A stretch of 63,774 nucleotides of DNA, the filler included. It is 5 parts of 5 records of this genome, joined end to end, with 100 filler letters (N's around TTAATTAATTAA, not from the genome) between each part and the next. Parts side by side here need not be neighbours in the genome. Positions count along the whole stretch, not along the records: positions 17,351 to 24,638 come from SRR20825006_56; 4 more parts are not named here. One strand, written 5' to 3'. This document shows positions 1 through 63,774 of this stretch, piece by piece. Under the pieces are notes generated by a model that saw nothing but the letters and a program-made list of their open reading frames with translations, ran no database searches and was not told where the DNA came from. A program made the position numbers and the translations under genes. How positions within the stretch are numbered: position 1 is the first letter of the stretch; each line of letters starts with the position of its first letter.

Positions 1-1
1 G

Positions 2-34
2 GCCTATCAGGAAATCCTGCGGATGCCGGTGTAA
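2..34 (+). CDS. fliE: Flagellar hook-basal body protein FliE, C-terminal fragment
   Basis: Reads AYQEILRMPV*, the conserved FliE C-terminus, directly upstream of fliQ. Confidence 0.8.
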   Translation, partial: AYQEILRMPV

Positions 35-37
35 GTC

Positions 38-304
38 ATGGATGAGATGGTCTTTTATGACACGCTGCGACAGGCGCTTTGGATTGCGGTGATCATTTCA
101 ACGCCAATTCTTGTCGTCGCCTTGGTGGCGGGTCTGGTCGTTGGTCTGTTTCAGGCCCTGACCAGCATTCAGGAAATGACCCTCACCTTTGTGCCAAAAC
201 TGGTCGCCATTCTCGTCGTCTTTTGGATGTCGATGGGCTTCATGACCGAAGCCCTCACCAGTTTTTTCCACGACCGCATCATCCCCTTGATCGGAGGCCT
301 GTAA
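38..304 (+). CDS. fliQ: Flagellar export protein FliQ
   Basis: 88 aa, GLFQALTSIQEMTLTFVPK motif. Confidence 0.95.
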   Translation: MDEMVFYDTLRQALWIAVIISTPILVVALVAGLVVGLFQALTSIQEMTLTFVPKLVAILVVFWMSMGFMTEALTSFFHDRIIPLIGGL

Positions 305-1020
305 TGGATAGCGCAGGATATACATCCCTCACTCGCATGGTTGGTTTGAACCGCGAAATGCAGGCGATTGCGAATAACATCGCCAACGTGTCCACCACCG
401 GGTTTCGCAAAGAGGGGCTTATCTTTTCCGAATATATTTCCGATCTGGAACAGGGAGAAGACAGCCTGTCGATGGCAGAGGGCAATGTGCGTCTGACCAA
501 TGACAGTCAGGGGCCCTTGACCCCCACCGGCGGGGCCTATGATTTTGCCATCGAAGGTGATGGTTTTTTCATGATCGACACCCCCGATGGTCAGGCCCTC
601 ACGCGCGCTGGGGCGTTTACCACCAATGATCAGGGCGAATTGACCACCCATGATGGCTATCGCTTGCTCGACAATGGCGGCGCGGCAATTTTCATTCCGC
701 CGGATGCCGGTACGGTTGCGGTGTCCTCGGACGGTACGCTCTCCGCTGATGGTCTGCCGCTGTCGCAAATCGGCCTCTACATGCCAGAAGACCCCAACAC
801 GCTGACGCGCACAAACGGCGTTCGGTTCATGACCACCGGCGCGATCATTCCGCAAGAAAATGCGGTCATTCTACAGGGTTACGTCGAAAACTCGAACGTC
901 AATGCGATCACAGAGGTCGCCCGGATGATCGAGGTCCAACACGCCTACACCATGGGTCAAAAATTTATGGAGCAAGAGCATGAACGGATCCAATCCGTCA
1001 TCTCGACGCTCGGTCGTTAA
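304..1020 (+). CDS. flgF: Flagellar basal-body rod protein FlgF
   Basis: IANNIANVSTTGF N-terminal and ENSNVNAITEVARMIEVQ C-terminal rod motifs; start taken at ATG 304 overlapping the fliQ stop. Confidence 0.9.
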   Translation: MDSAGYTSLTRMVGLNREMQAIANNIANVSTTGFRKEGLIFSEYISDLEQGEDSLSMAEGNVRLTNDSQGPLTPTGGAYDFAIEGDGFFMIDTPDGQALTRAGAFTTNDQGELTTHDGYRLLDNGGAAIFIPPDAGTVAVSSDGTLSADGLPLSQIGLYMPEDPNTLTRTNGVRFMTTGAIIPQENAVILQGYVENSNVNAITEVARMIEVQHAYTMGQKFMEQEHERIQSVISTLGR

Positions 1021-1034
1021 GGAAGGAGCCAGAC

Positions 1035-1820
1035 ATGCGTGCTCTCAAAATTGCAGCCACGGGGATGAGCGCCCAGCAGATGCGGGTGGAAACCATTTCG
1101 CAGAACCTCGCGAACATGAACACCACGGGTTACAACGCCCGGCGTGCCGAATTCGCCGATCTGCATTACCAACAAATGGCCCGCCCCGGCACAATCAACT
1201 CCGCCGATGGCACAATCCTGCCCACCGGGGTCCAACTTGGCCTTGGTGTGCGGCCTTCTTCGGTGACGGTGCAATTGGCCCAGGGGTCGTTGTCGCAGAC
1301 CGGCGGCGATCTTGATCTGGCCATCGAAGGGCAAGGCTATATCGAAGTCACCCTGCCCTCTGGCCAATCCGCCTATACCCGTGACGGCGCGCTCAAACGC
1401 TCCGCCGACGGTTTGATCGTCAACTCAGACGGCTATGAGGTGGTGCCGGGCATCACCATCCCCGATGATGCGCGTTCCATTTCGATCAACGCCGAGGGTG
1501 AGGTTTATGCCTATTTCAACGACGTGATTGATCCGCAACTGCTGGGGCAATTCTCCCTTGCGGGATTTACCAATGCCAAAGGGCTTGAGGCCATCGGCTC
1601 CAACCTCTTTCTCGAAACAACCGCCTCAGGCCCGGCTTTTGTCGCATCGCCGGGTGTGAACGGGCTTGGCACTTTGCGCCAAGGCTATCTTGAGGACAGT
1701 TCCGTCGATGCGGTGCGCGAAGTCACCGAACTGATCGAAGCCCAGCGCGGCTACGAATTGAACGCCAAGGTCATCACCGCCGCCGACCAAATGCTCTCTG
1801 CGACGACGCAAATCCGATGA
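1035..1820 (+). CDS. flgG: Flagellar basal-body rod protein FlgG
   Basis: 261 aa, NLANMNTTGY, PTGVQLGLGV, ELIEAQRGYELNAKVI. Confidence 0.95.
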   Translation: MRALKIAATGMSAQQMRVETISQNLANMNTTGYNARRAEFADLHYQQMARPGTINSADGTILPTGVQLGLGVRPSSVTVQLAQGSLSQTGGDLDLAIEGQGYIEVTLPSGQSAYTRDGALKRSADGLIVNSDGYEVVPGITIPDDARSISINAEGEVYAYFNDVIDPQLLGQFSLAGFTNAKGLEAIGSNLFLETTASGPAFVASPGVNGLGTLRQGYLEDSSVDAVREVTELIEAQRGYELNAKVITAADQMLSATTQIR

Positions 1821-2254
1821 TCACACGCCTCCTCATACCCCTCATCTTGTCAATTTTGACAACGCCAAGCGCCGCCGACACCGTGGTTGCCGCCCGCACC
1901 ATCCGAGCGCAAACGTTACTGTTGCCAGACGATCTGACCGTGATCAAAGGCGATGTCCCCGGCGCCATTACCGCGATCGAAGATGCCGTAGGTCTTGAAG
2001 CGCATGTGATGCTCTATACGGGGCGCCCGATTTCCGCCTCTGACATCGGCCCTGCGGCGATCATCGAGCGCAATCAAATTGTTTCACTCGTCTATAGCCG
2101 TGGCGGTCTCTCTATCTATGCGGATGCACGCGCCCTTGGTCGTGCTGGCCCCGGCGACATGCTCCGCGTCATGAACCTTTCCTCTAAAACCACTGTCTCA
2201 GGCGTCGTTGCGCCAGATGGCACCGTCCGTGTCGGCGGTCCCATCTCTCAATAA
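1817..2254 (+). CDS. flgA: Flagellar P-ring assembly chaperone FlgA
   Basis: Signal peptide, SAF-like VVAARTI, C-terminal GDMLRVMNLSS; lies between flgG and flgH. Confidence 0.9.
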   Translation: MITRLLIPLILSILTTPSAADTVVAARTIRAQTLLLPDDLTVIKGDVPGAITAIEDAVGLEAHVMLYTGRPISASDIGPAAIIERNQIVSLVYSRGGLSIYADARALGRAGPGDMLRVMNLSSKTTVSGVVAPDGTVRVGGPISQ

Positions 2255-2267
2255 TCAGGATTTTCCC

Positions 2268-2993
2268 ATGCGTATGTCCCTTATCCTTCCCACAGTTTTG
2301 ACCCTCACCGCCTGCAGCAACCTCGGAGAGGTCGGGCGTCTTCCCTCGTTTTCCCCCGTTGAAACCTCCGCCGAAACGTCCGCGATGCTCAATCCGCCCC
2401 TACCGGAAAAAGTCGAGATCCGCAGCCCGTCGGATGCCGCATCGCTTTGGAATGCGTCCCGTGGCTCACTTTTAGGAGATCGGCGCGCGATTGAACGCGG
2501 CGACATTATGACCGTCGTAGTCGAGATCGACGACAGTGCCGAAATGTCGAACACCAGCAATCGGGGTCGTTCCGGCTCTGAATCCATGGGGGTTCCTTCT
2601 CTTTTTGGCATCCCCGAACGCATCAATTCACAGTTGCCCGATGGCGCGGCAATGGGGTCCGCCGTCTCAACCAATTCTACCTCCGCCTCTTCGGGCAATG
2701 GCAGCGTCAAGCGCAATGAGAAGCTCAAACTTCTTGTTGCAGCGACGATTGTCGATGTGTTGCCCAATGGCGTTTTACACATCAAAGGTTCGCAAGAAGT
2801 GCGTGTGAATTTTGAAATTCGTGAGCTTTTGGTCGAAGGCTATGTGCGTCCCGAAGACATCACGCGCCAAAACGAGATCACCTATGACAAAATCGCCTCT
2901 GCCCGCATTTCTTATGGCGGCCGGGGTCAAATCTCTCAGGTGCAACAGCCTCGCTACGGGCAACAAATCGCGGACATCGTTTTGCCGTTCTAA
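2268..2993 (+). CDS. flgH: Flagellar L-ring lipoprotein FlgH
   Basis: Lipobox LTAC, DRRAIERGDIMTV, VLPNGVLHIKG, KIASARISYGGRG. Confidence 0.95.
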   Translation: MRMSLILPTVLTLTACSNLGEVGRLPSFSPVETSAETSAMLNPPLPEKVEIRSPSDAASLWNASRGSLLGDRRAIERGDIMTVVVEIDDSAEMSNTSNRGRSGSESMGVPSLFGIPERINSQLPDGAAMGSAVSTNSTSASSGNGSVKRNEKLKLLVAATIVDVLPNGVLHIKGSQEVRVNFEIRELLVEGYVRPEDITRQNEITYDKIASARISYGGRGQISQVQQPRYGQQIADIVLPF

Positions 2994-3004
2994 AGGAGAG
3001 TCCC

Positions 3005-3514
3005 GTGATCAAAAAACTACTCCCGATTCTCTTGGCGCTCGTCGGACTTGGCGCGGGTGTTGGCGGCGGGCTGATGCTACGCCCGGACCCGGAAATTGTT
3101 GCCATTGATCCTTGTGGCGACACTGAGGGCGCCACACTCCATGACGCAGAGCACGGTGGCGACGACGAGGTGCCCCCTGAAAACACTGCATTTGAGTATG
3201 TGAAACTGAACAACCAATTCGTGATCCCCGACCTCGACGGGGGGCGGGTGACTGCGATGGTTGTGCTCTCTCTGAGCCTTGAGGCCACGACGGGCAGTCG
3301 CGAAGCGATCTACGCCCGCGAACCCAAGTTGCGTGATGCGTTCCTTCAGGTGCTGTTTGATCATGCCAACACAGGTGGATTTAAAGGCGCGTTTACCGAC
3401 AGCAGCACGATGAACGCTCTGCGGCGTGCCTTGGTGGAGGTGGCTCAAAAAACCATTGGATCACAGATCAACGATGTTTTGGTGATCGACATTGTACGCC
3501 AAGACATTGGCTAA
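3005..3514 (+). CDS. fliL: FliL-family flagellar basal body-associated protein
   Basis: N-terminal TM helix, REPKLRDAFLQVL FliL-like motif. Confidence 0.8.
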   Translation: MIKKLLPILLALVGLGAGVGGGLMLRPDPEIVAIDPCGDTEGATLHDAEHGGDDEVPPENTAFEYVKLNNQFVIPDLDGGRVTAMVVLSLSLEATTGSREAIYAREPKLRDAFLQVLFDHANTGGFKGAFTDSSTMNALRRALVEVAQKTIGSQINDVLVIDIVRQDIG

Positions 3515-3529
3515 ACACGCAGGTTGGCG

Positions 3530-3901
3530 TCACGTCTTTCCAGCGTGACGCTCGGTGAGCCGGTCCAAAGCATCCTTTTTACCGAAAGCTTTCCGTGTTT
3601 TTCCAAGCTGAGTCTCACGCCGTTCGGCAATTTGCGCCAAGTCCCTCAAGGCTTGGCGCTTTTCCTTTTCAGCCCACCGATACCAGGCAGAATCGGCCCC
3701 CATCAGGCTCGCCATGTCAAACCCCTCAGACGTTCCAACATGGTGAACACGCTGCGCACGGGCCGCTTCGATCTCTCGCAACTTCGCCTTCGGCCCCTCT
3801 TCTTCGCGCTTGATCGCGGCAAGTTTGGCCAGCTCTGCAGTCAAGGACAACTCTGCAATATCTTTGAGGCTTTTTAGTTTTTTAAGGTCTTTGGACATCA
3901 T
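3530..3901 (-). CDS. Coiled-coil hypothetical protein, possibly FliJ-like export chaperone
   Basis: 123 aa charged helical protein translationally coupled to flhB. Confidence 0.55.
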   Translation of the reverse strand: MMSKDLKKLKSLKDIAELSLTAELAKLAAIKREEEGPKAKLREIEAARAQRVHHVGTSEGFDMASLMGADSAWYRWAEKEKRQALRDLAQIAERRETQLGKTRKAFGKKDALDRLTERHAGKT

Positions 3902-4995
3902 TTACCGCCAAATTGGGTTTTCATCTTTTTGCGCATCGCCTCGGCAAAGCGGATTGAGGCCGCAACCGCACGATAATGTTCGGGCAGAATCTGGTCGCCA
4001 ATTTCCACCGTCGCATACAAGGCGCGCGCCGTTGGCGGATCGCTGTGAATCGGAATCGCGTTCTCATTAGCCACTTCGCGAATGCGCGCAGCAATGTCAT
4101 CCACACCCTTAGCCACGCAAACAGGCGCACCACCTGCCAGACGATCCCATTTCAATGCCACCGCATAGTGAGTCGGGTTCACAACGATCACATCCGCTTT
4201 GGGCACATCCGCGAGCATTTGGTTCATCACGATGTCATAGCCTTTTTGGCGCCGCTTCTGTTTGAAATGCGGATCGCCCTCTTGATCCTTTGATTCATCC
4301 GTCATTTCTTTGCGCGACATGCGGTGTTTGCGAATATGTTCGGTGTATTGAAACAGAAAATCCACGCCGCCGATCAAAGCAGAAATCACCAAAACAATGG
4401 TCATGAACCCAATCACCAGCTTGACCAATGTGGTCGTCACCATGCCGGGGCTCAGTGAAACCGTCGCCAAGATTTCTGGAAGTTTTGAATAGAGATAAAA
4501 CCCAAGCACGATCGAGTAGATCAGCAATTTGAAAAAGCTTTTGGCAAACTCAAACAGACCAGAGCGTCCAAATTTGTTTTTGGCATTCGAAATGGGTGAG
4601 ATTTTTGAGAGCTTTGGCTCAAGCTTGCTGGGTGCAAAAATCATCGCCCTGGTGGCAAAAACTGTTGTCAGAGCCAAAACCGCCGGAATGGCAAACCATG
4701 GTAGCATGTTTCCTCCGATAGAGGTCATCAGGCCCAGCGTCCAGGGGCGCCCCGACCCGTCAAACCACGCCTGTGCATTCAGATCGGCATTTGCCAGTAG
4801 CGATTGTAACGTGGTGCCCATGCCTTGAAGACTGCCCGCGCCAAGCCCCATCGCGGCAATAATAAATCCGAAATAGGCGGCGGCCGTGGTCAGGTCGTTT
4901 GAGCGGGGAACCTCACCCTTTTTGCGCGCATCATTGAGCCGCTTTTGTGACGGTTCATATTGTTTATCGCTGTCATCATCGCCCTCTGCCATCAT
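3898..4995 (-). CDS. flhB: Flagellar export switch protein FlhB
   Basis: NPTH autocleavage motif, EGDPHFK, four TM segments. Confidence 0.96.
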   Translation of the reverse strand: MMAEGDDDSDKQYEPSQKRLNDARKKGEVPRSNDLTTAAAYFGFIIAAMGLGAGSLQGMGTTLQSLLANADLNAQAWFDGSGRPWTLGLMTSIGGNMLPWFAIPAVLALTTVFATRAMIFAPSKLEPKLSKISPISNAKNKFGRSGLFEFAKSFFKLLIYSIVLGFYLYSKLPEILATVSLSPGMVTTTLVKLVIGFMTIVLVISALIGGVDFLFQYTEHIRKHRMSRKEMTDESKDQEGDPHFKQKRRQKGYDIVMNQMLADVPKADVIVVNPTHYAVALKWDRLAGGAPVCVAKGVDDIAARIREVANENAIPIHSDPPTARALYATVEIGDQILPEHYRAVAASIRFAEAMRKKMKTQFGGK

Positions 4996-5768
4996 GGCCC
5001 TCCGAACGGATCAATGAGCAGTTGCGCAAAACCTGAGCGCCACGTTTCAAGTAGGATCGGTGCCGTGGCGAACAGCAACAAAAGACCGCCAAGTGTGATC
5101 GCTGGCGCACCGACAAAAGCGACCATCAATTGCGGCATCGCGCGGTTAATCACGCCCAGCGCGACGTTATAGATCAGCGATCCAACGACAAACGGGGCGG
5201 CGAGCGTGAAAGAGATCGAGAAGGCTTTCGAGACATGCCCCACCCCCCAGACCATCACATCCTGAGGCGCGACGAAAAGGCCGGGGGGGAAATAGTCGTA
5301 GGACAGGATCAACACTTCGGCCACGCGCACATGCAGGCCAAGCATCACCGCCAGCGCCAGTCCAGACACTGACAGCAGATGCCCGATGGCGGGCTGGGCC
5401 TCGACGGAACCGCCTCCGAAAATCTGCGACAAGGATGTAGATTGCGCCACCATCGTTCCTGCGATCTGAAGCGCCATCACAAATATCCTGAGCGCCAAAC
5501 CAAGCAAAAGCCCTGAAATCACTTCGGTCATGACACCTTTTGCCAGGCCCGATGGCATCAACGCCAAGGTTTGAAGTTGTGGCGCAACGGCCGGGAAAAC
5601 GATCACCGTAAAACAAATGGCCAGAACCAGACGCACACGCTCCGGGATGGAGCGTTCGCCAAAGGCGGGAAGAACGGCCATGACCGCACCAACGCGTAGA
5701 AACACCAGAAATGCAACGGCGAACCCTGCCTGGCTCAATCCAATCAGATCGCCAAGCTCTACCGTCAT
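4992..5768 (-). CDS. fliR: Flagellar export protein FliR
   Basis: Hydrophobic 258 aa, LPAFGERSIP, INRAMPQLMVAFVGAP. Confidence 0.95.
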   Translation of the reverse strand: MTVELGDLIGLSQAGFAVAFLVFLRVGAVMAVLPAFGERSIPERVRLVLAICFTVIVFPAVAPQLQTLALMPSGLAKGVMTEVISGLLLGLALRIFVMALQIAGTMVAQSTSLSQIFGGGSVEAQPAIGHLLSVSGLALAVMLGLHVRVAEVLILSYDYFPPGLFVAPQDVMVWGVGHVSKAFSISFTLAAPFVVGSLIYNVALGVINRAMPQLMVAFVGAPAITLGGLLLLFATAPILLETWRSGFAQLLIDPFGGP

Positions 5769-7855
5769 GCGGGCACCAATCCGACGAGGGAGGGCTTGGC
5801 ATCCGTTCCGATTTCCTCAAACGAATAAACCGGGTTGTGGATGCCTTGCGCAGACAAAACTGTGCGCAGGAACCGCCGACGGCGCGTCGAAGTCACGATA
5901 CCCGGATAAATTCCCGTTTCACCAGCTTTGGCGATTTTATCCGCCATGGTTTTGGCAAGTTTGTTAAACTCTGCTGGTGGCAATGCAACATCGGTACTCC
6001 CGCGCTCTCCCTCGATTTGGTAGGTCGTGAACCGATCTTCCCATTCTGGCGCGAGCTGCAAAAGTGGCAGGGTCCCATCTTCGCGCTTGATCTCAGAAAT
6101 CAGTTGAAATCCAAGGCGTTGACGAACGTGCTCACAGATAGATTCCGCAGTGGAATGGGCACCGCGAGCTTCGGAAACCGACTCGAGAATCAGCGCCATG
6201 TTTCGAATGGACACCCGCTCCTCAAGCAACAGCCGAAGCACGGAGAGCAACAAATCCATCGGAACCCGCTCTGGGATCATGTCATTGAGCAGCTTTTGGT
6301 TGGCCTCAGCCCGCCTTGTGTCTGACAGGTTACTCATTTCATCCAGCAATCTGCGCAGAGATTTCATCGTCAAGAGACGTGGGAAATTGCGCTTGATCAC
6401 TTCGAGGAGATGCGTGGCCAAGACTTCGGTCGCACTCACAACCGTGCATCCCATCAATGCGGCGTCTTCTTTTTTGGACGGATCAATCCAACGCGCAGGC
6501 GCACCATATACCGGCTCAGACACGTCTTCACCAAGAGGCAATCCATTTGCGTCACCGTAGACAAGGGCCAAAGCCTGATCTTTGCGCAAGCGGTCACGGG
6601 CCTGTTCCACCCCCTGGATTCGAACAACATATGTGCCCGCTGGCAGGGTCGGATCATCGGTCAAACGAATTTCAGGCAGAATGAGACCAAACACGGTAGC
6701 AACATGATTGCGCATGTTCACGATACGGGCATCAAGTCCTGTCTGTTGATCAAGAACCATCGCGACAAGATCTGGGGCAAACTCAACATGGATGTCATCA
6801 AGATCCAGAATATCGCCCATGGACTCTGGCTTTTCTGCCTCTGCGCTTGCCTTGACCTCCTGTTTCGTCTGCTCTTTTGCCTCTTTGTCATTCTTGCGCG
6901 CCATATAATAAGCGCTTCCAGCCAAGATCGCAGCCCCGCCGATGAAAGGCACAAAAGGCAGGCCAGGAACAAACGCAAAGAGAGTCATCAACACTGCAAC
7001 GGTATAGAGCGCGGGCGGATATTTACCCAGTTGACGGAAGAGCGCAAGATCGGCAGCGCCGCTTGTCCCTCCCTTTGCGAGAAGAAGTGCGGCGGCAATA
7101 GAAATGATAACCGAAGGGATCTGACTGACCAACCCATCTCCAATTGTCAAAATCGCATAGGTTTCAAAGGCTTTCCCAATCGGCATACCATGCACGACCA
7201 CGCCAATGACCAATCCCATAATGATATTCATAAGGGTGATCAAAAGGCCCGCAACCGCATCGCCCTTCACAAATTTCGAAGCCCCATCCAATGAACCAAA
7301 AAAGGTGGTTTCAGCCAGTTCCAACTCGCGGCGGAGTTTGGCTTGTTCATGGGTGATCGCGCCGGCGGAAAGATCGGCATCAATGGCAAGTTGACGTCCG
7401 GGCATGCCGTCCAGTGCAAACCGAGCGCCCACCTCCGCCATCCGGCCAGCACCTTTGGTGATCACCATAAAGTTCACAATCAACAAGACCGTAAAGACAA
7501 CCAAGCCAAGCAAGACCGAACCGCTCATCACAAAGCTTGCAAACCCTTCGATGACATTTCCGGCAGCATTTGTACCGGTATGGCCCTGGCCAATGATGAG
7601 CTTTGTGGAGGACACATTGAGTGACAAGCGCAACATCAGACTCGCCAAAAGAACAGTGGGAAAAGCCGAAAAATCCAGCGGTCGTTCAATAAAAAGCGTG
7701 ACGGTAAAAATCAGGATGGCCAGCGCGAAGCTTGTGGCGAGCCCAAGGTCGAGAATCCATGACGGCACTGGCAAGACCATCATGACGATGACCACCATGA
7801 GCGCCAGCGCCAATAAAATTGTGGGTTTAAATATTTCTTTGAGGTTAAAGGTCAT
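5765..7855 (-). CDS. flhA: Flagellar export gate protein FlhA
   Basis: RMAEVGARFALDGMPGRQLAIDADL and FFGSLDGASKFVKGDA FHIPEP motifs. Confidence 0.97.
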   Translation of the reverse strand: MTFNLKEIFKPTILLALALMVVIVMMVLPVPSWILDLGLATSFALAILIFTVTLFIERPLDFSAFPTVLLASLMLRLSLNVSSTKLIIGQGHTGTNAAGNVIEGFASFVMSGSVLLGLVVFTVLLIVNFMVITKGAGRMAEVGARFALDGMPGRQLAIDADLSAGAITHEQAKLRRELELAETTFFGSLDGASKFVKGDAVAGLLITLMNIIMGLVIGVVVHGMPIGKAFETYAILTIGDGLVSQIPSVIISIAAALLLAKGGTSGAADLALFRQLGKYPPALYTVAVLMTLFAFVPGLPFVPFIGGAAILAGSAYYMARKNDKEAKEQTKQEVKASAEAEKPESMGDILDLDDIHVEFAPDLVAMVLDQQTGLDARIVNMRNHVATVFGLILPEIRLTDDPTLPAGTYVVRIQGVEQARDRLRKDQALALVYGDANGLPLGEDVSEPVYGAPARWIDPSKKEDAALMGCTVVSATEVLATHLLEVIKRNFPRLLTMKSLRRLLDEMSNLSDTRRAEANQKLLNDMIPERVPMDLLLSVLRLLLEERVSIRNMALILESVSEARGAHSTAESICEHVRQRLGFQLISEIKREDGTLPLLQLAPEWEDRFTTYQIEGERGSTDVALPPAEFNKLAKTMADKIAKAGETGIYPGIVTSTRRRRFLRTVLSAQGIHNPVYSFEEIGTDAKPSLVGLVPA

Positions 7856-8091
7856 CGCGCTGCCTCAAAAAAGTAAAATCCAGTCGAAGAAATTGGGTTG
7901 CACGATTTGGGAGGTGTGGTTTGAAGCGTCGTGATTGAGCGCTGTCTGCGACACTCTGGTCTGAAAGAAAATCAGGCGCTTTGGAAATAAACCATACTCT
8001 CATTGTCTGCTGCAATTCTTGCTACTGTTTCGACGAGACTATGGTGAACGTGGTTTACAAAGAGTGTACGCGAGCCAAACGTTTCATGTTT

Positions 8092-10515
8092 TCAGTCAAG
8101 AACAGCCTCAAGAACACTGCGCTTGTTGCGACTTAAAGAAAGGATGTCTTGGACAGACGAAAGGCTCGGCGCTCCTGTAGCGTTGCTCTCAGAAATTTGC
8201 GGCGTTGCCAGCACGGATGCTGCGAACTGAGCCATTGCAGGTTTTTGAGAACCTTCGAGGCTATTCCAGTCTTCTGCCACAATTGCAAATGTGTCCTTAT
8301 CAGAACTATCGCCAAATCCTTCAAGTGTTTGAAGCGCCTTTTCGGGCGCATTCATATAAAAATATGCCTTTGCCGCGACATGCCGCGCCTCTTCCCCCGA
8401 AAGTTGGGTGGCATATCGAAGAGCCGCGTCGAACTCTCCAACACCTAAAAAAGCCTTGGCCAATATCAGCTTTGCCTCGTCTTCACTCTCACCCGAGTAG
8501 AGAGTCATCATCTCCAACGTAGAATCGAAAAAGCCCATACCTACGAGACGTTGTGCTGTTTTGAGACGTGCCGAATCTGTGAGAGCCGCACTGGAAATTT
8601 TTGGGAGATTTCCGATCACGACCTTGGAAAAAACCATGTCATTTTTGCTTGAGGTCACTTGTTCCAAAGCCGCGGACATCAAGCTGTCAATAGCCTCCTT
8701 GTCAGTGTCGGTCTCCCTGTCTCTATCAAGGGCGCGCCGAAGCGCAATGTCCGCGTCACCAGAATGAATGCGCGCCAGGATTGCCGCGTTTTGGAGTGCA
8801 AGGCCTTCCGCGCTGCCACGATACTCTACGGCCATGGCTTCGGCATTCTCCGCAAACTTTCGGTCAATGGTTTCACCAGATATCGCCTTAGTTTCAATCA
8901 AGCGCACCAAAGCGTCAGCCGCCATGGGGCCGTCTTGACCGACAATATCTTCAAATGTTGAAATGGCCTTTGCGGTCCCGCCATTTGCGAGTTGTAATTC
9001 AGCGTCGAGCAGGTCGAATGCATCGCCATGTTCACCTTCGGCGCGAGCAATCGCATTTTGAATGTATTTCGCGCTCGTCTCATCGTTGATCTCAAGAAAT
9101 CGCTCTGAGAGAACAGGTCCGAGGTGGCGACGAATATGCAGTGGCAGGGCGGAAAACGTCGCCAAAATACTGTCTTTGTTGTAATCGTCCCAAGCATTCA
9201 GGTGCTCTTTGGACATAACAGCCCAAAAGGCTACTTCCCCATCACATCGAAATTGTTGGTCCAGACGCCCTGCGTTGGATGCGTATCCATGATCCATAAT
9301 GTCAGCGATAGCCCAAAGCACATCGTGCCCTTCAACCGTCACTCCAAAATTGGTTAAAACCGACTTCGCCTCAACACCAAATGTGAGGAAAAGATAATAT
9401 CTCGCCAGACGTTTGACCCCTTCGGGATCAGGATTGTCGAATTCTCCAATCGCGCCCGCACGAAACATTGAAAGTTGTAGCCCTTGATCCAATGGATCGC
9501 CCCAATCCTCAATGGCCACCAGAGTATTCTCAAGACAGATGTTGTCGTATTCATTGCGACGCTCAGACTCGGCAGACCGCAATTGCTCACGATCAATTGA
9601 AGACTGAATGCGAACGTGGCTACGATCAGCTTTTGGGAACTCGACTTCGGCCTCCGGGGTCGTTTTCTGAGTCTTGTCCTCTTCATTCAGTGTATGGGAT
9701 TGGGCCTCTTCGACAATGGTTTCAGTCGGGGTAACATCCGCATCCAGCAATCCTTGAGACACGGCCCGCCCGACCTGTTCAAGCAACTGCAACTGAAGTT
9801 CGTCCACGCGTTGATTGCGCTTTTCCGCGTCCCTTTCGTAATCTCCCATGGTTGATAATGGTGGTGGCTCAAAATGATTGTCACCGGCTTGATCGTTGCC
9901 AAACACAATCGGGAACTCCAAACCGTCTTGGCCAATTTCCTGACCCACCGTATCCTCTTGCACACCCCCAAGATCATCGCGGCCATCGCCAGAAATCAGC
10001 ATAGACTCAGCGACATTAACCTCCGCCACACTGGGCATAAGTGTTTGCAATGTCTCATCGGTTTCGGCCCCAGGAGGAGAAGGAAAAGCACTGTCATTCT
10101 CCATGACTTGATTTGTCTCAACGGCTGGAATAGGTCGCTCAAATTTTGACTCGGAACTCGGCGCACCATCTTTAATGTCGATGACAATACGCCCTTCCCG
10201 AAGTTCAAAAGCATCGGCATGTACAGCACCCGAAACCCGAATGACAAAGCTGGATGGCTCAGTTGAAATGGCTGTTATTCTGGTTCTGGGAATCTTGTCG
10301 AAAACAGCTTTCGCATCGAATTCGATGCCTTGCGCAGAGACGCGAAACTCATAATCGTCGCCCTTTCGTCCAAATTCCCAATCCGCAACAGTCGGAAACT
10401 GCAGAACAATGCGCGAAAAATCGGCGTGCTCTCCAGACAGGAGAACAACCGACTCCGCCCGCAATGTCAGCGGGAAAAAGAAAATCGCAAGAATGACGGT
10501 AAAAACGCGGATCAT
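8092..10515 (-). CDS. Large exported hypothetical protein of the flagellar cluster (helical/TPR-like C-terminal half)
   Basis: Likely ATG at 10515 overlaps the motA stop (ATGA); signal peptide MIRVFTVILAIFFFPLTLRA; SGEHADFSRIVL N-terminal motif. Confidence 0.7.
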   Translation of the reverse strand: MIRVFTVILAIFFFPLTLRAESVVLLSGEHADFSRIVLQFPTVADWEFGRKGDDYEFRVSAQGIEFDAKAVFDKIPRTRITAISTEPSSFVIRVSGAVHADAFELREGRIVIDIKDGAPSSESKFERPIPAVETNQVMENDSAFPSPPGAETDETLQTLMPSVAEVNVAESMLISGDGRDDLGGVQEDTVGQEIGQDGLEFPIVFGNDQAGDNHFEPPPLSTMGDYERDAEKRNQRVDELQLQLLEQVGRAVSQGLLDADVTPTETIVEEAQSHTLNEEDKTQKTTPEAEVEFPKADRSHVRIQSSIDREQLRSAESERRNEYDNICLENTLVAIEDWGDPLDQGLQLSMFRAGAIGEFDNPDPEGVKRLARYYLFLTFGVEAKSVLTNFGVTVEGHDVLWAIADIMDHGYASNAGRLDQQFRCDGEVAFWAVMSKEHLNAWDDYNKDSILATFSALPLHIRRHLGPVLSERFLEINDETSAKYIQNAIARAEGEHGDAFDLLDAELQLANGGTAKAISTFEDIVGQDGPMAADALVRLIETKAISGETIDRKFAENAEAMAVEYRGSAEGLALQNAAILARIHSGDADIALRRALDRDRETDTDKEAIDSLMSAALEQVTSSKNDMVFSKVVIGNLPKISSAALTDSARLKTAQRLVGMGFFDSTLEMMTLYSGESEDEAKLILAKAFLGVGEFDAALRYATQLSGEEARHVAAKAYFYMNAPEKALQTLEGFGDSSDKDTFAIVAEDWNSLEGSQKPAMAQFAASVLATPQISESNATGAPSLSSVQDILSLSRNKRSVLEAVLD

Positions 10516-11381
10516 GCGGCGTCCGATTTGACCTCTTTTAGGGCTTCTTCCAACTCGGAAAAACTTGGTCGGCAATGGCCAGGTGTATTTTGGCGTCCAA
10601 CCTCGATACAGATATTCGTGGCATGGTTGTGAAGGTTCGCAACAAGCACTTCTCTGATGAGTTGGTAAAAATGTCCGTCTTCCTCGATGACATCCTTCAT
10701 TTTTGCCGAGAAGGGCCCAACCAGACCATAGGCCAGAAACACCCCCAGGAATGTTCCAACGAGGGCCCCGCCAATCATTTTGCCCAAGATTTCTGGCGGC
10801 TGGTCAATGGACGCCATCGTTTTGATAACGCCAAGCACGGCGGCGACGATCCCAAGCGCGGGAAGCCCGTCACCGATCGCCGCCATCGCGTGGGACGAAT
10901 GAAGGGCGTGATGCAAATTCGCCTCAAGACGCTTTTCAAGTACCTCCTCAACTTGATGCGGATCATCATAGTTCATGGAGGCCGAGCGCAAAGTGTCGCA
11001 GATCAGAGCGACCGCTTCTTTGTCACTCAAAATTTTGGGGTATTTCGTAAATATCGAAGAGTTTTCAGGCGCTTCGATATGTTCCTCAAGCCCGACCGGG
11101 TTCTGTCTTGCCAGCCGGATCAATTCGAACAAGAGACACAGCAGGTCTTTGTAATCTTCATGCTTCCACTTTGGACCTTTGAAAACTTTCCCCATATCCT
11201 TCAGCGTATGTTTGATGCCGGATATGTCATTGGAAATCACAAAAGCCCCCGCAGCGGCACCACCGATCATCATGAACTCAAAGGGCAACGATTTGAGAAT
11301 AATGCCAAGCTTGCCGCCCGCGGCAATATAGCCGCCGAACACCATGATAAAGATCAGCAAAATTCCAACAATACCGATCAT
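10512..11381 (-). CDS. motA: Flagellar stator protein MotA
   Basis: PALGIVAAVLGVI and GGALVGTFLGVFLAYG motifs. Confidence 0.96.
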   Translation of the reverse strand: MIGIVGILLIFIMVFGGYIAAGGKLGIILKSLPFEFMMIGGAAAGAFVISNDISGIKHTLKDMGKVFKGPKWKHEDYKDLLCLLFELIRLARQNPVGLEEHIEAPENSSIFTKYPKILSDKEAVALICDTLRSASMNYDDPHQVEEVLEKRLEANLHHALHSSHAMAAIGDGLPALGIVAAVLGVIKTMASIDQPPEILGKMIGGALVGTFLGVFLAYGLVGPFSAKMKDVIEEDGHFYQLIREVLVANLHNHATNICIEVGRQNTPGHCRPSFSELEEALKEVKSDAA

Positions 11382-11457
11382 ATTTTATGTCCTTAGTCTA
11401 GAATCCAGGTGAGATAACCCTGTCACAAACCTCTTAAAAAAGTCTGTCAAATGCATC

Positions 11458-12087
11458 TTATTCACTTGGGGCATTGGCATTTCTGCCCGCCAAAATGACA
11501 GAAATTGTGTAGGCTGTTTCCGGCTTAAGCCCCGCCATCACGGCACCGGCCGCGTCTGGACGCATACGCCCCAAGAAACCCGCAGCAAAATCGGGCGACA
11601 TCGCCTCAAACAACGCTGCCGCTTCTTTGGGTTTCATCGATTCGTAGACGGTTGTGAGCTTTGCCAAGTCATCCTCAGCCGCAGATTGTGATCGGACCAT
11701 GGTCGCTTCAAGACGCGCTTCCGCTTGTTCTAAAACGCCCATGCTTTCCAGAACTTCAGCTTTCGCGACATCGATTTCTTTCATTTTTTGAGCGACCAAT
11801 AGCTCTTTTTCCTTAACACTCTTTTCACGCTTTAGAAGTACCGCAATCAGCGCCTGAGTTTCCTCATCGGTTTGACAAGCAACCGGAGCAGCCGCCCCAT
11901 GCGATTCTGTTCCCACATCATGCGCTAGATCCGAAACCTCCCGTGCAATTGCAGCCCCGGTGCCCGACGCCAAACGCACCACAGCGGAGGTCAAAAAAAC
12001 CAACGCGATGATCCAAAGAGCCCCACGCCCTGAGCGAATTTTGCGTTTGGGCGTCTTGCCTTTCGCCTTTGTTTTGGGCGCTTTCAT
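11458..12087 (-). CDS. MotE/MgtE-N-family flagellar motility protein
   Basis: Coiled coil followed by VYESMKPKEAAALFEAM repeat typical of the MotE/FlbB family. Confidence 0.75.
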   Translation of the reverse strand: MKAPKTKAKGKTPKRKIRSGRGALWIIALVFLTSAVVRLASGTGAAIAREVSDLAHDVGTESHGAAAPVACQTDEETQALIAVLLKREKSVKEKELLVAQKMKEIDVAKAEVLESMGVLEQAEARLEATMVRSQSAAEDDLAKLTTVYESMKPKEAAALFEAMSPDFAAGFLGRMRPDAAGAVMAGLKPETAYTISVILAGRNANAPSE

Positions 12088-12491
12088 TCTGCGGCCTCCA
12101 CGCGTGTTCTTTGACTCAAAAACAAGGTTTCGCCTTCAATGTTGCCATCTGCCGAACCAGGCCGCGGAGCAACGGACGAAACCACGGTTGGACCAGCTTT
12201 CGGGGCTTCGGGCAAATCATGCATGGAGGCGACCAACAGTTCGAGACGACGCGACACATCCTCAGCGCGCGATGTGAGGTCTTCGAGTTTCACCGCAGAC
12301 CCCGCCGCTGTTTTTTGTGCTTTAATCAATGTTTTGGTCATATCATCCACCTGAGCGGACAAGACGGCAATCGCGCCACCAACACCTTTTTCAAGATCGG
12401 TAAACCGACTGAGCCGGCGAGCAAGAACCGCGCAATACACACCCACGGCGAAGGTCCCGGCGATCATCAAGATATCAGCAATCAGTTCCAT
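12084..12491 (-). CDS. Conserved hypothetical membrane-anchored coiled-coil protein
   Basis: N-terminal TM helix then coiled coil; coupled between fliL and the motE-like gene. Confidence 0.7.
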   Translation of the reverse strand: MELIADILMIAGTFAVGVYCAVLARRLSRFTDLEKGVGGAIAVLSAQVDDMTKTLIKAQKTAAGSAVKLEDLTSRAEDVSRRLELLVASMHDLPEAPKAGPTVVSSVAPRPGSADGNIEGETLFLSQRTRVEAAE

Positions 12492-12501
12492 ATCGGGCTC
12501 C

Positions 12502-13014
12502 TCAATTTACCACGAATTCCATGATGAGAACGTCCTTGATCCGTCCTTCACCCGCAACAATCTGCACCCGCCGCAAGATCTGCGACCGCAACCGCACCAA
12601 GGCAGAGGGATTTTCAAGTTCTGACACTTCAACCGCACGAAGATAGCCGTTCAAAATATCGACAACGCGGGGGAGAAGGGTGATCACCTCTTGCTCGTAC
12701 TGCAAAGGCACTTCCAATTGCGCCTGAAACCGCAGGTGGCGACCGCGCCCGGAGGTATCAATGAGATTGACGATCAAAGGCTCAACAGACACGAAGGCGA
12801 CGCTTGGCAAAAGCGCAAGTGGTTCCCCCTCCAATGCGCTCAATTGCTCTTCTTCATGCCCCCCTGCAGCGCCGAACAACATGCCTGAATAGACGGCGAA
12901 AAATCCCCCGCCGCCCAAAACCAACATCAGGACAACCCCCAGGATCAGGGGGAGTTTCGATTTTTTCTTTGGTTCTTCGTCGAGCTGTTCAGCGTCAGCC
13001 ATGGGTCCATCCAA
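12502..13014 (-). CDS. fliL: Flagellar basal body-associated protein FliL
   Basis: KKKSKLPLILG-TM, PLIVNL, LPRVVDILNGYLR, VLIMEFVVN. Confidence 0.9.
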   Translation of the reverse strand: MDGPMADAEQLDEEPKKKSKLPLILGVVLMLVLGGGGFFAVYSGMLFGAAGGHEEEQLSALEGEPLALLPSVAFVSVEPLIVNLIDTSGRGRHLRFQAQLEVPLQYEQEVITLLPRVVDILNGYLRAVEVSELENPSALVRLRSQILRRVQIVAGEGRIKDVLIMEFVVN

Positions 13015-13051
13015 AAATTTCTTTCTCGAATCCGTTTTATCCTGAAGTTAG

Positions 13052-13066
13052 CTAACCGATTGTTAA
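13052..13066. promoter_or_regulatory. CtrA-box-like site in the divergent fliL/fliF promoter
   Basis: CTAA-CCGATTG-TTAA, one mismatch to TTAA-N7-TTAA; CtrA controls flagellar genes in Rhodobacteraceae. Confidence 0.6.
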
Positions 13067-13129
13067 GGCTCATCAGACATTCCTTAAAACAGACGGGGGC
13101 AGAAGCCCGCACATCTAAGGAGTGACGTC

Positions 13130-14773
13130 TTGCAACAGATCCTCTCTGTTTGGTCCAACCTCGACCCGAAACGCCGGGTGGTTGTCATTGGCGCAACTGT
13201 GCTAATGTTCGCCGCGATTCTCGGGCTGTCTCGGATGGTGACCAAACCTTCCATGGCGCTTTTGTATTCCGGGCTCGAATCGAGTGCGGCCGGCGAGGTT
13301 GTGCAATCGCTTGAGGCGCAAGGCGTGGCCTATGAGATTCGCGGCGGCGCAATCTTTGTCCCCACGAATGCCCGAGATGAGTTGCGCATGACGCTTGCCT
13401 CCGAAGGGCTGCCTGCGAATTCAACCAGCGGATATGAATTGCTTGATTCCCTGTCGGGCTTTGGCACCACGTCACAGATGTTCGACGCGGCATATTGGCG
13501 TGCAAAAGAGGGCGAAATCGCGCGCACGATTGTCTCATCGCCACAAATTCGCTCTGCAAGAGTGCTGATCGCCAATCCCTCCTCGCAGCCCTTCAAACGC
13601 CAAATCGCGGCCTCGGCCTCCGTCACAATCATCACCACCAGCGGCGCCCTCTCCACGGATCAAGCCAAGGCGTTTCGTTATCTCGTCGCCTCTGCGGTCT
13701 CCGGCCTGGCCCCTGAGGACGTGTCGGTGATTGATGGTCGCTCCGGCGTGGTCGTATCAAGCGATGACGCCACAGCAGGGGCATCGTCCAGCACAGACCG
13801 CGCCGATGAACTGCGCCAGAATGTTCAGCGCTTGCTAGAGGCGCGCGTGGGCGTGGGCAAAGCCGTGGTTGAAGTGTCGCTCGAAACGGTGACCGATCAA
13901 GAATCCATTTTCGAACATCGATTCGACCCGGAAGGCCGCGTGGCCATCAGCTCGGAAACCGAAGAGCGTTCCAATTCTTCGCAGGATTCTGGCAATGGAT
14001 CTGTGACAGTCGCCTCCAACCTGCCCAATGGGACCAGTGCCGCAGGCGGTGATTCGAGTTCAAACAACAGCGAAACGCGTGAGCGCGTGAACTATGAGGT
14101 CTCGGAAACCCGCCGTGAAGTTCAACGTGGTCCAGGCGCGATCAAAAGACTGACGGTTGCTGTCTTGGTTGATGGAATCCGAACAGTTGATCCAAATACG
14201 GAGGAAACCATATGGACCCCGCGCAGCGAGGAGGAATTGGCCGCGTTGAGCGCCCTTGTGACCTCCGCCATCGGATTGGATGAGGCTCGTGGCGATCAGA
14301 TCACGATCAAAACGATGGAGTTCGAACCCCTCCTCATTGCAGGAACAGAGGCGCAGAGTTCACTGATTTCCGGGATCAACGTTGATCTGATGTCGATCAT
14401 CCAACTTGCGGTTTTGGCGGTTGTTTCGCTGGTTTTGGGTCTATTTGTGCTGCGTCCGATCCTGTCCAAACCCACTGCTTCTGCCCTTCCGGCCCCAACG
14501 GACTCCGCTGAGCGAAGCGGAATGGACAATATGCTGGCAACGATTCCCATGCCGGAGATGCCGCGCTCCAATGTGCCCGCGCTCAATGGGGAAATTGATG
14601 GCGGCTTTGAATTACCAACCCTTGGTGTGGTTTCAGATTTCGACTTTGGCGACGAAGAATTTGGCATTTCCAATGATCCGGTGAAGCGCCTGAAAAGACT
14701 GATCGAAGACCGTCAGGACGAAACGGTTGAAATCCTGCGTGGCTGGATGGAAGACACGGAGGAGAACGCCTGA
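13130..14773 (+). CDS. fliF: Flagellar MS-ring protein FliF
   Basis: Two TMs, GYELLD-FGTTSQMF, AKEGEIARTI, IKRLTVAVLVDG. Confidence 0.95.
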   Translation: MQQILSVWSNLDPKRRVVVIGATVLMFAAILGLSRMVTKPSMALLYSGLESSAAGEVVQSLEAQGVAYEIRGGAIFVPTNARDELRMTLASEGLPANSTSGYELLDSLSGFGTTSQMFDAAYWRAKEGEIARTIVSSPQIRSARVLIANPSSQPFKRQIAASASVTIITTSGALSTDQAKAFRYLVASAVSGLAPEDVSVIDGRSGVVVSSDDATAGASSSTDRADELRQNVQRLLEARVGVGKAVVEVSLETVTDQESIFEHRFDPEGRVAISSETEERSNSSQDSGNGSVTVASNLPNGTSAAGGDSSSNNSETRERVNYEVSETRREVQRGPGAIKRLTVAVLVDGIRTVDPNTEETIWTPRSEEELAALSALVTSAIGLDEARGDQITIKTMEFEPLLIAGTEAQSSLISGINVDLMSIIQLAVLAVVSLVLGLFVLRPILSKPTASALPAPTDSAERSGMDNMLATIPMPEMPRSNVPALNGEIDGGFELPTLGVVSDFDFGDEEFGISNDPVKRLKRLIEDRQDETVEILRGWMEDTEENA

Positions 14774-15408
14774 TGAAATCTCTTTTCCCGCTGGAAGATT
14801 TCGGTGCTACGCCTAAAAAAGCCCCGACCCGGCAGACCGCGCAAACGCCTGCACCTGCGGCTCCCCCTGCCGGACCCACTCCTGAGGAAATCGAAACCAA
14901 CCGGATGGCCGCCTACGAGCAAGGCTATAAGGCAGGATGGGATGACGCCGCAACGGCAGAAGCCGAAGATCAGGGTCGCATCGGTGCGGAATTTGCCCGT
15001 AATCTTCAGGACTTAGGCTTCACATTTCACGAAGCGCGATCGCACATCATGAAGGCTTTGGAACCGCTTTTGTCCGAAATGGTGGCGAAGGTTTTGCCAC
15101 AATTGGTGGCGGAAACTTTAGGTCAAACAATTTTGGAACATCTCCTCCCAATGGCCGAAGAGGCCTCGGATGCACCGATTCAAATTGTGATCTCTCCCGC
15201 ATCACGTCCGGCAATTCAGCGCCTCATTGACGAGTCGTTAACCTTTCCATTGGAAATCATTGAAGAACCCAGCCTCGCAGACGGGCAGGTCTATCTGCGC
15301 ATGGGAGAGCTGGAAAAAAGGATCGATATGGATGCGGCGGTCGACAAGATCGGCCAAGCCATCAACGCGGTCTATGCATTGAACGAGGAGGCCATGAAAC
15401 ATGGTTGA
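14773..15408 (+). CDS. fliH: FliH-like flagellar assembly protein
   Basis: AYEQGYKAGWDDA GxxxG repeat; downstream of fliF. Confidence 0.75.
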   Translation: MKSLFPLEDFGATPKKAPTRQTAQTPAPAAPPAGPTPEEIETNRMAAYEQGYKAGWDDAATAEAEDQGRIGAEFARNLQDLGFTFHEARSHIMKALEPLLSEMVAKVLPQLVAETLGQTILEHLLPMAEEASDAPIQIVISPASRPAIQRLIDESLTFPLEIIEEPSLADGQVYLRMGELEKRIDMDAAVDKIGQAINAVYALNEEAMKHG

Positions 15409-15679
15409 CGACAGCGACGACACCAATGCGCACCCGTTTTCACAGGTGCCGATTGAAATCATGATCTCCGTCGGAAAGGCGCGGCCTTTGGTCAAGGATT
15501 TGCTCAAACTTCAAAGCGACAGTATTCTGGCGCTGGACCGCACTGTGGACGACCCCGTCGAACTTTATGTCGGCGACAAGTTGATCGCCCGTGGTGAGTT
15601 GCAAGAACTCGACGGTGATCAAGCAGGCCAACTTGCGGTCCGCTTGACCGAAGTGGCCGATCTCAAGAACGGGCTGTGA
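15401..15679 (+). CDS. fliN: FliN/FliM C-terminal (SpoA) motor switch protein
   Basis: VPIEIMISVG, PVELYVGDKLIARGEL. Confidence 0.88.
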   Translation: MVDDSDDTNAHPFSQVPIEIMISVGKARPLVKDLLKLQSDSILALDRTVDDPVELYVGDKLIARGELQELDGDQAGQLAVRLTEVADLKNGL

Positions 15680-16419
15680 GGCTCATGCGGCGTTTTCTAC
15701 TGCCCGCGCTCATTCTTGGCTTGGCGCTTTATGCAGATACGGCGGTTGCACAGGACATCACCCTCAACCTTGGCGAGGATGGATCCCTTGCCACGCGGTC
15801 CATCCAAATCATGCTCTTGGTCACAGTGCTGAGCATTGTGCCCGGCATTGCCGTGACGTTGACCTGTTTCCCGTTCATCGTCACCGTTTTGTCCATCCTG
15901 CGTCAGGCGATTGGCCTACAGCAATCACCCCCAAACATGTTGATGGTCAGCCTCGCGATGTTTTTGACCTATTTCGTGATGGAGCCGGTGTTCATGGAAA
16001 GCTGGACCAACGGGGTCGAACCTTTTGTGAATGGCCAAGTCGAACTGGAACAGGCCTTCGCCCTTTCCGTCGATCCGTTTCGCGGCTTTATGTCAAACCG
16101 GATCGACCCAGATACTTTCTCGCAACTTCAAGAGTTGCGCATGGATTTGGGGGAAATCGACGGCGTCTCCCGCGACGCCCCCTTGTCGCTCTTGGTCCCG
16201 TCTTTCCTTTTGTCAGAAATAGAACGCGCCTTTCAAATCGGGTTTTTAATCTTTCTACCCTTCCTGATCATCGACCTCGTTGTCTCGGCAATTTTGATGT
16301 CGATGGGGATGATGATGGTGCCGCCTGCCATCGTCTCCTTGCCCTTTAAACTGGCGTTTTTCGTCGTCTCAGACGGATGGGCCCTGATTTCAAGCGCATT
16401 GGTGCGCAGCTATTTCTAG
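15676..16419 (+). CDS. fliP: Flagellar export protein FliP
   Basis: LRQAIGLQQSPPN, FLPFLIIDLVV, GMMMVPP. Confidence 0.96.
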   Translation: MRLMRRFLLPALILGLALYADTAVAQDITLNLGEDGSLATRSIQIMLLVTVLSIVPGIAVTLTCFPFIVTVLSILRQAIGLQQSPPNMLMVSLAMFLTYFVMEPVFMESWTNGVEPFVNGQVELEQAFALSVDPFRGFMSNRIDPDTFSQLQELRMDLGEIDGVSRDAPLSLLVPSFLLSEIERAFQIGFLIFLPFLIIDLVVSAILMSMGMMMVPPAIVSLPFKLAFFVVSDGWALISSALVRSYF

Positions 16420-16768
16420 CAGATGGAATGCGCCACCTCGACTGCACGCTCAGGCGGAACTCGACCACCGTTTCGGAAACGCCTGCCGTCATCCGCGATT
16501 TGCCACATAGTCCCAAAGTAGCCGCTTTCTTCGGCAAATGGTTTAAGTGTGCTCGGCATTGGCAAAGCCTAAGCAATACGTTTGATGAAATTGGGCGCGG
16601 CCAGCCCCATGACCTTTTGACGATTGCCCGATTTGATACGGCAATCCTTCCGACAATAGGCCACTGTATCGGCAGGGCAACAAGCTCCGGCGTATCAAGC
16701 GCGATCTCGCTTCGCCAGTTCACATGGGTCTGCCTGTCCCTTGCTGTTCATGTCGGGTGTTCGGCGTC

Positions 16769-16797
16769 TTGCGCCATCCCCCCGGGGAGGTTATTCC
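16769..16797 (+). promoter_or_regulatory. Putative promoter with CsoR/RcnR-type C-tract/G-tract operator
   Basis: TTGCGC-N17-TATTCC; the spacer carries ATCCCCCCGGGGAGGTTAT, resembling CsoR/RcnR/InrS operators; immediately upstream of the repressor gene. Confidence 0.55.
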
Positions 16798-16803
16798 TTG
16801 CAC

Positions 16804-17061
16804 ATGACAAACTCTCACACCCATACAAGCCACCCTAAGGTCGTATCCCGGCTGAAACGTGCCGAAGGGCATTTGCGTTCGGTCATTTCAATGATCGAAG
16901 ACGGGCGGCCCTGTCTGGATGTGGCGCAACAGTTGCAGGCCGTGGAAAGCGCGATCCGAAACGCCAAGCAAGCGTTGATCCATGATCACATGGATCACTG
17001 TCTGGACGCGGATGACAGCCAGGACCGGACGGAACTCAAAGCTATTTCCCGTTATCTCTAG
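16804..17061 (+). CDS. nreA: CsoR/RcnR-family metal-sensing repressor (NreA-like)
   Basis: His-rich N-terminus, RLKRAEGHL, CLDVAQQLQAV, HDHMDHC; start at ATG 16804. Confidence 0.85.
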   Translation: MTNSHTHTSHPKVVSRLKRAEGHLRSVISMIEDGRPCLDVAQQLQAVESAIRNAKQALIHDHMDHCLDADDSQDRTELKAISRYL

Positions 17062-17070
17062 AGGTTTCAG

Positions 17071-17250
17071 ATGTTCGACATCCTGTCCGACCGCACCTAT
17101 CGCCACCTGTTCCTTGCACAGGTGGTGGCGCTTTTGGGCACGGGACTGGCCACGGTCGCGCTTGGGCTTTTGGCCTATGATCTGGCGGGCGACGGGGCGG
17201 CGATGGTGCTGGGCACAGTGTTCACCATCAAGATGGTGGCCTATGTCGGC
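17071..17250 (+). CDS. nreB: MFS transporter, NreB-like (truncated by contig end)
   Basis: YRHLFLAQVVALLGTGLATVALGLLAYDLAG N-terminus, downstream of the nreA-like gene. Confidence 0.75.
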
Positions 17251-17350
17251 NNNNNNNNNNNNNNNNNNNNNNNNNNNNNNNNNNNNNNNNNNNNTTAATT
17301 AATTAANNNNNNNNNNNNNNNNNNNNNNNNNNNNNNNNNNNNNNNNNNNN
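17251..17350. other. Artificial contig linker
   Basis: 44 N + TTAATTAATTAA (stops in all six frames) + 44 N. Confidence 0.98.
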
Positions 17351-17392
17351 ACGTTTTCCGCAACGAAACCATAACCAAGAACGTTAGGCTTA
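17351..17392 (+). repeat. attC-like cassette site 1 (right half; cut by contig start)
   Basis: ACGTTTTCCGCAACGAAACCATAACCAAGAACGTTAGGCTTA, same right-arm consensus as sites 2-4. Confidence 0.75.
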
Positions 17393-17410
17393 ATTTGACA
17401 AAAATCCCGA

Positions 17411-18028
17411 ATGAATGAAAAATTGATAAGTACAATTCGAATTATCGGACAATTGATTTCTGTTTCAATTTTCGGATTAGTTGGTAGTTTATTATTTCAT
17501 TTTAGAATACCAGGAAACGAAACCTATACTGATAATGACGCTGGACCTTTAGCATTAGTGTATGGAATATTCATTTTTATTGGAATTGGACTATTAATAA
17601 ACTCTTTGATTTTAAGACAAAAAAACCATTGGAAAAAATACCGAATTGGAGTATTGATTTTTGTGGTTGGATTTGGATTAGCTGTTTTCATACCTCGAAA
17701 AATAATCAAATGGACTTATTTAGGCGGAAAAGAAATGGAATTTACTAGCATTGAAAATCCTGATTTCATTTGGGTGCAACTTGAACTTTATAAAAACAAT
17801 TACTTTTTGTGTTCTACCTCTTACGGTGGAGAAATGACAATTGAAAATCTAGGTGAATACGAAATAAAGAATAATAATCTTAAATTATCATTTAAAAACG
17901 AGACATCTGAACACGTTAAAAAGTTTTATAAAACATTATCTGAAAATATTGGAACAAATTATAGAATATCTAATGACACTCTGATATGTATGGATTGTGA
18001 AAAAGAAATAAAACTAAAAAAAAACTAA
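17411..18028 (+). CDS. Cassette 1: hypothetical membrane protein (3 TM plus soluble C-terminal domain)
   Basis: 205 aa ORF bracketed by GTTAGGCTTA (17383) and its reverse complement TAAGCCTAAC (18026). Confidence 0.8.
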   Translation: MNEKLISTIRIIGQLISVSIFGLVGSLLFHFRIPGNETYTDNDAGPLALVYGIFIFIGIGLLINSLILRQKNHWKKYRIGVLIFVVGFGLAVFIPRKIIKWTYLGGKEMEFTSIENPDFIWVQLELYKNNYFLCSTSYGGEMTIENLGEYEIKNNNLKLSFKNETSEHVKKFYKTLSENIGTNYRISNDTLICMDCEKEIKLKKN

Positions 18029-18174
18029 GCCTAACACCGCCTATAGTTAATTGCTGCGGTAATCTTCACAATTTATTTGGGCAACTTTGCTATCTTTAAG
18101 TTTGGTAAAATCCCGATAACTATCGGGACTCGCAGACGTTTTCCACAAAGAAACTAAACACAAACCCGTTAACC
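18029..18174 (+). repeat. attC-like cassette site 2
   Basis: GCCTAAC...TATAGTTAATTGC left arm, ...CAAAGAAACTAAACACAAACCCGTTAACC right arm; interior homologous to site 4. Confidence 0.75.
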
Positions 18175-18180
18175 TTTCCT

Positions 18181-19056
18181 ATGAAAATACTATTAGTCTT
18201 AATGTTACTGACTTTAATGGGTTGCCAAAGTAAAAATTACGATTTAGCGTATGTAACTGACCGAGACAACACATTGGATATTTGTATTACAAATTCTGAA
18301 AACAAAGAAATAATTAATTTAACCAATTCTGATATTACTGAATACAACCTTACTTGGTCCAAAGATGGGACGGAAATCTTTTATACAAGCTATGAAAAAA
18401 CTGGACGAAAGGTTAAGAGTGTAAATGTTTCTGATAAATCTATAAAAGTTTTCATTAATGATTCAACAATACAATCTGTTAATGATGTTTCAAAGGACAA
18501 TGAACGAATGATAATTTCATCGAGTGAACATCACAAAAAAGGAGAACTCTATCTATATGATATTCCAACTAATTCCAAAATACGCATAACAAACAACGAA
18601 TTTTATGAAGCTGGTGCTAAATTTTCGCCTGATGAAAAAACGGTTGTAGTTAGTATTCAGACCAAAGCAAGTGATTCAATAAATCATTCTGGTACTGCGG
18701 AAATTTTTGAAATAAAATTATCCGATCTGTCACTTAATAGATTAACTGATTTAGAAGGATTTAATGCACTACCTGAATATTCACCTGATGGAGAATTAAT
18801 CACCTTCCATCATTGTGACAATGGAAAGTGCGATATCATGATGATGGAATTAGACGGTTTGAATCTGGTGAACTTAACGAATGGAAAAGATGACAACCGC
18901 TGGCCTCGATGGTCCCCAGATGGGAAATGGATCTCTTTTACCAAAACGATCGATAATAATTCTGATATCTATTTTATTTCTAAAGATGGTAAAAGAGTAA
19001 AGCCTATTATCACTACCGAATTTAGAGACGAAATAGCAATATTTAAACCAAAATAG
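18181..19056 (+). CDS. Cassette 2: TolB-like beta-propeller lipoprotein (PD40 repeats)
   Basis: Lipobox LMGC; WSKDG, FSPDE, YSPDG, WSPDG repeats. Confidence 0.85.
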   Translation: MKILLVLMLLTLMGCQSKNYDLAYVTDRDNTLDICITNSENKEIINLTNSDITEYNLTWSKDGTEIFYTSYEKTGRKVKSVNVSDKSIKVFINDSTIQSVNDVSKDNERMIISSSEHHKKGELYLYDIPTNSKIRITNNEFYEAGAKFSPDEKTVVVSIQTKASDSINHSGTAEIFEIKLSDLSLNRLTDLEGFNALPEYSPDGELITFHHCDNGKCDIMMMELDGLNLVNLTNGKDDNRWPRWSPDGKWISFTKTIDNNSDIYFISKDGKRVKPIITTEFRDEIAIFKPK

Positions 19057-19063
19057 AATAACA

Positions 19064-19171
19064 GGCTAACTACGTGTATAGCTCATTGCAGTGAAATTTA
19101 CCATCTTTAATTCGTTGCGGAACAATACAGAAAACCATCAGCAACGAAACCATACCCCAAGACCGTTGTAA
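19064..19171 (+). repeat. attC-like cassette site 3
   Basis: GGCTAAC...TATAGCTCATTGC / GCAACGAAACCATACCCCAAGACCGTTGTAA imperfect inverted arms. Confidence 0.78.
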
Positions 19172-19183
19172 AACATTCAAGAA

Positions 19184-19570
19184 ATGAATTTTAGCAAATT
19201 AATCATATTACTTCTTCTAATTGAATCCTTTAGCCTTTCTGCTCAAGAAAAGTTAGAAATTGGACAGCATATTTATAAAGACAAACTTACTTTCATTTCC
19301 TTAAACCTAAACAACGAGTTCGAGTATCTAAAGTATTATAATTGGTCTCCTTTGACCATTGAGGAAAAACGAAAAGCTGAAAAAAATGAAAATCAATCCT
19401 ACGGAACAATCGGGTATGTTTCAGGTGCTAAAGGAAAAGGAAATTATGAACTAAAAGATGGAAAACTAATTTTAAAATTTTCGGAATTTAAGAAGTATAT
19501 GGATAATAAAACCGACTTTAATGCTGAAACTAAAACAATGGTATTTATCATTTCGGAATTTATTAAATAA
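19184..19570 (+). CDS. Cassette 3: secreted hypothetical protein
   Basis: Signal peptide ending SLSA-Q; bracketed by GTTGTAAAA (19165) and TTTTACAAC (19577). Confidence 0.8.
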   Translation: MNFSKLIILLLLIESFSLSAQEKLEIGQHIYKDKLTFISLNLNNEFEYLKYYNWSPLTIEEKRKAEKNENQSYGTIGYVSGAKGKGNYELKDGKLILKFSEFKKYMDNKTDFNAETKTMVFIISEFIK

Positions 19571-19578
19571 AAGACTTT

Positions 19579-19710
19579 TTACAACACCAGCCATATTTCA
19601 TTGCTGCAGCGATCCTCACCCTTTATTTGAGCAACTTTTCTATCTTTAGGTTTATCGTAAATGTCCTGCGGACGTTTTCCGCAAAGAAACCATAGCCAAG
19701 ACCGTTGTAA
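19579..19710 (+). repeat. attC-like cassette site 4
   Basis: TTACAAC...CATATTTCATTGC / GCAAAGAAACCATAGCCAAGACCGTTGTAA. Confidence 0.78.
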
Positions 19711-19715
19711 TACAT

Positions 19716-20246
19716 TTGAGAAGAACACTTTACATAGCATTAATCGGATTGACAATTTTTACGAGTTGTCAAAAAAACAAACAATTAAATTTAGTTCAGC
19801 AAACCGATTTGAAAGGAATATTTGAAATAGGAATTCCAGAAAACTGGCATATCGAAAAACAAGATTCTGAAAACTCTTCTTTTTTGATTGCAAGTGACAT
19901 CACAAAAACAGTTGATAAAACTCTAGTTGTTGATTTGACTTGGAATGATTGGGAAATATATCTGAACGAACATTTCAAACGCTCACTCGACTCGATAAGT
20001 AATCTATCTGGATTCAAGACATCTAATCAAAAGTTTTACTCTCGTGGAGAATTTGACATTTACGAATATGAGTTAGTTGGAACTGATTCTTTAAATAATC
20101 TTGGAGTAAAATCTAAAAACTATTATTTCAAGAAAAGCGGACAGAAAGGTTCTCTAAATTTAAATGTTAGAGTAAATGATAGGGATTTTAATCAAAAAGA
20201 TTCGCTTCTGATTGACAGAATCATTGAAACAATTAAAAGAAAATAA
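19716..20246 (+). CDS. Cassette 4: hypothetical lipoprotein
   Basis: Lipobox FTSC; bracketed by GTTGTAATAC (19704) and GTGTTACAAC (20251). Confidence 0.8.
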   Translation: MRRTLYIALIGLTIFTSCQKNKQLNLVQQTDLKGIFEIGIPENWHIEKQDSENSSFLIASDITKTVDKTLVVDLTWNDWEIYLNEHFKRSLDSISNLSGFKTSNQKFYSRGEFDIYEYELVGTDSLNNLGVKSKNYYFKKSGQKGSLNLNVRVNDRDFNQKDSLLIDRIIETIKRK

Positions 20247-20540
20247 AAACGTGTTACAACAACGGTAACTGTTGCACAAGACTATAAAAGGTAACATTAC
20301 AAAAATAAATAAGCCACTCTAAGCGGTTTTTCTTTTTTGGATCAACTTGGTTTTAGACCAAATTCAGAACTCTTAAAACCGATGTATCGCTGTTTGTTAG
20401 TCTGTTTTTCAGTAAAAAAAATGAAGAGAGTATTCCTGCTCCGCTTTTACAGGTACAATTTTTCCGTCCCCCACACCACCGTAGGCACTTGTATAAGAAT
20501 TCCTATATTTAGCAATTACAATTTTTAGATACTTAGCCCT

Positions 20541-22925
20541 ATGCGTATTATTCTGATTGCTGTGTTGATGCTTATTTTAGGCTGTACCAAAACCGCTACG
20601 CCTCCCTCCTCTTTTAAAACTCTTGCTGCAAAGAGCCCTTCTATTGCCGGAAAGACAGCATACCTTGCTTCGCCTTTTGTAACCGCCGGAAATCGCGTAT
20701 ATATGGTAGGACATCAAGATGGCTCTTTTCCTGATCTGGGATGGCATATTAAAGGCGAAATGGGTGGCATTTGGGATCATCCCATCAAACTTATGGATGG
20801 CTTTGATCTTGCAGTACTACACGAAAACGATACCTTAACACTCAATAATGCCGATCGCTTTGTAAACTATCCGTTTACCAATATGCACGAGTTCGCTTGG
20901 GCTGAAAAAAACCTCAACATACAACGCTGGCAATTTGTACCCGACGATACCGAAGGGATCATCATTCAACTGGCAATTGAAAATACCGGTGAAGCCAAAG
21001 AGGTTCAACTTGATTTCACCGGAATAAGCGATCTGCGACCTACTTGGCTGGGAGATCGCACAGGAATGATCGACAGTAAAGATCAAGCTGTTTTTGACGA
21101 GCAAAATAAGCTATGGAAGGTAAAAGATCAGAATAACCCATGGCACGTACTTTTTGGATCTTCGGTAAAACCTACTGCAACGGCACAGACCTCAACTCAG
21201 GATGCTACAACACAAAGCAGCTTGAGTCACACGCTGCAGCTTCCTGCGGCTTCTACTACAGTTTTCACCTATTATATCGCAGGCTCGTACCAATCGGAAG
21301 CTGCAGCACTGGCGACCTATAAAAAAATACAAGAGCGATCAACCGACTTATTTCAAGCTAAAAAAGAGCGCTACGAGCAATTAGCTTCACAATCAAAACT
21401 CAGTATTCCTGATGAATCTATCGCACAAGCTTTTGAGTGGTTAAAATACAATAGCGATTGGCTGGTACGCCGCGTGCCGGAAGTTGGTACCGGTATTTCG
21501 GCGGGGATTCCTGATTATCCATGGTGGTTTGGGGTAGACAGCGAGTATGCCTTAAAAGGACTTATGGCCATTGGTCAGACCAAAACTGTATATTCAAGCA
21601 TTCGTCTGCTCGATAGCCTTTCAGAAGCTACTAATGGCAACGGCCGCATTGTGCACGAAGTCTCTACTAACGGTGCGGTATTCAATCCTGGAAACATCAA
21701 CGAGACCCCGCAGTTTGCGTCGCTTATTTGGGAAGTATATCGCTGGAATGGCGACCGAAAGTTTTTAGAAACCTACTACCCTTCCATCAAAAAAGGTATG
21801 CACTGGCTACTGACCGAAAAGGATACTGATCAAAATTTGTTTCCCGACGGCTACGGAATGATGGAAATTCACGGCCTCGACAGCGAAATGATCGATGTGG
21901 CGAGCTATACGCAACGGGCACTGGTAGATGCTGCTAAGATCGCTGAAGTTTTAAAGGATACCGCAACTGCGGAAAATTATAAGGCGAAGGCGGTTGTATT
22001 AAAAGAACAAATAAATACGCAATTCTGGTCTGAAGCATTCAACTCGTATGCCGATTTTATAGGCACCGATGCGCAGGCTTTACATCTTATTGAAGATGCG
22101 ATCGTACGTGCAGACACGCTTAAGAAACCCTGGGCAGTTGCCGAATTGAAAGAGACGCGCGAGTACATCAAGAATACTCCTTCAACGGCAGCGCGACCTT
22201 TTGTATTGTATCATAATTGGGTGGTAAATACACCTATGGAAATGGGAATCGCTCCTCCCGAAAAAGCAAAAAAAGCATTAAAAACAGCGGAGCAATTTGT
22301 AAATCCCTTCGGAGTTTTTGTGACGGGTATTGACCGTGACGATTCCGCAGGAAGTGATGAGGGTTCTTTTAAAGGCAGTTCGAGTTTTAGTTATACAGGC
22401 GCCGTAATGACCTTGCCCACAAGCGTACAAGCAATTGCCGAAAACAACTACGGAAATCCCGATGCTGCGCTAGATTACATCAAACGTATGACCCGCTCGT
22501 TTAGTTTTGCTTTTCCCGGTAGTATGTATGAAGTCTCGCCAGATTACGGGATGATCAGCCAGGCCTGGAATATTTATGGCTTTGCGATTCCTATCGTGCA
22601 GCAGTTTTTTGGTATCAATCCTGATGCTGCGAGCAAAACCGTGACGGTAAAACCACAAATGCCTAAAGATTGGGACGATGTCGCTCTGGAAAATGTAAAA
22701 ATTAGAGACAATGCTGTTTCGGTCTTCTATACCAAAACAAATAACCAAATAAAATTACGTGTCACGCAAACGCAACCAGATTGGACGCTAAAGCTTATTT
22801 TGCCTAAAGAACTAGACGGAAAGTCATTCCGTAACAGTTCATCTTCGAGTCAAACTACAACCGACGAAAATAATTTTATACTTTCCGGTAAAGGAGAAGT
22901 TGAATTAATTTTAGAGGAAGAATAG
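20541..22925 (+). CDS. Lipoprotein glycoside hydrolase with (alpha/alpha)6 barrel (glycogen-debranching/amylo-alpha-1,6-glucosidase-like)
   Basis: Lipobox ILGC; AGIPDYPWWFGVDS, NETPQF and QAWN motifs of GDE-type six-hairpin glycosidases. Confidence 0.75.
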   Translation: MRIILIAVLMLILGCTKTATPPSSFKTLAAKSPSIAGKTAYLASPFVTAGNRVYMVGHQDGSFPDLGWHIKGEMGGIWDHPIKLMDGFDLAVLHENDTLTLNNADRFVNYPFTNMHEFAWAEKNLNIQRWQFVPDDTEGIIIQLAIENTGEAKEVQLDFTGISDLRPTWLGDRTGMIDSKDQAVFDEQNKLWKVKDQNNPWHVLFGSSVKPTATAQTSTQDATTQSSLSHTLQLPAASTTVFTYYIAGSYQSEAAALATYKKIQERSTDLFQAKKERYEQLASQSKLSIPDESIAQAFEWLKYNSDWLVRRVPEVGTGISAGIPDYPWWFGVDSEYALKGLMAIGQTKTVYSSIRLLDSLSEATNGNGRIVHEVSTNGAVFNPGNINETPQFASLIWEVYRWNGDRKFLETYYPSIKKGMHWLLTEKDTDQNLFPDGYGMMEIHGLDSEMIDVASYTQRALVDAAKIAEVLKDTATAENYKAKAVVLKEQINTQFWSEAFNSYADFIGTDAQALHLIEDAIVRADTLKKPWAVAELKETREYIKNTPSTAARPFVLYHNWVVNTPMEMGIAPPEKAKKALKTAEQFVNPFGVFVTGIDRDDSAGSDEGSFKGSSSFSYTGAVMTLPTSVQAIAENNYGNPDAALDYIKRMTRSFSFAFPGSMYEVSPDYGMISQAWNIYGFAIPIVQQFFGINPDAASKTVTVKPQMPKDWDDVALENVKIRDNAVSVFYTKTNNQIKLRVTQTQPDWTLKLILPKELDGKSFRNSSSSSQTTTDENNFILSGKGEVELILEEE

Positions 22926-23780
22926 ATGATTTATTTTAAACCGTGCACAATGAAAGCTAGCCTAGTACTCCTACTCTTCTGTAGCTTTAGCCTTCTTGGT
23001 CAAAAGCTTCCTAAAAAACTGAGTGAAACCGATTTTACTATCGGAAAAACTATAAGTATTCAGTCTGATATTTTAAAAGAAAAACGGGTGCTTAACGTGT
23101 ATCTCCCGCAGCATTATTCGGCTGATAGCACCAAAACATATCCGGTCATTTATTTACTCGACGGTTCTAAAGACGAAGACTTTATACATATAGCCGGGAT
23201 CGTTCAGTTTGGTTCGTTCTCTTGGATCAATATGCTTCCAGAAACGATTGTCGTAGGCATCGCCAATGTAGACCGAAAAAGAGATTTCACCTACCCTTCT
23301 CAAAATACCCTAGATCAAGAGGAATTTCCCACTTCGGGAAAATCGGCACATTTTATTCAATTTTTAGAGGAAGAATTACAGCCCTTTATAGCGGCCAATT
23401 TTAAAACTTCAGAAGAAAAAACGCTTATTGGTCAATCTTTAGGCGGACTTCTAGCCACAGAGATCCTCTTTAAAAAGCCGAAGCTTTTTGATAATTATGT
23501 TATTGTGAGTCCGAGTTTGTGGTGGGATGATGAGAAACTTTTGAATTCGGCAACGCCTTTTTTTGCTTCTTCAAAATCTATTTTTATCGCAGGTGGCAAA
23601 GAAGGTGAAGTGATGGAACGTACGGCAAAAGCACTATACACCAAACTGAATCAACAACAAGATGAAAAGACGCGTGTCTTCTATGAATTTCTTGAAGATA
23701 AAGATCACGGTGATGCTTTGCACATCGAGGTATATCACGCGTTTGAAAAGATTTTTGGTTCGGAGAAAAACACCCAATAA
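22926..23780 (+). CDS. Alpha/beta-hydrolase esterase (IroE/Fes-like)
   Basis: YPVIYLLDG, GQSLGG nucleophile elbow, SPSLWW. Confidence 0.88.
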   Translation: MIYFKPCTMKASLVLLLFCSFSLLGQKLPKKLSETDFTIGKTISIQSDILKEKRVLNVYLPQHYSADSTKTYPVIYLLDGSKDEDFIHIAGIVQFGSFSWINMLPETIVVGIANVDRKRDFTYPSQNTLDQEEFPTSGKSAHFIQFLEEELQPFIAANFKTSEEKTLIGQSLGGLLATEILFKKPKLFDNYVIVSPSLWWDDEKLLNSATPFFASSKSIFIAGGKEGEVMERTAKALYTKLNQQQDEKTRVFYEFLEDKDHGDALHIEVYHAFEKIFGSEKNTQ

Positions 23781-23794
23781 AACACTTCCATTTT

Positions 23795-24535
23795 ATGATC
23801 AAAATTATATCTATTTTCAGTATTGCCCTTCTCCTAACAAGTTGCAACACTCAAAGTAAAAAGACAGAAGTCGCTACTCAAGAAAATACAACAAGCACAG
23901 ACACACTCACCAAACATCTAAAGCCTTTCAACCCCGAATTACCCTCTATTGGATTGCTGATGTATAACGGCGTTTTACAAAGTGAGGTGGTTGCAACTTC
24001 AGATGTGTTTGCAAAACCTACGGAAGCAGGTGAGCAACTCTTTAACGTGATTACCATTGCTGAAACCACCAACCCGATCACTACCGAAGAAGGCTTGCAT
24101 CTCGTTCCTGATTATACTATTGAAAATTGCCCAAAACTGACCGCGCTATTTGTACCCAGCGCGTATGATATGTATGCGCAGGTGCATAATGAAGCGCTTG
24201 TGAATTTCATTAAGCAGAAAAATGAAGAAACCCAATATACGGTGAGTAATTGTGCTGGAGCTCAACTTATAGGCGCATCGGGTATTGCAAAAGGCCATAA
24301 GATCGTTACCTGGATTGGCGGCGGAACACAACTACAAAAAGACTACCCTGAACTGCTCGTGCAAAATGACAGCTTAGTCACTTTTGTAGAAGATGGTAAA
24401 TTTTTATCTTCTAACGGAAATTTAGCGAGTTATATTTCGGCCTTAGAACTGTTAGAAAAAATGACCGATGTACAACACCGTGAATTTGTAGAAAGCTACC
24501 TGTACTTAGACCGACTTCAAAATTGGGAAAAGTAG
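23795..24535 (+). CDS. DJ-1/PfpI-family lipoprotein
   Basis: Lipobox LTSC; LVPDYT, VSNCAGA, FVEDGKFLSSNG. Confidence 0.85.
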   Translation: MIKIISIFSIALLLTSCNTQSKKTEVATQENTTSTDTLTKHLKPFNPELPSIGLLMYNGVLQSEVVATSDVFAKPTEAGEQLFNVITIAETTNPITTEEGLHLVPDYTIENCPKLTALFVPSAYDMYAQVHNEALVNFIKQKNEETQYTVSNCAGAQLIGASGIAKGHKIVTWIGGGTQLQKDYPELLVQNDSLVTFVEDGKFLSSNGNLASYISALELLEKMTDVQHREFVESYLYLDRLQNWEK

Positions 24536-24638
24536 TTCAGTGATCGCCTTGCTTAACGTTAGCATTCTCGTTAACTCCCTCAGGGCAAGCCTATAAGGCA
24601 TTGGTTGAAAACGAATTTTCAATTTCGAGGCATCCCGA

Positions 24639-24738
24639 NNNNNNNNNNNNNNNNNNNNNNNNNNNNNNNNNNNNNNNNNNNNTTAATTAATTAANNNNNN
24701 NNNNNNNNNNNNNNNNNNNNNNNNNNNNNNNNNNNNNN
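24639..24738. other. Artificial contig linker
   Basis: N44-TTAATTAATTAA-N44. Confidence 0.98.
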
Positions 24739-25229
24739 GTCGCACCATGGGCCTGGGCACAATCCTCAATCACAAAAAGCCCGTGCTCATCGGCCAAATT
24801 CATCATGCCATCCATGTCACAAGGCCAACCTGCCAGGTGAACACAAATAACCGCTTTGGTCTTGGCCGATAACACTGCCGCTACGGTTTCCGGAGTGATG
24901 TTTTGGGTATCAGCATCGACATCGGCAAAAACAGGAATTGCCCCGGCGTTAATCACCGCCGTTGCTGATGCCAGGAATGTGCGGGGAGTCACCACCACTT
25001 CATCCCCTTCGCCGATCCCCAGCCCTTTCAAGGCAAGATCGAGAGCGACGGAGCCATTGGCCACAGCAATGGCATATTCTGTACCGGCGAAGTCCGCAAA
25101 TTCCCTCTCGAATTCACGACATTCCTGTCCCGTCCAGTAATTCACCTTGTTGGAAAGCAATACACGCTGTACCGCATCAGCCTCTTCCTGGGTATAGGAG
25201 GGCCAGGGAGAGAAAGGACCGTTAAGCAT
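24739..25229 (-). CDS. DegT/DnrJ/EryC1/StrS sugar aminotransferase (N-terminal part; truncated)
   Basis: ANGSVALDLAL, VHLAGWPCDMD, IEDCAQAHGA. Confidence 0.92.
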
Positions 25230-25267
25230 AAAATCTTCTCAGTTGTGCAATCAGTAAGTTCTGCCAG

Positions 25268-25918
25268 TCAGCCCGAAACAGTCGCAAGTATGTAACGTAA
25301 ATCGCCAAAAAAAGACCACTCGCGGATATACTGCAGATTAATCTGCACCTTATCGGGATAAATCACTTCGCGGTTATACTGCTCGGGGTCGTCCTGCGCA
25401 GCCAGGATTTCCTCTTCATCACGATATTTCAACGTCGCAGGGCCAGTGATGCCGGGACGTAAAGACAGTACAGCCCTCTCCACACCCGTCAGCTTGTCAG
25501 CATATCCGGGCACATCCGGGCGCGGCCCGACAAAGCTCATGTGACCCAGCAGAACATTCCAAAGCTGCGGCAACTCGTCAATTTTGGTTTTTCGAAAAAA
25601 ACGTCCCAGGGGCGTAATCCGTGGATCACCGGAACGCGTCACTGTAGTAGTGGTTCTGCTATCCGGCCACATGGTTTTGATCTTTACCACACGAATGATA
25701 TTGCCATCCTGGCCCACACGATTCTGGATAAAAAACCCGTTGCTGCGTGTATCAAGCGACGCCGCAAGGAAAGCAATCAGGATCAACCACCATGAAACGA
25801 GAAGACCCAGCAAGGCCGCAGAAAAGTCAAAAGTACGCTTTATCATCGCCTGCGAAGGTGTCAGTGAAGGCGCCATATATTCCATTTCAGAGATAGCCAT
25901 AACGTTTAAGCGTTTCAC
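25268..25918 (-). CDS. Bacterial sugar transferase (initiating phosphoglycosyl transferase, PglC-like)
   Basis: KRTFD, DPRITPLGRFFRKTKIDELPQLWNVL.G.MSFVGPRP. Confidence 0.92.
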   Translation of the reverse strand: MKRLNVMAISEMEYMAPSLTPSQAMIKRTFDFSAALLGLLVSWWLILIAFLAASLDTRSNGFFIQNRVGQDGNIIRVVKIKTMWPDSRTTTTVTRSGDPRITPLGRFFRKTKIDELPQLWNVLLGHMSFVGPRPDVPGYADKLTGVERAVLSLRPGITGPATLKYRDEEEILAAQDDPEQYNREVIYPDKVQINLQYIREWSFFGDLRYILATVSG

Positions 25919-26750
25919 CCGTTAATGCTTCGAGGCGAGCCACTTCCTCCTCACCCAACGCTTTTCGCCCTTTACCAAGGCTGCCATTGGAAACTCCAGC
26001 CACAGCAGCCTGAATCAAATCTGACGGAGCCTTACAACCAAGAAAATCAAAGATTCTCTCTAATTCCGGTGCCGGATCAGAAACAAAATCTTCGTAACGA
26101 ACCCGAATTACCCTCTCTGGTTCAATTTGAGAAAGATCACTGTCAGCCTTCTCAACGCAACGTTGCCATTGCAGGGCGCAGACCTCATTCAGGGTATGCT
26201 TCCCAAGAATCTCATCCATGTTATCGAGTTTCGGCCCCCAGAATGCCAAGCGCTTCTCCCGGGAGAACACTCGATAAATGCGACTCCAGAAATAGCGTAA
26301 ACCGTAGTACGGCAAATCCGTCAACGGCACAAACCGGACCTTTTCCATAAGGTAGGGAATGTCCAACTTGGCCGTCCAACGCAATTTGGCTGACCCCGTA
26401 GCATCAATACCATCACGGTAAATATAGACGTAACGAGCCTCGGGCAGCACCTTGTTTATGAAAGGAACGCGTAAACAGCTGGCACAGGTTTTCTCCACCA
26501 CGATCCGGGCATTCTGCGTACACCGAATATCCTCGAAGCGAGCCCTGATATAAGCCGCTACAGCGGGTGTCGCCCTGTCTGCGGGGATCTCGTCGGACGG
26601 ATATCGGACGTTACCATGACGCCAGATATAATTGATCTCATCACAGGGCCAAGTGCCGATACCCTCAAATGAAGTGAGCACATCACGCAGCATGTTGGTG
26701 CCCGATCTGGGTGCACCGATAATTACCAAATCCATATTTTGCATCATCAA
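25887..26750 (-). CDS. Sulfotransferase family protein
   Basis: 5'-PSB loop IIGAPRSGTNML, EKT, YIYRDG, RYEDFV. Confidence 0.88.
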   Translation of the reverse strand: MMMQNMDLVIIGAPRSGTNMLRDVLTSFEGIGTWPCDEINYIWRHGNVRYPSDEIPADRATPAVAAYIRARFEDIRCTQNARIVVEKTCASCLRVPFINKVLPEARYVYIYRDGIDATGSAKLRWTAKLDIPYLMEKVRFVPLTDLPYYGLRYFWSRIYRVFSREKRLAFWGPKLDNMDEILGKHTLNEVCALQWQRCVEKADSDLSQIEPERVIRVRYEDFVSDPAPELERIFDFLGCKAPSDLIQAAVAGVSNGSLGKGRKALGEEEVARLEALTGETLKRYGYL

Positions 26751-27991
26751 TTCTTGCCCACGGGTCTAACCAGCGAGGCCCAGCGGACCAACACCACTTC
26801 CGGTGAAAATGCCTGCTCAGCCAGGCCGGCAGCATTTCCCTTCATCCTCTGCTGTTGCTTATCGTCATCTGCCAAACGGGCAATTGCCTGTGCCAGTTCA
26901 TCTGCATCGCCACCCTGCACCGCCAGTCCGGCGCTATTCTCAACAATATCTGTAGCCAGGCAGCTTTCTGATTCGACCGCCACTAATACAGGACAACCTT
27001 GCTCCAGGTATGTCATGGTCTTGCTGGGATAGGCATACCGGAACAGCTCCGGGACCAGGCTGACAAAGCCTGCGCCAGCCTTTTTCATGGCAGCTTTCGC
27101 AACAGATACAGAGTGGTGACCCACGAAAGAAACCCGGGCACCACTCTCGGCGGCCTGCTTTTCCAGAGCCGCTTTTTCCGTTCCTTCACCCATCATCAGC
27201 AAGCGAATGTCTGATCGTTCTCGAAGTTGTGCCATGGCGTTCATGAGCACATCCAGGCCCTGGAAACGACCGATGTTTCCGGCGAAAAGCAGCACAAAGG
27301 GCTCATTAGGCCATGGGAATGGCAGATCACCCACAGCTTCAGACTCGGAAGGCAAGCTGAAATTATTAATCACGGCAGTCTGTGGAACAGCGTCCGATTG
27401 AGAGCGCCGATCAAGGCTGTCAGCCATGTCCTGTGACAACACCACAACAGGATTGGCCTGCCGGCATGTCCAGGCATCCATCCGTGCGAGCAGACGATAT
27501 ACCACTGGGTTGCGAAACTCTCCGGATATCCGGCCAATTTCAGGGTGAACATCCATGCAGTGATACACAAATCTTGCACCGGAAAGGCGCGCCGCAAGCG
27601 CCGTAAACCAGCCAGCCAGCACCGGCGGAGAGGTTGAGACCATAATGACGTCATAGCGCCGCAGAAGTACCGCACGGATGAAAATGCCCAGCCCAAGTCG
27701 CAGGGCATTAAGCATCCGTATCAACGGCCGACCCGCCTCCGAAGGCAGAGTCATACGGTAGACGGTAGCACCATCAACAACTTCCTTGGCCGGCTGCTTT
27801 TCATTATCAAGCCCGGCCTTGTAGGAAGGCTGGGATGACAGCACGTCGACATGATGCCCCTCACCCACCCAACGACGTACGATCACGCGCAACATGGATG
27901 CATAAGGGGGCGTGTCAGGCCAGTAATAGCGATGTATCGCCAGAATTTTCAGGCCATCGGCCTCAGTTCCAGTCATACCGGCTGAACTCAT
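26747..27991 (-). CDS. GT4 glycosyltransferase (WbuB-like, probable L-FucNAc transferase)
   Basis: RYYWPD, STSPP, FAGNIGRFQGL, YPSKT; adjacent to fnlABC. Confidence 0.85.
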   Translation of the reverse strand: MSSAGMTGTEADGLKILAIHRYYWPDTPPYASMLRVIVRRWVGEGHHVDVLSSQPSYKAGLDNEKQPAKEVVDGATVYRMTLPSEAGRPLIRMLNALRLGLGIFIRAVLLRRYDVIMVSTSPPVLAGWFTALAARLSGARFVYHCMDVHPEIGRISGEFRNPVVYRLLARMDAWTCRQANPVVVLSQDMADSLDRRSQSDAVPQTAVINNFSLPSESEAVGDLPFPWPNEPFVLLFAGNIGRFQGLDVLMNAMAQLRERSDIRLLMMGEGTEKAALEKQAAESGARVSFVGHHSVSVAKAAMKKAGAGFVSLVPELFRYAYPSKTMTYLEQGCPVLVAVESESCLATDIVENSAGLAVQGGDADELAQAIARLADDDKQQQRMKGNAAGLAEQAFSPEVVLVRWASLVRPVGKN

Positions 27992-29111
27992 CCATATTTT
28001 TCCAATGACCAGCCAGCTTGGCCGTCCCGGTGATCAGGCGCACTACGCGCTCGGAGACATTGCGTACCTTGTAGGCTTCAGGGGTCTCGCGCTCTGTTCC
28101 AGAAAAAATATCGCGTGATGCTGTAGCGATACGCACACCGTCAATCAGCACCTCTTTGTCCAGCCCCGTCAAAGCAATAGCCCCCGCGTCCAGCGCTTCA
28201 GGGCGCTCAATAGACCGACGCAGCGTTACCGCAGGGAAGTCGAGAATAGAGGATTCCTCACTGATGGTGCCGCTATCAGAAATGGCACAAAAAGCTGTCA
28301 TCTGCAGCTTGTTGTAATCAAAGAACCCGAACGGCTTCAGAAAACGAATCGCCTCACTGTCATCCGCTAGCCCCAGTTTTTCCAGGCGGTTACGGGTACG
28401 GGGGTGCGTGGATACCACCACCGGAAACCCGAACTCTTCGTGAAGAGCCTGCAAGGCTTCAACCACCTTCTTCAGGTTCTCACGGCTGTCCACGTTTTCT
28501 TCTCTATGAACGCTCACAATAAAGAAGCGACCCCTTTCCAGCCCCAAACGCTCAAGGATGTCTGACTGCTGAATGCTCGGCAGTGAATGTTCTAGCACTT
28601 CACGCATCGGCGAGCCCGTGAGGTAAATAAATCGATGTGACAACCCTTCGCTGATCAGGTGCCTACGGGCATGCTCCGTGTAAACCAAATTGAAATCCGC
28701 CAGATGGTCCACCAGCTTACGGTTGATTTCTTCCGGCACATTGGCGTCGAAGCTGCGATTCCCTGCTTCCATATGGTAAGTGGGGATCTTCATGCGCTTG
28801 GCCATAAGCGTGGCTGTAGCACTATTGGTATCACCCAGCACCAGCACTGCATCAGGCTTTTCATTCAGCAGAACTTCTTCCGTTTTGATAAGGATCTCAC
28901 CCAGGCTCCGCCCCAGCGAAGAGGTGTCAACATTCAGGAAATGATCAGGCTTGCGAACGCCGAGCTCCTCGAAGAAAACATCATTCAACTCGTAATCGTA
29001 ATTCTGACCGGTATGGACGATCTTGTGGTCCACAACTTGATCCAGAGCCGCCATCACACGGGCAAGGCGAATAATTTCCGGGCGTGTACCCAGAATCGTC
29101 ATTACTTTCAT
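27963..29111 (-). CDS. fnlC: UDP-N-acetylhexosamine 2-epimerase (FnlC/WbjD/Cap5G)
   Basis: GTRPEIIRL, HTGQNYD, HMEAGNRS, PEEINR, SDSGTISEE. Confidence 0.9.
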   Translation of the reverse strand: MKVMTILGTRPEIIRLARVMAALDQVVDHKIVHTGQNYDYELNDVFFEELGVRKPDHFLNVDTSSLGRSLGEILIKTEEVLLNEKPDAVLVLGDTNSATATLMAKRMKIPTYHMEAGNRSFDANVPEEINRKLVDHLADFNLVYTEHARRHLISEGLSHRFIYLTGSPMREVLEHSLPSIQQSDILERLGLERGRFFIVSVHREENVDSRENLKKVVEALQALHEEFGFPVVVSTHPRTRNRLEKLGLADDSEAIRFLKPFGFFDYNKLQMTAFCAISDSGTISEESSILDFPAVTLRRSIERPEALDAGAIALTGLDKEVLIDGVRIATASRDIFSGTERETPEAYKVRNVSERVVRLITGTAKLAGHWKNMDEFSRYDWN

Positions 29112-29114
29112 CAA

Positions 29115-30236
29115 TCAGCTCTCCTGATCCGGAAGGACCGGCAGAAAATAAGTGTCCGGCGCTTCGGGGTCGAAAATTTCATGGCTCCAGAACAGGGTCA
29201 TCAACTCGGTATCGCCTACGTTGGTAATGCTGTGAGTATGCAGCGTTGGCATATCGATATAGACCGGCTGATCCCCGGACACCCGAAACTCCTTTACATG
29301 GTCATCGAACAAACGGCGCAGACGGATCACGGCTTCACCATGAATAACCAGAAAACGCTCAACTTTACCGAAGTGAAAATGGTTACCCCGGGTAATGCCG
29401 GGCTTGGTGGTTGACAGGAAAGCTTGTCCGCCATTATCCGCTTTTACCGCCTCGAACAATGAACCCCGATTATCGGTGTGCAAAGTCAACTCACAGGGAT
29501 AATGCGCCGGATAAAGAAAAGAACGCAGAGTATTGAACAACTGCAAATCGAATCTATCACGCAGGTCAGGGACAACATGACCAATATAACTGGCATGCAT
29601 GGCTGAAAGCTTGCCGGCAACTTCAGCGGCAGAGATAACACGCCCTTTCAGACGCATTTCACCGGCCTGCCCGCGCTCCACAGACTCGACAATGCGTGCG
29701 CAAATATCCTGAGCGTGGAGCAATTCCAGCATACCCCCAGCATTGATCGATAGAGGCTCTCCATCGACAACCTGTTGGCAGAAAGTAAAGACCGCAGAAT
29801 TATAGAAGGGGCGCCCACCTTCACCGAAGACATGCGGCAATACCAGGTCCGAATAGCGAGAGCCATGTGCCTCAGCCCATTCCTGAAAAACGCGACCTGC
29901 TCCTGCCTTTCCCCGGCCATAAGCGTTGTCGCGCTCTTTATGAATGGTATTGCTATAGAGCAAGTGAGGCTTGGCACTGACTCGAACGAGTGAATCAACC
30001 AGGCGATTCGCCAAGTCGATATTTCCTTGTTCCAGTTCAGCATCTTCTGCCCGATTGATGCCCGCACAGTGAACCACCACATCAGCACCAGTCAAGGCGG
30101 CATCGAGCACGGCATCATCATTGAATGCTTGCCGATCCAAAGCAACAACGGTGTCTTTCCAACCGCCCAGCACACTCAAGTGGCACTGCAAATGCCAGCC
30201 CAACAAGCCGGCAGCACCGGTAATCACCGTTTTCAT
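29115..30236 (-). CDS. fnlB: UDP-sugar epimerase/reductase with C-terminal cupin (FnlB/WbjC/Cap5F)
   Basis: TGAAGLLG Rossmann motif; DNRGSLFE, PGITRGNHFH cupin. Confidence 0.9.
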   Translation of the reverse strand: MKTVITGAAGLLGWHLQCHLSVLGGWKDTVVALDRQAFNDDAVLDAALTGADVVVHCAGINRAEDAELEQGNIDLANRLVDSLVRVSAKPHLLYSNTIHKERDNAYGRGKAGAGRVFQEWAEAHGSRYSDLVLPHVFGEGGRPFYNSAVFTFCQQVVDGEPLSINAGGMLELLHAQDICARIVESVERGQAGEMRLKGRVISAAEVAGKLSAMHASYIGHVVPDLRDRFDLQLFNTLRSFLYPAHYPCELTLHTDNRGSLFEAVKADNGGQAFLSTTKPGITRGNHFHFGKVERFLVIHGEAVIRLRRLFDDHVKEFRVSGDQPVYIDMPTLHTHSITNVGDTELMTLFWSHEIFDPEAPDTYFLPVLPDQES

Positions 30237-30302
30237 AAAAATTCCTTCTTTCTCATCCAGCCCATACCTCAGTAGGGGCAAGCATGCATGACGAACCTGG
30301 TC

Positions 30303-31307
30303 TCAACCGTTTAGCGCTTCCTGAACCTCTGGCAAGGTCAGAAGCAGCTCCTTGAGCTCTTCTTTGGTGAGCTGGTAGGTATTATGGGAGTGGTAATCTT
30401 CCGTATTTGCCTCCTCCACATCACCCTCAGTAAAAAACTTGGCATAGTTAAGATCACGATTATCGTAACTGACACGGTAATACTCCCCCATGTCATCGGA
30501 ACGCAGCAGCTCCTCTGCACTGGCCAGAGTTTCATACAGCTTTTCACCATGGCGCCAACCAATAACCCGAATCTCATTGTCCGCTTCAAAGATATCCAGC
30601 AGGGTTTCCGCCAGAAGCTGCACAGTACAGGCAGGAGCTTTCTTGATGAAAATGTCTCCCTGACTGGCGTTTTCGAAAGCAAAGGCAACCAGCTCAATAG
30701 CATCGTTCAACGACAACATGAACCGGGTCATGGTCGGCTCGGTAAGGGTCAGAGGCTTGCCTTCCTTGATCTGCTTGATAAACAGGGGAATGACCGATCC
30801 ACGGGAACACATCACGTTGCCGTAGCGCACACAGGAAATGACCGTATCATTGTCACCAAGTTGGCGACTGGAAGCCTGAGCCACCTTTTCCATCATCGCC
30901 TTGGACATGCCCATGGCGTTAACAGGCATTACCGCCTTGTCCGTACTAAGACAGACAAGACTTTTCACGCCGGCATCAACGGCACTATCAATAACATTCT
31001 GGCTGCCGATAATATTGGTCTTGACTGCTTCCATCGGGAAGAATTCACAGGAAGGAACCTGCTTAAGGGCCGCAGCGTGGAAGACCAGATCGACCCCTTT
31101 CATCGCCTTATCGACAGCAGCACGGTCACGCACATCGCCAATATAGAACTTCAGCTCCGGGCGGGAATACGCTATGCGCATTTCTTCCTGCTTGGCTTCA
31201 TCCCGGCTTAAAATACGGATTTCCGGATACCCTTCTGAAAGAAGCTTGGTGACCATTGTTTTACCGAATGATCCGGTACCGCCAGTAACAAGAACAACTT
31301 TGTTCAT
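30303..31307 (-). CDS. fnlA: UDP-GlcNAc 4,6-dehydratase/5-epimerase (FnlA/WbjB/Cap5E)
   Basis: TGGTGSFG, HAAALKQVPSCEFFPMEAVKTN, RYGNVMCSRGSVIP. Confidence 0.93.
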   Translation of the reverse strand: MNKVVLVTGGTGSFGKTMVTKLLSEGYPEIRILSRDEAKQEEMRIAYSRPELKFYIGDVRDRAAVDKAMKGVDLVFHAAALKQVPSCEFFPMEAVKTNIIGSQNVIDSAVDAGVKSLVCLSTDKAVMPVNAMGMSKAMMEKVAQASSRQLGDNDTVISCVRYGNVMCSRGSVIPLFIKQIKEGKPLTLTEPTMTRFMLSLNDAIELVAFAFENASQGDIFIKKAPACTVQLLAETLLDIFEADNEIRVIGWRHGEKLYETLASAEELLRSDDMGEYYRVSYDNRDLNYAKFFTEGDVEEANTEDYHSHNTYQLTKEELKELLLTLPEVQEALNG

Positions 31308-32473
31308 CTTCTTCCCTCTAAAAATCCTTCATGATTTCTTGCCACTCTTGCCAAAAAATCAAACGTTAACTTTGATGCTCTTGGCCATGAATAATCAGAT
31401 GCGAGAGCGCTTGCAGCTCTGCCTTTTTCAGCACGGAGCGCCTCAGACTCAATAAACTCGCCTATCGCATTTGCGATGCTTTCTGGCGATCCAACATCAC
31501 AATAAAGACCGGCATCTTTAAGAATTGATGGCATTGGCTGAAAATCAGAGCAAACCACAGGGGACGAAGACGCCATAGACTCCAAAAGTATATTTGGAAG
31601 GTTCTCGCAAGATGAAGCAAAGACAACGATATCCGAACTTCTATAAACTTCCGGTAAAGACTCAAAGCTCACCTTGCCAAAATAGGAGACAACTTCTCTG
31701 CCGAATGCATCATTAGTACTGGCAATCTTTTTCCGGACCTTTTCCCCGTACCCAGACGCCTCAGAGCCAAAAAGACAAAGAGTTAACGATGGATACTTCT
31801 CCGCCAACAATGAAATAGCATCAATTACTTCAATTTGATGTTTATACGTATTAAGCGTTGAAACATAGAAAATCTTTATATCATTGCTATTCCAGGATTT
31901 TCGATCAGTATAAGAGCAGAAGAAATCGGGATCTATTCCATGCGGAATAATTTCATTATTAACATCGGCAAAAGGAAATTGCTGACCTATCGTTTCAGCC
32001 GCATAGTTAGTCAAAAACAGGCGAGCGCTAGCTTTCTGAAAAGACCAACCTTGAAGGAAACGCAATAATTCAACCCTAAGCCTAGCCTTGCCAAGGCCTG
32101 CCGAACGTCTCTCTGATGGCAAGAATGGTTGCATGTTTTGCGACATAACCACATCAGGAACATTAACCGCTAGAGAAATCCCTCCCGGGACAAACAGAAC
32201 ATCACAAATGCGGTCAATTTCTTTTGGCAAGAAAAACCTTCTCCAGACCTGCCTATGGAAAACAGATTTATCAAACCACTCAATTGGAACCAATTCCAAC
32301 CAGGGCCTTTCTGGTAAATAGGGCAATACTCCGGGGATACCCCAAACAACGACACGACCAATACCCGATTTTTCTGGTGAGGCATTTTTTAAAATTTCGA
32401 CCAAATGCTTCAGTCCACCGCCTCCCGTGATATTTGAAGCATCAATACCCACAGTTACTGTCGCATTCATCAT
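31304..32473 (-). CDS. GT4 glycosyltransferase
   Basis: IPHGID, ENLPNILLESMAS GT-B signature. Confidence 0.88.
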   Translation of the reverse strand: MMNATVTVGIDASNITGGGGLKHLVEILKNASPEKSGIGRVVVWGIPGVLPYLPERPWLELVPIEWFDKSVFHRQVWRRFFLPKEIDRICDVLFVPGGISLAVNVPDVVMSQNMQPFLPSERRSAGLGKARLRVELLRFLQGWSFQKASARLFLTNYAAETIGQQFPFADVNNEIIPHGIDPDFFCSYTDRKSWNSNDIKIFYVSTLNTYKHQIEVIDAISLLAEKYPSLTLCLFGSEASGYGEKVRKKIASTNDAFGREVVSYFGKVSFESLPEVYRSSDIVVFASSCENLPNILLESMASSSPVVCSDFQPMPSILKDAGLYCDVGSPESIANAIGEFIESEALRAEKGRAASALASDYSWPRASKLTFDFLARVARNHEGFLEGRR

Positions 32474-33243
32474 TGGTAACCAAGCTTTTCCATTCTGGAA
32501 CCAACCCTTTTCTCAAATTCGGTCAGACATTCTTCATCAAAATAATTCCTCCAATCCCCTATGGCCCCTTTCCTTAAAAAAGACCCCTTATCTTCTTGGC
32601 CATACTTCCTGCCTGATTTATTTTTAAAAGAATGCCTCTCAACAACTTCCCTAACGACATTCAATTCAGGGTTATTGCCAGTAACTCTGAAGGTAAGATC
32701 GTTGAGTGTTTCAACTGGGTTTGTGCGTAGGTCTTCATATCTGACCCATTCAGCCGCATTCTTCTCCCATGCGTCAAAGAAATCAGACCAGTTAAACCCT
32801 GGTGATGGCGGAGTATCAAATGTCCATCTAATGAAGGCAGCCATATTTTTTTTCACATCACCATAATCGCTAACACCGAAAGATTTCCGGCATTGCTTTA
32901 TAAATGAAGGATTCACATGGCTATTCCCTATAATGCAATGATGATACCAGGACACCATCACATCTCTTGGATCCCGCCACACAACAACCGTTCTCTCAAA
33001 GCCACCCTTAATCAATGGATGCCCGTGAAATATGGATTTCCTCTTTACTGGAAAAGCGTTCCTAGGAAAATCAATTCCACATACATCGGATAGCATTTCA
33101 GCGACCCATGACCCTCCTGACTTAGGAAATTCAACCAGCCTTATCGAATCTTCACTATCCGCGAAAAATCTCATAAACAGATGCCGATAAAGCCCTTCGA
33201 GCTTCAGCAACAAACGAGATCTGTTACTATTACCTGACATCAA
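32470..33243 (-). CDS. Sulfotransferase (Sulfotransfer_1, SULT-like)
   Basis: FPKSGGSW, RDPRDVMVSWYHH, RYEDL, FLRKGAIGDWRNYF. Confidence 0.92.
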   Translation of the reverse strand: MMSGNSNRSRLLLKLEGLYRHLFMRFFADSEDSIRLVEFPKSGGSWVAEMLSDVCGIDFPRNAFPVKRKSIFHGHPLIKGGFERTVVVWRDPRDVMVSWYHHCIIGNSHVNPSFIKQCRKSFGVSDYGDVKKNMAAFIRWTFDTPPSPGFNWSDFFDAWEKNAAEWVRYEDLRTNPVETLNDLTFRVTGNNPELNVVREVVERHSFKNKSGRKYGQEDKGSFLRKGAIGDWRNYFDEECLTEFEKRVGSRMEKLGYQ

Positions 33244-33994
33244 TCTTATCCTGATAAAATTTTCTACTGACGTCAGACAAAGACACTTTATCTTTGTACG
33301 CCCTCATAAAACTTTCATCCGCCACGAATTGCTTATAAGCATCTGCATACCACTTTTTATCGCCTCGGTTGACATTAGGAATGTCAACATTCTGGCCAGT
33401 AATTTTCTCTATTTCTTTCCGACCCAAATCGGTATCAACCTTATCGTGATGAATAAAGAGGCATTTAAACCTTCCTTTTTCAGCGAAGCCCAATCCAGAT
33501 TCAACATCAAAATCAATATCTTCAAACCTAATCCCAGTAAACATCATGAACTCTTTATTAAACCAATCATCGCAAAATCTGTGCGGAAAACATGTTGAAA
33601 ATATTTCCTGAAGAACACCAATTCCTTCACTTTTAGCGTACGCCTTTTTTTTAGAAAAGTAGTGCGCATACCAAAACGGGAGATCCTGAAAGAACATTGA
33701 TATATTTCTTTCTGCCGGAGACCTTACTGGAACAATTACACAGACCTCTCTCTTCATTTTAATCAATGCTCTTTTAAAAAACCTGAAAGGCCTATAGATA
33801 AAAACTCTATAAATCAATGAATTCCGCATTTTAAAACCCGGCGGACACATCGGATTTCCATACAAGTCATGGGCATTAAGACCACATTCCAGCGAGTCGG
33901 CTAAGGCTGTAGACCCCACCTTGCCATATTGATATACAAGAACCAGATTTGGATTAAAAATAAACTTTATACGGTTCACAATTTTACGAAACAT
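33230..33994 (-). CDS. Putative capsular polysaccharide synthesis protein (NKWYS-like, sulfotransferase-like fold)
   Basis: YQYGKVGSTAL, RSPAERNISMFFQ, NRGDKKWYADAY. Confidence 0.65.
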   Translation of the reverse strand: MFRKIVNRIKFIFNPNLVLVYQYGKVGSTALADSLECGLNAHDLYGNPMCPPGFKMRNSLIYRVFIYRPFRFFKRALIKMKREVCVIVPVRSPAERNISMFFQDLPFWYAHYFSKKKAYAKSEGIGVLQEIFSTCFPHRFCDDWFNKEFMMFTGIRFEDIDFDVESGLGFAEKGRFKCLFIHHDKVDTDLGRKEIEKITGQNVDIPNVNRGDKKWYADAYKQFVADESFMRAYKDKVSLSDVSRKFYQDKIDVR

Positions 33995-34013
33995 AAATCA
34001 ATTCCAGAAATGG

Positions 34014-34898
34014 TCAGCTGAAATCACCAGCACCTATCTTTTCTTTCATCGTAACAACGTTAATAACACCAGAATCACGGAGACTTGCAAGTCGCTCCAT
34101 AAAGTCTATAAAGTACTCGGAGAAACTAGGAACCTCAGAAAGATTGAATGGATGAATCCAGAAGTGGTAATCGTCACTCATTCCTGAATTTATATACTTA
34201 CTCACCTTTCTTTTTACAACAAACTTCTTAAATTTTGATTTCCAACCAGTTGACCAGTTAAGAAACATCGAGCCGCTCAACTCCACGCCCCCCCACTCAG
34301 ATGTTTCCTTCCCGGCAGGAGGCACATAAAAAAGCTTTTCCAGCCGGCTTCTTCCATCCATTTTAGGAGGAACACGTACAGACTTTGTTCCGCTTCCAAT
34401 CAATGAATCTTTTTCAAAAACTTGGTCTCTTGGAAAAATCAATGACTCACCACTTCCACCTAAATGACACAGGACGCCATCTGCTCGTAAAATTTCCTCT
34501 TTTAAAATCTCAACTGACGCACTTTTGTGGTTTTTATGGAGGTGCGTATATGTATGCGATGAAATTTCATGCTTGGCAGAACAGTCCAATATCATCTCAA
34601 ACAAATCACGACCATAAACTGTTGTGCTTCTTGCTTGATCAGCAAAACGTTCTACCGCTGTCCTGTAATCAAGCGGCAAGTGCTCCAAGTCCCATCCGTC
34701 GCGGTCTTGCAGCATGGCCCCAACACACCCGATGGTCATGGGAATTTCCCATTTTGAGGAGTAGTCCAGCATGGTCTGGAAGTCATACCTGAGACGCTCA
34801 TATACTCCTTTACGCTCGCGAGCCAACCATAAGCCCTCTTGAAGTACTCCCCAGCCAAGCTCAAAGTCCAAGCTGATAATTACATCACTCATTACCAT
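34014..34898 (-). CDS. Polysaccharide deacetylase-like (NodB/CE4 fold) protein
   Basis: ISLDFELGWG, HEISSHTYTH, FPRD, HFWIHPFN. Confidence 0.8.
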   Translation of the reverse strand: MVMSDVIISLDFELGWGVLQEGLWLARERKGVYERLRYDFQTMLDYSSKWEIPMTIGCVGAMLQDRDGWDLEHLPLDYRTAVERFADQARSTTVYGRDLFEMILDCSAKHEISSHTYTHLHKNHKSASVEILKEEILRADGVLCHLGGSGESLIFPRDQVFEKDSLIGSGTKSVRVPPKMDGRSRLEKLFYVPPAGKETSEWGGVELSGSMFLNWSTGWKSKFKKFVVKRKVSKYINSGMSDDYHFWIHPFNLSEVPSFSEYFIDFMERLASLRDSGVINVVTMKEKIGAGDFS

Positions 34899-35820
34899 CC
34901 CCTGACATCAAGGAGTAACCAAATTTACCCATAGTTTCGCCAGCTATACGATTGAATTCACCCAGGTTCAACTGACTTTTTAAGAAGCGATCTCTACTAC
35001 CCGGATTCGTATTTTTTATCGGAAAAGACTTGTCAGCCACATACAGAATATCACCCTTCATAGAGACTAATTTTTCATCAACACCAATATGTCTAAACAG
35101 GGTTTTGACCGTTTCTTCTGGCTCAAGCACAAAATCTTCAAAGCGGATATGGAGACAGGATTCGTTATTCCCAGAAAATGCTAACAATCTCTCGTTAATA
35201 TAAGACCATTGCTCCGCGCATAGTTCCTCCGGGTAGGAGCTTTTTCCTAAAACCTTTTCTGCACGACCAACCGGCTTGGCTCGACGCATAATCCCTTCAC
35301 TTGAGCAATATCCATCCCGGGTAATAGCAATAAATTTCGCATCCGGATAAATTTCTTTTATAAATTCCAGACGAAAAGAGTGGGTAATTGACTTCTCCAG
35401 GAAAACGGTTTCATTGCGCTTGGCCCAAAAGCCCCAATCTTTGTCTAACTTCCTTCGACACTCATCTACACTAAAAAATGAATTAGGCAGGCTACGATTA
35501 TGATAAGCCATCCTAGTCCATCCTCCATGCTGCATATCAGTAAAAGCATCCGTGAATCTCACACCTTCTCGTGGCATACCCCCCACTTCCGGGTGACTTC
35601 GTATAATGTCACGGAGAATTGTAGTCCCCGAATTATAACAACCCACTAAAAAAACCATTTCATGAGGCAGGCTCTTACTATGGGTCAGCCCTATCAATTT
35701 TCTGAAATTTACTGACAAATAAAGAATAATAAAAATTTCATATAGAATATTAAAAAAAAGTCCACCACCATGCTTTCTTTTAATCTTCTCAACTTTCTCT
35801 TTAAGCATTTCCCTCACCAA
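34885..35820 (-). CDS. Sulfotransferase family protein
   Basis: FLVGCYNSGTTIL, LEKS, ITRDG, IRFEDFV. Confidence 0.85.
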   Translation of the reverse strand: MVREMLKEKVEKIKRKHGGGLFFNILYEIFIILYLSVNFRKLIGLTHSKSLPHEMVFLVGCYNSGTTILRDIIRSHPEVGGMPREGVRFTDAFTDMQHGGWTRMAYHNRSLPNSFFSVDECRRKLDKDWGFWAKRNETVFLEKSITHSFRLEFIKEIYPDAKFIAITRDGYCSSEGIMRRAKPVGRAEKVLGKSSYPEELCAEQWSYINERLLAFSGNNESCLHIRFEDFVLEPEETVKTLFRHIGVDEKLVSMKGDILYVADKSFPIKNTNPGSRDRFLKSQLNLGEFNRIAGETMGKFGYSLMSGDGNE

Positions 35821-37117
35821 TTTCTCCGCGTTTTTGCGGCTTCATCGCTAGATAAAAGATGGAAACCATAAAAAAACCAATCACGCTTCCAGAAAAATCT
35901 CCAACCATCAACGGAACCATAAAGAAAGCTATGTAAATACAGTAATCAAAGGAAGATTTTCGCTTACCTTTTCTCGTGGATTTCATTATAAAAATTTTTG
36001 ATAAAATTCCCAGAAACAACCCTCCGCAAAAAACCCCTAGCCAACTAAAGTTCCAGTAAAGCTCGACCGGAAAAGATGGAGGAATTCCAGAATCACCGCT
36101 TTTCCCATATACATCTTCAGCAAACTTTGGGCCATATCGGACCAGTGGTTTGTCTGGCCATAAACTCCGCGGAATAAAAAAATACAAGGGAGGCAAAAAT
36201 GTTTTTCCAAGCATGTGAGAACTATTTCTGGGAACCTCATCGGTTACTAACATTGCTTTATTTATAGTGAAAAAATAGTTCCCAGAAAAAATGTGACTTT
36301 CTTCAATTTTATTTATTAAGCTCTTATCCTGAACCAAATCTTCAACAGCGCCTTTATTTTTTCTCACCGAACCCATCGTCAAAATCATAGCCACAAAAAA
36401 CAAAAGCAGCACCAAATATTTAGCCGAGTCTTTCTTTTTAACCCCCCCATTCGCCGAAACAACAATTAAAGTACAAATTACTATTGTTAGAATGCTCATC
36501 CTGGTACTAAGAACAAAATAGAAAAGAGCTGCGGAAACAGCAGAAAAAAGATATATATAAAAACTTAAGACACTCTTGTTTTCATAGTAATCTATTAACT
36601 TTATCAAGCCATAAACTAGCACCACATCACCGCCCAACCTTAAGAAGCCATAAGAGCCGTCCACATTTCCATCTGTAGAAAACCTTTTTGCTGATATAAC
36701 TCCATTTTTTAAGGCACTAAAAACATCCATCACAATAAAGAATTCATACATCAGCAAAAAACCAACAGCAAAAAAAAGAAATGCAAAAACCCTTTTTTTA
36801 CCAGGACTCAGAAAATAAGGCAGGCGAGGGATAGCAAAAGAAGAGCTAATCGAAACCCAGCCAAAAAAATAGGCAGTATTAAAAATGGTTACTAGCAAAA
36901 TTCCACTCAAGTAACCACTACCAAATAATTGCAATGACCCCGAAGGCGATCCGTCAAAAAAAACCATAAACATGGTTTGTATAAAAACACCCAGCATTTC
37001 CAAGGAAATCAGGTATGTTGTTGGCGACAAAAATCCAATCCTCTCGCCAAAGAAAAAGCAGAAGAAGAGAGGCACCATCGACGCCATGGCCAAAATTAAT
37101 AACACCGCATCTTGCAT
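35801..37117 (-). CDS. wzy: O-antigen/capsule polymerase Wzy
   Basis: About ten TM segments, FIPRSLWPDKP, GIPPSFPVELYWNF; follows wzc. Confidence 0.78.
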   Translation of the reverse strand: MQDAVLLILAMASMVPLFFCFFFGERIGFLSPTTYLISLEMLGVFIQTMFMVFFDGSPSGSLQLFGSGYLSGILLVTIFNTAYFFGWVSISSSFAIPRLPYFLSPGKKRVFAFLFFAVGFLLMYEFFIVMDVFSALKNGVISAKRFSTDGNVDGSYGFLRLGGDVVLVYGLIKLIDYYENKSVLSFYIYLFSAVSAALFYFVLSTRMSILTIVICTLIVVSANGGVKKKDSAKYLVLLLFFVAMILTMGSVRKNKGAVEDLVQDKSLINKIEESHIFSGNYFFTINKAMLVTDEVPRNSSHMLGKTFLPPLYFFIPRSLWPDKPLVRYGPKFAEDVYGKSGDSGIPPSFPVELYWNFSWLGVFCGGLFLGILSKIFIMKSTRKGKRKSSFDYCIYIAFFMVPLMVGDFSGSVIGFFMVSIFYLAMKPQKRGEIGEGNA

Positions 37118-37198
37118 TATATATTTCTTAATGTATCAAAATTAATCGGACCCATTTATATGTTTATTTATGTCATAGCCGGTACCAATAAACGAAAA

Positions 37199-39409
37199 CT
37201 AATCGACTTTATATTCATAGTTATAATATCCATATAGATTTGAGGCTTTCCTCTCCATGCAATTAAGAATCGCCCCTTTAATTTCTACATTATTTTGCGA
37301 AAACCTTGTCAGCGTAACATCCACTTCTTTAACTGAGTTCACTCCAAAACGGGTAACGATAAGACTGCTACCTGCCAACTGACCAACAATAGCTGCATCA
37401 GTAACAGCCAGAATAGGCGGGGTATCGACCAGTACGATGTCGTATTGCTCACTCAGAGACCCCATGAGCACTTTGAACCGGTTATGCATGAGCAGTTCTG
37501 ACGGATTGGGTGGCACCTGCCCCCGGGGGATAAAGGCCAGGTTTTCCATTTTGGTCCCCTGGATGACTGCTTCCTGCTCTTTTTGACCAGAAAGGAAGTC
37601 GGACAACCCATCATGATTGCGATTATCAAAGAAACGGTGCATATGACCTTTGCGCATATCAGCATCAATGACTACCACCTTCTGGCCGGTTTGTGCCAAT
37701 ACCGCTGCTAGGTTCGCCGTGATAAAGGACTTGCCCACCCCCGGGCTGGGGCCAGATACCATAAGCACTTTATTGCTTGCTTCCATCATGGCGAAGTGCA
37801 GGCTGGTGCGCAGGCTGCGCAGGGCTTCAATTGCCAGATCGTTAGGGTCGTACAGAGCCAGGAGCGGTATTGGCTCTTTACTATTCTTCTTGCGACGGCG
37901 CTTTAGTGCCTCCAACCTGTCTACTTTCAACTGGTGTTCAGACAATGGGATAGAGGCATAAACCGAGATGCCTTGCTCTTCCAGCTGTTCAGGGCTTTCA
38001 ATACCACGATTGAAAGCGGCTCTAACAAGGACATAGCCCACGGAACCCATGGCGCCGAGCATGGCCGCCAGGATAGCAATCAGTGGTTTTTGGGGTTTGA
38101 CTGGCTCAGGCTGCACCAGCGCCTTATCGATAATGCGGACGCTACCTACTGTGCCCGCTTTCATGATGCGCAGCTCCTGCACCTTGTTGAGCAGGCCGAC
38201 GTAGATTTCCTGGTTCACTTCCACATCGCGCATAAATCGCAGGACTTCCTGCTGGGTTTCCGGCAAGGCCTTAATTTGTTTGTTTAACTCCTCTTTTTCC
38301 TGGATCAAGGAACTGCGCTGTTGAATCAAGGTTCGATAGGCCGGGTGTTCCTTGGTGAAGCGGGCGGACACTTCGCTTTCCTTGATTTTCAGTTCATTGA
38401 TCTTGGCTTCGATGGCAACAAGGCGCTCCAAGACTGACTGAGTTTCCAGTGACAGATCCACAGATTCGCTTTTCAGACGGTAGGCATTCAGCTTTTCTTC
38501 GGCAGTAGTGAGTTTTTCCTTGATTTCAGGAAGCTGCTCGTCGAGAAAATCCAGACTGTTTTCCGCTTCCGCAGACAAACGTTTTATATTTTGTAGCAGG
38601 TAGGTTTCGCCGATGGCATCCAGAATGGTCCGAATACGAGTTTTATTGGGGCCGGTCATGGCCAGAGCAATAATACCAGTCGATTTACCCTGTTCGTTGA
38701 CCGAGAGACGGGCTCGGAATTTGTTCACCGTATCCGCTCTCGCCTGTTTTACCAGATCGAGAGGCTCCTCACCATATTCCCATTCCCCCAGTTCCAGCTG
38801 GATTCCTCCATCTTCGCTTTTGATCAGGGTGCCGACAGGTGCACTGCCAACTTTCTGGTCTTCCATATACAGGGCTGGCTGCCCATTTTCTTCCAATAGT
38901 GTGAAGACCTTACCTTCAAGCGTTTCCGGTACTTGAAAATGTTTTATAGTGACGAAGGTTTGGCTATCCCGGTAACCGGCAAACAACGGTTTGGGCAAAA
39001 ATTCCGGTGCCGGATCTGGTGCTCCAAGGCTACCAATTAGTGGTAACCGATCAGGCTGTATAAGGATATCCAACTGCAACTGATCGATAACATCGCCAAG
39101 CACCATCCGTGAACGGATTATCTGAATCTCCGCATCAGCAGAGGACTCTTCTGTAAACAATTCATTCAGTTCGGAAAACCCGGGCACGCCCCCCTGCTTG
39201 TCTTCCACTTGCAGCAGGGCATCGGCTTTATAGATGGGGGTGGCCAGCAGGCCATAGGCCACGCCAAGACACAGAGCAATCAGCGTGGTGCCAATAATCA
39301 GCCAGCGGTGGTCGACCAGCAGCCCCCACAGACGTTGCAGGTCAATTTCATCGGCCATATTGGAGGACGATTGAGGCTGGCGTGTTGTGTTTGTTGCTTT
39401 TTCTGCCAT
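37199..39409 (-). CDS. wzc: Polysaccharide co-polymerase tyrosine autokinase Wzc
   Basis: EIDLQRL, Walker A GPSPGVGKS, IDADMRKG, DTPP, Tyr-rich C-terminal tail. Confidence 0.96.
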   Translation of the reverse strand: MAEKATNTTRQPQSSSNMADEIDLQRLWGLLVDHRWLIIGTTLIALCLGVAYGLLATPIYKADALLQVEDKQGGVPGFSELNELFTEESSADAEIQIIRSRMVLGDVIDQLQLDILIQPDRLPLIGSLGAPDPAPEFLPKPLFAGYRDSQTFVTIKHFQVPETLEGKVFTLLEENGQPALYMEDQKVGSAPVGTLIKSEDGGIQLELGEWEYGEEPLDLVKQARADTVNKFRARLSVNEQGKSTGIIALAMTGPNKTRIRTILDAIGETYLLQNIKRLSAEAENSLDFLDEQLPEIKEKLTTAEEKLNAYRLKSESVDLSLETQSVLERLVAIEAKINELKIKESEVSARFTKEHPAYRTLIQQRSSLIQEKEELNKQIKALPETQQEVLRFMRDVEVNQEIYVGLLNKVQELRIMKAGTVGSVRIIDKALVQPEPVKPQKPLIAILAAMLGAMGSVGYVLVRAAFNRGIESPEQLEEQGISVYASIPLSEHQLKVDRLEALKRRRKKNSKEPIPLLALYDPNDLAIEALRSLRTSLHFAMMEASNKVLMVSGPSPGVGKSFITANLAAVLAQTGQKVVVIDADMRKGHMHRFFDNRNHDGLSDFLSGQKEQEAVIQGTKMENLAFIPRGQVPPNPSELLMHNRFKVLMGSLSEQYDIVLVDTPPILAVTDAAIVGQLAGSSLIVTRFGVNSVKEVDVTLTRFSQNNVEIKGAILNCMERKASNLYGYYNYEYKVD

Positions 39410-39461
39410 GTTTTATTGCTCTGCTGTCTGTTTGCTGTTGGGCGTTTTTCGGAGCCCCTTC

Positions 39462-39617
39462 TAGGAGTTCCCTTCCAGGGGACGAACCCGAGCCTTGGCG
39501 AGTAAACGCCGACTACCGACCCTTCGTTTCACGCTGGAAGGGCCACTTGTTTCTTATCACCCCTTTGGATGATCTCCGCGCTGTCGCTTGGTTCGTCCCC
39601 TGGAAGGGAACTCCTAC
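39462..39617. repeat. GTAG-type REP doublet (REPIN-like)
   Basis: 27-bp perfect inverted repeat TAGGAGTTCCCTTCCAGGGGACGAACC (39462-39488 / 39590-39616); each copy has an internal hairpin; the right copy ends CTAC. Confidence 0.8.
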
Positions 39618-39717
39618 NNNNNNNNNNNNNNNNNNNNNNNNNNNNNNNNNNNNNNNNNNNNTTAATTAATTAANNNNNNNNNNNNNNNNNNNNNNNNNNN
39701 NNNNNNNNNNNNNNNNN
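39618..39717. other. Artificial contig linker
   Basis: N44-TTAATTAATTAA-N44. Confidence 0.98.
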
Positions 39718-39718
39718 G

Positions 39719-40120
39719 TACTTCCTGCCGTTCTATGCGATCCTGCGCTCGATTACGTTTGATCTTGGTATACCATTCACTGATATAGTGTTCATTCCTG
39801 CCAAGCTTTTGGGTGTGCTTGCGATGTTTGCGTCGATCCTTGTGTGGCTGTTCCTGCCATGGCTGGATACATCCAAGGTTCGCTCTGGCAAGTTCCGTCC
39901 GACCTTCCGCTGGTTCTTCCTCTTCCTCGTGATCGACATGTTTGTCCTCACGATCGTTGGCGGCAAGAAGCCTGAAGGTATCTGGCCGCTAGTTGGTCTG
40001 CTTGGCACGATCTACTATTTCGCTCACTTCCTGGTTATCCTGCCGCTTCTCGGAAAGATCGAGAAAACGCTGCCATTGCCGGAAAGTATTGCCAACCCAG
40101 TTGTTAAAGCAGCTGAGTAA
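39719..40120 (+). CDS. petB: Cytochrome b, C-terminal part
   Basis: YFLPFYAILRS (end of the PEWY region), LPWLDTSKVRSGKFRP; upstream of cytochrome c1. Confidence 0.93.
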   Translation, partial: YFLPFYAILRSITFDLGIPFTDIVFIPAKLLGVLAMFASILVWLFLPWLDTSKVRSGKFRPTFRWFFLFLVIDMFVLTIVGGKKPEGIWPLVGLLGTIYYFAHFLVILPLLGKIEKTLPLPESIANPVVKAAE

Positions 40121-40131
40121 GGGGATTCACG

Positions 40132-40923
40132 ATGAAACTAGTTAAGAACATTGCGATTGCCCTGACCGCGGCTGTAGGTCTCGCTGGGGCATCATATAGC
40201 GCGGGTGCTGACAAGCACCCGATGCAGATGGAATGGGAATTTGAAGGCCCGTTCGGCAAACTGGATGTTACCTCTGCCCAGCGCGGCTGGCAGGTGTACA
40301 AACAGGTTTGTTCGGCATGTCACGCCCTTAAATACTTCCGGTTCCGTAACCTTGCGGACCTCGGTTACGAAGAAGACATGATCAAAGCGTGGGCTGCTGA
40401 ATATGAAGTGCCTGGTGAAATTGATGATGCGGGTGATCCTACTGTTCGCGCGGCTCGTCCGGAAGATGCCTTCCCGAGCCCGTTCCCGAACGACAACGCT
40501 GCTCGTGCATCAAACGGCGGCGCACTGCCACCGGATCTTTCGCTGATGGCGAAGGCGCGTCATGACGGAGCAAACTACCTCTATAGCCTTATGACTGGCT
40601 ATGAAGATGCGCCGGCTGGCCGCGATATTCCGGCTGGTAAACAGTATAACCCTTACTTCAAGGGCGGCGCGATCTCCATGGCACCTCCGCTAGCAGAAGG
40701 TATCGTTGAATATGAAGACGGTACTGCTGCGACACCGGAGCAAATGGCAAAAGACGTCACCAACTTCCTGATGTACGTGGCTGAGCCAAAACTTACAGTG
40801 CGTCATAACATGGGGCTGAAAGTTCTGCTGTTCCTAGGTATCCTTACAATCATCCTCTACTTCTCCATGAAGAAGATCTGGAAGCCGGTGAAAAGCGGTA
40901 AGAACTTCTACGAAGACAAATAG
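40132..40923 (+). CDS. petC: Cytochrome c1
   Basis: RGWQVYKQVCSACH heme motif, PPDLSLMAKAR, C-terminal TM. Confidence 0.96.
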   Translation: MKLVKNIAIALTAAVGLAGASYSAGADKHPMQMEWEFEGPFGKLDVTSAQRGWQVYKQVCSACHALKYFRFRNLADLGYEEDMIKAWAAEYEVPGEIDDAGDPTVRAARPEDAFPSPFPNDNAARASNGGALPPDLSLMAKARHDGANYLYSLMTGYEDAPAGRDIPAGKQYNPYFKGGAISMAPPLAEGIVEYEDGTAATPEQMAKDVTNFLMYVAEPKLTVRHNMGLKVLLFLGILTIILYFSMKKIWKPVKSGKNFYEDK

Positions 40924-40947
40924 GTCATACAGAATGGCAAGATTGTG

Positions 40948-40979
40948 AAGGGCTGCTCATTGAGCGGCCCTTTTCTTTT
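40948..40979 (+). terminator. Rho-independent terminator after petC
   Basis: AAGGGCTGCTCA-T-TGAGCGGCCCTT stem followed by a T-rich tail. Confidence 0.8.
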
Positions 40980-41032
40980 GGCATGAGAGCCTAAAATAAC
41001 TAGGCTGCTGAAAACACCTTCAGGGGGAAGAT

Positions 41033-41452
41033 ATGAGAAACCTAATTCTAGCGACCGTTGTAGCAGCTATGACCACCTTCGGGGCGGCAGCTGAAAATGA
41101 GCAGGCAAGCCTACCGTTCTCAAAAGCCGTGAGGGTAGGGGATATGCTGTACCTGTCAGGTGAGCTCGGTGCCAAACCAGGCACGATGTCATTGGTACCA
41201 GGGGGCATCGGCCCTGAGACAAGACAGACTATGGACAACATCAAGGCAACGCTTGAAGCCAATGGTTCCGATATGAGCCATGTGGTGAAATGCCTTGTTA
41301 TGATGGCTGACATCAAGGAATGGGCGGCTATGAACGAGGTGTACCGCACCTACTTCACAGATCGTTTTCCTGCGCGGAGTGCAATGGGCGCGTCGGGTCT
41401 AGCGTTAGGCGCCAGAGTGGAAATCGAATGCTTGGCGACGGTGAAAAAATAG
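41033..41452 (+). CDS. RidA/YjgF/UK114-family protein with signal peptide
   Basis: PFSKAVRVGDMLYLSG, MNEVYRTYF, FPARSA, VEIEC. Confidence 0.9.
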   Translation: MRNLILATVVAAMTTFGAAAENEQASLPFSKAVRVGDMLYLSGELGAKPGTMSLVPGGIGPETRQTMDNIKATLEANGSDMSHVVKCLVMMADIKEWAAMNEVYRTYFTDRFPARSAMGASGLALGARVEIECLATVKK

Positions 41453-41459
41453 TTTCCCG

Positions 41460-41891
41460 TTAGCGCACGCCAAAGCCTTTTGAGATTCGGCCAAGATAGT
41501 CCGCTAGTTTGGCCGCCTCTTCGTCGCTCAAAATATCATCAAGTATGGCGTTTACCGCTGCAAACGGTCCCTTAATGTCACCAAGGGCTTGTTTGCCCTT
41601 CTCTGTAAGGCTCAGGAGCCAGGCACGCCCGTCCTCAGCGCTTTTCTGTCTTTCAATATAACCGAGTTTAAGAAGTCTCTTCACCATTGCGGTAACGGCG
41701 GATTCGTTCTGGCCAAGTGTGTTCGCGATCACTTTCTGCGATGCAGCGCCCTCAGTCATCAGAATGGATAGAACAGCGGCCTGTGCCGTTGTAACCGCCG
41801 CACTGTCTAAAAGTGCGCGGTCCGCGTGCTTTTTGAGGTGGTGGGCCGCGAGCTGCAGTCGCAGATAGAGCCGATGTTGATTTGCTGCCAT
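41460..41891 (-). CDS. MarR-family transcriptional regulator
   Basis: SAVTAMVKRLLKLGYIER, DGRAWLLSLTEKG wing. Confidence 0.9.
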   Translation of the reverse strand: MAANQHRLYLRLQLAAHHLKKHADRALLDSAAVTTAQAAVLSILMTEGAASQKVIANTLGQNESAVTAMVKRLLKLGYIERQKSAEDGRAWLLSLTEKGKQALGDIKGPFAAVNAILDDILSDEEAAKLADYLGRISKGFGVR

Positions 41892-41930
41892 GCGGATACC
41901 TTAGCAACTTGATTTTATGCTCCAAAGAAC

Positions 41931-41960
41931 CTAATTTACTTCACTAGTAAAGTAAATTAG
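41931..41960. promoter_or_regulatory. Palindromic operator, probably for the adjacent MarR
   Basis: CTAATTTACTTCACTAGTAAAGTAAATTAG, near-perfect 30-bp palindrome between the divergent marR and amidohydrolase genes. Confidence 0.7.
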
Positions 41961-41969
41961 GAGAATGAC

Positions 41970-42782
41970 ATGGCTGCGATTGATGTCTGGGCGCAAATCA
42001 CTACCGAACGCATGGCCAGAGAACCTTGGATGGCTACGCTTCTGCGCTGGACAGGGCGCTCAGGCGAGGTGATCACACCAACGGTGGAAGAGACGCTAGC
42101 AAGCATGGATAAGGCGGGCGTGGATATCAGCCTTTTGTCTGCGTGGCATGGTCCTAAGGGCAGCTTGATCAGCAATGAAGAGGTTGCCGCGCAGATCACA
42201 CTGGCACCTGCCAGGTTCCGGGGGCTTGCGACGGTTGACCTTAATGATCCGATGGGCGCGGTACGAGAGATCAGGCGCGTTGTTGATGGAAAGTCATTTA
42301 TTGGCGTGAGGGTGGTGCCGTGGCTGTGGGATCTTCCGCCGAATGACCGGCGGTACTATCCTGTTTATACGGCATGCGTTGACGCTGGTGTGCCTTTCTG
42401 CACCCAGGTCGGTCACACGGGGCCGTTATGTCGGTCCGAACCCGGTCGCTTGATCCCTTATCTTGATGATGTGCTGCTTGATTTCCCGGAACTGAAAATC
42501 GTCGGCGGGCATGTGGGCTTTCCGTGGATTGATGAAGTGGTGTCGCTGGCACTCAAATATCCGAACTTTTATGTGGATACCTCGGCATACGCCGTGCGCC
42601 GCTTGCCCAATGATCTGGTGGCATTCATGAAAGGGCCAGGTGCGAAGCGTGTGCTCTTTGGCACCAACTGGCCCATGCTTTCGCCTGTGCAATGTTTGAA
42701 GGGGTTAAGCGAACTCGGGTTAACCTCAGAACAAGAGAAAGGTTTCCTTGAGGGTAACGCGCGGCGCGTGTTTAATCTTTAG
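41970..42782 (+). CDS. Amidohydrolase_2-family protein
   Basis: YYPVY.AC, GGHVGFPW, YVDTSAY, VLFGTNWP. Confidence 0.88.
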   Translation: MAAIDVWAQITTERMAREPWMATLLRWTGRSGEVITPTVEETLASMDKAGVDISLLSAWHGPKGSLISNEEVAAQITLAPARFRGLATVDLNDPMGAVREIRRVVDGKSFIGVRVVPWLWDLPPNDRRYYPVYTACVDAGVPFCTQVGHTGPLCRSEPGRLIPYLDDVLLDFPELKIVGGHVGFPWIDEVVSLALKYPNFYVDTSAYAVRRLPNDLVAFMKGPGAKRVLFGTNWPMLSPVQCLKGLSELGLTSEQEKGFLEGNARRVFNL

Positions 42783-43123
42783 TCGCCAGTAGGGATATGC
42801 TTGCCGGTGCCGTCGCCTTTGCATTGCCACCGGCGGGCGCGGTTCTCAACCATCTTGTTTGTGATCTCTTGGGTGAGGTCGAGTCCATTAAGTTCAAGCA
42901 GCCGGTACAAAAGAATGGCGATATCAGCTGTTTCTTTGCCTATTTCGGGTTTATCGCCCGCAATCGTAGCGTCAAGAAGCTCTTCCATCTCATTCATAGC
43001 GCGCCGGACAAGTACAGCGTGATCCTGAACTGGGCCGAAAGTGTCTTCAGCCCAGCGCGTGACTGTTTTCTGCGTCTCAGCCATGGCCTTCAAGCACTGA
43101 CCGCAAGTTAAAGGCTGTGTCAT
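42779..43123 (-). CDS. MazG-like nucleotide pyrophosphohydrolase (dATP/dGTP PPase, DUF550-like)
   Basis: WAEDTFGP, EMEELL, ETADIAILL, KMVENRARRW. Confidence 0.75.
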   Translation of the reverse strand: MTQPLTCGQCLKAMAETQKTVTRWAEDTFGPVQDHAVLVRRAMNEMEELLDATIAGDKPEIGKETADIAILLYRLLELNGLDLTQEITNKMVENRARRWQCKGDGTGKHIPTGD

Positions 43124-43724
43124 GCTTGGCGATTACCTCGGACAAATCGCCGGTATGGATATCGAACAGCAGACCTTTGAGTGCGAGTTTGCCCGCTGAA
43201 ACCCGATCTGCAACAAACGGGAAGGACTTGAGATTCTGGATCGACAGGTGGATGGCCGCGCGTTCCAGCAGTCGTTTGCGGGTGGCGGGGTCTTCTGCAG
43301 TGATATGGCCATAGCTTTCCATCCATTGATGAAGAGGGCGCATCCACTGACCTACAAAGCTGTCAGCAGGCATGTTGCGGTCAACAACGCTTGCCACGCC
43401 GCCGCAACCCGCGTGCCCCATCACAACAACGTTTGAAACTTCAAGTACTGTAACCGCAAACTCGATCGCTGCGGAGGTACCGTGGTGGCCCTCATCCTTT
43501 TCATAGGGCGGCACCATGGCGGCAACGTTTCTCACGACAAAAAGGTCCCCAGGGCCAGCTGTCAGAATTTGCTGAGGCAATACTCGGCTATCGGAACATG
43601 CAATTACGAGCGTATGAGGGGTTTGTCCCTGTGATGCCAGTTCTTCATAGAGCGCGCGGTCCCGTTCAAAGGCTTCTTCACGAAAGGTGCGGTAGCCGGT
43701 TAGCAGCCGTTCGTCGATACTCAT
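43077..43724 (-). CDS. Beta-class carbonic anhydrase
   Basis: CSDSRV, GDLFVVRNVA, GHAGCGG. Confidence 0.95.
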   Translation of the reverse strand: MSIDERLLTGYRTFREEAFERDRALYEELASQGQTPHTLVIACSDSRVLPQQILTAGPGDLFVVRNVAAMVPPYEKDEGHHGTSAAIEFAVTVLEVSNVVVMGHAGCGGVASVVDRNMPADSFVGQWMRPLHQWMESYGHITAEDPATRKRLLERAAIHLSIQNLKSFPFVADRVSAGKLALKGLLFDIHTGDLSEVIAKHDTAFNLRSVLEGHG

Positions 43725-43852
43725 GTGCTTTGTACCTCGTTTGTTGTGGTGTCTCTTTCATAGGGCGCTTGCGCTTTTATCGCCAGCATTTTTGATAGAT
43801 TGATGGTGCCGCTTCCAGACGGACTTGACTACGTAAAGGGGAGGAAGCTGGA

Positions 43853-44413
43853 TCAGCGGTGAAACTCGAAATTTTCAATGCAGGCCTTGGGCGCACCGGC
43901 GCCGAGATCAATATAATGCATGTCCTTGATGCTATCTCGGTGAAAGCTTGTGCTCTGCCGTTCGCTGTTGTCTCCGTAGGGGATGCGGGCGCGGCCGTAG
44001 ACAAGGAGATACTTTATTTCACCATCATCGTCCGAGAGTGGGTACTGGAGTGATTGGTACTCATATCGGGCACCTGACGGGGTCGTGATAACGTCGCTTA
44101 CAAAGGCCCCGCATGGGGTTCCCAATACATAGGTATGAAACACAGACAATGGTTTTACGAACGCGGGCGGCAGTAGGTCATAATAGTTCTTGCCGGTAAC
44201 CTTGATACCTGACACGCGCTCTATACCGGCACCATAAAAAAGCACTTGCATGTCCAGATGCCCACGCATTTCACCAATGCCAATATAATGCAGCATTTCA
44301 CCGAAACGAACGGGAGAGATGTCTCGTTTCGCAGGCACCAGAGGATGTGCGTTGCGAGGCAAGGTTTCCCAGCAGGTTTGAAATTCGTTAAATTCTGGTG
44401 CGAGCTCGACCAT
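43853..44413 (-). CDS. PAS-like (PAS_5-type) domain protein
   Basis: WETLPR..P.KRDISP pattern, PCGA, YPLSDDDG; typical alphaproteobacterial standalone PAS. Confidence 0.6.
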   Translation of the reverse strand: MVELAPEFNEFQTCWETLPRNAHPLVPAKRDISPVRFGEMLHYIGIGEMRGHLDMQVLFYGAGIERVSGIKVTGKNYYDLLPPAFVKPLSVFHTYVLGTPCGAFVSDVITTPSGARYEYQSLQYPLSDDDGEIKYLLVYGRARIPYGDNSERQSTSFHRDSIKDMHYIDLGAGAPKACIENFEFHR

Positions 44414-44454
44414 AGATGAGGTTTCCTTCTTTCCCCATCATGCCCTTATAAGAG

Positions 44455-44943
44455 CTATTTTTCAATCTGGCGGAGTACGGCTTCGCGTTCTTCGGTGTCG
44501 ACAATGTTGAGAAGCACCTCCCAGAAACCTGCAACAGCCTCAGGACCTGCCCGTTTGTATGCTTCCGCGACCCGGTGGCGCTGGCTCTCAAAAAGCTCCT
44601 TTTCAAAGGCTTTGCCCTTGTCGGTGAGATAGAGAAGTCGCTGGCGACGATCCTCAAGCCCAGCGTCCTGCTGGATATAGTCATCCTCGACAAGCTGCCC
44701 CAGAACGCGGGACAGGCTTTGTTTGGTAATACGCAATAAATTAAGTAGGCCAGACACTGTGGTGCCGGGGTTACGTCCGACAAAATAGAGCACCCGGTGA
44801 TGGGCGCGCCCGAAGCGCGACTGTGCAAGAATCTCATCTGGGTCCCGGGTAAAATCACGGTACGCAAAATAAAGAAGTTCAACTCCGCGACGAAGTTCCT
44901 CTTCGCGTAAATAAAGGTTGGATTGCGGTAGTTTTCGTTGCAT
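44455..44943 (-). CDS. MarR-family regulator, PetP-like
   Basis: ELLYFAYRDFT, GRAHHRVLYFV, ITKQSLSRVL; divergent from ilvE. Confidence 0.85.
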   Translation of the reverse strand: MQRKLPQSNLYLREEELRRGVELLYFAYRDFTRDPDEILAQSRFGRAHHRVLYFVGRNPGTTVSGLLNLLRITKQSLSRVLGQLVEDDYIQQDAGLEDRRQRLLYLTDKGKAFEKELFESQRHRVAEAYKRAGPEAVAGFWEVLLNIVDTEEREAVLRQIEK

Positions 44944-44959
44944 ATCTGCTCATATAATT

Positions 44960-44980
44960 TATGTCAGCCTTGTTGACATA
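44960..44980. promoter_or_regulatory. Palindromic operator between the petP-like regulator and ilvE
   Basis: TATGTCA-N7-TGACATA perfect inverted repeat. Confidence 0.7.
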
Positions 44981-45055
44981 ATAATGACAGAATGTTACAT
45001 CGATCAAGTAAAAAGAGACATATTCTTATTTGTTTCGCGTTTTCGGAGAACAGAA

Positions 45056-45934
45056 ATGGCAAGTGCGCCCTATAATGACCGCGATGGTTGGATGTGGATG
45101 GATGGCGAGTATCAGCCTTGGAGAGAATGTAATGCGCACGTCCTTACGCACGCCTTGCATTATGCGGGTGCGGTCTTTGAGGGCCAGCGCGCTTATAATG
45201 GCACCATCTTCAAGCTGAAAGAGCACACGGAGCGGCTTTTCAACTCGGCAAAAATCCTTGGATATGAAATCCCTTATACGCAGGATGACATTAATAATGC
45301 CTGCCGGACATTGCTTGAGAAGAATGAGCTTGTAGATGCTTACTGCCGGCCAATTGTTTGGCGTGGAAGTGAAATGATGGGCGTTTCCGCCCAACAAAAC
45401 ACTATTCATGCCGCGATTGCAGTTTGGGAATGGCCATCCTACTTCTCACCGGAGGCACGACTTAAGGGCTTGCGGCTTGATATTTCAACGTGGCGTCGTC
45501 CTGCGCCAGACACCGCGCCAACCAATGCCAAGGCATCAGGCCTTTACATGATCTGTACCATGTCTAAACACGCGGCTGAGGCGAAGGGCTATCACGACGC
45601 GCTGATGTTTGACTATCGTGGTCAGGTGGCTGAAGCGACAGGCGCTAACATCTTCTTCGTACAGAACGGTGAATTGCATACGCCGAAGCCAGATTGTTTC
45701 CTTGATGGGATTACGCGCCGTACGGTCATTGGCCTTGCCAAAAAGCGTCAGATCAAGGTAGTTGAGCGCGCGATTATGCCAGATGAGATGGCAACATTCG
45801 AGCAGGCATTCCTGACCGGTTCTGCGGCTGAGGTAACACCACTGTCTGAGATTGGGCCCTATAATTTTGAAGTAGGAGAAATGACCAAGACGCTGATGTA
45901 TGATTATGACGCGCTGGTTAAAGGGAAAGCCTGA
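45056..45934 (+). CDS. ilvE: Branched-chain amino acid aminotransferase
   Basis: HALHYAGAVFEGQRAY, EATGANIFFV, LDGITRRTV, FLTGSAAEVTP; start at ATG 45056 after GGAG. Confidence 0.93.
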   Translation: MASAPYNDRDGWMWMDGEYQPWRECNAHVLTHALHYAGAVFEGQRAYNGTIFKLKEHTERLFNSAKILGYEIPYTQDDINNACRTLLEKNELVDAYCRPIVWRGSEMMGVSAQQNTIHAAIAVWEWPSYFSPEARLKGLRLDISTWRRPAPDTAPTNAKASGLYMICTMSKHAAEAKGYHDALMFDYRGQVAEATGANIFFVQNGELHTPKPDCFLDGITRRTVIGLAKKRQIKVVERAIMPDEMATFEQAFLTGSAAEVTPLSEIGPYNFEVGEMTKTLMYDYDALVKGKA

Positions 45935-45957
45935 TGGGCCTTCCCTGATTTCTTCGT

Positions 45958-46368
45958 TTAGCTCAACATTTTCGATTCTTTGATTGCACGTACGAGGTCG
46001 CTTAGCGCATCTCGTACGTTTGCACTTGGCAGCGTTTCAAGTTCCGGGATAATCAGGTCCATCTCCGTAATTCGGCCTGAAAGAATCTCGTCTCCAGACG
46101 GCAACCCTTCATAAAAGTATCCCACAGTTGTGTGCATGATGTGTGCGAGCAGGTACAAGCGACCAGCGCTCACACGGTTCAGGCCGCTCTCATACTTTTG
46201 CACTTGCTGGTAGGAAATGCTCAGGATGTTGGCGATGTCTTGCTGAGATAGGTCGAGCGAACGTCGTCTATCCCGAAGGCGCCGTCCCACATGTTTGTCT
46301 ATCAGGTCGGCTTTGCGTGCTGAAAGTTCCAGCATGCCGTCCTCAATTTCGTCAATTTGTCTGGCCAT
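45958..46368 (-). CDS. XRE-family HTH regulator
   Basis: IDKHVGRRLR, ISYQQVQKYESGLNRVSAGRL. Confidence 0.9.
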   Translation of the reverse strand: MARQIDEIEDGMLELSARKADLIDKHVGRRLRDRRRSLDLSQQDIANILSISYQQVQKYESGLNRVSAGRLYLLAHIMHTTVGYFYEGLPSGDEILSGRITEMDLIIPELETLPSANVRDALSDLVRAIKESKMLS

Positions 46369-46570
46369 AGATTTTGCTCCAGTTTTGCCGATGGGATTCT
46401 CCGTTGGCGCGTGCGACTTACTGTGCTAGAGATTTCGCCAACGCCGATGCGGCCAGTTTCTCCTTCAGTAGTTGGTGAAATTATACCATTGGTTGCATGA
46501 ATACGAGATTATAACCTTATGGGGGAAATGCAAGGGGACATTTCTCTCATTACGGGAGTGAAAGACTGCC

Positions 46571-47380
46571 ATGACAGCGAATTGGCTGAAGAAGACTGTA
46601 CTGAGTTTGCTTGTTTTAAGCGTTGTTGCGTGCAGTTCCAAAGATGATGAAGATCGGTATGTAGCGCGGGATGTAGAGGTTTTGTATAACCTCGCGCAGG
46701 ACAGCTTGGCGAAGAAGCGCTATAAGTTTGCGGCGGCAGCATTTGATGAGGTCGAGCGGCAACACCCGTATTCGGTGTGGGCACGTCGAGCACAGCTTAT
46801 GGCTGCGTATTCTCACTATATGACAAATTCATATGACGATGCGATTCTCGCGGCCCAGCGCTTCTTGCAGTTGCATCCGGGTAACCGCGGTGCACCTTAC
46901 GCATACTATCTGATCGCACTTTGCCAGTATGAGCAGATTTCAGACGTGGGCCGGGATCAGAACAAAACAACTGAGGCGGAAAACTCTCTTGTGGAAGTTA
47001 TCCGGCGGTATCCTGATTCAGCGTACGCAAAAGACGCCAAGCTGAAGCTTGACCTGACCCGTGACCACCTAGCAGGGAAAGACATGGAAGTGGGGCGTTT
47101 CTATCAGAGCCGTCAGGAGTTTCTGGCGGCCGAAGGGCGCTTCCGTAACGTGATTGAGCAATATCAGACCACGAGCCACACGCCTGAAGCACTTCACCGT
47201 TTGGTAGAGATCTATCTGGCGCTGGGCATCAATGATGAGGCTAAGATGGCAGCTGCTGTGCTTGGGCATAACTTCCCAGGCAGTAAATGGTATCGCTATA
47301 GCTACTCGTTGCTGAGCGGTCAGGATATGGTGCCTGAATATAGTGAGAAATCCTGGCTCAGCAAAATCTGGCCATTTTAA
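46571..47380 (+). CDS. bamD: Outer membrane assembly lipoprotein BamD
   Basis: Lipobox VVAC, EVERQHPYSVWARRA, TPR pattern; upstream of recN. Confidence 0.94.
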   Translation: MTANWLKKTVLSLLVLSVVACSSKDDEDRYVARDVEVLYNLAQDSLAKKRYKFAAAAFDEVERQHPYSVWARRAQLMAAYSHYMTNSYDDAILAAQRFLQLHPGNRGAPYAYYLIALCQYEQISDVGRDQNKTTEAENSLVEVIRRYPDSAYAKDAKLKLDLTRDHLAGKDMEVGRFYQSRQEFLAAEGRFRNVIEQYQTTSHTPEALHRLVEIYLALGINDEAKMAAAVLGHNFPGSKWYRYSYSLLSGQDMVPEYSEKSWLSKIWPF

Positions 47381-47398
47381 TACATCAGGGGGGACGCG

Positions 47399-51453
<4,055 letters not shown>

Positions 51454-51521
51454 GAATAACGCCTCTTGTGGTGCGGATAGGGCTGCATTAGGCTTTCCTC
51501 CAGGCAAGGACAGGGAAGCTT

Positions 51522-52490
51522 ATGTCACTCAAAATGTTGCAGATTACAGCGCCGATCTCGGCAGAGGCCAACATCAAAGCCATCTCGACATCGCATGAAT
51601 GCGTCATTTCCTATCATAAGGGTGTGGCGCTTGATGAGGACCACGCGCTCTTTTTCCTGCTCACCCGGTCCGGAGACAGGCAAAAGGCTATCGACGCGCT
51701 TCAGCAGCTTCTTAGTCTTTCATCGAAAGCCCGAATTTCCATCCTGCCAGTTGAGACCACTTTGCCGCATGTAGAGCAGGAAGGAACGGCTGACACACGG
51801 GAAGAGTTGTTCCAGAAGATGGGCCAAGGCGCCCGGCTCGACATGAACTTCATGATTCTCACGTTCCTGTCGACCATTGTGGCGCTTATTGGTTTGATGC
51901 AAAACAATGTGGCTGTCGTGATTGGTGCGATGGTGATCGCGCCGCTTCTGGGGCCCAACCTCGCTTTTGCCTTTGGCACGTCACTTGGCAACAAAGAGAT
52001 GATGACACAGTCATTTGTGACAGCTTTTTCGGGGATATCGCTCGCGGTCGCAGTGTCTGCACTGATTGGATTCGTTTGGCCAGAACTCCCTGATAGCTGG
52101 GAGCTCATGAGCCGGACAGAAGTTGGCCTTGGTGGTATTGCGCTTGCGGCGGCGTCTGGTGTTGCTGGTGTGCTGTCGCTGACGTCGGGGCTATCGATGA
52201 CCCTTGTGGGGGTTATGGTTGCTGTTGCGTTGCTGCCGCCTGCAGCGACATTTGGGTTTATGCTGGGGCAGGGCGAGCTTAAATTGGCTTACGGCGCACT
52301 CTTGCTGCTGGTGGTAAACGTAGTGTGCGTGAACCTCTCTGGCCTTCTGGTTTTCCTTGCCAAGGGTATTCAGCCCCGCCTGTGGTTTGAGCGGCGCATG
52401 GCAACCCCCTATGTCCTTGGTGGCATTGCGCTTTGGACGGTTTTATTAGCCATACTCATGTTTGTTATTGCCTTTCGGCCTGCAGGCTAA
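51522..52490 (+). CDS. TIGR00341/DUF389-family membrane protein
   Basis: AVVIGAMVIAPLLGP, LVGVMVAVALLPPA. Confidence 0.88.
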   Translation: MSLKMLQITAPISAEANIKAISTSHECVISYHKGVALDEDHALFFLLTRSGDRQKAIDALQQLLSLSSKARISILPVETTLPHVEQEGTADTREELFQKMGQGARLDMNFMILTFLSTIVALIGLMQNNVAVVIGAMVIAPLLGPNLAFAFGTSLGNKEMMTQSFVTAFSGISLAVAVSALIGFVWPELPDSWELMSRTEVGLGGIALAAASGVAGVLSLTSGLSMTLVGVMVAVALLPPAATFGFMLGQGELKLAYGALLLLVVNVVCVNLSGLLVFLAKGIQPRLWFERRMATPYVLGGIALWTVLLAILMFVIAFRPAG

Positions 52491-52613
52491 ATTATTTCAC
52501 TTCTTTCGCCGAAATGTCACCAGGCTGCCTTTTTGTTACCAAAATGTGACCTGCGTCATGCGGGAAGGTAATTGAATATAGTTATGCGTTTTATGCATGG
52601 CTACCACGCAAAT

Positions 52614-52628
52614 TTAACGCCTTCTTAA
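52614..52628. promoter_or_regulatory. Perfect CtrA-box
   Basis: TTAA-CGCCTTC-TTAA in an AT-rich intergenic region upstream of the 108-aa ORF. Confidence 0.6.
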
Positions 52629-52712
52629 TCATATCGAACAGGCCTATCTAAGCGGCGTCAGCAAGGGCTGACAAATAAGAATAAGCAGCGAGATTGGTTA
52701 AGGAGATTACCG

Positions 52713-53039
52713 ATGGCAAAAGTAGCAAATGAATTTGTAACGCTCGAAGCATATAGCTTCATGGGTTTGATGGCAGCGAATGGCAAAGTGCCTGGCGCCG
52801 TGTGTGGCCGCAAAGATAAAGAGTTTTTTCTGGTAACTGCAGAAGAAACCGTTTCCGAGCTTGCATTGGACCTGACAGCCAAAGGTGATTTCTTCACGTT
52901 GATGACCGCAAACGGCATGATGCGCGCTGAACCAGTTCGCAAACCTATCCAGTTCAAAATTACCCGTCCAAGCAGCCTTGGCGGCGGTTTTGGCGGCATG
53001 GGTGGCGGTGCCTTCGGTGGCGGTGCACTGGCTCACTAA
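52713..53039 (+). CDS. Hypothetical protein with Gly-rich C-terminal tail
   Basis: AAGGAG RBS, 108 aa, followed by hairpins. Confidence 0.7.
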   Translation: MAKVANEFVTLEAYSFMGLMAANGKVPGAVCGRKDKEFFLVTAEETVSELALDLTAKGDFFTLMTANGMMRAEPVRKPIQFKITRPSSLGGGFGGMGGGAFGGGALAH

Positions 53040-53105
53040 GAATTTCCCCAAGTGGCCTGGCGGGATAACCGCCGAGGCTGCGATCCTCAGGTCTCTTTAT
53101 GAGGC

Positions 53106-54014
53106 TTATGGCTTGCGCAATGTAAGCGCGAGCCACTCCCCTTTCTCTACTCTGCCCAGAGTTACTAGTCCTCGAGCCTTATAGGCGTCGAGGACTTCTT
53201 TTTTCTGGGTCACGAGCAAGCCCGAAAGCACCAGAGTGCCGCCTGCCGCCAGTGCGTCCGTGATATCGGCTGACAGGTCTATCAATGGCCCTGCGAGGAT
53301 ATTGGCGACGATCAGGTCAAAAGGACTGTCGCCTTTGAACGCGGGATCATCAAGTCCGGCGGCAACCACGGTGGCGATGCCCGCTTTGTTTTCGCCCGGT
53401 TTGCGGGAAACACCAGCATTAATCTCGATATTCTCGTCCGTAACCACAATGGCGATGGGGTCGATATCGCTCGCGACAACATGCGCATTTGCCCAAACCT
53501 TATGAGCACCAAGAGCAAGCACACCAGAGCCTGTGCCCAGGTCGAGTATCTTGTGAGGGGTAATCTCATTCGCCAGGCTGTCTATAACCTCAAGGCAGGC
53601 GGCTGTTGTCTCGTGTTTGCCTGTGCCGAAGGCTTGGCCCGCGTCGACCTGCAAGTTGATGCCTTCCCTACGTGCCTTGTCTTTGTCGTGCGCGCCAAAC
53701 ACAAAGAACCGGCCTGCCTCAACGGGCGAAAGCAGTTTTTGGCTTTCGCTCACCCAGTCCTTGTTCTCTACGGCTGCAAAGTCATGCTGCCAATTGGTAA
53801 GGTCAGCACGTTCAAGAAGCTCTGGTACAAACCTGTCGTCGGGCTTTTCGGCGAAGAATATCTCAACCATCCATAAGGGTTGCCCGGGTTGTTCAAAATA
53901 GGACAGGGTTGGCGGAAACGCACCGCGCTCTTCGCCCATCACTTCCAGAAGTGCTTCAAGCGCTTCCGCGCGCTCAAGCGTCAGTTCGCCTTTCAGGCAC
54001 CAGATTTCAGACAT
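53106..54014 (-). CDS. prmA: Ribosomal protein L11 methyltransferase
   Basis: AGQAFGTGKHETT, LDLGTGSGVL, DLIVANILA. Confidence 0.93.
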   Translation of the reverse strand: MSEIWCLKGELTLERAEALEALLEVMGEERGAFPPTLSYFEQPGQPLWMVEIFFAEKPDDRFVPELLERADLTNWQHDFAAVENKDWVSESQKLLSPVEAGRFFVFGAHDKDKARREGINLQVDAGQAFGTGKHETTAACLEVIDSLANEITPHKILDLGTGSGVLALGAHKVWANAHVVASDIDPIAIVVTDENIEINAGVSRKPGENKAGIATVVAAGLDDPAFKGDSPFDLIVANILAGPLIDLSADITDALAAGGTLVLSGLLVTQKKEVLDAYKARGLVTLGRVEKGEWLALTLRKP

Positions 54015-54031
54015 GGAAGCTCCTTAAGCCC

Positions 54032-55570
54032 TCAGGCGCGGGTGACATAGGTATCGACAACACGTTTGCTGCCAGCTTTATCAAAAGCCACCAGAAGTTT
54101 GTTGCCTTCAACATCCTCGACGATGCCATAGCCAAATTTATCGTGAAAAACACGCTCCCCGACCGCAATGTCACTAACTTGTGGTTTCGGTTTTGGCTTT
54201 CGGCTTGTCGTGGTGGGCATATCGATGGTCTTATTGCTTCGGCCATAGCCGGACTGTTGCTGCCGCCAGTTTTGTGCGCGCTGCCAGCCCGGCCCGTATT
54301 TATCGCCGGATGAGGTATAGTATCCGTCAGAGCCACCACTGCCAAAGTCGTCATAGGTATCGCCCCAGCTTCCGCGGTTGCTTCGGCCGCTGTATAGTCC
54401 TTGCGCCGATTCCATTTCCACATGTTCGCCGGGAAGTTCTTCGATGAAGCGGCTGGGCAGGCTGGATTGCCATTGGCCAAACACCTGCCGGTTGCCTGCG
54501 AAATAGATATAGGCCTTTTGTTTCGCCCGTGTGATCCCCACGTAGCCGAGCCGGCGTTCTTCCTCCAACCCACGTACGCCGGTTTCGTCCAGCGCGCGCT
54601 GATTAGGGAACAGGCCTTCCTCCCACCCCGGCAGGAAAACAGTATCAAACTCAAGCCCCTTGGCCGCATGAAGGGTCATCAGTGTCACCTTCTCCTGCGT
54701 CTCGTTGCTGTCATTTTCCATAACGAGGGCGATATGCTCAAGATAGCCACCAAGGTTCTCAAATTCCCCCATTGAGGAAACCATTTCCTTGATATTCTCG
54801 ATCCGGCCAGCGGCGTCAGGCGATGTATCGTTTTGCCACATCTCCATATAGCCCGATTCTTCGAGCAGCATTTCTGTCACTTCGGTGTGGCTGTGGCTAT
54901 GTAGCAGGCCGCGCCAACGGTCAAAGTTATCCATCAAACGGGTGAGTGATTTGCGGGCCTGTGGCCTCAGCATATCAAGCCCGGTGATCTGGCGGGCAGC
55001 CCGCGTCATCGAAATGCCGTGGGACCGCGCGAGGTGATGCACTTTTTGCACTGCAGTTGTGCCGAGGCCGCGCTTGGGCACATTCACGATACGTTCAAAC
55101 GCCAGGTCATCATCAGGCTGGGAGATCACGCGCAGATAGGCCATAACGTCCCGAATTTCAGCACGTTCATAGAAACGCGGTCCACCCACAACGCGATAGG
55201 GTAGGCCAAGCGTGATCATGCGTTCCTCAAACTCACGCATTTGGAAACCAGTGCGGACAAGGATCGCGATCTCGCTAAGTTTATTGCCTTTATGCTGGAG
55301 GCTTTCGATCTCTTCACCGATGGCGCGGGCTTCTTCTGGGCCGTCCCATACACCGCGGATGTCGAGTTTTTCACCGTCATCCTGATCGGTCCACAGTGTT
55401 TTGCCGAGCCGGTCTTCGTTGCCTGCAATCAGACGTGACGCAGCGGCCAGAATGTGACCGGTGGAGCGGTAGTTTTGCTCAAGCTTGACAACCTTGGCAC
55501 CGGGAAAATCGGTAGAGAATTTGAGGATGTTCCCAACCTCGGCGCCGCGCCAGCCGTAGATGGACTGGTC
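54032..55570 (-). CDS. uvrD: ATP-dependent DNA helicase UvrD/PcrA (N-terminus cut by contig end)
   Basis: Frame appears open to the contig end: DQSIYGWRGA, LEQNYRS, then TLHAAKGLEF, EEERRLGYVGITRA. Confidence 0.93.
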   Translation of the reverse strand, partial: DQSIYGWRGAEVGNILKFSTDFPGAKVVKLEQNYRSTGHILAAASRLIAGNEDRLGKTLWTDQDDGEKLDIRGVWDGPEEARAIGEEIESLQHKGNKLSEIAILVRTGFQMREFEERMITLGLPYRVVGGPRFYERAEIRDVMAYLRVISQPDDDLAFERIVNVPKRGLGTTAVQKVHHLARSHGISMTRAARQITGLDMLRPQARKSLTRLMDNFDRWRGLLHSHSHTEVTEMLLEESGYMEMWQNDTSPDAAGRIENIKEMVSSMGEFENLGGYLEHIALVMENDSNETQEKVTLMTLHAAKGLEFDTVFLPGWEEGLFPNQRALDETGVRGLEEERRLGYVGITRAKQKAYIYFAGNRQVFGQWQSSLPSRFIEELPGEHVEMESAQGLYSGRSNRGSWGDTYDDFGSGGSDGYYTSSGDKYGPGWQRAQNWRQQQSGYGRSNKTIDMPTTTSRKPKPKPQVSDIAVGERVFHDKFGYGIVEDVEGNKLLVAFDKAGSKRVVDTYVTRA

Positions 55571-55571
55571 G

Positions 55572-55671
55572 NNNNNNNNNNNNNNNNNNNNNNNNNNNNN
55601 NNNNNNNNNNNNNNNTTAATTAATTAANNNNNNNNNNNNNNNNNNNNNNNNNNNNNNNNNNNNNNNNNNNN
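55572..55671. other. Artificial contig linker
   Basis: N44-TTAATTAATTAA-N44. Confidence 0.98.
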
Positions 55672-55728
55672 CACCACATTTTTGGCGATTTTGGCTCCTG
55701 GATGAACATATGCTAGTGGCTGATTCAT
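55672..55728 (-). CDS. lpxA: UDP-GlcNAc acyltransferase LpxA, N-terminal fragment
   Basis: MNQPLAYVHPGAKIAKNVV directly downstream of lpxC-fabZ. Confidence 0.85.
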
Positions 55729-55734
55729 TATCTA

Positions 55735-57138
55735 CTATTCTTTAACTTTTACTATTTGAGCCATTAGCTCTCCTTCCGTTGCAATTTTACCATTTACATA
55801 AGCATATCCTTGCATATGGCATATCCCTCTTCTAATAGGCGATATTAATTCCATTTTAAAGATAAGTGTGTCTCCTGGCTGTACTTGCTGTTTAAATTTA
55901 ACATTATCCATTTTCATAAAGAAAGTTAGATAATTCTCTGGGTCTGGAACAGTATTTAAAACTAGAATTCCTCCTGTTTGCGCTAAAGCTTCTACTTGTA
56001 AAACTCCAGGCATAATAGGTGCTCCAGGAAAATGCCCCACAAAGAAAGGTTCGTTCATGGTTACATTTTTCATTCCAATTACATGTGTATCAGACATTTC
56101 CAAAATACGATCTACTAACAAAAAAGGAGGCCTATGTGGCAACATTTTCATTATCTGATTTACATCCATCAATGGAGGTTTACTAAGGTCGTATTTAGGA
56201 ACTTTATTTCTTTTTTCTAATTTGATAATTTTAGATAGCTTTTTAGCAAACTGTGTATTAACAAAATGCCCTGGCTTATTAGCTATCACTTTACCTCTAA
56301 TTCTCATCCCTACTAAAGCAAGATCTCCAATTACATCTAGTAATTTATGCCTCGCTGCTTCGTTAGGATGATTTAAAGTAAGGTTATCTAAAATTCCATT
56401 TGGTTTTACAGAAATAGAATCCTTATTAAATGCTGCTCTAAGCTTTTCCATTGTTTCATTAGACAATTCTTTGTCTACATATACAATAGCATTATTTAAA
56501 TCTCCTCCTTTTATCAAGCCATGTTCTAAAAGCGTTTCTATTTCATGTAAAAAGCTAAACGTTCTAGAATCTGCTATTTCCTTTTCAAAATCAGAAATGT
56601 GCTTTAATGTAGCGTTTTGAGTTCCTAAAACTTTAGTTCCAAAATCTACCATTGCAGTTACTTGATATTCGTCAGAAGGAATAATTGTAATTTCACTTCC
56701 AGACTCTTCGTCTGTATATGAAATTACATCTGTAACTATAAACTCTTCTCTTTCTGCCTCTTGCTCAACAATACCTACTGTTTTTAGCGCTTCGATAAAA
56801 TACTTTGAAGAACCATCCATTATAGGCGGCTCAGGAGCATTTAACTCTATTAAAACATTATCGATTTCCAGTCCTACTAAAGCTGCTAAAACATGCTCTG
56901 AGGTTTGAATTTTAACTCCTCTTTTCTCAAGATTTGTCCCTCTTTGCGTATTTACCACATAATTAGCATCTGCCTCAATAACAGGTTGCCCTTCTAAATC
57001 TACACGTTTAAAAGCATATCCATGGTTCTCTGGAGCCGGTTTAAACGTCATAGTAACATTTTCTCCTGTATGCAATCCTACACCAGTTAAAGAAACCTCT
57101 TTAGCAATGGTTTTCTGTTTGATAACCTGATTACTCAT
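55735..57138 (-). CDS. lpxC: Bifunctional LpxC/FabZ
   Basis: GVGLHTG, TSEHVLAAL, HKLLDVIGDL; C-terminal LPHRPPFLLVD, GHFPGAPIMPGV. Confidence 0.96.
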   Translation of the reverse strand: MSNQVIKQKTIAKEVSLTGVGLHTGENVTMTFKPAPENHGYAFKRVDLEGQPVIEADANYVVNTQRGTNLEKRGVKIQTSEHVLAALVGLEIDNVLIELNAPEPPIMDGSSKYFIEALKTVGIVEQEAEREEFIVTDVISYTDEESGSEITIIPSDEYQVTAMVDFGTKVLGTQNATLKHISDFEKEIADSRTFSFLHEIETLLEHGLIKGGDLNNAIVYVDKELSNETMEKLRAAFNKDSISVKPNGILDNLTLNHPNEAARHKLLDVIGDLALVGMRIRGKVIANKPGHFVNTQFAKKLSKIIKLEKRNKVPKYDLSKPPLMDVNQIMKMLPHRPPFLLVDRILEMSDTHVIGMKNVTMNEPFFVGHFPGAPIMPGVLQVEALAQTGGILVLNTVPDPENYLTFFMKMDNVKFKQQVQPGDTLIFKMELISPIRRGICHMQGYAYVNGKIATEGELMAQIVKVKE

Positions 57139-57151
57139 TGTTATTTATCTT

Positions 57152-58165
57152 TTACTTTTTTTCTAGTTGATTAATTTTGTCTACAAGTTTTGGTAAATTC
57201 TTAAAGTGTACATACGACTTATTAAAATCTCCATAGTTAAGCGCTGGCGAGCCTTGTAAAACTTCGTCATCCTTTACATTTCTTCCAATACCAGATTGTG
57301 CTTGGATTCTAACTCTATTTCCAATAGTAATATGCCCTACAATTCCTACTTGCCCACCAATCATACAATTCTTACCAATTTTGGTAGAACCTGCAATTCC
57401 AGTTTGTGCAGCAATTACAGTGTTTTCTCCAATTTCAACATTATGTGCAATTTGTATTTGGTTGTCTAATTTAACTCCTCTTCTAATAATTGTAGATCCA
57501 AGTGTTGCTCTATCTATTGTAGTTCCTGCACCAACATCTACATAATCTTCAAGGATTACATTTCCTGTTTGTGGTACTTTTTGAAACTCTCCTTCTTCAT
57601 TTGGAGAAAAACCAAAACCATCGGCACCAATTACACATCCGCTATGGATAACACAATTTCTTCCTATTTTAGATTCTGAATAAACTTTTGCCCCCGCAAA
57701 AATTACTACATTATCCGATATCTCTGTATTATCTCCAATATAAGCGTTTGGATAAATCTTAACATTATTCCCTATCTTAACATTTTCTCCTATATAAGTA
57801 AATGCTCCTATATAAACTTCTTCTCCATAGGAAGAAGATGCTGCCATAAATATGGGTTGTTCAACGCCAGTTTTATTCAATTTAACTTGGTTATAATACT
57901 CTAGAAGCTTTGAAAACGACTTATATGCATCTTCAACCTTAATTAAAGTTGTATTTACATCATGATCTAAAACTAATGTTTTGTTCACTATCGTTATCGA
58001 TGCTTCTGTTGAATATATATAATGAGTATACTTTGGATTTGCTAAAAAAGTTAGCGAACCATCAGTTCCTTCTTCTATTTTAGAAAGTTTTGACACTTCC
58101 ACTTCTGGATTGCCTACTATTTCACCCTCTAAGATTCCTGCTATTTGAGTTGCTGTAAATTTCAT
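57152..58165 (-). CDS. lpxD: UDP-3-O-acylglucosamine N-acyltransferase
   Basis: Hexapeptide repeats, [29 protein letters not shown]. Confidence 0.96.
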
Positions 58166-58172
58166 TTCCACG

Positions 58173-58180
58173 CAAAAGTA
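58173..58180 (-). promoter_or_regulatory. Bacteroidota -7 promoter element
   Basis: TACTTTTG (TAnnTTTG) just upstream of lpxD. Confidence 0.6.
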
Positions 58181-58195
58181 TAAAAAATTGTGCTT

Positions 58196-59419
58196 TTATT
58201 TTTTAGGATAGCACATGTAATATTTTGTAACTGGTTTTGACAAGGCTTTTATATTGAATTGATCGGAAGCTTTTGCTACATCAACAATTTTACCTGACTT
58301 CATTAAAATATGAATGTTTTGCTTGTCAATATAATAGGCTTGATTCTCAATTAATCCATTAAAAACAAAGTATTTAGCCTCATTTTCCGTTACATTATAT
58401 TTATTAATAAATTCATTTAAATGAGCTTGTACTCGCTCTTCTTTTATAGGTTTCTTTTTAATTTTAATCTTTAGAAGATCCCTTTCTAATAATATTTTAC
58501 ACAAATTAGAAAGCACAAAATCTTCATGAAATTGCCATTCTTTCATTGCCGATAAAATATCTATATCATCCAAACGTGAAAAAGTTTCTAATATTTGCTC
58601 GTTAAAATCTGTTTTACCTATTTCGTTATCCAAGAAAAACTCAAGCGCACTACTTGCATGTATTGTCTCCCCTTTTTTATGCAACTCTTTTACGCGCTGC
58701 AACACCTTAATAAGTAATTGTTCTGCGGCCAAACTTGTTTTGTGCAAATACACTTGCCAATACATTAATCGGCGAGCTACTAAAAATTTTTCAATAGAGT
58801 AAATCCCTTTTTCTTCAACCACCAACTGGTCATCAACAACATTTAACATTGAAATGATTCGTTCGGAATTTATATTTCCTTCAGAAACTCCAGTATAAAA
58901 ACTATCTCGTTTTAAATAATCAGCTCTATCCATATCTAATTGCCCAGAGATAAGCTGGTTCATAAACTTTCGTTCATATTCTCCTTTAAAAATCTTGATA
59001 GCTAGCGTTAAAGTTCCGTTAAACTCTTTATTTAAAGCCTCCATAAATTGAAGCGAAATATATTCGTGAGAAACTCCATTTACAATACTATGTTCCATTG
59101 CATGTGAAAACGGACCATGTCCAATATCATGCAATAAAATAGCACTTAGCAAAGCCTTTTCTTCTTCTTCAGAAACCTCAACCCCTTTAAAACGAAGCAC
59201 TTGAATAGCTTTATGCATTAAATGCATACACCCAATAGCATGATGAAAACGGGTATGATGAGCTCCAGGATACACCAAATAAGAAAGTCCCATTTGAGAG
59301 ATTCTGCGTAATCGTTGAAAATACTTATGCTCAATTAAATCGAAGATCTGTTCGTTCGGGATGGTAATAAATCCGTAAATTGGATCGTTGAATATTTTAA
59401 GCTTGTTTGCTGTGTTCAA
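58196..59419 (-). CDS. HD-domain phosphohydrolase (dGTPase/SAMHD1-like)
   Basis: FQRLRRISQMGL, HTRFHH, LLHDIGHGPFSH, DMDRADYLKRD. Confidence 0.92.
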   Translation of the reverse strand: MNTANKLKIFNDPIYGFITIPNEQIFDLIEHKYFQRLRRISQMGLSYLVYPGAHHTRFHHAIGCMHLMHKAIQVLRFKGVEVSEEEEKALLSAILLHDIGHGPFSHAMEHSIVNGVSHEYISLQFMEALNKEFNGTLTLAIKIFKGEYERKFMNQLISGQLDMDRADYLKRDSFYTGVSEGNINSERIISMLNVVDDQLVVEEKGIYSIEKFLVARRLMYWQVYLHKTSLAAEQLLIKVLQRVKELHKKGETIHASSALEFFLDNEIGKTDFNEQILETFSRLDDIDILSAMKEWQFHEDFVLSNLCKILLERDLLKIKIKKKPIKEERVQAHLNEFINKYNVTENEAKYFVFNGLIENQAYYIDKQNIHILMKSGKIVDVAKASDQFNIKALSKPVTKYYMCYPKK

Positions 59420-59444
59420 ACTGAATAAATTGTAAAATTACGTA

Positions 59445-59452
59445 CAAATATA
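59445..59452 (-). promoter_or_regulatory. Bacteroidota -7 promoter element
   Basis: TATATTTG upstream of the HD gene. Confidence 0.6.
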
Positions 59453-59462
59453 CATCAATAGA

Positions 59463-61010
59463 ATGAATGACATAAAGATACTTTGGGTAGATGATGAAAT
59501 TGAACTCTTAAAACCACATATTCTCTTTCTTGAAAAGAAGAATTATACCGTTAACACGTGTCAAAGTGGAACGGAAGCTGTTGAGGAAGTCAAAGTAAAC
59601 AATTTTGATATTGTTTTTTTAGATGAAAATATGCCAGGCCTCTCAGGCTTAGAAACTTTAAGCGAAATTAAAAGCTTAAAACCTACACTTCCTGTAGTAA
59701 TGATTACCAAAAGTGAAGAAGAAAATATAATGGAAGAAGCAATTGGAGCTAAAATTGCCGACTATTTAATTAAGCCAGTTAATCCGAATCAAATTCTTTT
59801 AAGTCTTAAAAAAAATCTAGATCACTCTAGACTTATTTCAGAAAAAACAACTTCAAATTACCAACAAGAGTTCCGTAAAATAGCGATGGACTTAACTATG
59901 GTGAATTCTTACGAAGAATGGGCAGATTTATATCGAAAATTAATTTACTGGGAAATTGAACTTGAAGATATTGAAGATACTGGAATGACCGAGATTTTAG
60001 AATCTCAAAAGACAGAAGCTAATACTCAGTTTGGAAAATTTATAGAAAAAAACTACGCAAAATGGTTTAATGGGGAAGATGCTCCCGTTATGTCTCATAC
60101 ACTCTTTAAAGATTTAATTGCTAAAGAAATTAACAAAAAGCAACCTACACTTTTAGTAGTTATAGATAATTTGAGGTACGATCAATGGAAAACTTTTGAA
60201 GGTACTGTTACCAATTATTATAAAAAAATTACAGAAGCTCCCTATTTCAGCATTTTACCTACAGCAACTCAGTATGCTAGAAATGCTATTTTTTCGGGGC
60301 TTATGCCTTCTGAAATGGAAAGACTTCATCCTAAGTTATGGAAAAATGATACTGAAGAAGGCGGCAAAAACCTACATGAAGCGGATTTTTTAGAAGCTCA
60401 AATTCGTAGATTAGGGCTAGATATTAAATGGGAATATCATAAAATATCCAGTTTAAAATTAGGAAAACAACTCGCTCAAAATTTTAAATCGCAAAAAAAC
60501 AACGATTTAACCGTTGTAGTTTATAATTTTGTAGACATGCTTTCGCACTCTAAAACAGAGATGGAAGTTGTAAAGGAATTAGCTTCTAACGATAAAGCAT
60601 ACCGCTCTTTAACCCAAAGCTGGTTTAAAAACTCTCCTTTATTAGATATTATCCAACAAGCTCAGCAATTAGGATTTAAATTAATAATAACCACCGATCA
60701 TGGAACTATAAATGTAAAAAATCCTTCTAAAGTAATTGGAGATAGAGACACCAGTTTGAATTTAAGATATAAAACTGGACGAAGTTTATCTTACAATGAT
60801 AAAGAAGTTTATGGTGTAAGAAATCCGAAAGAAATTCATTTACCTACAATTAACATGAGTAGTTCCTTTATTTTTGCTAAAGAAGATTTATTCTTTGCGT
60901 ACCCAAATAACTACAACCATTATGTAAGTTATTATAAAAACACTTACCAGCATGGGGGGATTTCATTAGAGGAAATTATTATCCCTTATGTAGTACTGAG
61001 TCCTAAATAG
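59463..61010 (+). CDS. porX: T9SS response regulator PorX (receiver + PglZ domain)
   Basis: ILWVDDE, FLDENMPG, LPTATQYARNAIF, TTDHG, YQHGGISLEE; conserved HD-porX-tsaE context. Confidence 0.92.
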   Translation: MNDIKILWVDDEIELLKPHILFLEKKNYTVNTCQSGTEAVEEVKVNNFDIVFLDENMPGLSGLETLSEIKSLKPTLPVVMITKSEEENIMEEAIGAKIADYLIKPVNPNQILLSLKKNLDHSRLISEKTTSNYQQEFRKIAMDLTMVNSYEEWADLYRKLIYWEIELEDIEDTGMTEILESQKTEANTQFGKFIEKNYAKWFNGEDAPVMSHTLFKDLIAKEINKKQPTLLVVIDNLRYDQWKTFEGTVTNYYKKITEAPYFSILPTATQYARNAIFSGLMPSEMERLHPKLWKNDTEEGGKNLHEADFLEAQIRRLGLDIKWEYHKISSLKLGKQLAQNFKSQKNNDLTVVVYNFVDMLSHSKTEMEVVKELASNDKAYRSLTQSWFKNSPLLDIIQQAQQLGFKLIITTDHGTINVKNPSKVIGDRDTSLNLRYKTGRSLSYNDKEVYGVRNPKEIHLPTINMSSSFIFAKEDLFFAYPNNYNHYVSYYKNTYQHGGISLEEIIIPYVVLSPK

Positions 61011-61205
61011 CAGTATTTGACATACTCTTTTTAATATCGTAATAATGCATTTATACTCATATTTGTAGAAAAACATATACCTAGGACTACATCAATTCTA
61101 ATAAACTAACTCCATGTAAGTGTTAATTTTATGTGAAAAAAATAAAAAACTTGCATTTAATAGAGTTTTTTTTCTATTTTTGACCAAACCCTCAAAATTA
61201 GCAAA

Positions 61206-61589
61206 ATGGCAAAAGCAATTGATAGAATTTTTTCTATTATCCAATCTCTTGGAATGAGCGCTAGACAATTTGACATGTCTATAGGCGCATCGAATGGTTA
61301 CACTTTACGTATGAAAAAGAATAATGCTTCTGTAGGAAGTGATATTCTAGAAAGAATCGTAGAAAAGTATCCGTTTGTAAACATTAACTGGGTAGTTACT
61401 GGTCATGGTACTATGTTTGGAACCGATTCTAGTTCCGCAGAACAACATATGCCAGAAAAGAAACTCACCTATAAAGAGGTTGAAGCGATAATAGAGCAAA
61501 AGATTAAAGCGCATCAAGAAGATGAATTAAAGAACTTGATGGACAAGATTAAAACAGAAATAAGTACTGCTAAAAACGAAGCAAATTAG
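61206..61589 (+). CDS. Phage-repressor-like (Cro/CI) HTH regulator without peptidase domain
   Basis: SARQFDMSIGASNGY, NINWVVTGHGTMF; coiled-coil C-terminus; TATTTTTG promoter element at 61175. Confidence 0.8.
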   Translation: MAKAIDRIFSIIQSLGMSARQFDMSIGASNGYTLRMKKNNASVGSDILERIVEKYPFVNINWVVTGHGTMFGTDSSSAEQHMPEKKLTYKEVEAIIEQKIKAHQEDELKNLMDKIKTEISTAKNEAN

Positions 61590-62864
61590 TTTTATTTTTT
61601 CTGTATTTAGAAAACAAAAAACGTTCACTTCTATTGTGAACGTTTTTTTGTAATAACTTTTGATGCAACACTTCTAATTCCTTCAAATAATCATCTGCTT
61701 TATAGGCACTTTTACTTTCCATAAGCCTCGCTAAATCAACTTTAATTTGATTATTTCCTTCTTCATCTTCTTGGTGAGCCAGAAAAGAGATCACTTTAAA
61801 AGTTTTAACTTTAATTTTATTTTTAAGCTTTTCTACCTTAGTGAAGTTATTTATTTTAATGGAGAGAAAAATCAAAAATAACATTACAGGAAGTAGCAAT
61901 GGAAGTGCTTGCATTATTTCGTTTTCATTTATAAATCTCACATTTACATTAAAAGTTCCAATAATTTGATAACTAACAATAATAATAGGGATTAATAAAA
62001 AATATTTCCACCAATACCTACTCGTTAAAAACCAAATAGTTAAAGCTAAAAAAGAAGTTATTTTAAGCATTGTAAACCAAAGAAATATAGTTACGCTAGG
62101 GAATTCAAATGAACCCATTGTAGTAAAACCTAAGTCCCATGTCTTACCATCAGGCGCAAATACATGTAGCTTATCTAGTAACAACAAAGAAAGTATTAGT
62201 AAAAAAATTAAAAACCCTCCTATACTCTTCCCCTTAAGGCTTTTATCAAGTATATTTGATTGATTTTCTTCTTTATTAAAATTATCTTCAGAAATCAAAA
62301 CTGCTTTTGCTACCAATTCTTTTAAATTGGTTATGTTTGATTTATACGCATCTTCATCAAAGCTATTTAATACACGTGTATAATGTTTTGAATTTTTAAA
62401 TTCATAACGAAGAACTTCTTCAGAATCAATAGCGTCTAATGTTAATCTATTCCATAAAGGATAATTTATTTTTTTACTCACTAAATAAACTAAATAACTA
62501 CATAGTAAAGTCAAAAAATAGATTGAAAATCTATGTGTTAAATCAGAACTCTCCACCTCAGAAAAAACAACAATAAAAAAATTATAAAAACTCATCATTA
62601 ACACTATAAAAACAGCTATTTTCCACCAATACCTACATGTAATATACCACAAGGAAAGAAATAATGACTGAGATAAAAATAAAAGCACAAAAAACAATAC
62701 ATCTGCACCGATTTATAATGTGTTGAATTGAATTGAAAAAAAGATGTTGTCCAAGTAGATGTGTCTGGAAACAATAGATGAAGATAAGTCATAAATGATG
62801 AACTAATAATTGTAACCACAATCATCAGTTCATATAACAAAACTCTTTTTCTTTTTAAATGCAA
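61570..62864 (-). pseudogene. Multi-pass membrane protein with duplicated domain, split by a 1-nt frameshift near 62690
   Basis: ORFs 62616-62864 and 61570-62697 join into two homologous units (LH..P...W...SV...W..T.RYWWK) if one base is added in the A6 run at 62689-62694. Confidence 0.7.
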
Positions 62865-62962
62865 AGGGATGATATTTATTTATCAAAAATAGTTAATATA
62901 TATTCTAAATATAAGAAAGCATATAATAAAAGGATGTTTAAATTTGCCCAAAATTTAGGATA

Positions 62963-63370
62963 ATGAAACAAAAAACTTATAACCTTCAAGATATTAATGA
63001 AGTAGCGCAAGAAATAATTAAAGAAGTCGCTTCTAAAATTATTATTTTTAATGGAGAAATGGGAGCTGGGAAAACTACTTTAATAAAAAAAATAGTTGAA
63101 TTATTAGGTAGCAATGACCATGTATCTAGTCCAACTTTTTCCTTAGTAAATGAGTATAAAAATAAAGAAGGCTCTATTTTTCATTTCGACTTATATAGAA
63201 TTAATAACATAGAGGAAGCTTATCAAATTGGAGTAGAAGATTACCTCTATAGTGGTTCTTGGTGCTTAATTGAATGGCCAGATAAAATTATAGATTTATT
63301 ACCTGAAGAAGTGGCTATTATCGACATAAAAGTACTTTTTAACGAAGAAAGAGTTTTGATTATCAACTAA
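62963..63370 (+). CDS. tsaE: tRNA threonylcarbamoyladenosine biosynthesis ATPase TsaE
   Basis: GEMGAGKTT, SSPTFSLVNEY, HFDLYR, IEWP; TAAATTTG promoter element at 62939. Confidence 0.96.
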   Translation: MKQKTYNLQDINEVAQEIIKEVASKIIIFNGEMGAGKTTLIKKIVELLGSNDHVSSPTFSLVNEYKNKEGSIFHFDLYRINNIEEAYQIGVEDYLYSGSWCLIEWPDKIIDLLPEEVAIIDIKVLFNEERVLIIN

Positions 63371-63510
63371 ATCACTATCTTTAAACACTTCATATAGTCT
63401 CAGAACTAGTTGTATATTAAAAACTTACTAATGTACGACAAAGGTTTTTATTTTCCGCACCCAATTTTTTGGTAGGTTTGAACCATCAAATAACCAAAAA
63501 ATATTCTATA

Positions 63511-63666
63511 ATGTCTTTGAAAAAAACAACTTTCGTTCTAGCTTCAATTGCTATACTTTCTATTTCTTTAACTTCTTGCTCTAACGACAGCGTTGCAGAT
63601 CAAGATAATCTTTACAATACACATGCTATTGATAAAGGGAAAATCGAAATGCCTACTAACGGTTAA
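63511..63666 (+). CDS. Small lipoprotein/lipopeptide precursor, copy 1 (51 aa)
   Basis: MSLKKTTFVLASIAILSISLTSC lipobox plus 28-aa tail ending IDKGKIEMPTNG; TAGGTTTG promoter element at 63473. Confidence 0.75.
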   Translation: MSLKKTTFVLASIAILSISLTSCSNDSVADQDNLYNTHAIDKGKIEMPTNG

Positions 63667-63705
63667 TTACTAATTAAAAACACCCTAACCTTTAAAAATA
63701 CTATA

Positions 63706-63774
63706 ATGTCTTTTAAAAAAACAACTTTTGCCATAGCTTCAATTGCTATACTTTCTATCTCTTTAACTTCTTGT
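63706..63774 (+). CDS. Small lipoprotein/lipopeptide precursor, copy 2 (truncated by window end)
   Basis: MSFKKTTFAIASIAILSISLTSC, near-identical to the copy 1 signal peptide, 195 bp downstream. Confidence 0.7.
   Translation, partial: MSFKKTTFAIASIAILSISLTSC

Follow-up and report, generated by a model that had tools for sequence, protein, structure and literature searches.

The stretch of DNA analysed here (the window, 63,774 nucleotides of joined contigs) holds, at 17351-20260, four single-gene cassettes, all in one orientation, with sites of 100-138 nt between them that start with AAC and end with GTT. Considered as a whole, this region very probably forms the distal portion of an integron-like cassette array in a marine member of the Flavobacteriaceae. 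Integrons are defined, searched, and counted through IntI and its additional domain. Bacteroidota appear almost integron-free in IntI-based counts (IntegronFinder 2.0 preprint; Cury et al., 2016). Comparison with other genomes leads to a broader reading, to which we give an even chance: that the Flavobacteriaceae share a family-wide, still active system of integron-type capture, run by an IntI/XerA-like enzyme that lacks the additional domain, which is regarded as indispensable for recombining hairpin sites, and carries a new N-terminal domain.

In the mechanism that we propose, each unit would comprise one compact ORF followed by a site of ~100-140 nt, the arms of which would pair into a long imperfect hairpin. 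A dedicated tyrosine recombinase would cut at G|TT, with cassettes being inserted and excised as circles; such recombination would render the bases after the GTT at the start of a cassette complementary to those before the AAC at its end. Where an element is complete, its first cassette would adjoin an attI-like junction some tens of bases away from the recombinase gene. We infer that the linked recombinase catalyzes the cassette reaction, that it acts on single-stranded DNA in folded form, probably the bottom strand, and that cassettes pass through circular intermediates.

The array in the window and its cassettes

Since the window strings together unrelated contigs, the array begins at the edge of one. 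Its features and immediate surroundings are:

17251..17350, no strand: contig joiner, N44-TTAATTAATTAA-N44, not biology
17351..17385, + strand: site A, 3′ arm only (…GCAACGAAACCATAACCAAGAAC-GTT), GTT at 17383-17385, cut by the contig edge
17411..18028, + strand: cassette 1 ORF, 205 aa, N-terminal half hydrophobic; ends GTTAGGCTTA / TAAGCCTAAC
18033..18170, + strand: site B, 138 nt, AAC at 18033-18035, GTT at 18168-18170, 66.4 bits (model R1)
18181..19056, + strand: cassette 2 ORF, 291 aa, PD40 beta-propeller repeats; ends GTTAACCT / AGGCTAAC, 5/7 complementary
19068..19167, + strand: site C, 100 nt, short form with part of the interior missing, 66.4 bits (R1)
19184..19570, + strand: cassette 3 ORF, 128 aa, signal-peptide-like N-terminus; ends GTTGTAAAA / TTTTACAAC
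19583..19706, + strand: site D, 124 nt, 97.1 bits (R1)
19716..20246, + strand: cassette 4 ORF, 176 aa, TTG start; ends GTTGTAATAC / GTGTTACAAC
20251..20283, + strand: terminal remnant, the AAC-side box of cassette 4 and then a few site-like bases
20284..20466, + strand: variable tail separating the array from the conserved flank; L104 has unrelated sequence here
20541..24535, + strand: chromosomal flank outside the array, with glycoside-hydrolase-like, esterase, and DJ-1/PfpI genes and higher GC

Site A retains only its 3′ part because the joiner precedes it; the DNA upstream of the joiner (GC ~55%) belongs to another contig, and a biological end of the array at this point was rejected, the cause being the contig end. 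The 97% identical metagenome contig L104 carries the complete site A with six more sites and cassettes upstream; read through L104, the window's array has at least nine sites. Genome G001, to which another contig of the window belongs, gave no match to the array contig, and the window contig and three array loci matched no family in Rfam.

An earlier note on this DNA, whose coordinates and motifs the sequence bears out, had described four unrelated, co-oriented ORFs. All four indeed lie on the + strand with no Pfam family in common; cassettes 1, 3, and 4 match no Pfam family (for cassette 1, none above the cut-off), and the four proteins have no relatives in the other array loci examined. Those of cassettes 2 and 4 possess lipoprotein-like N-termini (…LMGC and …FTSC, respectively). 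The left-arm motif proposed in the note, AAC-N6-(T/C)ATA-N4-ATTGC, fits all three full sites, and its right-arm counterpart, GCAAMGAAACCATA..CCAAGAMCGTT, fits three of the four sites, the exception being site B, in which the right arm has diverged and an extra internal hairpin is present. Only one of the four cores fits GTTRRRY, exactly as had been stated. The last element, taken in the note to span 20251-20290, falls short of a complete site, with no more than the AAC-side box recognizable and a covariance-model score of 11.1 bits (E = 0.14).

The ends of each gene were said to carry reverse complements specific to that gene, and they do: among the seven variable bases beside GTT and AAC, 7/7, 5/7, 6/7, and 6/7 are complementary in cassettes 1-4. 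When 135 cassette ends from related loci are paired by shuffling, the mean is 2.6/7 and P(≥6) ~0.03; the four window values are therefore jointly far beyond chance.

Cassette order is not fixed. In L104, as in two metagenome runs, the last cassette has been replaced, and the break falls at the site D GTT: L104 is 97.1% identical to the window over 17351-19708 and 95.5% over 20467-21969, with an unrelated cassette between, and the strain variants diverge at 19706-19710, within the GTT core. Run X15 has a depth of ~141 over cassettes 1-3 and the flank but of 1.4-3.3 over cassette 4, and one contig joins 19708 to 20334 across other letters. Cassette 4 is missing from L104 and from the dominant X15 strain, and the shared flank resumes at 20467 in L104, 20334 in X15, and 20494 in X5. 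Because cassette 4 is without a full site and its right boundary varies among the variants, this exchange was not clean site-by-site. At another locus, L008, two adjacent cassettes have their nearest copies (94.6% and 88% identical in nucleotides) in two different genomes, with similarity stopping at the sites. Differences in cassettes between strains fall precisely at GTT, and different genera have single cassettes in common. Joints that go back (X3, X15) or skip 1558 (X4) were rejected as circle junctions; the best reading is that different cassettes sit there between almost identical site arms. In 401 sampled genomes, no relative of the flank protein exceeds 66% identity, which makes synteny with a near relative unreadable.

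These replacements weigh on the alternative that the system was once active but that the window's array has lost its recombinase and no longer moves. Such a dead relic would be in keeping with the diverged sites B and C (66 bits, compared with 97-160 for typical sites), the degenerate terminal site, and the absence of a recombinase gene from the whole window and from 14.5 kb of L104, including the 4 kb upstream of the attI-like junction at which the array starts, where an AraC-type regulator, a hydrolase, and a DUF6266 gene are found instead. It sits poorly, however, with strains that have 95-97% identical flanks and yet differ by a whole cassette at the site D GTT, and with ends that are still complementary at 5-7 of 7 positions; we regard it as unlikely, if worth keeping in mind. 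On our preferred reading of an integron-like array, the window's own copy appears to be CALIN-like, without an adjacent recombinase gene, and would either rely on a recombinase encoded at another place in the genome or have recently become a relic.

Folding and distribution of the sites

The arms of the site family conform to the consensus [7 variable]AAC-AAC-GGCTAT-A-GTTC-A-TTGC … GCAA-C-GAAAC-C-ATAGCC-AAGACC-GTT[7 variable], with a complementary box of 10-11 bp, unequal spacers of 3 and 6 nt, and one conserved bulged base. The 34 proposed pairs are paired in 88.8% of cells versus 75.2% in shuffles, with double changes in 27/34, and the covariation score is 0.297 versus 0.104 in shuffles (0/500 reach 0.297) and 0.03-0.08 for slid partners, the shuffles overstating significance because the pair counts come from an alignment, fitted to the model, of related copies. 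The arms covary over ~100 nt, with pair types that switch (e.g., GC:88/UA:44 and GC:81/AU:40). Two internal hairpins of the site covary as well. The site structure was supplied by hand, RNAalifold on the first alignment having recovered only 7 pairs; minimum-free-energy folds of the window's own sites are no better than shuffles (z −0.04 to −1.85). Non-Watson-Crick cells in the arms comprise 38 A·C and 6 G·T, two pairs contributing 23 of the 38 A·C, and such an excess of A·C over G·T between G-C and A-T pairs is expected if the bottom strand folds.

A second alternative dispenses with hairpin folding altogether and treats the cassettes as double-stranded modules moved by Xer-type recombination (IMEX/pdif-like), whether by housekeeping XerC/D or by the linked paralogue. 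The character of the recombinase speaks for it, as the best scores are to XerA (NF040815, 208.6 bits; PDB 4a8e, 232 bits by profile) and the IntI insertion that contacts extrahelical bases is lacking. Nonetheless, we consider it quite improbable: two arms ~100 nt apart covary, cassette-specific R-box complementarity has no role in a duplex site, the sites of an array are all in direct orientation, unlike pdif modules, and the A·C excess, if largely from two pairs, fits bottom-strand folding.

The sites are widespread in the family. An exact-pattern scan returned 73 loci, 63 of which have the conserved element, with Flavobacteriaceae genera in nearly all of their titles; seven matches in Vibrio, Photobacterium, and Veronia, along with three others, are without the element and were rejected as chance hits, the seven sitting in a mutually conserved, coding-looking stretch. 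A search with nhmmer gave 249 hits, with at most 10 co-oriented sites per 8 kb, and model R1 gave 389 hits in 921 kb. When Flavobacteriaceae were scanned with the covariance model, as the earlier note had advised, 120/151 sampled genomes contained the site family, versus 19/151 in a phylum-wide sample. AAC is present in 203/249 and GTT in 205/249 nhmmer hits, the remaining hits being mostly short of that column. RYYYAAC fits 12/196 sites and GTTRRRY 12/200, the core here being GTT-R-B-V…, and the site interior is conserved across genera.

Site copies cluster in arrays, all in direct orientation within an array, and reach up to ~58 kb downstream of the recombinase gene. The footprint of circular cassettes at GTT, proposed from the window alone, recurs in the arrays of other genomes: end complementarity of at least 6/7 occurs in 87/135 inter-site intervals versus 3% in shuffles, in 78/97 of those shorter than 1.5 kb, and, as a control, between the two ends of one site in 4/168. 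Among these 87 cassettes, the longest ORF is co-oriented in 79 and the median coding fraction is 0.93, with median distances of 25 nt from GTT to the start codon and 15 nt from the stop to AAC. Cassettes of L104 include candidate anti-phage genes (PDC-S15, E = 1e-116; PDC-M36A, E = 1e-23).

It could be argued that the sites are intergenic regulatory or REP-like elements, that is, promoter and terminator modules spread by copying, the cassette appearance being a by-product. A TAnnTTTG-like box at a fixed site position (35/148 strict, 99/148 relaxed), the two covarying internal hairpins, and an inter-genus sequence conservation unusually high for attC sites would suit this view. Yet it predicts neither the complementarity between a GTT and the next AAC in 87/135 intervals, nor array starts beside a recombinase gene, nor the swap of a whole cassette at GTT and the site-bounded cassettes common to genera, and is thus very unlikely. 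Within an integron-like system, the box found inside many sites would drive the downstream cassette, and the sites may give each cassette its own promoter.

The recombinase linked to the arrays

The tyrosine recombinase that the earlier note had sought next to the array, although missing beside that of the window, heads arrays in relatives, where its genes combine PF00589 and PF13495 and the IntI-specific insertion is lacking. A junction of GTT and complement is present in 18/23 recombinase loci, 14 of these being 28-154 nt from the gene. Among 20 unselected recombinase loci, sites lie on the expected side in 12, a contig end is reached there in three more, and no or only weak sites are seen in five. 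The recombinase family is present in 136/201 genomes. Co-occurrence with the sites in 151 genomes (93/12/27/19) corresponds to an odds ratio of 5.5; 27 genomes have sites and no recombinase at E ≤ 1e-45, and 12 have a recombinase and no site. Most flavobacterial arrays begin just past the 3′ end of a co-directional recombinase gene, while in a second type the gene is divergent, an arrangement known from classical integrons.

Judged by its sequence, the recombinase appears related to both IntI and archaeal XerA and to have an N-terminal domain of its own, ~70-100 aa long and without a Pfam family. TIGR02249 scores it at 193 bits against a cut-off of 265, matching model positions 5-180 and 237-315 only, and in the alignment to VchIntIA (2a3v) chain residues ~208-246 are without counterpart; the IntI-specific additional domain near patch III has no counterpart in the array-linked enzyme. 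R213, K238, H302, R305, H328, and Y337, which we take to be the catalytic R-K-H-R-H-Y of tyrosine recombinases, are invariant in 30/30 sequences. In a protein atlas, the recombinase matched only unnamed Bacteroidota clusters, with scores up to 0.85. In-frame stops in some matches were set aside, that in L098 (the one checked) being the gene's own stop, read through. Xer-like genes of ~300 aa occur elsewhere in array-bearing genomes.

That an ordinary integron is at work, with a canonical IntI encoded elsewhere acting on the sites and the adjacent Xer-like gene incidental, is scarcely credible, even though the AAC…GTT layout, paired arms, and cassette-specific ends are attC-like and the window's own array has no adjoining recombinase: TIGR02249 does not rise above its cut-off anywhere in 5/5 array-bearing genomes, in 14 loci 28-154 nt separate the first-cassette junction from the Xer/IntI-like gene, and GTTRRRY is found in only 12/200 sites. 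Against our preferred explanation stand the lack of a recombinase gene in the window and in 14.5 kb of L104, the genomes that have sites or recombinase alone, the recombinase loci with no or only weak sites, the unremarkable minimum-free-energy folds of the window's own sites, and the fact that this recombinase is without a counterpart of the domain reportedly necessary for IntI activity. The distinct Bacteroidota cassette system suggested in the earlier note is nevertheless supported, with a recombinase that is dedicated and a core that does not follow GTTRRRY.

Likeness to known systems and implications

The Vibrio superintegron is a sedentary chromosomal integron with homogeneous VCR-type attC sites. 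The flavobacterial system shares with such integrons long arrays on the chromosome, made up of compact cassettes that point the same way and mostly hold one gene; ~60-140-nt sites with AAC…GTT ends, paired arms, and cassette-specific outer-box complementarity; homogeneity of the sites within a lineage; in relatives, an attI-like junction beside a tyrosine recombinase gene; and candidate anti-phage genes among the cassettes. It departs from them in a recombinase that lacks the IntI insertion, falls below the TIGR02249 cut-off, and bears an extra N-terminal domain, in a non-GTTRRRY core, a 10-11-bp box, and 3- and 6-nt spacers, and in a site interior that stays conserved from genus to genus and contains two covarying hairpins and a TAnnTTTG-like box.

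In the Treponema and Chlorobium group integrons, the integrase gene is oriented as the cassettes are. One study mentions this orientation for Spirochaetota integrons (10.1101/2022.02.06.479319). Most flavobacterial arrays likewise follow a co-directional recombinase gene, but the Treponema and Chlorobium elements encode a true IntI with the additional domain. What defines a CALIN is recognition of its sites by the IntegronFinder attC model (PMC4889954). The window's array, with at least nine sites through L104, an attI-like start, and no recombinase gene nearby, appears CALIN-like. Xer sites are short duplex sites, and in Acinetobacter plasmids pdif modules are flanked by inverted sites. Xer/dif recombinases and archaeal XerA are the closest sequence relatives of the flavobacterial recombinase core; unlike in those systems, the sites here are of hairpin type, 100-140 nt long, and in direct orientation, and the enzyme is a dedicated paralogue beside the array. 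Unlike REP/BIME repeats, which are short palindromes scattered between genes without regard to a nearby recombinase, the copies are clustered in arrays that start beside a tyrosine recombinase gene. A literature search that covered few subscription journals returned no cassette arrays or att-type sites described for Flavobacteriaceae; supplementary tables of the IntegronFinder papers may list Bacteroidota elements.

These findings place an integron-like system in the majority of the genomes sampled from a major marine family (sites in 120/151, recombinase in 136/201), and integron censuses defined by IntI probably miss its arrays. If the linked enzyme recombines hairpin sites, the additional domain is no prerequisite for the integron mechanism, and the flavobacterial system would either be sister or ancestral to the integron lineage or have arrived at the same mechanism independently; an origin of integrons from Xer-like enzymes would become directly testable. 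Flavobacterial draft assemblies, if this is true, may break at the site repeats. There would also be a large hidden pool of mobile cassettes, including secreted proteins, lipoproteins, and candidate phage-defence genes, in bacteria that are central to the turnover of algal polysaccharides.

The array in the window and a 97%-identical contig

The array at 17351-20290 sits at the extreme start of a 7.3-kb contig (17351-24638), one of the five that make up the 63.8-kb window, separated by spacers of the form N44-TTAATTAATTAA-N44; the high-GC DNA left of the array is another contig. The contigs differ strongly in GC content, from about 29% to 59%, and more than one organism is therefore probably represented in the window. 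Its nearest genome, G001, matches other contigs of the window, not this one. On re-reading, the sequence description offered in the earlier note, four co-oriented ORFs with related elements between them, was borne out.

Features of the array in the window
17351-17385, site A, 3′ arm alone, the rest cut off by the contig edge
17411-18028, + strand, ORF of cassette 1
18033-18170, site B, AAC start and GTT end
18181-19056, + strand, ORF of cassette 2, PD40 beta-propeller repeats (Pfam)
19068-19167, site C, AAC start and GTT end
19184-19570, + strand, ORF of cassette 3
19583-19706, site D, AAC start and GTT end
19716-20246, + strand, ORF of cassette 4

Sites B, C, and D are full members of the series that had been proposed; the last supposed member, at 20251-20290, has the AAC-side box only (11.1 bits, E=0.14 with R1, our covariance model of the site) and is not a full site. 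The four cassette proteins have no Pfam family in common, and those of cassettes 1, 3, and 4 have no Pfam match above the cut-off; by our reading of their N-termini, three appear signal-peptide-like or lipoprotein-like and one hydrophobic. When the seven variable bases after each GTT are compared with the seven before the next AAC, 7, 5, 6, and 6 of 7 are complementary in cassettes 1-4, against a mean of 2.6 of 7 for random pairings of cassette ends, about 3% of which reach at least six.

One metagenome contig, L104, contains a 30-base word from cassette 1; this contig is 97.1% identical to the window over 17351-19708 and 95.5% over 20467-21969. L104 has nine sites, and the window thus shows only the last four cassettes. 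Its array starts at …TTGATATAACAA abutting GTTAGGCTTT, a junction resembling those right after recombinase genes in three other loci (L035, L041, L096), and the end of its first cassette, AAAGCCTAAC, complements the start perfectly over 10 bases. In the 4 kb upstream lie genes for an AraC-type regulator, a hydrolase, and a DUF6266 protein. Neither L104 nor the 63.8-kb window contains a detectable recombinase, so the window's array is CALIN-like, that is, comparable to an attC cluster without an integrase. Two L104 cassettes, both upstream of the window's contig edge, are candidates for defence.

Candidate defence cassettes of L104
L104:4938-5888, candidate anti-phage defence cassette, PADLOC PDC-S15 (E=1.2e-116 over the full length), FRG domain
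L104:6916-8391, candidate anti-phage defence cassette, PADLOC PDC-M36A (E=1e-23)

Where the identity is interrupted, the window carries cassette 4 and its tail (19709-20466); the 639 nt that L104 has in this place are unrelated, contain a separate ORF, and have complementary ends of their own (GTTGTGCGTA / TACGCACAAC). The left breakpoint falls within the GTT core of site D. Public sequencing runs show the same breakpoint at site D. Run X15 covers cassettes 1-3 at a depth of about 141 and the flank at 123-162, compared with 1.4-3.3 for cassette 4, and a contig of depth 147 links 19708 to 20334 via about 820 other letters; in run X5, one contig links 19708 to 20494 and another has cassette 4. 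These joints are contigs whose sides at the joint rest on 29-32 letters of the repeated arm, and it is the unique flank side that carries weight. Ahead of site B's left arm, the loose ends differ in each of the four runs, and site bins in run X4 are 7-8 times deeper than their surroundings, which together point to several more cassettes with near-identical arms. The last cassette has no full site, and the variable segment ends on the right at a different position in each variant (20334, 20467, 20494); exchange of this cassette is therefore not a clean two-site event.

Sites and cassettes across Flavobacteriaceae

A scan for the right-arm pattern, with one genome per species, matched 73 loci, 63 of which have the element, about 125 nt long. 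Going by record titles, nearly all of these 63 are Flavobacteriaceae, of genera that include Winogradskyella, Maribacter, Algibacter, Hanstruepera, Lutibacter, Tamlana, and Christiangramia. Seven Vibrionaceae and three other matches lack the element and arose by chance. The consensus site runs from seven variable bases through a left arm, AAC-AAC-GGCTAT-A-GTTC-A-TTGC, a first hairpin, a T-rich box, and a second hairpin to a right arm, GCAA-C-GAAAC-C-ATAGCC-AAGACC-GTT, followed again by seven variable bases. Profile search found 249 copies in the fetched loci, up to 10 of them co-oriented per 8 kb, and R1 found 389 copies in 921 kb. With at most 21 candidates scored per genome, R1 matched 120 of 151 sampled genomes of Flavobacteriaceae and 19 of 151 in a phylum-wide sample. 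Rfam, searched with the window contig and three array loci, has no family for the element. Outside Flavobacteriaceae, a 259-kb contig whose title assigns it to a Balneolaceae MAG (L046) has no fewer than three typical sites, scoring up to 152.7 bits, reflecting either transfer across phyla or a binning error.

The intervals examined for end complementarity comprised all consecutive co-oriented pairs of nhmmer sites with both GTT and AAC aligned, with L018 and L037 left out as duplicates of L075 and L077. Complementarity of at least 6 of 7 bases occurs in 87 of 135 intervals (58 perfect), compared with 3% of shuffled pairings and 4 of 168 comparisons between the two ends of one same site. Among intervals shorter than 1.5 kb, 78 of 97 reach this level; longer ones probably hide undetected sites. 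In the 87 validated cassettes, the longest ORF is co-oriented in 79 and fills a median 93% of the cassette, starting a median 25 nt after GTT and stopping a median 15 nt before AAC. The gene-specific complementarity first noted in the window is thus general across the arrays of relatives, the repeats are tied to gene boundaries, and none of the observations that the earlier note had named as telling against its reading was made. The units between the sites are almost certainly site-specific gene cassettes. For two adjacent cassettes of one locus (L008), the nearest copies are those of Hanstruepera marina (94.6%, 754 nt) and Winogradskyella endarachnes (88%, 1084 nt), and the similarity of both stops at the sites. 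Many cassettes share a conserved leader, AAT(T)TGAGAAA, just before the start codon and after GTT plus six variable bases (window 19707-19725, L010, L007, and L057 are examples); this leader belongs to the cassette, not to the site.

Folding was assessed on the 150 best R1 matches, which gave 148 distinct rows and a structure of 34 pairs. Pairing reaches 88.8%, compared with 75.2% in shuffles, and in 27 of the 34 pairs both partners have changed. Covariation scores 0.297, compared with 0.104 for shuffles, none of which (of 500) gets that high, and 0.03-0.08 with slid partners. These statistics come from an alignment fitted to the model and from copies related to each other, so the shuffles overstate significance. 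Arm pairs about 100 nt apart switch type (G-C/U-A 88/44; C-G/G-C 85/39; G-C/A-U 81/40). Non-Watson-Crick cells of the arms comprise 38 A·C against 6 G·T, a hint at tolerated wobble pairs on the bottom strand, with 23 of the 38 A·C coming from two pairs. Single-sequence folds of the window's own sites, which are rather diverged, are unremarkable. On balance, we lean towards folded single strands as the substrate.

The motif TAnnTTTG, which we take to be the Bacteroidetes -7 box, occurs in its strict form in 35 of 148 sites, where shuffles give about 7.6 and the opposite strand 7, and in a relaxed form in 99 of 148. Because the strict form is confined to those 35, site-borne promoters are a lead, not a result.

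The linked recombinase

Site copies cluster in two complete genomes, and a tyrosine recombinase gene heads each cluster.

Recombinase genes heading site clusters
L075:11040-12107, Maribacter litopenaei, divergent from the cassettes
L077:15022-16152, Tamlana fucoidanivorans, co-directional with the cassettes

Both proteins match PF00589 and PF13495. Their best curated family is NF040815 (XerA/integron integrase; 208.6 bits, cut-off 220), followed by TIGR02249 (integron integrase; 193.6 bits, cut-off 265), which matches in two pieces; among solved structures, Pyrococcus XerA ranks before VchIntIA and E. coli XerD. In the alignment, about 40 VchIntIA residues (about 208-246), which correspond to the IntI-specific insertion, have no counterpart. 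Five array-bearing genomes yielded no match above the TIGR02249 cut-off, and every array-linked gene in them matches positions 5-180 and 237-315 only. The tyrosine recombinase envisaged in the earlier note, here without the IntI insertion, is present in relatives, with none detected in the window or in L104.

Across 30 family members, the columns taken as catalytic are invariant, an IntI-like C-terminal I..SPLD tail is nearly so, and the N-terminal 70-100 residues carry a conserved WS…(W/Y)Y pattern, a domain to which neither Pfam nor the protein atlas gives a name. Public names are generic ("tyrosine-type recombinase/integrase", "XerD"), apart from one "Integron integrase" from a vent metagenome. 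Two members of about 300 aa (L082, L086) are without the N-terminal domain; L082 has weak or distant sites only, and L086 has no sites nearby and adjoins two more genes for tyrosine recombinases. Maribacter litopenaei carries arrays at two places (G003:C1:912134-939898 and 1718316-1741945), each with its own recombinase, one co-directional (375 aa) and one divergent (355 aa), 46% identical, and a third paralogue at about 1601726.

Of 201 sampled genomes, 136 carry the family (E<=1e-45). Matches are often located 150-300 bp from a contig end (for example G037:C83:149-1201, G032:C54:163-1236, and G053:C43:156-1232), as expected if assemblies break in adjoining repeats, which suggests that repeat arrays routinely break flavobacterial assemblies. 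Twenty loci were picked solely on contig size and to cover a spread of identities; sites stand on the expected side in 12, the contig stops there within 1 kb in 3, and the remaining 5 show no sites or weak partial matches. Recombinase and sites co-occur: 93 of 151 genomes have both, 12 just the recombinase, and 27 just sites, while 19 lack both (odds ratio 5.5, relatedness of genomes left in). Sites can span about 58 kb downstream of the gene (G095, G063).

A junction, sought as GTT followed by bases complementary to the AAC-side box of the first site, lies between that site and the recombinase gene in 18 of 23 loci, L083 and L099 being one and the same place. Its distance from the gene is 28-154 nt in 14 of the 18; in the co-directional type it typically falls 28-65 nt past the stop codon. 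Examples read …TTGATATAACAC then GTT, …CATATAAACAA then GTT, and a short palindrome followed by TAT and GTT. These junctions are attI-like. The linked recombinase probably moves the cassettes. Next to the Maribacter recombinase gene (L075), the first small cassette, of 371 nt with ends GTTATGTGGC / GCCACATAAC, has its only long ORF (L075:10514-10888, +) running opposite to the array and is followed by a diverged site.

Comparison with integrons

The Flavobacteriaceae system is integron-like in its attI-like junction, attC-like hairpin sites, crossover between G and TT, and compact co-oriented cassettes. It departs from integrons in two respects: the recombinase has no counterpart of the additional domain by which Cury et al. 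(2016) define IntI, and the integron core consensus fits only 12 of 200 sites. The insertion is described as "not fully conserved" in an integron-like subgroup by Smyshlyaev et al. (2021). For Bacteroidetes, the IntegronFinder 2.0 preprint mentions nothing beyond earlier In0 elements and a single complete integron, that of Salinibacter ruber. The literature searched, which lay outside subscription journals and supplements, contained no description of a Flavobacteriaceae cassette system.

The observation that began this analysis is confirmed, and its interpretation as a cassette-capture system is supported. Its likeness to a sedentary chromosomal integron extends to the candidate defence genes among the cassettes. 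Flavobacteriaceae thus have an integron-like cassette system, and we infer that an IntI/XerA-like recombinase, one in which the IntI insertion has no counterpart, operates it.
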